From Candidatus Sericytochromatia bacterium (GTDB taxonomy: Bacteria > Cyanobacteriota > Sericytochromatia > S15B-MN24 > VGJW01), in contig JAYKHS010000032.1 of assembly GCA_035285865.1 (NCBI GenBank), forward strand, positions 1-18,167: a DNA stretch of 18,167 nucleotides, in the 5' to 3' direction. The notes beneath the pieces are model-generated. The model had not been told where the DNA came from, did not search any database, and saw nothing but the letters and a program-made list of their open reading frames with translations. Made by a program: the position numbers and the translations under genes. Positions 1 to 18,167 of the stretch are shown in pieces (positions within the stretch are counted from its first letter, which is position 1; the number at the start of each line of letters is the position of its first letter).

Positions 1-49
1 ACCATCGTGGCTGGTTCGCCGGATGATCATCGCGGCGAGGGGACCAAGG

Positions 50-169
50 GGCTCGAACCGGGTCATCCGGGGTGGTGCGTGGAACAACGACGCGTCGAAC
101 ACGCGGGCGGCGAACCGCAACAACAACGACCCGGACAACCGCAACAACAACATCGGCTTCCGCCTTGCC
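50..169 (+). mobile_element. Putative DGR template region (TR) corresponding to an FGE-sulfatase/CLec C-terminal variable region
   Basis: Translates as GSNRVIRGGAWNNDASNTRAANRNNNDPDNRNNNIGFRLA, matching the RV.RGG.W...R...R.........GFR end of FGE-type CLec domains. It has 12 Asn codons in ~40 codons, all AAC. The in-frame upstream sequence does not resemble the FGE domain and there is no stop right after GFR. Confidence 0.78.
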
Positions 170-345
170 AGCCCAGGGATCCCGGACCACAGGTTCCGCG
201 GGGTCAGACACCTCGGGGGCACGGCCTCGAGGTCCGCACCACGTCCCTGACCATCGTCCCCGAGCCGGTGTCCGGCCATTGCCGGAACGAAGACCCCAAG
301 AAACTTCCCGGCCATGCGGGCGATGGCCACGCCCCGGGAGGGGTG
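170..345 (+). ncRNA. Structured spacer 3' of the putative TR (candidate DGR RNA spacer)
   Basis: GGTCAG 202-207 pairs with CTGACC 247-252 and encloses hairpin CCTCGGGG/CCTCGAGG (211-232). Further stems: TCCGGC-catt-GCCGGA (271-286) and GGCCAT/ATGGCC (310-328). Confidence 0.4.
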
Positions 346-370
346 GGGGCTGACTTGCCATGTTTCACCC

Positions 371-399
371 TTGCGCACCCTGTCTTGCTCGGCCACGAT
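371..399 (+). promoter_or_regulatory. Sigma70-like promoter, probably leaderless, for the AAA-ATPase gene
   Basis: TTGCGC (371-376), 17 nt, CACGAT (394-399), 7 nt, ATG (407); no good Shine-Dalgarno (SD). Confidence 0.45.
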
Positions 400-406
400 G
401 GGGTCG

Positions 407-1954
407 ATGACCCGCCTCAAGTTGCCCATCGGCATCCAGACCTTCCGCAAGATGCGCGAGGAGGATCATTACTACGTCGACAAGACCGGAATGGCCTTGG
501 AGCTTGTTGCTTCGGGCAATTGCTTCTTTCTGTCCCGCCCGCGTCGATTCGGCAAGAGCCTCTTCGTCGACACGCTCAAGGAGCTCTTCGAGGGCAACCG
601 GGAGCTGTTCCGTGGCCTTTCTGCCGAGGACCGCTGGGATTGGTCCGTACGATATCCGGTCATCCGGATCAGCTTCGGCGGGGCGGCTCTCTGGACGCCC
701 GAGAAACTGGCGGGCGTGGTCGAGGATGAATTGCTGGCACTCGAGGCCCTGCTGCCCGGCTATCAGCCTCATGTCGAGCCAGACCGGCGGCTGCGTGCCC
801 TCATCAAGGCCTTGCACGCCCACACCGGCCAACGGGTCGTGGTGCTGGTGGACGAATATGACAAGCCGATCCTGGACAGCCTAGCCGATTCGGACTTGGC
901 CCGTCGGATGCGGGATCTCCTGCGCGACTTCTATGGCGTGCTCAAGGACCTCGATGCCCACCTGAAGTTCGTCTTCCTGACGGGCGTCAGCAAGTTCAGC
1001 AAGGTGAGTCTGTTCTCCGGCCTGAACCAACTGCGGGACATCACGCTGGATGCCCGCTGGTCAGCCTTGTGCGGCTACACCCAGACGAACCTCGAGACGA
1101 TCTTCGCCCCCGAACTCGACGGGGTGGATCTGGACGCGGTACGGCGTTGGTACAACGGCTACAACTGGGGCGGCGAGGCGGTCTACAACCCCTTCGACGT
1201 GATGCTTTATCTCGAGCATCGGGTCTTCAGGCCCTACTGGTTCGAGACGGGCACGCCTGCCTTCCTCGTCGACCTGCTGGCGCGCCAGGGCTTCTTCACC
1301 CCACGTCTGGAGCGCCTGCGTTCCAGCAGCGACTTCCTGTCGGCCTTCGATGTCGATCGCATCGAGCCCGAGGCCTTGCTCTGGCAAACGGGCTACCTCA
1401 CGCTGCACGGTACCGAGCACTTCGATGACGGAGAGCCCCTTTACATCCTGGGCTATCCGAATCGCGAGGTCGAACTGAGCCTGAACCGCAGCTTGCTGCT
1501 GGGGCTGGGGCCCACGTCCGACGCGGTCAAGGAGGTGCAGTTCGATCTGCCCAAGGCCTTTCGCAACGGCGATCTGGAATCGTGCCGTGCCATCCTGCAC
1601 CGGCTGTTCGCGAGCATCCCGAACGACTGGTTCCGCAATAACCCGATCGCGCAATACGAGGGCTACTACGCCAGCGTCTTCTACTGCCACCTTGCCGCGC
1701 TTGGCCTTGACTTGCGGGTCGAGGACGCGACGAACAAGGGGCGTATCGATCTGGTGCTCAAGGCCCCCGGACGCGTTTTCCTCTTCGAATTCAAGGTCGT
1801 CGAGACCATGCCCGATGGCAAGGCCTTGGAACAGCTCCGAGCCCGCGGATATGCCGACAAGTACCGCCAGCCAGACACGATGGTGACGCTGGTGGGCATC
1901 GCGTTCAGCAAGACCGAACGCAACGTCGTGGGCTTCGAGGTGGCCGAAGCCTGA
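407..1954 (+). CDS. AAA-ATPase-like protein with C-terminal PD-(D/E)XK nuclease domain (AAA-ATPase_like + PDDEXK_9 type), ~515 aa
   Basis: Family motifs LPIGIQTF and YYVDKT, Walker A SRPRRFGKS, Walker B VVVLVDEYDKP, LTGVSKF, WYNGY, YNPF, YWFETGTP, and C-terminal GRIDLV...FEFK. Start moved from 314 to ATG 407 by family N-terminus. Confidence 0.92.
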   Translation: MTRLKLPIGIQTFRKMREEDHYYVDKTGMALELVASGNCFFLSRPRRFGKSLFVDTLKELFEGNRELFRGLSAEDRWDWSVRYPVIRISFGGAALWTPEKLAGVVEDELLALEALLPGYQPHVEPDRRLRALIKALHAHTGQRVVVLVDEYDKPILDSLADSDLARRMRDLLRDFYGVLKDLDAHLKFVFLTGVSKFSKVSLFSGLNQLRDITLDARWSALCGYTQTNLETIFAPELDGVDLDAVRRWYNGYNWGGEAVYNPFDVMLYLEHRVFRPYWFETGTPAFLVDLLARQGFFTPRLERLRSSSDFLSAFDVDRIEPEALLWQTGYLTLHGTEHFDDGEPLYILGYPNREVELSLNRSLLLGLGPTSDAVKEVQFDLPKAFRNGDLESCRAILHRLFASIPNDWFRNNPIAQYEGYYASVFYCHLAALGLDLRVEDATNKGRIDLVLKAPGRVFLFEFKVVETMPDGKALEQLRARGYADKYRQPDTMVTLVGIAFSKTERNVVGFEVAEA

Positions 1955-1967
1955 ACTCGTGCTGCAG

Positions 1968-2510
1968 CTATTGCTGCAGCGCCTCCATGGTTTTCTTCAG
2001 GCGATCTTCCGTGACGACGGTCGTCACGCCAAGCAGCAGCAGCAGATTCTGCACCTGCCGTTCCGCAGGCGTATGACCGGGCTGCGAGGCCATCATGTCC
2101 TGGGCCATTTGCGTGGCATAGCGGGCCTGATCATGGCGCTGCAGGGCCATTTCGACGTGCCTGCGGGCCTCGGTCGGTGCCCGGTCATGCCACAGGCGCG
2201 CCTTGGCATCGGACAGGTCTTCCCGGGCCTGCTCCAACTGCAGGATGGCATCCTCGAGCAGGGCCAGTTCGGTGGTGCCCGGCGAAACCGGAGCCAACGC
2301 TGTCTGAGCGGCGGTCACCAACCCAAGGTCACGCTCCAGCGCATCGCTCGCAAGGCGAAGGGCGGACTCGGCCGCAGATTCCCGGAGCGCCTGGGAACGC
2401 CACGCATCGGCTTGGACCGGGGGGCATGCCCCGCGGGGGACCGAGCCTGCGGCGTGCATGCGCGACATCGGAGAGCGGGTGGCGGGAGAGGCAGTTGAAG
2501 TGAGCATCAT
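1968..2510 (-). CDS. Hypothetical alpha-helical protein (~180 aa)
   Basis: Open frame with Ala/Leu/Glu/Gln-rich amphipathic helices; its stop converges 13 nt from the AAA gene stop. Start uncertain (2549/2510/2507). Confidence 0.6.
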   Translation of the reverse strand: MMLTSTASPATRSPMSRMHAAGSVPRGACPPVQADAWRSQALRESAAESALRLASDALERDLGLVTAAQTALAPVSPGTTELALLEDAILQLEQAREDLSDAKARLWHDRAPTEARRHVEMALQRHDQARYATQMAQDMMASQPGHTPAERQVQNLLLLLGVTTVVTEDRLKKTMEALQQ

Positions 2511-2683
2511 GAGTGGATTGTGGGGCGCGCGGATGATTGGCTGGACCAAGCTGCGGCAAAGGCAGGGTTAATGAACGGGGGGATCTGATGGCCTGCAAGC
2601 AGGCGTCCCCCCTTGCCAGCCTGCTCCCGGTCGGGCACCATGCCGCAGGTGGGGCCACAGGGTCCCGGGGGGCAGACAGGCGG

Positions 2684-4274
<1,591 letters not shown>

Positions 4275-4303
4275 GTCGTCCCCGAGCCGTGTCAGGAGCC
4301 CTC

Positions 4304-6103
4304 GTGACCATCCAGCCCGAATCCCTTGCGGCGCGTCTTCCCAAGGTGGGCACAGCCCATCGCAAGGGCACCAAGATCGTGGCGACGCTTGGCCCCAGTT
4401 CCTCGTCCGAAGAAATGGTGGCCCAGCTCATTCGCGCCGGTGTCGATGTCTTTCGCCTGAACTTCAGCCACGGCGACCACGAAACCCACCGCGAGCACGT
4501 CGCACGCATCCGCAGGGTCTCTCGTGATGCGGGCCGACCGATCGCCATCCTGCAGGACATCCAGGGGCCCAAGATCCGTATCGGCAAGGTCGTGGGCGAT
4601 GAGGTCCAACTGGTTTCGGGGCAGACCTTCGTCTTCACGCCGGACCCCATCGATGCGACGACCGAGCGGGCGCATGTCTCTTACGACCGACTGGCGGACG
4701 ACATTCCCGTCGGTCACACGGTGCTGGTCGACGACGGTCGGCTGGAGCTGGTGGTCACCGAGGTCCGCGGTCGCGACATCGTCTGCCAGGTGGTCATCGG
4801 CGGGCCGCTTCGGCCCAAGAAGGGCGTCAACTTCCCGGGTTCGACGATGCGCATCTCGATCCTGACGGACAAGGACAGGCGGGACCTGGACCTTGGCGTG
4901 GAACTGGGCGTGGACTACGTGGCCGCCAGCTTCGTGCAGTCGGCGGCCGATGTCCTGGAGGTCAAGGAGCACCTGCTGGGCCTGGGCGCCACGACGCCTA
5001 TCATCGCCAAGATCGAGCGCCCTCAGGCTCTGACGAACCTGCGCGACATCGTCCTGGTCTCGGACGGCATCATGATCGCCCGCGGAGACCTGGGGGTCGA
5101 GATTCCCGTGGAAGACGTGCCGCTCGTCCAGAAGCGGATCATTCGCCTCTGCAACGACGAGGGCAAACCCGTCATCACGGCCACGCAGATGCTTGATTCG
5201 ATGATCCAGAATCCGCGTCCGACCCGCGCCGAAGCGACGGACGTTGCCAATGCCATCCTCGACGGCACCGATGCCGTCATGCTTTCGAACGAGACGGCGG
5301 CCGGCCAGTTCCCGCTGGAGGCCGTCGAAGTCATGGCCCGAATCGCCGTGCAGACGGAGCGGGCTATGAGCCGCGAGCCGCATCGGGTGCCGCCCGGAGA
5401 TCGCTTGCGGCCCGTGCAGGACGCTATTGCGCACGCCGTGACGAACATGGCCCCCCAACTCGGGGCAGCCGCCATCCTGACGGCCACGTTCTCGGGGTCC
5501 TCGGCGCGAATGGTTTCCAAGTACCGCCCGAGCTGCCCCATCATCGCGGCAACGCCCTCTGAGGCGACCACCCGCCAGCTGGCCCTCGTCTGGGGCGTCG
5601 AGGCGCTCGTGGTGCCCGAGACCGAGACGACGGACGAACTCTTCAAGCAGACGCTGAGGACCGTGACCCAGCGCGGCCTCGTCGACCACGGCGACATCGT
5701 TCTGTTGGTCGCGGGCGTGCCGATGGGTCAGCCGGGCACCACCAACCTGGTCAAGGTCGAGGTCGTCACCAAGGTCATCGCGAGCGGGATGGGCATCGGC
5801 CAGCGGCCTGTAGCCGGCGTCGCGCGCTGGTTCGATGACCCTGAGACGGCGCTGCGCGACCTTCAGCCGGGCGACATCCTGCTCACCGAGGCCACCGACG
5901 CCGCCTGGACGCCCGTCATGGCTCGCGCCGGGGCCGTCATCGTTCGGGCAGGCGGCCTGACCAGCCACACGGCCATCGTAGGTCTGGAACTGCGTGTGCC
6001 CGTGCTGCTCTCGTGTGAGGAAGTCGCCCAGATTCCCACGGGCCAAGTCATCACCGTCGACCCGGGACGCGGCGTGGTCTATCCGGGTCACATCCACATC
6101 TAG
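4304..6103 (+). CDS. pyk: Pyruvate kinase with C-terminal PEP-utilising mobile (His) domain
   Basis: Motifs TKIVATLGP, RLNFSHG, QDIQGPKIR, IIAKIE, MIARGDLGVE, TATQMLDSM, DAVMLSNETA; C-terminal GGLTSHTAIVG. AGGAG at 4294-4298 precedes GTG 4304. Confidence 0.97.
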   Translation: MTIQPESLAARLPKVGTAHRKGTKIVATLGPSSSSEEMVAQLIRAGVDVFRLNFSHGDHETHREHVARIRRVSRDAGRPIAILQDIQGPKIRIGKVVGDEVQLVSGQTFVFTPDPIDATTERAHVSYDRLADDIPVGHTVLVDDGRLELVVTEVRGRDIVCQVVIGGPLRPKKGVNFPGSTMRISILTDKDRRDLDLGVELGVDYVAASFVQSAADVLEVKEHLLGLGATTPIIAKIERPQALTNLRDIVLVSDGIMIARGDLGVEIPVEDVPLVQKRIIRLCNDEGKPVITATQMLDSMIQNPRPTRAEATDVANAILDGTDAVMLSNETAAGQFPLEAVEVMARIAVQTERAMSREPHRVPPGDRLRPVQDAIAHAVTNMAPQLGAAAILTATFSGSSARMVSKYRPSCPIIAATPSEATTRQLALVWGVEALVVPETETTDELFKQTLRTVTQRGLVDHGDIVLLVAGVPMGQPGTTNLVKVEVVTKVIASGMGIGQRPVAGVARWFDDPETALRDLQPGDILLTEATDAAWTPVMARAGAVIVRAGGLTSHTAIVGLELRVPVLLSCEEVAQIPTGQVITVDPGRGVVYPGHIHI

Positions 6104-6112
6104 GCTGCCGCT

Positions 6113-7684
6113 TTGGCAGGCTCATCCGTCGCGATCGGCGCAGGGGACGCCGAGGCGACTCGGCGTGCCGAGGCGGTGCTGCTGGAGGACTGGCGACTTC
6201 CTGCCCTGCTGCTCATGGAGCGGGTGGCGCTGGTCGCTGCTGCGCGTATCCGGAACGCCCTGCCACCGGGCGGCCGCGTCACGGTACTCGTCGGACCCGG
6301 CCATAACGGGGCAGACGGCCTTGCCGTGGCGCGCCTGCTGGCCTTGCAGGGCGTGCCGGTCACGGTCCGGACCGAAGGCGCGGGTCCTGGGGAGGTCTGG
6401 CAGCAGCAGGCCGGCTGGGCGCGGCATGCGGGAGTCGTCTTCGGGGACCTTCGCGCGTGGCGTCCCGGGGGTGAAGCCGTCCTCGTCGATGCGCTGCTGG
6501 GATTCGGCGCGTCGCGTGCGCCGGCGGGTGCCATGGCCGAGGCCCTGCTGCGCAGTCGGGAGTCAGCGGCCTGGCGGTTCGCCATCGACCTGCCGACGGG
6601 CCTTGACCCCGAGACGGGGGTGCCTTGGGGCGAGACGGTCTTCCATGCGGACGAGACACTCGCGACTGGCGTGGTCAAGCAGGCCGTGGTCGCGGATCCC
6701 GGCCTCGAGGCGACCGGGCGGCTGAGTTGGGTGGATGTTGGCCTGCCCGAGGCGGCGCTGGCTTTGCTGCCGGGACGGATCATCCCGCAGCCGCAAGCGG
6801 GCCGGGCATGGACCGGTGAGGATGCATCCCGCCACAAGGGCAGCCGCGGCCGCCTGCTGGTCCTCGGAGGCGGCCCGGGCATGGCTGGTGCTCCCGCCCT
6901 TGCGGCCCTCGGCGCCATGAGGGCCGGGGCTGGCCTCGTCGAGGTGCTGGTGCCCGAGGCCCAGGTGCCCTTCGTCGCCGAGTGGGTGCCCGAGGCGCTG
7001 GTACGGGGCCTGCCGGAGATGTCCGAGCCTGCCGGACCGCCGGCGCTGCTGACGGAGGCGCTCGGTCGGGTTGATGTGGTCGTGGCCGGGCTCGGCACCT
7101 TGCCCGGCGATACCATGGCACGCCTCGCCGGGTGGTGTCATAAGGTCTTCGAGGGGCTCGTGCTGCTGGATGGCGGGGCGCTTGGGCCCGAGCTGCAGCC
7201 TGCGCCCTTCCCCGGGCCGCGGGTTCTGACGCCCCATCCGGGGGAGGCCGCCCGGATTCTGGAGGCTTCCTCGGCTGCCGTTCAGGCGGATCGCTTCGGG
7301 GCGAGTGCGCGTCTCGTGGCCCGGACGGGTGCCACGGTGGTGCTCAAGGGTGCGCGGCCCATCGTGCGGGGCTCTGGCTTGCCCTGGCACGTCATGGCGT
7401 GGGGGGAACCGGCACTTGCGACGGCGGGCAGCGGGGATGTCCTTGCCGGCATGGCTGGTGCCACGCTGGCCGAGGCCGTTCGTTCGGGGGGCCTGCGACC
7501 GGAGGAGCTGCCGGCATGCGTGGCCGAGGCTGTCGCCCGGCATCAGCAATGGGGTCGCGCCGCCGCGGAGGCCATCGGACCGCGGGGGGTGGTGGCCCGC
7601 GATCTGCTAGAATGGTCTCGTTCCGGCCCCGCGTGGTGGCCTGCCATGCCCGGCCCCGAGTCGATGTGGACTCGGCTTTCCTGA
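6113..7684 (+). CDS. nnr: Bifunctional NAD(P)H-hydrate epimerase/dehydratase (YjeF/Nnr)
   Basis: N-domain [29 protein letters not shown]-domain [38 protein letters not shown]. Start uncertain. Confidence 0.9.
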
Positions 7685-7727
7685 CGCCGCCAACGTTGGC
7701 GGCTCCCGTCCCGGAGGATGTTCGACC

Positions 7728-8744
7728 ATGGCTGGTACCGCCCCCCTGAAGCGCCCTGAAGTCCAAGAGGACAATCAGCTGGAATGGGATCTCTCGAACG
7801 AGATCGTCCAGGTCGTCGAGGCTGCTGCCTTGGCCGCCGGCCGCTGGATGGGCCAGGGCGACAACATCAAGGCCGACGAGGCCGCGACCGAGGCGATGCG
7901 CGAGGTCCTTAACTCGCTGCCCATCTCGGGCAAGGTCGTCATCGGCGAGGGCGAGCGTGACGAGGCCCCGATGCTCTTCATTGGCGAGGAACTGGGCAAG
8001 GGCGGTCCCGAGATCGACATCGCGGTGGACCCCCTCGAGGGCACCAACCTGGTGGCGCGCGGCCTGCCGAACTCCATCGCCGTCATCGCCGTCAGCGAGC
8101 GGGGTGGCCTGGTGCACGCTCCCGACACCTACATGGAGAAGCTGATCGTCGGGCCCGCGGCCGCCGGCAAGGTCGACATCAACGCCCCCGTCAGGATGAA
8201 CTTGGGCGTCATCGCCCAGAGCCTGAACCGTGACGTCTCGGACCTGACGGTCATCATCCTCGACCGGCCGCGCCACGAGGACCTGATCGAGCAGGTCCGC
8301 GCCGCCGGTGCCCGCATCCGCCTGATTGGCGACGGCGACGTGACGGCGGCCATCGCGGCAGCCGTCCGCGGCACGGCCGTCCACGCGGTCATGGGCACGG
8401 GTGGTGCGCCCGAGGGCGTGCTGGCCGCAGCCGCCATGCGCTGCCTGGGTGGTGAAATCCAGGGCCGGTTCCGGCCGCGCAACGCCTCCGAGGCCGAGCG
8501 CTGCGTGGCTGCCGGCATCGATCTGGAGAAGGTCTACATGACCGAGGAGCTGGCACCCGGCAAGCAGATTGTCTTTGCCGCCACCGGCATCACCGAGGGT
8601 GACATGTTCCGCGGCGTCCGGTACTTCGGCAGCGGTTCGCGGACCTATTCGCTGGTGATGGCGGCCGCATCGGGCGTCATTCGTTTCGTGGACTCGGTCC
8701 AGGTCTCCAACCGCAAGGTGCCGGTGTCGCTCGAGCGAATCTGA
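7728..8744 (+). CDS. glpX: Class II fructose-1,6-bisphosphatase (GlpX)
   Basis: Motifs [62 protein letters not shown] upstream. Confidence 0.96.
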
Positions 8745-8758
8745 GGTTTCATGGTCCC

Positions 8759-9916
8759 GTGTGGACCTTCCTCGCGTTGCGCCAGTTGCGGGCGCGTGCC
8801 CGGCAGACGGGCATGCTCGTCGCTTCCGTGGCAGTCGGCGTTGCCATGCTCGTCACGGCCATGTCGCTGGTCAACGGTTTCGAGGCCGACCTCGTGGGCC
8901 GGATCCTGGGAGCCACGCCCCACGTGGCCCTCGAGGGTCCGCTCGGGGACGGCGTGGATCCTGATGCCTCGCTCGAGCGGACGCTGGCCGATTGGCCCGA
9001 GGTCGAGGCCGTGCTGCCCTACGTGTCGGTCCAGGGCCTGGTCGTTCGTGGCGAGGTCGCGCGCGGCGCTCTGTTGCGTGGCGTGGACCTCGCGCGCCAG
9101 CGTCGGGTCCCCACCTGGCAGCGCGGCCTGAAGGTCCAGCGCAAGCCGCGTCGCCCGGGGCTGCCTCAGGTGATCATGGGCATCGAGCTGGCCCGCCACA
9201 TGCGCGTGGCACCGGGAGACCGGATCCGGGTGGTGACGGGACGGGGCCGGACGCTGGATGCGGAGGTTTCCGGTCTGTACGAGGCCGGCATGTACGACTT
9301 CGATGCGCACGTGGCCTTTCTGGAGCTGCCTGCGCTGCAGCGGGTCGCCGGGATGGGGCGGCGCCTGACGGGCTACGAGCTCAAGCTGCGTGACCCGTTT
9401 GCGGCCCGCCGGGTGGCTGCGGACGTCATGGCGACGTTGCGCGTGCCGGCGCGGTCGTGGACGACGTCCAACCACGCGCTGCTGGCCGCCCTGACACTCG
9501 AGAAGTGGGTGGTCTTCCTCGTCATCCTCGCCATCGTGGTGGTGGCGACGATGGGAGTCGCCAACACGCTCGGGATGTGGGTGCTCGAGCAGCAACGCGA
9601 CCTCGGCATGCTGCGGTCCGTAGGGGCCACGGGCCGTGATGTCGCGAACCTGGTCGTGCGCCAGGGCTTGCTGGTGGCAAGCCTGGGCATCTCGACCGGC
9701 CTCGTGGCGGGCCTCGCCCTGTGCAGCCTCCTTGCCCGCTTTCCCTTGCGCCTGCCGGCGGACGTCTACCTCATCGAGCACCTGCCCGTGCAGGTCTCGT
9801 GGCCGGATCTGCTGCTGGTCACGTGCGCGGCGCTGGTGGTCTCGTGGCTTGCCTGCCTGCTGCCGGCCCGCCGTGCGGCTCGCCTCGACCCGATCGAGGT
9901 CCTGCGGCGTGCGTAG
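8759..9916 (+). CDS. FtsX-like ABC permease, LolC/E lipoprotein-releasing family
   Basis: N-terminal TM followed by SLVNGFE..L..RILG..PHV, periplasmic domain with G.ELA..M.V.PGD, three C-terminal TMs, and terminal PARRAARLDPIEVLR. Confidence 0.88.
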   Translation: MWTFLALRQLRARARQTGMLVASVAVGVAMLVTAMSLVNGFEADLVGRILGATPHVALEGPLGDGVDPDASLERTLADWPEVEAVLPYVSVQGLVVRGEVARGALLRGVDLARQRRVPTWQRGLKVQRKPRRPGLPQVIMGIELARHMRVAPGDRIRVVTGRGRTLDAEVSGLYEAGMYDFDAHVAFLELPALQRVAGMGRRLTGYELKLRDPFAARRVAADVMATLRVPARSWTTSNHALLAALTLEKWVVFLVILAIVVVATMGVANTLGMWVLEQQRDLGMLRSVGATGRDVANLVVRQGLLVASLGISTGLVAGLALCSLLARFPLRLPADVYLIEHLPVQVSWPDLLLVTCAALVVSWLACLLPARRAARLDPIEVLRRA

Positions 9917-10511
9917 GTCGTGGCGGTCGGTCGTGCCGGTTCTGGCGGCCCTGCTGCTGGTCGGCTGCCCCGGGGGACGTGCCCGGGACCCGGCACGGGA
10001 AGTCGACGCGGTTCCCGGTCGGCCTGACCTTGCCCGGCTGGGGTGGACGCGCATCGCGGTGGTCTCGCCACTGAACCGCTCGGGAGTGGCGCTTGCCGGC
10101 AGCTTTCTCGAAGCCGTCGCCAAGCAAGTCACCCGGCGGCGCTGGCCGTTGCGGACCGGCGTCGTCGATCGTCCCGGCGAGGGCCATCCCCCTGCGGCAT
10201 GGTGGGAACGGCAGGCGCGCGAACTGGGCGTCCAGGGCTTCATCACGGCCACGGTGACGGCCATGCGCTACGACCCGAGGGTCGGAAGGGCCTATGCCGC
10301 GGCGAATTGCGGCCTGCTGGACAGCAGGGGCCAGTGGGTCTGGTCGCGTCGGGTGACGGGCGTGGTGGTGGGCGATGCACTTCCATCCGGCGGTGACATT
10401 GGGCAGAATGGCAAGCAGTCGACCCAGGCTCACGTGGCACGTGGCCGATTGATGGCAGCCGTCCATGAGGCGGCAAAGGAGTTCGCCGTTGACTTCCGTA
10501 TCCCGCAATGA
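9909..10511 (+). CDS. Putative lipoprotein, possibly CsgG/LpoB/DUF799-like fold
   Basis: GTG overlapping the upstream stop; basic N-terminus, hydrophobic stretch and lipobox LVGC; then RIAVVSPLNRS and a G..VWS-type motif. Confidence 0.65.
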   Translation: MRRSWRSVVPVLAALLLVGCPGGRARDPAREVDAVPGRPDLARLGWTRIAVVSPLNRSGVALAGSFLEAVAKQVTRRRWPLRTGVVDRPGEGHPPAAWWERQARELGVQGFITATVTAMRYDPRVGRAYAAANCGLLDSRGQWVWSRRVTGVVVGDALPSGGDIGQNGKQSTQAHVARGRLMAAVHEAAKEFAVDFRIPQ

Positions 10512-11064
10512 ACGCCGCGCGGCCGCCATCCTGGCCGGAGCCCTCGTGCTCGCCCAGGCAGCCCCTGCCCACGCCCTTCTGGGCTTTGACGTCGATGCTT
10601 CCGTCGCCGGTGGCTTCCTGACCTCCGGCACCGCAACCTCGCTGCCCATCGACGCGGATGCCTACGTGGCCCTGCCGCTTCTCGCCAAGGCAGCCCTGCA
10701 CACCACCATGGTCGGTAACCAGCGTGCCATCGAGGCGACGGCCCGTTTCGAGCCGCTGCCGTTGCCGCTCATCGGCCTGCGTCCGGGCATCGGACTGATG
10801 CAGCAGGATATCGTCGGCACCCCTGGCCTTGCGGCTTACGCCGGGCTTGGCCTGCACGTGGGCATTCCCCTGCTGCCCGTCAGCGTCGACGCCGAGGTCG
10901 GCGCCGGCATGGGCACGGGTGGGATGGTCACGACCTACGGGGTGGCCGGCAACTTCTTCCCGCTGCCCTTGGTGCCGATCGGCATCACGGCCAAGGTGCG
11001 GCAGTACCAAGCTGGCGATCAGCAGGTCTCGGCGGCCCTTGCCGGTTTACGCCTCTCGCTCTAG
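10489..11064 (+). CDS. Secreted protein, probable small outer-membrane beta-barrel
   Basis: AAGGAG precedes TTG 10489; signal peptide ending AHA; alternating hydrophobic, Gly-rich strands; ends AALAGLRLSL. Confidence 0.65.
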   Translation: MTSVSRNERRAAAILAGALVLAQAAPAHALLGFDVDASVAGGFLTSGTATSLPIDADAYVALPLLAKAALHTTMVGNQRAIEATARFEPLPLPLIGLRPGIGLMQQDIVGTPGLAAYAGLGLHVGIPLLPVSVDAEVGAGMGTGGMVTTYGVAGNFFPLPLVPIGITAKVRQYQAGDQQVSAALAGLRLSL

Positions 11065-11074
11065 GAGCTAGTCT

Positions 11075-11102
11075 GGGGCCGTGTCCGGAAGGGCGCGGCC
11101 CC
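11075..11102 (+). terminator. GC-rich hairpin with GNRA loop between the beta-barrel gene and the rpaB-like gene
   Basis: GGGGCCGTGTCC-GGAA-GGGCGCGGCCCC forms 12 bp including G:U pairs; weak U-tract (TTCGAGGTTTT). Confidence 0.5.
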
Positions 11103-11117
11103 TTCGAGGTTTTGTCC

Positions 11118-11849
<732 letters not shown>

Positions 11850-11858
11850 GCCCGACCT

Positions 11859-13559
11859 TCAGGGACGCTGCAACAGGCCCGTCGACGTGACGGCGAGGCG
11901 GGCCGTGCGGCCGGGCGCCTTGTCCGTACGGCGATCGCGGGCGAAGGAGGAACCCTCGCTGGCCTTGGCGACCTTCTTGACCTCTGCTGCGAGGCTCGCC
12001 AGTGCGAGGAAGTCGGGGATCTGGCGCGTCTCGTTGGTCACGACGGCAATCGACAGCGAGCAGATGCCGAACCGCTGGACCTGACCCTGGCGATCGACGG
12101 ACACGATGTAGCCGCGCTCGCGATCGTCGGGGGGATAGAAGCCCAGCACCTGGGCGTCGAAACGCCGGATGATCTCGCGACACAGGTCGTCGGCCGCGTT
12201 CGGCTCGGACACGATGATGAAGTCGTCGCCGCCGATGTGCCCGATGAAGTCGCCGGGGTGGTCGACGAACTGCACGGCGTCCTTGAGGATCTCGGCCGTG
12301 AATTGGATGATGCGGTCGCCTGCCTCGAAGCCGAACTTGTCGTTGAACGCCTTGAAGTTGTCGAGGTCCACGTAAAGGACGGCCACCTGCTCGCCCAGTT
12401 CGAGGCGACGCTGGACCTCGGTCTCGATGACGAGGTTGCCGGGCAGCTTGGTGAGCGGGTTGGCGTTCTGGTCGTTGAACTTCATGATGGCCAATGACTC
12501 GGTCATGACGTTGAAGGCCTCGGCCAACTGCTCGAGCTCGTCGCCGGTCCTGAGGTCCAGCTGGGTGTCGAGGCGGCCGCTGGCGACCGTAGTCGCGTGG
12601 CCGGCCAACTTGCGGATGGGGTCCGTGATCGTGCGCGCCACCAGGTTGGCCGCAAGGAACGCCAGGCCGCAAGCCAGCAGGCTGAGCAAGGCGATGAAAA
12701 GCTGCGCCTGGTGGATCCGGGCGTTGAGCGGGGCCGAAGGCTCACCGATGAAGAGCATGCCGACGAACTGCGAGTAGTCCCCGAAGAGCGGTGCGAAGGC
12801 CGCGAGGTGCTCCTGCCCGCCGAGCGACAGCGTCGTCTTGGCGACGGTGCCCGAGTCGCGCACCGACGCGATGATGGGGGCCTCGATGGAACCGGACAGC
12901 GGTTGGCCGCCTCCGTCGCGGATGCTCTGGGCCAGCCACGTGGCGCGGCGGGAGTCGCCCACGGCCACGCCTACTTCGAGGCCGGTGATCTGCTTGAGTT
13001 GGTCGGCGAAGGCCTGATCGAGGCGGGAACCCACCAGCACGGCGCCCAGGACCTCGTTGCCCTCCCGGATGGGGGCGATGCCACGGACCGCGAGGCCGAG
13101 GTCGCCGATGGCCTCGAGCCCCTTCACCGTCTCGCCGACGAGGGCGAGCTGCAGTCCGGGGCTGGGCATCTCGGGGACGTCCGTGCGGTTGCCGGGCCAG
13201 AAGCCGCGCTGCAGCAGCAGGGTGCCCTGGGCATCGTAGACCTTGAGGAGTTGGCGCTCGTCGAGGATCTCGAGCAGGCGACGGACCTCGTCGGCACGCA
13301 TCTTGCCGCCCGAGCGGGCAAAGGCCGCGACGCGGGGATGGCTGGCGAACATCTGGGCCGAAGCCAGCGCGTTGTCCTTGAAGTAGTCGAAGGTGTGCAG
13401 CATGACGGCCGTGTCGTTGTCGAGGCGCTTGAAGGCCTCGTTGTGGATGCCACGGGTGGTCAGCACGGCAGCGATCGACGCCACCAGGAAAAGCAGGCTG
13501 GCGCAGACGGCGGAGAAGACGACGGCCAACTTGATGGCCAGTTTCAGGCGGACATGCAC
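11859..13559 (-). CDS. Membrane dinucleotide cyclase: TM, Cache-like sensor, TM, HAMP, GGDEF (GGDDF variant)
   Basis: Two TMs; HAMP TITDPIRKLA...DELEQLAEAFNVM; NPLTKLPGN; YVDLDNFKAFNDKFGFEAGD; GHIGGDDF; AGGAGGAG SD before GTG. Confidence 0.92.
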   Translation of the reverse strand: MHVRLKLAIKLAVVFSAVCASLLFLVASIAAVLTTRGIHNEAFKRLDNDTAVMLHTFDYFKDNALASAQMFASHPRVAAFARSGGKMRADEVRRLLEILDERQLLKVYDAQGTLLLQRGFWPGNRTDVPEMPSPGLQLALVGETVKGLEAIGDLGLAVRGIAPIREGNEVLGAVLVGSRLDQAFADQLKQITGLEVGVAVGDSRRATWLAQSIRDGGGQPLSGSIEAPIIASVRDSGTVAKTTLSLGGQEHLAAFAPLFGDYSQFVGMLFIGEPSAPLNARIHQAQLFIALLSLLACGLAFLAANLVARTITDPIRKLAGHATTVASGRLDTQLDLRTGDELEQLAEAFNVMTESLAIMKFNDQNANPLTKLPGNLVIETEVQRRLELGEQVAVLYVDLDNFKAFNDKFGFEAGDRIIQFTAEILKDAVQFVDHPGDFIGHIGGDDFIIVSEPNAADDLCREIIRRFDAQVLGFYPPDDRERGYIVSVDRQGQVQRFGICSLSIAVVTNETRQIPDFLALASLAAEVKKVAKASEGSSFARDRRTDKAPGRTARLAVTSTGLLQRP

Positions 13560-13627
13560 GCCAGTCTCCTCCTTCCTGTCTGGACTATCGACGGTTGCCG
13601 ACGGGGCCTTACCCTGACCACGCGGAA

Positions 13628-13656
13628 TTTCGTCAGGAGTTAACCTTTGATAGGAT
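13628..13656 (+). promoter_or_regulatory. Extended -10 promoter, probably leaderless, for the cbs-cth operon
   Basis: TG-a-TAGGAT (13648-13656), 7 nt, ATG 13664; AT-richer divergent intergenic region; no SD at normal spacing. Confidence 0.5.
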
Positions 13657-13663
13657 GGGTCCC

Positions 13664-14644
13664 ATGCACTATGCCCGGAACCTCTTCGAACTCATCGGCC
13701 AGACACCGCTGCTGCGCCTGAACCGGGTGGTGCCTCCGGACGGCCCGCTGGTGCTGGCCAAGCTGGAGATGTTCAATCCGGGCGGCAGCGTGAAGGACCG
13801 TCCGGCCCTCGCGATGATCGAGGAAGCCGAGCGCGCGGGTCTGCTGAAGCCCGGTGGCACGGTGGTCGAGCCGACCAGCGGCAACACCGGGGTGGGCCTC
13901 GCCATCGCGTGCGCGCTCAAGGGCTACTCCTGCGTGTTCGTGATGCCCGACAAGATGAGCCGCGAGAAGCAGGACGTGCTGCGGGCCTATGGCGCGGACG
14001 TCGTCATCACGCCGACCGCGGTCCCGCCGGAGCATCCCGAGAGCTACTACTCGGTCGCCAACCGCCTGACGGCGGAGATCCCCGGGGCCTACCAGCCCAA
14101 TCAGTTCCAGAACCCCCGCAACCCCGGGGCACACCATGCCTCCACGGGCCCGGAGATCTGGGCCCAGACCGAGGGCCGGGTCACGGCCTTCGTCGCCGGC
14201 ATGGGCACGGGCGGTACCATCTCGGGCACGGCCCGCTACCTGAAGGAACAGCGGCCGGACCTGCTGGTCGTGGGTGCCGACCCGGAGGGTTCGATCTACT
14301 CCGGCGATACGCCGCGTCCCTACAAACTGGAAGGCGTGGGCGAGGACTTCATCCCGGGCACCATCGACCTGTCGCTGATCGATCGGATGGAGCGGGTCTC
14401 GGACCGGGAGGCCTTCGCGATGTGCCGCCGATTGGCCCGCGAGGAGGGGCTGCTGGTCGGCGGTTCGTCCGGCATGGCGGTGGTCGCCGCCGCGCGGGTG
14501 GCCGCCACGCTGGGTCCGGACGACGTGCTCGTGGTGCTGCTGCCCAGCCAGGGCCGAGGCTACCTGTCCACGGTCTACAACCCCGACTTCCTCGTGCAGC
14601 ACGGCCTCGCGACCCGCGAGGAGCTGGGACCGGCACGCCGATGA
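13664..14644 (+). CDS. PLP-dependent cystathionine beta-synthase / cysteine synthase family protein (short form, no Bateman domains)
   Basis: Motifs IGQTPL, KLEMFNPGGSVKDR, EPTSGNTG, GMGTGGT, EGVGEDF, EEGLLVGGSSG; ~326 aa; coupled to the gamma-lyase by an ATGA overlap. Confidence 0.9.
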   Translation: MHYARNLFELIGQTPLLRLNRVVPPDGPLVLAKLEMFNPGGSVKDRPALAMIEEAERAGLLKPGGTVVEPTSGNTGVGLAIACALKGYSCVFVMPDKMSREKQDVLRAYGADVVITPTAVPPEHPESYYSVANRLTAEIPGAYQPNQFQNPRNPGAHHASTGPEIWAQTEGRVTAFVAGMGTGGTISGTARYLKEQRPDLLVVGADPEGSIYSGDTPRPYKLEGVGEDFIPGTIDLSLIDRMERVSDREAFAMCRRLAREEGLLVGGSSGMAVVAAARVAATLGPDDVLVVLLPSQGRGYLSTVYNPDFLVQHGLATREELGPARR

Positions 14645-15804
14645 CGCACACACCCGACTACTCCGGTATGGGCTTCCGGACCCGTGCCCTGCACGTGGGC
14701 CAGCCCGCCGATCCGGCCACGGGTGCGACCATCGTGCCCATCTACCAGACCTCGACCTTCACGCAGGAAGATGTCGGCGTCCACAAGGGCTTCGACTATG
14801 CCCGCACGGCCAATCCCACGCGCAGCGCGCTGGAGGCCTGCCTGGCTTCGCTCGAGGACGCCCGGCACGGCTTGTGCTTCGCGTCGGGGATGGCGGCCAC
14901 GGATACCGTGACCAAGCTGCTCTCGGCCGGTGACCACGTGGTGGTTTCGGACGACGTCTACGGAGGGACCTACCGGCTCTTCGAGCGGGTGCTGACGCGG
15001 TACGGCCTCTCGTTCACCTGGGTCGACGCCACGGACCCCGCACGGGTCCGCGCCGCCATCCGGCCGGAGACCCGGATGGTCTGGGCCGAGAGTCCCACCA
15101 ATCCGCTGCTGCGCGTGCTGGACCTTGAAGCGCTTGCCGCGGTGGCTCACGAGGCGGGCTGCCGCTTCGTGGTCGACAACACGTTCGCGTCCCCGGCCCT
15201 GCAGAATCCGCTGCGCCTCGGTGCCGACATCGTCGTGCACAGCACGACCAAGTACATCGGCGGCCACTCCGACGTCGTGGGCGGCTTCGTCGCCACGTCC
15301 GACGAGGCGACGTGGGCGGAACTCAAGTTCCATCAGAATGCCGTGGGCGGCGTGCCGTCCCCGTTCGATGCGTGGCTGACGCTGCGCGGGGTCAAGACCC
15401 TGGCCCTGCGCATGAAGGCACACGAGGAGTCTGCTCGCGTCGTGGCCGAGGGGCTGGTCGGGCATCCGGCCATCGAGGACGTGGTGTGGCCGGGGCTTTC
15501 CAGCCATCCGCAGCACGCGCTGGCTGCCCGCCAGATGCGGGGTTTCGGGGGGATGGTCAGCATCCGCATCAAGGGTGATCTGGCGCGTACCCGCGACGTG
15601 GCGCGCCGCCTGCAGGTGTTCTCGTTGGCCGAGAGCCTTGGGGGAGTCGAGTCCCTCTGCTGTCATCCGGCGGTGATGACGCATGCTTCGATTCCGGTGG
15701 CGGATCGTGAGGCACGGGGCGTCACCGACAATCTGCTGCGCCTGTCTTGCGGCGTCGAGGAGCCCGAGGATCTGCTCGGGGACTTGCTCCAGGCCCTTGG
15801 GTGA
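14641..15804 (+). CDS. Cystathionine gamma-lyase/gamma-synthase (Cys/Met metabolism PLP enzyme)
   Basis: Motifs PIYQTSTF, YARTANPTR, FASGMAA, YGGTYR, ESPTNP, VDNTFASP, HSTTKYIGGHSDV, LAESLGGVESL; ATG 14641 overlaps the upstream TGA. Confidence 0.95.
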   Translation: MTHTPDYSGMGFRTRALHVGQPADPATGATIVPIYQTSTFTQEDVGVHKGFDYARTANPTRSALEACLASLEDARHGLCFASGMAATDTVTKLLSAGDHVVVSDDVYGGTYRLFERVLTRYGLSFTWVDATDPARVRAAIRPETRMVWAESPTNPLLRVLDLEALAAVAHEAGCRFVVDNTFASPALQNPLRLGADIVVHSTTKYIGGHSDVVGGFVATSDEATWAELKFHQNAVGGVPSPFDAWLTLRGVKTLALRMKAHEESARVVAEGLVGHPAIEDVVWPGLSSHPQHALAARQMRGFGGMVSIRIKGDLARTRDVARRLQVFSLAESLGGVESLCCHPAVMTHASIPVADREARGVTDNLLRLSCGVEEPEDLLGDLLQALG

Positions 15805-15810
15805 GGAGCG

Positions 15811-15831
15811 AGGCGAAAATTATTTTCGCCT
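15811..15831. promoter_or_regulatory. Perfect 10-1-10 palindrome (operator or terminator-like hairpin)
   Basis: AGGCGAAAAT-T-ATTTTCGCCT. Confidence 0.5.
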
Positions 15832-15872
15832 GACGGCCTGATTCACGGAACCGGACGGAAGGGGGTTTCGTC

Positions 15873-15947
15873 AGACAGGCAGGAACGGAGAAGCGGCCCG
15901 GAGGACAACCCGGGAGCCACCAGCCGCCACCCGTGCCGGTCCTGTCT
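15873..15947 (+). ncRNA. Candidate structured 5' leader RNA
   Basis: Nested stems AGACAGG/CCTGTCT, GGAACGG/CCGTGCC, GCGGC/GCCGC and CCGG/CCGG with purine-rich internal loops; ends 10 nt before the AAGGAG SD. Confidence 0.35.
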
Positions 15948-15971
15948 TCCCTCAACCAAGGAGTCCGCACC

Positions 15972-16445
15972 ATGCGCAAGATGATGCTTGCCACCGCCGC
16001 CGCAGCAGCCACCCTCGCCCTCGCCGGCTGCGAGTACCGCTCGGTCCTCATCACCGAGCCCACCGTCGTCAGCGACAGCCCCGTCCGGGCCAGCCAGCCC
16101 GCCGCCCAGAACAGCGCGACCAGCCCCGCCGGCATCACGCTGAACGCCCTGGATGCCAACCCGACGAATGTCGCCAGCCCCACGGACCGGATCAGCTTCT
16201 CGGTCGTTGCCCACAACGCCAACAAGCTGCCGATGGAATACAGCTGGACCTCCACCAAGGGTACGCTTTCCGGCACCCGGGGACAGACGGTGACCTGGAT
16301 GCCGCTGCGGACGGACGGCACGGTGGAAGCCGGCGTCGCGACCGTCCAGTGCCTGATCTCGGACGGTGCGGGCGCCACCAAGGTGGCCGCCGTGAACCTG
16401 TTCATCCGGCCCGATGGCTCGGCGGTCAAGGCTGACGCGCAGTAG
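15972..16445 (+). CDS. Lipoprotein with Ig-like/PKD-type domain
   Basis: AAGGAG SD; MRK plus Ala-rich h-region and lipobox LAGC; S/P/A-rich linker; YSWTSTKGTL...VTW beta-sandwich pattern. Confidence 0.8.
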   Translation: MRKMMLATAAAAATLALAGCEYRSVLITEPTVVSDSPVRASQPAAQNSATSPAGITLNALDANPTNVASPTDRISFSVVAHNANKLPMEYSWTSTKGTLSGTRGQTVTWMPLRTDGTVEAGVATVQCLISDGAGATKVAAVNLFIRPDGSAVKADAQ

Positions 16446-16448
16446 TCG

Positions 16449-16495
16449 ATGGTTTCCCGCCCCTCGGAACGGCTGTTCCGGGGGGCGGAGGCCAT
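16449..16495 (+). terminator. Long hairpin directly after the lipoprotein stop (probable terminator)
   Basis: ATGGTTT(C)CCGCCCCTCGGAAC-GGCT-GTTCCGGGGGGCGGAGGCCAT forms ~21 bp including G:U pairs. Confidence 0.65.
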
Positions 16496-16694
16496 TTAGG
16501 GGAGGCCTGTTCAGGAATGCAGGTGTGGGGCATTGCTATCTTGATAGCCAGTCTCGGGTGGCCCTGCGGCGACAGGCGCTGTGGGCAGGGTCCCGTGGCC
16601 ACGCGACTCACGCGAGACAGGTGCGCTGGGGGGCTTTGTCACGGCCCTTTTCGGAAGACTGCTGCTGATCCGTAGGCCAGCAGCCTGCAAGAGG

Positions 16695-17006
16695 TCAGTG
16701 CCGCGCCAGCCACGCCTCGAGGTCTTGGGGTCCGCTGAAGTCCAGCAGGTCCTCCGCGAGTTGTTCCAGCGCTTCGAGCGACAGAGCTTCCAACTTGGCC
16801 AATGCATCGGCTCCGGGCAGCGCTACGCGTCGACCGAGCAGTCGTGAGATGGTCTTGATCAACTGGGCCTTGCGACCGAGTTCCTCTCCCTCAGCCACGC
16901 CTTGGGCCACGCCTTGAGCCACGCCTTGAGCCATGCCCTCAGCCCTACCTTCGGCCTTCAGGCGCTCGACCAGTTCCTGATAGAACCGCGAATGCTCCAG
17001 ACTCAT
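16695..17006 (-). CDS. Predicted in-frame internal small protein (RpnS-like, 103 aa), copy 1
   Basis: GGAGG-tggcg-ATG inside the gene (SD at 17011-17016), located just before the repeat helix. Confidence 0.6.
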   Translation of the reverse strand: MSLEHSRFYQELVERLKAEGRAEGMAQGVAQGVAQGVAEGEELGRKAQLIKTISRLLGRRVALPGADALAKLEALSLEALEQLAEDLLDFSGPQDLEAWLARH

Positions 17007-17633
17007 CGCCACCTCCGCAAGCTCGAGAAACGACGGGAAGAGACAGCTCCGCAGGATTTGATAGTAGACGATGCGATCCGGCTCGGGCAACGATTGGACA
17101 TCAGCCAAGGCTTGTTCCAGCAAGGGCAGGTCTTCTCGTCCCCGGCAGTGCAGCAAGGCATGAAAAACCGAGGCATGCGGACGACCGGCAAGCTCCTCAA
17201 GCGACAGGCGCGGAAAGTCCTCGGTGCCCAGCACCAGGGGCACGATCTGACTGCCCCGGCTATTGAGGCGGATGGGCTGCCGGGCCCACGCCGCCACCCT
17301 GGGGTCCGGTGCGATGACCAGCAATTCCACCGCGCATGCCCATCGCTGATGCATGGCCACCACGTACTGTGGCCACGACCATTGCTTCTCAGGGTCCCTT
17401 GCAAGTTGGATCTCCACCACGACAACCAGCCGGGGCGCGGTCGCGTCCCCGAAGATCATGACCAGGTCTGCCCTGCGGTCCACCACGAGGGGTATCGAGG
17501 CGGCGGGATCCATCAGGTAGACCGGCAGCCCGGGGTCAAGGTCCAGCACGACCCGTGCAAGCGCCGGGGCGAGGTGCTCGGGCACGTGCCTCAGCAACTC
17601 GATCAAGACCTCATGCAGGGGACCTGGCGACAT
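16695..17633 (-). CDS. Rpn-like PD-(D/E)XK nuclease-domain protein with DUF4351-like C-terminus (copy 1, long form, 312 aa)
   Basis: N-terminal HE.LIELL; RADLV...VVVEIQL..D (D...ExQ variant); EG/QG 4-aa repeat helix; C-terminal LSLEALEQLAEDLLDFSGPQDLEAWL. Confidence 0.82.
   Translation of the reverse strand: MSPGPLHEVLIELLRHVPEHLAPALARVVLDLDPGLPVYLMDPAASIPLVVDRRADLVMIFGDATAPRLVVVVEIQLARDPEKQWSWPQYVVAMHQRWACAVELLVIAPDPRVAAWARQPIRLNSRGSQIVPLVLGTEDFPRLSLEELAGRPHASVFHALLHCRGREDLPLLEQALADVQSLPEPDRIVYYQILRSCLFPSFLELAEVAMSLEHSRFYQELVERLKAEGRAEGMAQGVAQGVAQGVAEGEELGRKAQLIKTISRLLGRRVALPGADALAKLEALSLEALEQLAEDLLDFSGPQDLEAWLARH
16888..16959 (-). repeat. 12-bp coding tandem repeat, 6 degenerate units (KAEG RAEG MAQG VAQG VAQG VAEG)
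   Basis: Plus-strand units of the type CCTTGAGCCACG. Confidence 0.9.
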
Positions 17634-17760
17634 GCCCCCACGCTAACGGAGGGGGCATGACGGTTCCATCAGGAGGGGCATCAGGACCGTCATGGTCGCC
17701 AGCTGGCGATGCCTCTTGCGACGGGTGATGCCAAACTGTTGAACAACAACCTTCGCGGAG

Positions 17761-18084
17761 TCAGTGCCTCGCCAGCCACGCCTCGAGGTCTTGGGGGCCG
17801 CTGAAGTCCAGCAGATCCTCCGCCAGTTGTTCCAGAGCATCGAGCGACAGAGCTTCCATCTTGGCCAAGGCATCGGCTCCGGGCAGGGCTACGCGTCGAC
17901 CGAGCAGTCGTGAGATGGTCTTGATCAGCTGGGCCTTGCGACCGAGCACCTCTCCCTCAGCCACGCCTTGAGCCACGCCTTGCGCTACGCCCTGAGCCAC
18001 GCCTTGAGCCATGCCCTCTGCCTTGCCCTCGGCCTTGAGGCGCTCGACCAGTTCCTGATAGAAGCGCGTGTGCTCCAGACTCAT
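17761..18084 (-). CDS. Predicted in-frame internal small protein (RpnS-like, 107 aa), copy 2
   Basis: GGAGG-tggcc-ATG (SD at 18089-18094), at the same position as in copy 1. Confidence 0.6.
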   Translation of the reverse strand: MSLEHTRFYQELVERLKAEGKAEGMAQGVAQGVAQGVAQGVAEGEVLGRKAQLIKTISRLLGRRVALPGADALAKMEALSLDALEQLAEDLLDFSGPQDLEAWLARH

Positions 18085-18167
18085 GGCCACCTCCGCAAGC
18101 TCGAGAAACGACGGGAAGAGACAGCTCCGCAGGATTTGATAGTAGCCGACCCGGTCCGGCTCGGGCA
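17761..18167 (-). CDS. Rpn-like/DUF4351 protein, copy 2 (5' end outside the window)
   Basis: Frame is open to the window edge (PEPDRVGYYQILRSCLFPSFLELAEVAM...) and is near-identical to the 3' part of copy 1. Confidence 0.85.
   Translation of the reverse strand, partial: PEPDRVGYYQILRSCLFPSFLELAEVAMSLEHTRFYQELVERLKAEGKAEGMAQGVAQGVAQGVAQGVAEGEVLGRKAQLIKTISRLLGRRVALPGADALAKMEALSLDALEQLAEDLLDFSGPQDLEAWLARH
17954..18037 (-). repeat. 12-bp coding tandem repeat, 7 degenerate units (one more VAQG than copy 1)
   Basis: KAEG KAEG MAQG VAQG VAQG VAQG VAEG. Confidence 0.9.

Follow-up and report, generated by a model that had tools for sequence, protein, structure and literature searches.

A likely template region of an HRDC-containing, Treponema-type DGR with remote targets in Sericytochromatia

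Positions 50-171 of the window, by which we mean the whole 18,167-nt stretch of DNA that was analysed, are very probably the template region (TR) of a chromosomal diversity-generating retroelement (DGR), with its HRDC, avd and reverse transcriptase (RT) genes likely directly upstream. Four or more lectin-fold proteins that are encoded at remote sites and predicted to be surface-exposed probably had their C-terminal tips rewritten by this DGR. The window is the complete contig C32 of the source genome (G000, a Candidatus Sericytochromatia bacterium; 2.82 Mb in 32 contigs, bin 82.67% complete). What can be seen directly is the adenine bias between the TR and its variable regions (VRs), the set of target genes, the gene order in relatives and an overlap with a contig that bears an RT. 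The element is an HRDC-containing, Treponema-type DGR (architecture C) with remote targets and a host among the Sericytochromatia. From what is established for other DGRs, an RNA that covers the TR together with its structured flanks would be copied by RT-Avd with random bases placed opposite adenines, and the cDNA would then replace the VR from the IMH end toward a variable 5' end; the mark of a target would be the IMH and, downstream of it, an element with a GC-rich inverted repeat at its end. The features at the left end of the window are as follows.

1..127, forward strand: overlap left by the assembler towards the missing upstream contig; the last 127 nt of L033 (G001:C10) and the first 127 nt of G001:C9 match it at 100%
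2..49, forward strand: 5' flank from the RT stop to the TR, from an alignment of four congeners
23..250, forward strand: 75-aa open frame with ATG at 23, judged incidental
50..171, forward strand: probable DGR TR with 31 adenines and 12 AAC codons; A-biased mismatches to four G000 VRs and to congener VRs
153..171, forward strand: IMH*-like GC-rich 3' end of the TR, common to the VRs; the last adenine changed in VRs is 152
172..397, forward strand: spacer on the 3' side in the likely TR RNA, with hairpins predicted around 178-205, 210-233, 271-286 and 304-343
398..1954, forward strand: AAA-ATPase-like / PD-(D/E)XK nuclease gene (PF09820 and PF08011), a neighbour and not a DGR component

The template region

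The translation of 50-169 in frame 2 of the forward strand is GSNRVIRGGAWNNDASNTRAANRNNNDPDNRNNNIGFRLA. The initial annotation, made from the letters of the window, held that this segment encodes the terminal FGE/CLec motif and that the upstream FGE sequence is absent, and a profile search with the FGE-sulfatase model PF03781 agrees, since the TR covers only positions 210-254 of 255 and there is no full-length in-frame FGE domain at this place. All 12 Asn codons are AAC (at 56, 83, 86, 98, 113, 119, 122, 125, 137, 143, 146 and 149) and form two NNN runs at 119-127 and 143-151, which a check codon by codon confirmed. It is also true for every TR codon, as had been claimed for AAC, that an A-to-N change never gives a stop, and about 5e17 protein variants are computed to be possible. 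The end of the segment had been set slightly too early, because the identity with the VRs continues to base 171. TR and VRs part ways at 172, where the VRs run into their own downstream element. The IMH label for 153-171 follows the literature (PMC5758913) by position and not by experiment.

The exclusive use of AAC is by itself a weak sign, because in seven genes of the window Asn is mostly written as AAC anyway (49 of 62 codons), and the weight for the identity of the TR rests on the AAC density and the match to variable regions. When all six frames are read, eight places in G000 have at least eight AAC per 40 codons, and only two places reach 12, namely the TR (12) and a tandem NNTSAL repeat on C24 (14). 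The seven other AAC-rich places were rejected as a second TR, being low-complexity or repeat proteins. Tandem NNTSAL or NNFTMPMG repeat proteins with a beta-rich N-terminal part, unrelated to the DGR, are encoded on C24 at about 15500 (forward strand), C15 at about 10400 (reverse) and C26 at about 73450 (reverse). No second copy of the TR was found in the window, or in the assembled G000 by sequence, profile and AAC-density searches, and no RT lies in the window, both in line with the earlier reading.

Targets and variable regions

PF03781 matches G000 ten times. One match is the TR, another an N-terminal fragment at an end of contig C15, and the remaining eight have the C-terminal region. The VRs of the source genome, compared with the TR, are these.

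C14:178900-179021: mismatches at 18 of 31 A and 5 of 91 other bases (p 2e-9)
C10:723-844: mismatches at 20 of 31 A and 7 of 91 other bases (p 8e-10); from base 57, 19 of 30 A and 4 of 85 others
C13:23053-23177: mismatches at 19 of 31 A and 8 of 91 other bases; a 3-nt insertion gives one extra codon (p 1e-8)
C7:90025-90146: mismatches at 15 of 31 A and 18 of 91 other bases; decayed

The earlier proposal of a TR that diversifies FGE-sulfatase-fold proteins is thus borne out by adenine-biased VRs in four G000 genes, and the genome-wide search for homologues that it had called for gave matches that close FGE-sulfatase genes at the 3' side and have most of their differences at TR adenines. In the targets the PF03781 domain ends at the VR, which is the position of a C-terminal CLec-fold VR. 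The adenine bias alone is not diagnostic, because the TR adenines fall at naturally variable residues; the control paralogues with this region (on C2, C16, C18 and at the start of C13) too show it against the TR (p 1e-2 to 2e-4), with 27-45 of 91 non-A bases different. As discriminators for VRs we used the identity at non-A bases, the kept C of AAC and the shared downstream element. The C of AAC is kept in 12, 12 and 11 of 12 codons in C14, C10 and C7, and in 6 of 12 in C16 and C18, the two paralogues checked.

The element downstream of the VRs consists of the last codons and the stop, a GGCC-GTA-GGCC motif, a pyrimidine-rich block and then, about 60-110 nt downstream, a GC-rich inverted repeat. 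A 90-nt element behind the C10 VR has exactly four matches in G000 at E <= 0.01, and these are the four VRs. It is absent from the four other FGE paralogues and present behind seven VRs of three congeners. The elements are predicted to form DNA hairpins and are degenerate in C7; the IMH/IMH* boundary with the GC-rich inverted repeat occurs behind VRs only.

The best solved-structure match of the C14 target, by sequence, is TvpA of Treponema (T. denticola, 2Y3C; E 5e-41), with FGE enzymes at 3e-21. Lipobox-like motifs were found with a regular expression in the C14 and C10 targets, the N-terminus of the C7 target is hydrophobic by eye, and the C13 target is cut by the contig end. The targets are predicted to be surface-exposed lectin-fold proteins, and from the sequences we infer their surface location and a binding function.

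Some observations concern the places where the targets lie. The C13 target is about 350 nt from a tRNA-Lys(TTT) gene (C13:22628-22700) while a 70-nt copy of this gene with 90% identity (C10:207-276) lies about 440 nt from the C10 target, with IS-like fragments on the other side, and the targets may travel on elements integrating at tRNA-Lys(TTT). The right end of the window overlaps the start of C14 by 108 nt inside a GVAQ repeat family; if this overlap is real, the C14 target would be about 197 kb from the TR. At window positions 16695-18167 there are two paralogues in tandem, which carry GVAQ repeats and resemble each other at the C-terminus.

Gene order in relatives

The DNA of the TR was matched in 8 of 61 genomes searched, G000 included. 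An RT gene that ends just upstream of the TR, with HRDC and avd before it, is present in G001, G002, G004 and G031 and two times in G003, and this order of HRDC-avd-RT-TR is found in three of three congeners, one member of the family and one of the class; the RT frame is open in all three congeners. G003 has two complete cassettes, on G003:C22 (L031:9524-9646) and G003:C37 (L034), whose templates we call a and b. The VR of G002 differs from its own TR at 18 of 32 A and at none of the 90 other bases.

Among the best 80 of 166 related RT loci, HRDC lies upstream in 74 and an AAC-rich segment within 600 nt downstream in 74, while avd, searched with two queries, was found in 38, mostly with the RTs closest to the query. 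At most three non-A mismatches occur in 63 of 69 TR-VR pairs of related loci, three pairs being cut by contig ends. A search for RTs through 47 genomes of the class gave close ones in G001-G004 and G031, a more distant one in G023 and weak matches only in six more. The nearest RT-bearing contigs are in records titled Ca. Sericytochromatia and Ca. Tanganyikabacteria, and outside the class the nearest RTs are those of Myxococcota, deltaproteobacteria and other phyla. The HRDC-(avd)-RT-TR cassette was also seen in records titled Myxococcota, Planctomycetota, Verrucomicrobiota, Acidobacteriota, Zoogloea and methanogenic or Thermoplasmata archaea.

The missing core and the assembly break

Searches of the G000 bin, 82.67% complete, with Pfam, NCBIfam, a motif scan and tblastn gave no RT, no avd and no DGR-type HRDC. 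An HRDC match on C11 was rejected as RecQ-like. The likely explanation for the missing RT and avd is that the contig breaks at base 1 of the window. Four other G000 contig pairs overlap by exactly 127 nt, and window positions 1-127 are thus an assembler overlap; no partner for the left end of the window was found among the G000 contig ends. The gene order on L033, the contig that ends with these 127 nt, is an FGE target, HRDC (PF00570), Avd (NF033474, 90 bits with a cut-off of 80), an RT with YMDD, and then window 1-127, so that base 1 of the window is the last base of the RT stop codon. The best solved-structure match of this RT is entry 8UB7 (E 6e-47), which we take to be the BPP-1 RT, with group II RTs at 4e-18. 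PF00570 is present on L033 and in the congeners and places the cassette of the genus in architecture C; a cassette HRDC was not seen in the G000 bin.

L033 was binned with G001, and its target is an orthologue of the target in a G003 cassette, at a site that is empty in G000. L033 is therefore probably G001's own copy and need not equal the DNA upstream of the window in G000. It is still likely, judged from the sequences, that HRDC, avd and RT lie directly upstream of the window, past the assembly break, and we infer an intact RT within G000 itself. The initial annotation had left it at targets and RT that were upstream, remote or lost; of these, remote is right for the targets, and for the RT an upstream place is most likely, not a loss. 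The search it suggested for an upstream RT and avd succeeded in the relatives and on the contig that ends in window 1-127, and failed in G000's own bin, and the upstream flank turned out to be an RT stop codon on the overlapping contig and not an intact FGE gene. An assembly break of this kind hides the DGR core from tools that require an RT beside the VR.

Template history and activity

The four G000 VRs have 5-18 mismatches at 91 non-A bases, which is more than is usual in related loci. Between bases 78 and 171 both C14 and C10 differ from the TR at a single non-A base, G128. This position is G in the TR and A in G002 and in both G003 templates, and the G is missing from the C13 VR too. Since G128 is absent there, the VRs of C14, C10 and C13 would have been last written from a template with A128. 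Present activity thus looks low, with three of four VRs apparently written from a template with A, not G, at 128; no VR of the genome itself fits the TR cleanly, and either the DGR is slow or the template was recently replaced.

The C14 VR is a mosaic: the three diagnostic sites on its 5' side are b-type and the four on its 3' side a-type, which fits a conversion that sets out from the IMH and stops at a 5' point that varies (PMC5758913). At 76-77 the C10 VR has the bases of G002 and G003, unlike this TR. In G003 three of four VRs, two of them remote, match template b (1, 1 and 2 non-A mismatches) and the fourth matches template a; the target inside cassette a fits the distant template b with 2 non-A mismatches, versus 11 against the adjacent template a. 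The sole VR that matches template a (G003:C12) belongs to a gene in two pieces with an internal TAG.

The C14 mosaic, the C10 bases at 76-77 and the two cassettes of G003, where template b accounts for most VRs including the one in cassette a, would all suit a genome in which a second cassette, missing from the assembly, is the main source for the four VRs, and in which this TR arrived recently or donates little. There is however no second TR in the assembled G000, and a single A-to-G change at TR 128 explains most of the 3' mismatches. We find this somewhat unlikely, and it is in any case compatible with the reading we prefer, that 50-171 is the TR of a chromosomal DGR with its core upstream.

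It is clearly less probable that the TR is a true one but an orphan, with RT and avd lost or broken in the species and the four VRs frozen. T. denticola isolates with targets but without the core are known (PMC4891356), and one could point to the failure to find RT or avd in G000, to the decay of the C7 VR and its downstream element, and to G128 being missing from three of four VRs though it is near the IMH end. But the start of the contig coincides exactly with a 127-nt assembly overlap, and the contig on its other side has an intact RT; the RT frame is open in all three congeners; and over 78-171 C14 and C10 show a single non-A difference from the TR.

We consider it very improbable that an FGE-sulfatase gene or pseudogene ends in 50-171, or that ORF 23-250 encodes a small Asn-rich protein: there is an open frame with its ATG at 23, a Pfam match to the FGE C-terminus and a stop at 248-250 that is kept in four congeners, but the upstream DNA on the overlapping contig is an RT gene, the tail of the ORF is without codon-position bias among the four congeners (13, 11 and 10 of 25 columns vary over the codon positions; 19 synonymous versus 67 non-synonymous codon differences), and start and stop are not conserved among 74 related TRs, an in-frame upstream ATG being present in 26 and absent in 48 and the stops falling anywhere. 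With a TR at 50-171 the 75-aa ORF is judged from its sequence to be incidental, as first proposed, its tail having no coding signature.

The TR of G001 (G001:C9:125-130, L036) is without one codon in the first AAC run (window 128-130), and its two assembled VRs keep four codons there; the VRs of G000:C13 and G003:C14 have one extra codon each. By these alignments, codon-sized slippage at AAC runs appears to hit both templates and targets in the genus.

Flanks of the template region and the neighbouring gene

Positions of about 34-52 are predicted to pair with 243-266, and these pairs are invariant and hence without support from covariation. A consensus fold of four related sequences, derived from these same sequences, has 9 pairs changed on both sides versus 4.1 +/- 1.4 in shuffles, and these include 4 of the 10 pairs in the hairpin 210-233, inside the ORF tail. 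The single-sequence fold of 1-410 is no better than shuffles (z = -0.46). The modelled folds suggest that the TR RNA is likely structured. Rfam gave one chance-level match only on 1-600 (E 0.83), a promoter scan of 1-2700 gave none, and there was no RNA run among the matches listed for sequencing runs holding the sequence.

The AAA-ATPase/nuclease gene follows the TR in four congeners but only 2 of the best 80 of 166 related RT loci have it, both of them congeners, and we rejected it as a DGR accessory. Each congener genome has 4-9 matches to AAA-ATPase/PD-(D/E)XK. Several of these genes (window 398-1954, G000:C7:86498-88123, G001:C63 and G003:C30) have an FGE/CLec gene no more than 2 kb away or sit at the S4/enolase site, and their orientation varies.

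Comparison with known systems

The closest likeness is to the DGR of Treponema denticola (TvpA), which is also chromosomal, has an HRDC accessory and several remote targets of the FGE-type CLec kind with a C-terminal VR, and predicted lipoproteins as targets (PMC5758913, PMC4891356). In T. denticola HRDC lies between TR and RT, unlike the target-HRDC-avd-RT-TR order here, which has avd too (PMC4891356). Remote lipoprotein targets, and a VR that fits another template type, were described by Nimkulrat et al. 2016 (PMC4891356), and in the isolate SP32 VRs fit another template type better than the local one, much like the situation in our genus (PMC4891356).

Wu et al. 2018 define the HRDC-containing architecture C and the avd-RT-TR order B2, and they report that about half of the HRDC DGRs have avd, with 11 arrangements among 14 (PMC5758913). 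Our element resembles B2 in having the TR downstream of the RT and avd upstream (PMC5758913), but has an HRDC gene before avd, which makes it architecture C. The same survey counts 45 DGRs with non-adjacent targets among 372, gives 23% for non-A mismatches and notes indels next to AAC (PMC5758913).

With the DGR of Bordetella phage BPP-1 (mtd-avd-TR-brt) it shares an AAC-rich TR, IMH/IMH*, Avd (as seen on L033) and a GC-rich inverted repeat behind the VR (PMC5758913, PMC8632793). Unlike BPP-1 it is not phage-borne, has the RT before the TR and remote targets, and between the IMH and its long inverted repeat there are about 60 nt with a conserved GGCC-GTA-GGCC and the pyrimidine-rich block. The DGRs of oxygenic cyanobacteria (Vallota-Eastman et al. 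2020) belong to the same phylum and also have CLec targets as dispersed remote paralogues (PMC7517822). Their targets are mostly cytosolic kinase/signalling fusions, and that paper has no mention of HRDC (PMC7517822), whereas the targets here have predicted signal peptides or lipobox-like motifs. Roux et al. 2021 report frequent DGR transfer and membrane-anchored cellular targets, with a method that misses remote targets (PMC8144416).

Possible exchange between co-occurring species

G001:C9 starts with window 1-127, is without codon 128-130, is identical to base 188 and then falls to about 80%. Bases 1-33 of the window are identical at 33 of 33 positions in G001, 25 in G003 and 15 in G002. The identity to G000 in the enolase region is 85% for G001 and 84% for G003, and the orthologous RT genes of G001 and G003 are 77% identical. 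The cassette lies before the S4/enolase genes in G000 and G002, and in G001 and G003 at a site that is empty in G000 (C4:34566-34583). The VR's end and about 210 nt downstream at the right end of G000:C13 are 89% identical to the end of G001:C67 (L029), above the usual 80-85%.

Both versions are present in sequencing run X1, which could be the source sample and is thus not independent: an exact window piece at depth 10.6 and a G001-like piece at depth 8.3, the latter with 84 differences and 14 gaps in 519 letters and equal to the G001 version under two of five scorings. Pieces of 131 and 140 nt in X1 cover exactly 49-171, and one of them has a 3-nt gap like the TR of G001. In four runs the contigs on 1-1200 belong mostly to other organisms at 80% likeness, and the base-change tables were left unused. 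Against sharing speaks the depth of X1 over 1-40, which is 11.3 and not about 19, and assemblers can merge near-identical stretches of co-assembled relatives, which could mimic an exchange. A recent exchange of window 1-127 between two co-occurring species is possible, but we would sooner expect it to be false.

We hypothesize, with similar caution, that the genus has a shared, exchangeable pool of templates, in which the RT end and the TR were recently swapped between species that are 80-85% identical elsewhere and have their cassettes at different chromosomal sites, in which templates act across cassettes, and in which the VR mosaics record the succession of templates. If this were true, target repertoires would be reprogrammable by replacing 120 bases.

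Conclusions

Our literature searches found no report of a DGR in Sericytochromatia, although the supplementary tables of the Wu and Roux surveys may list such elements, and there was no relevant paper on several templates acting on one target among the matches listed, which is a weak test. DGR transfer between genomes and remote targets have already been described, so that the gain is an example and not a new principle. HRDC-type DGRs with remote surface-protein targets are hereby extended to Sericytochromatia, the non-photosynthetic relatives of cyanobacteria. With six templates and a dozen VRs, the genus forms a natural series whose sequences let one follow targeting across cassettes, polar 3'-to-5' conversion and the replacement of templates.
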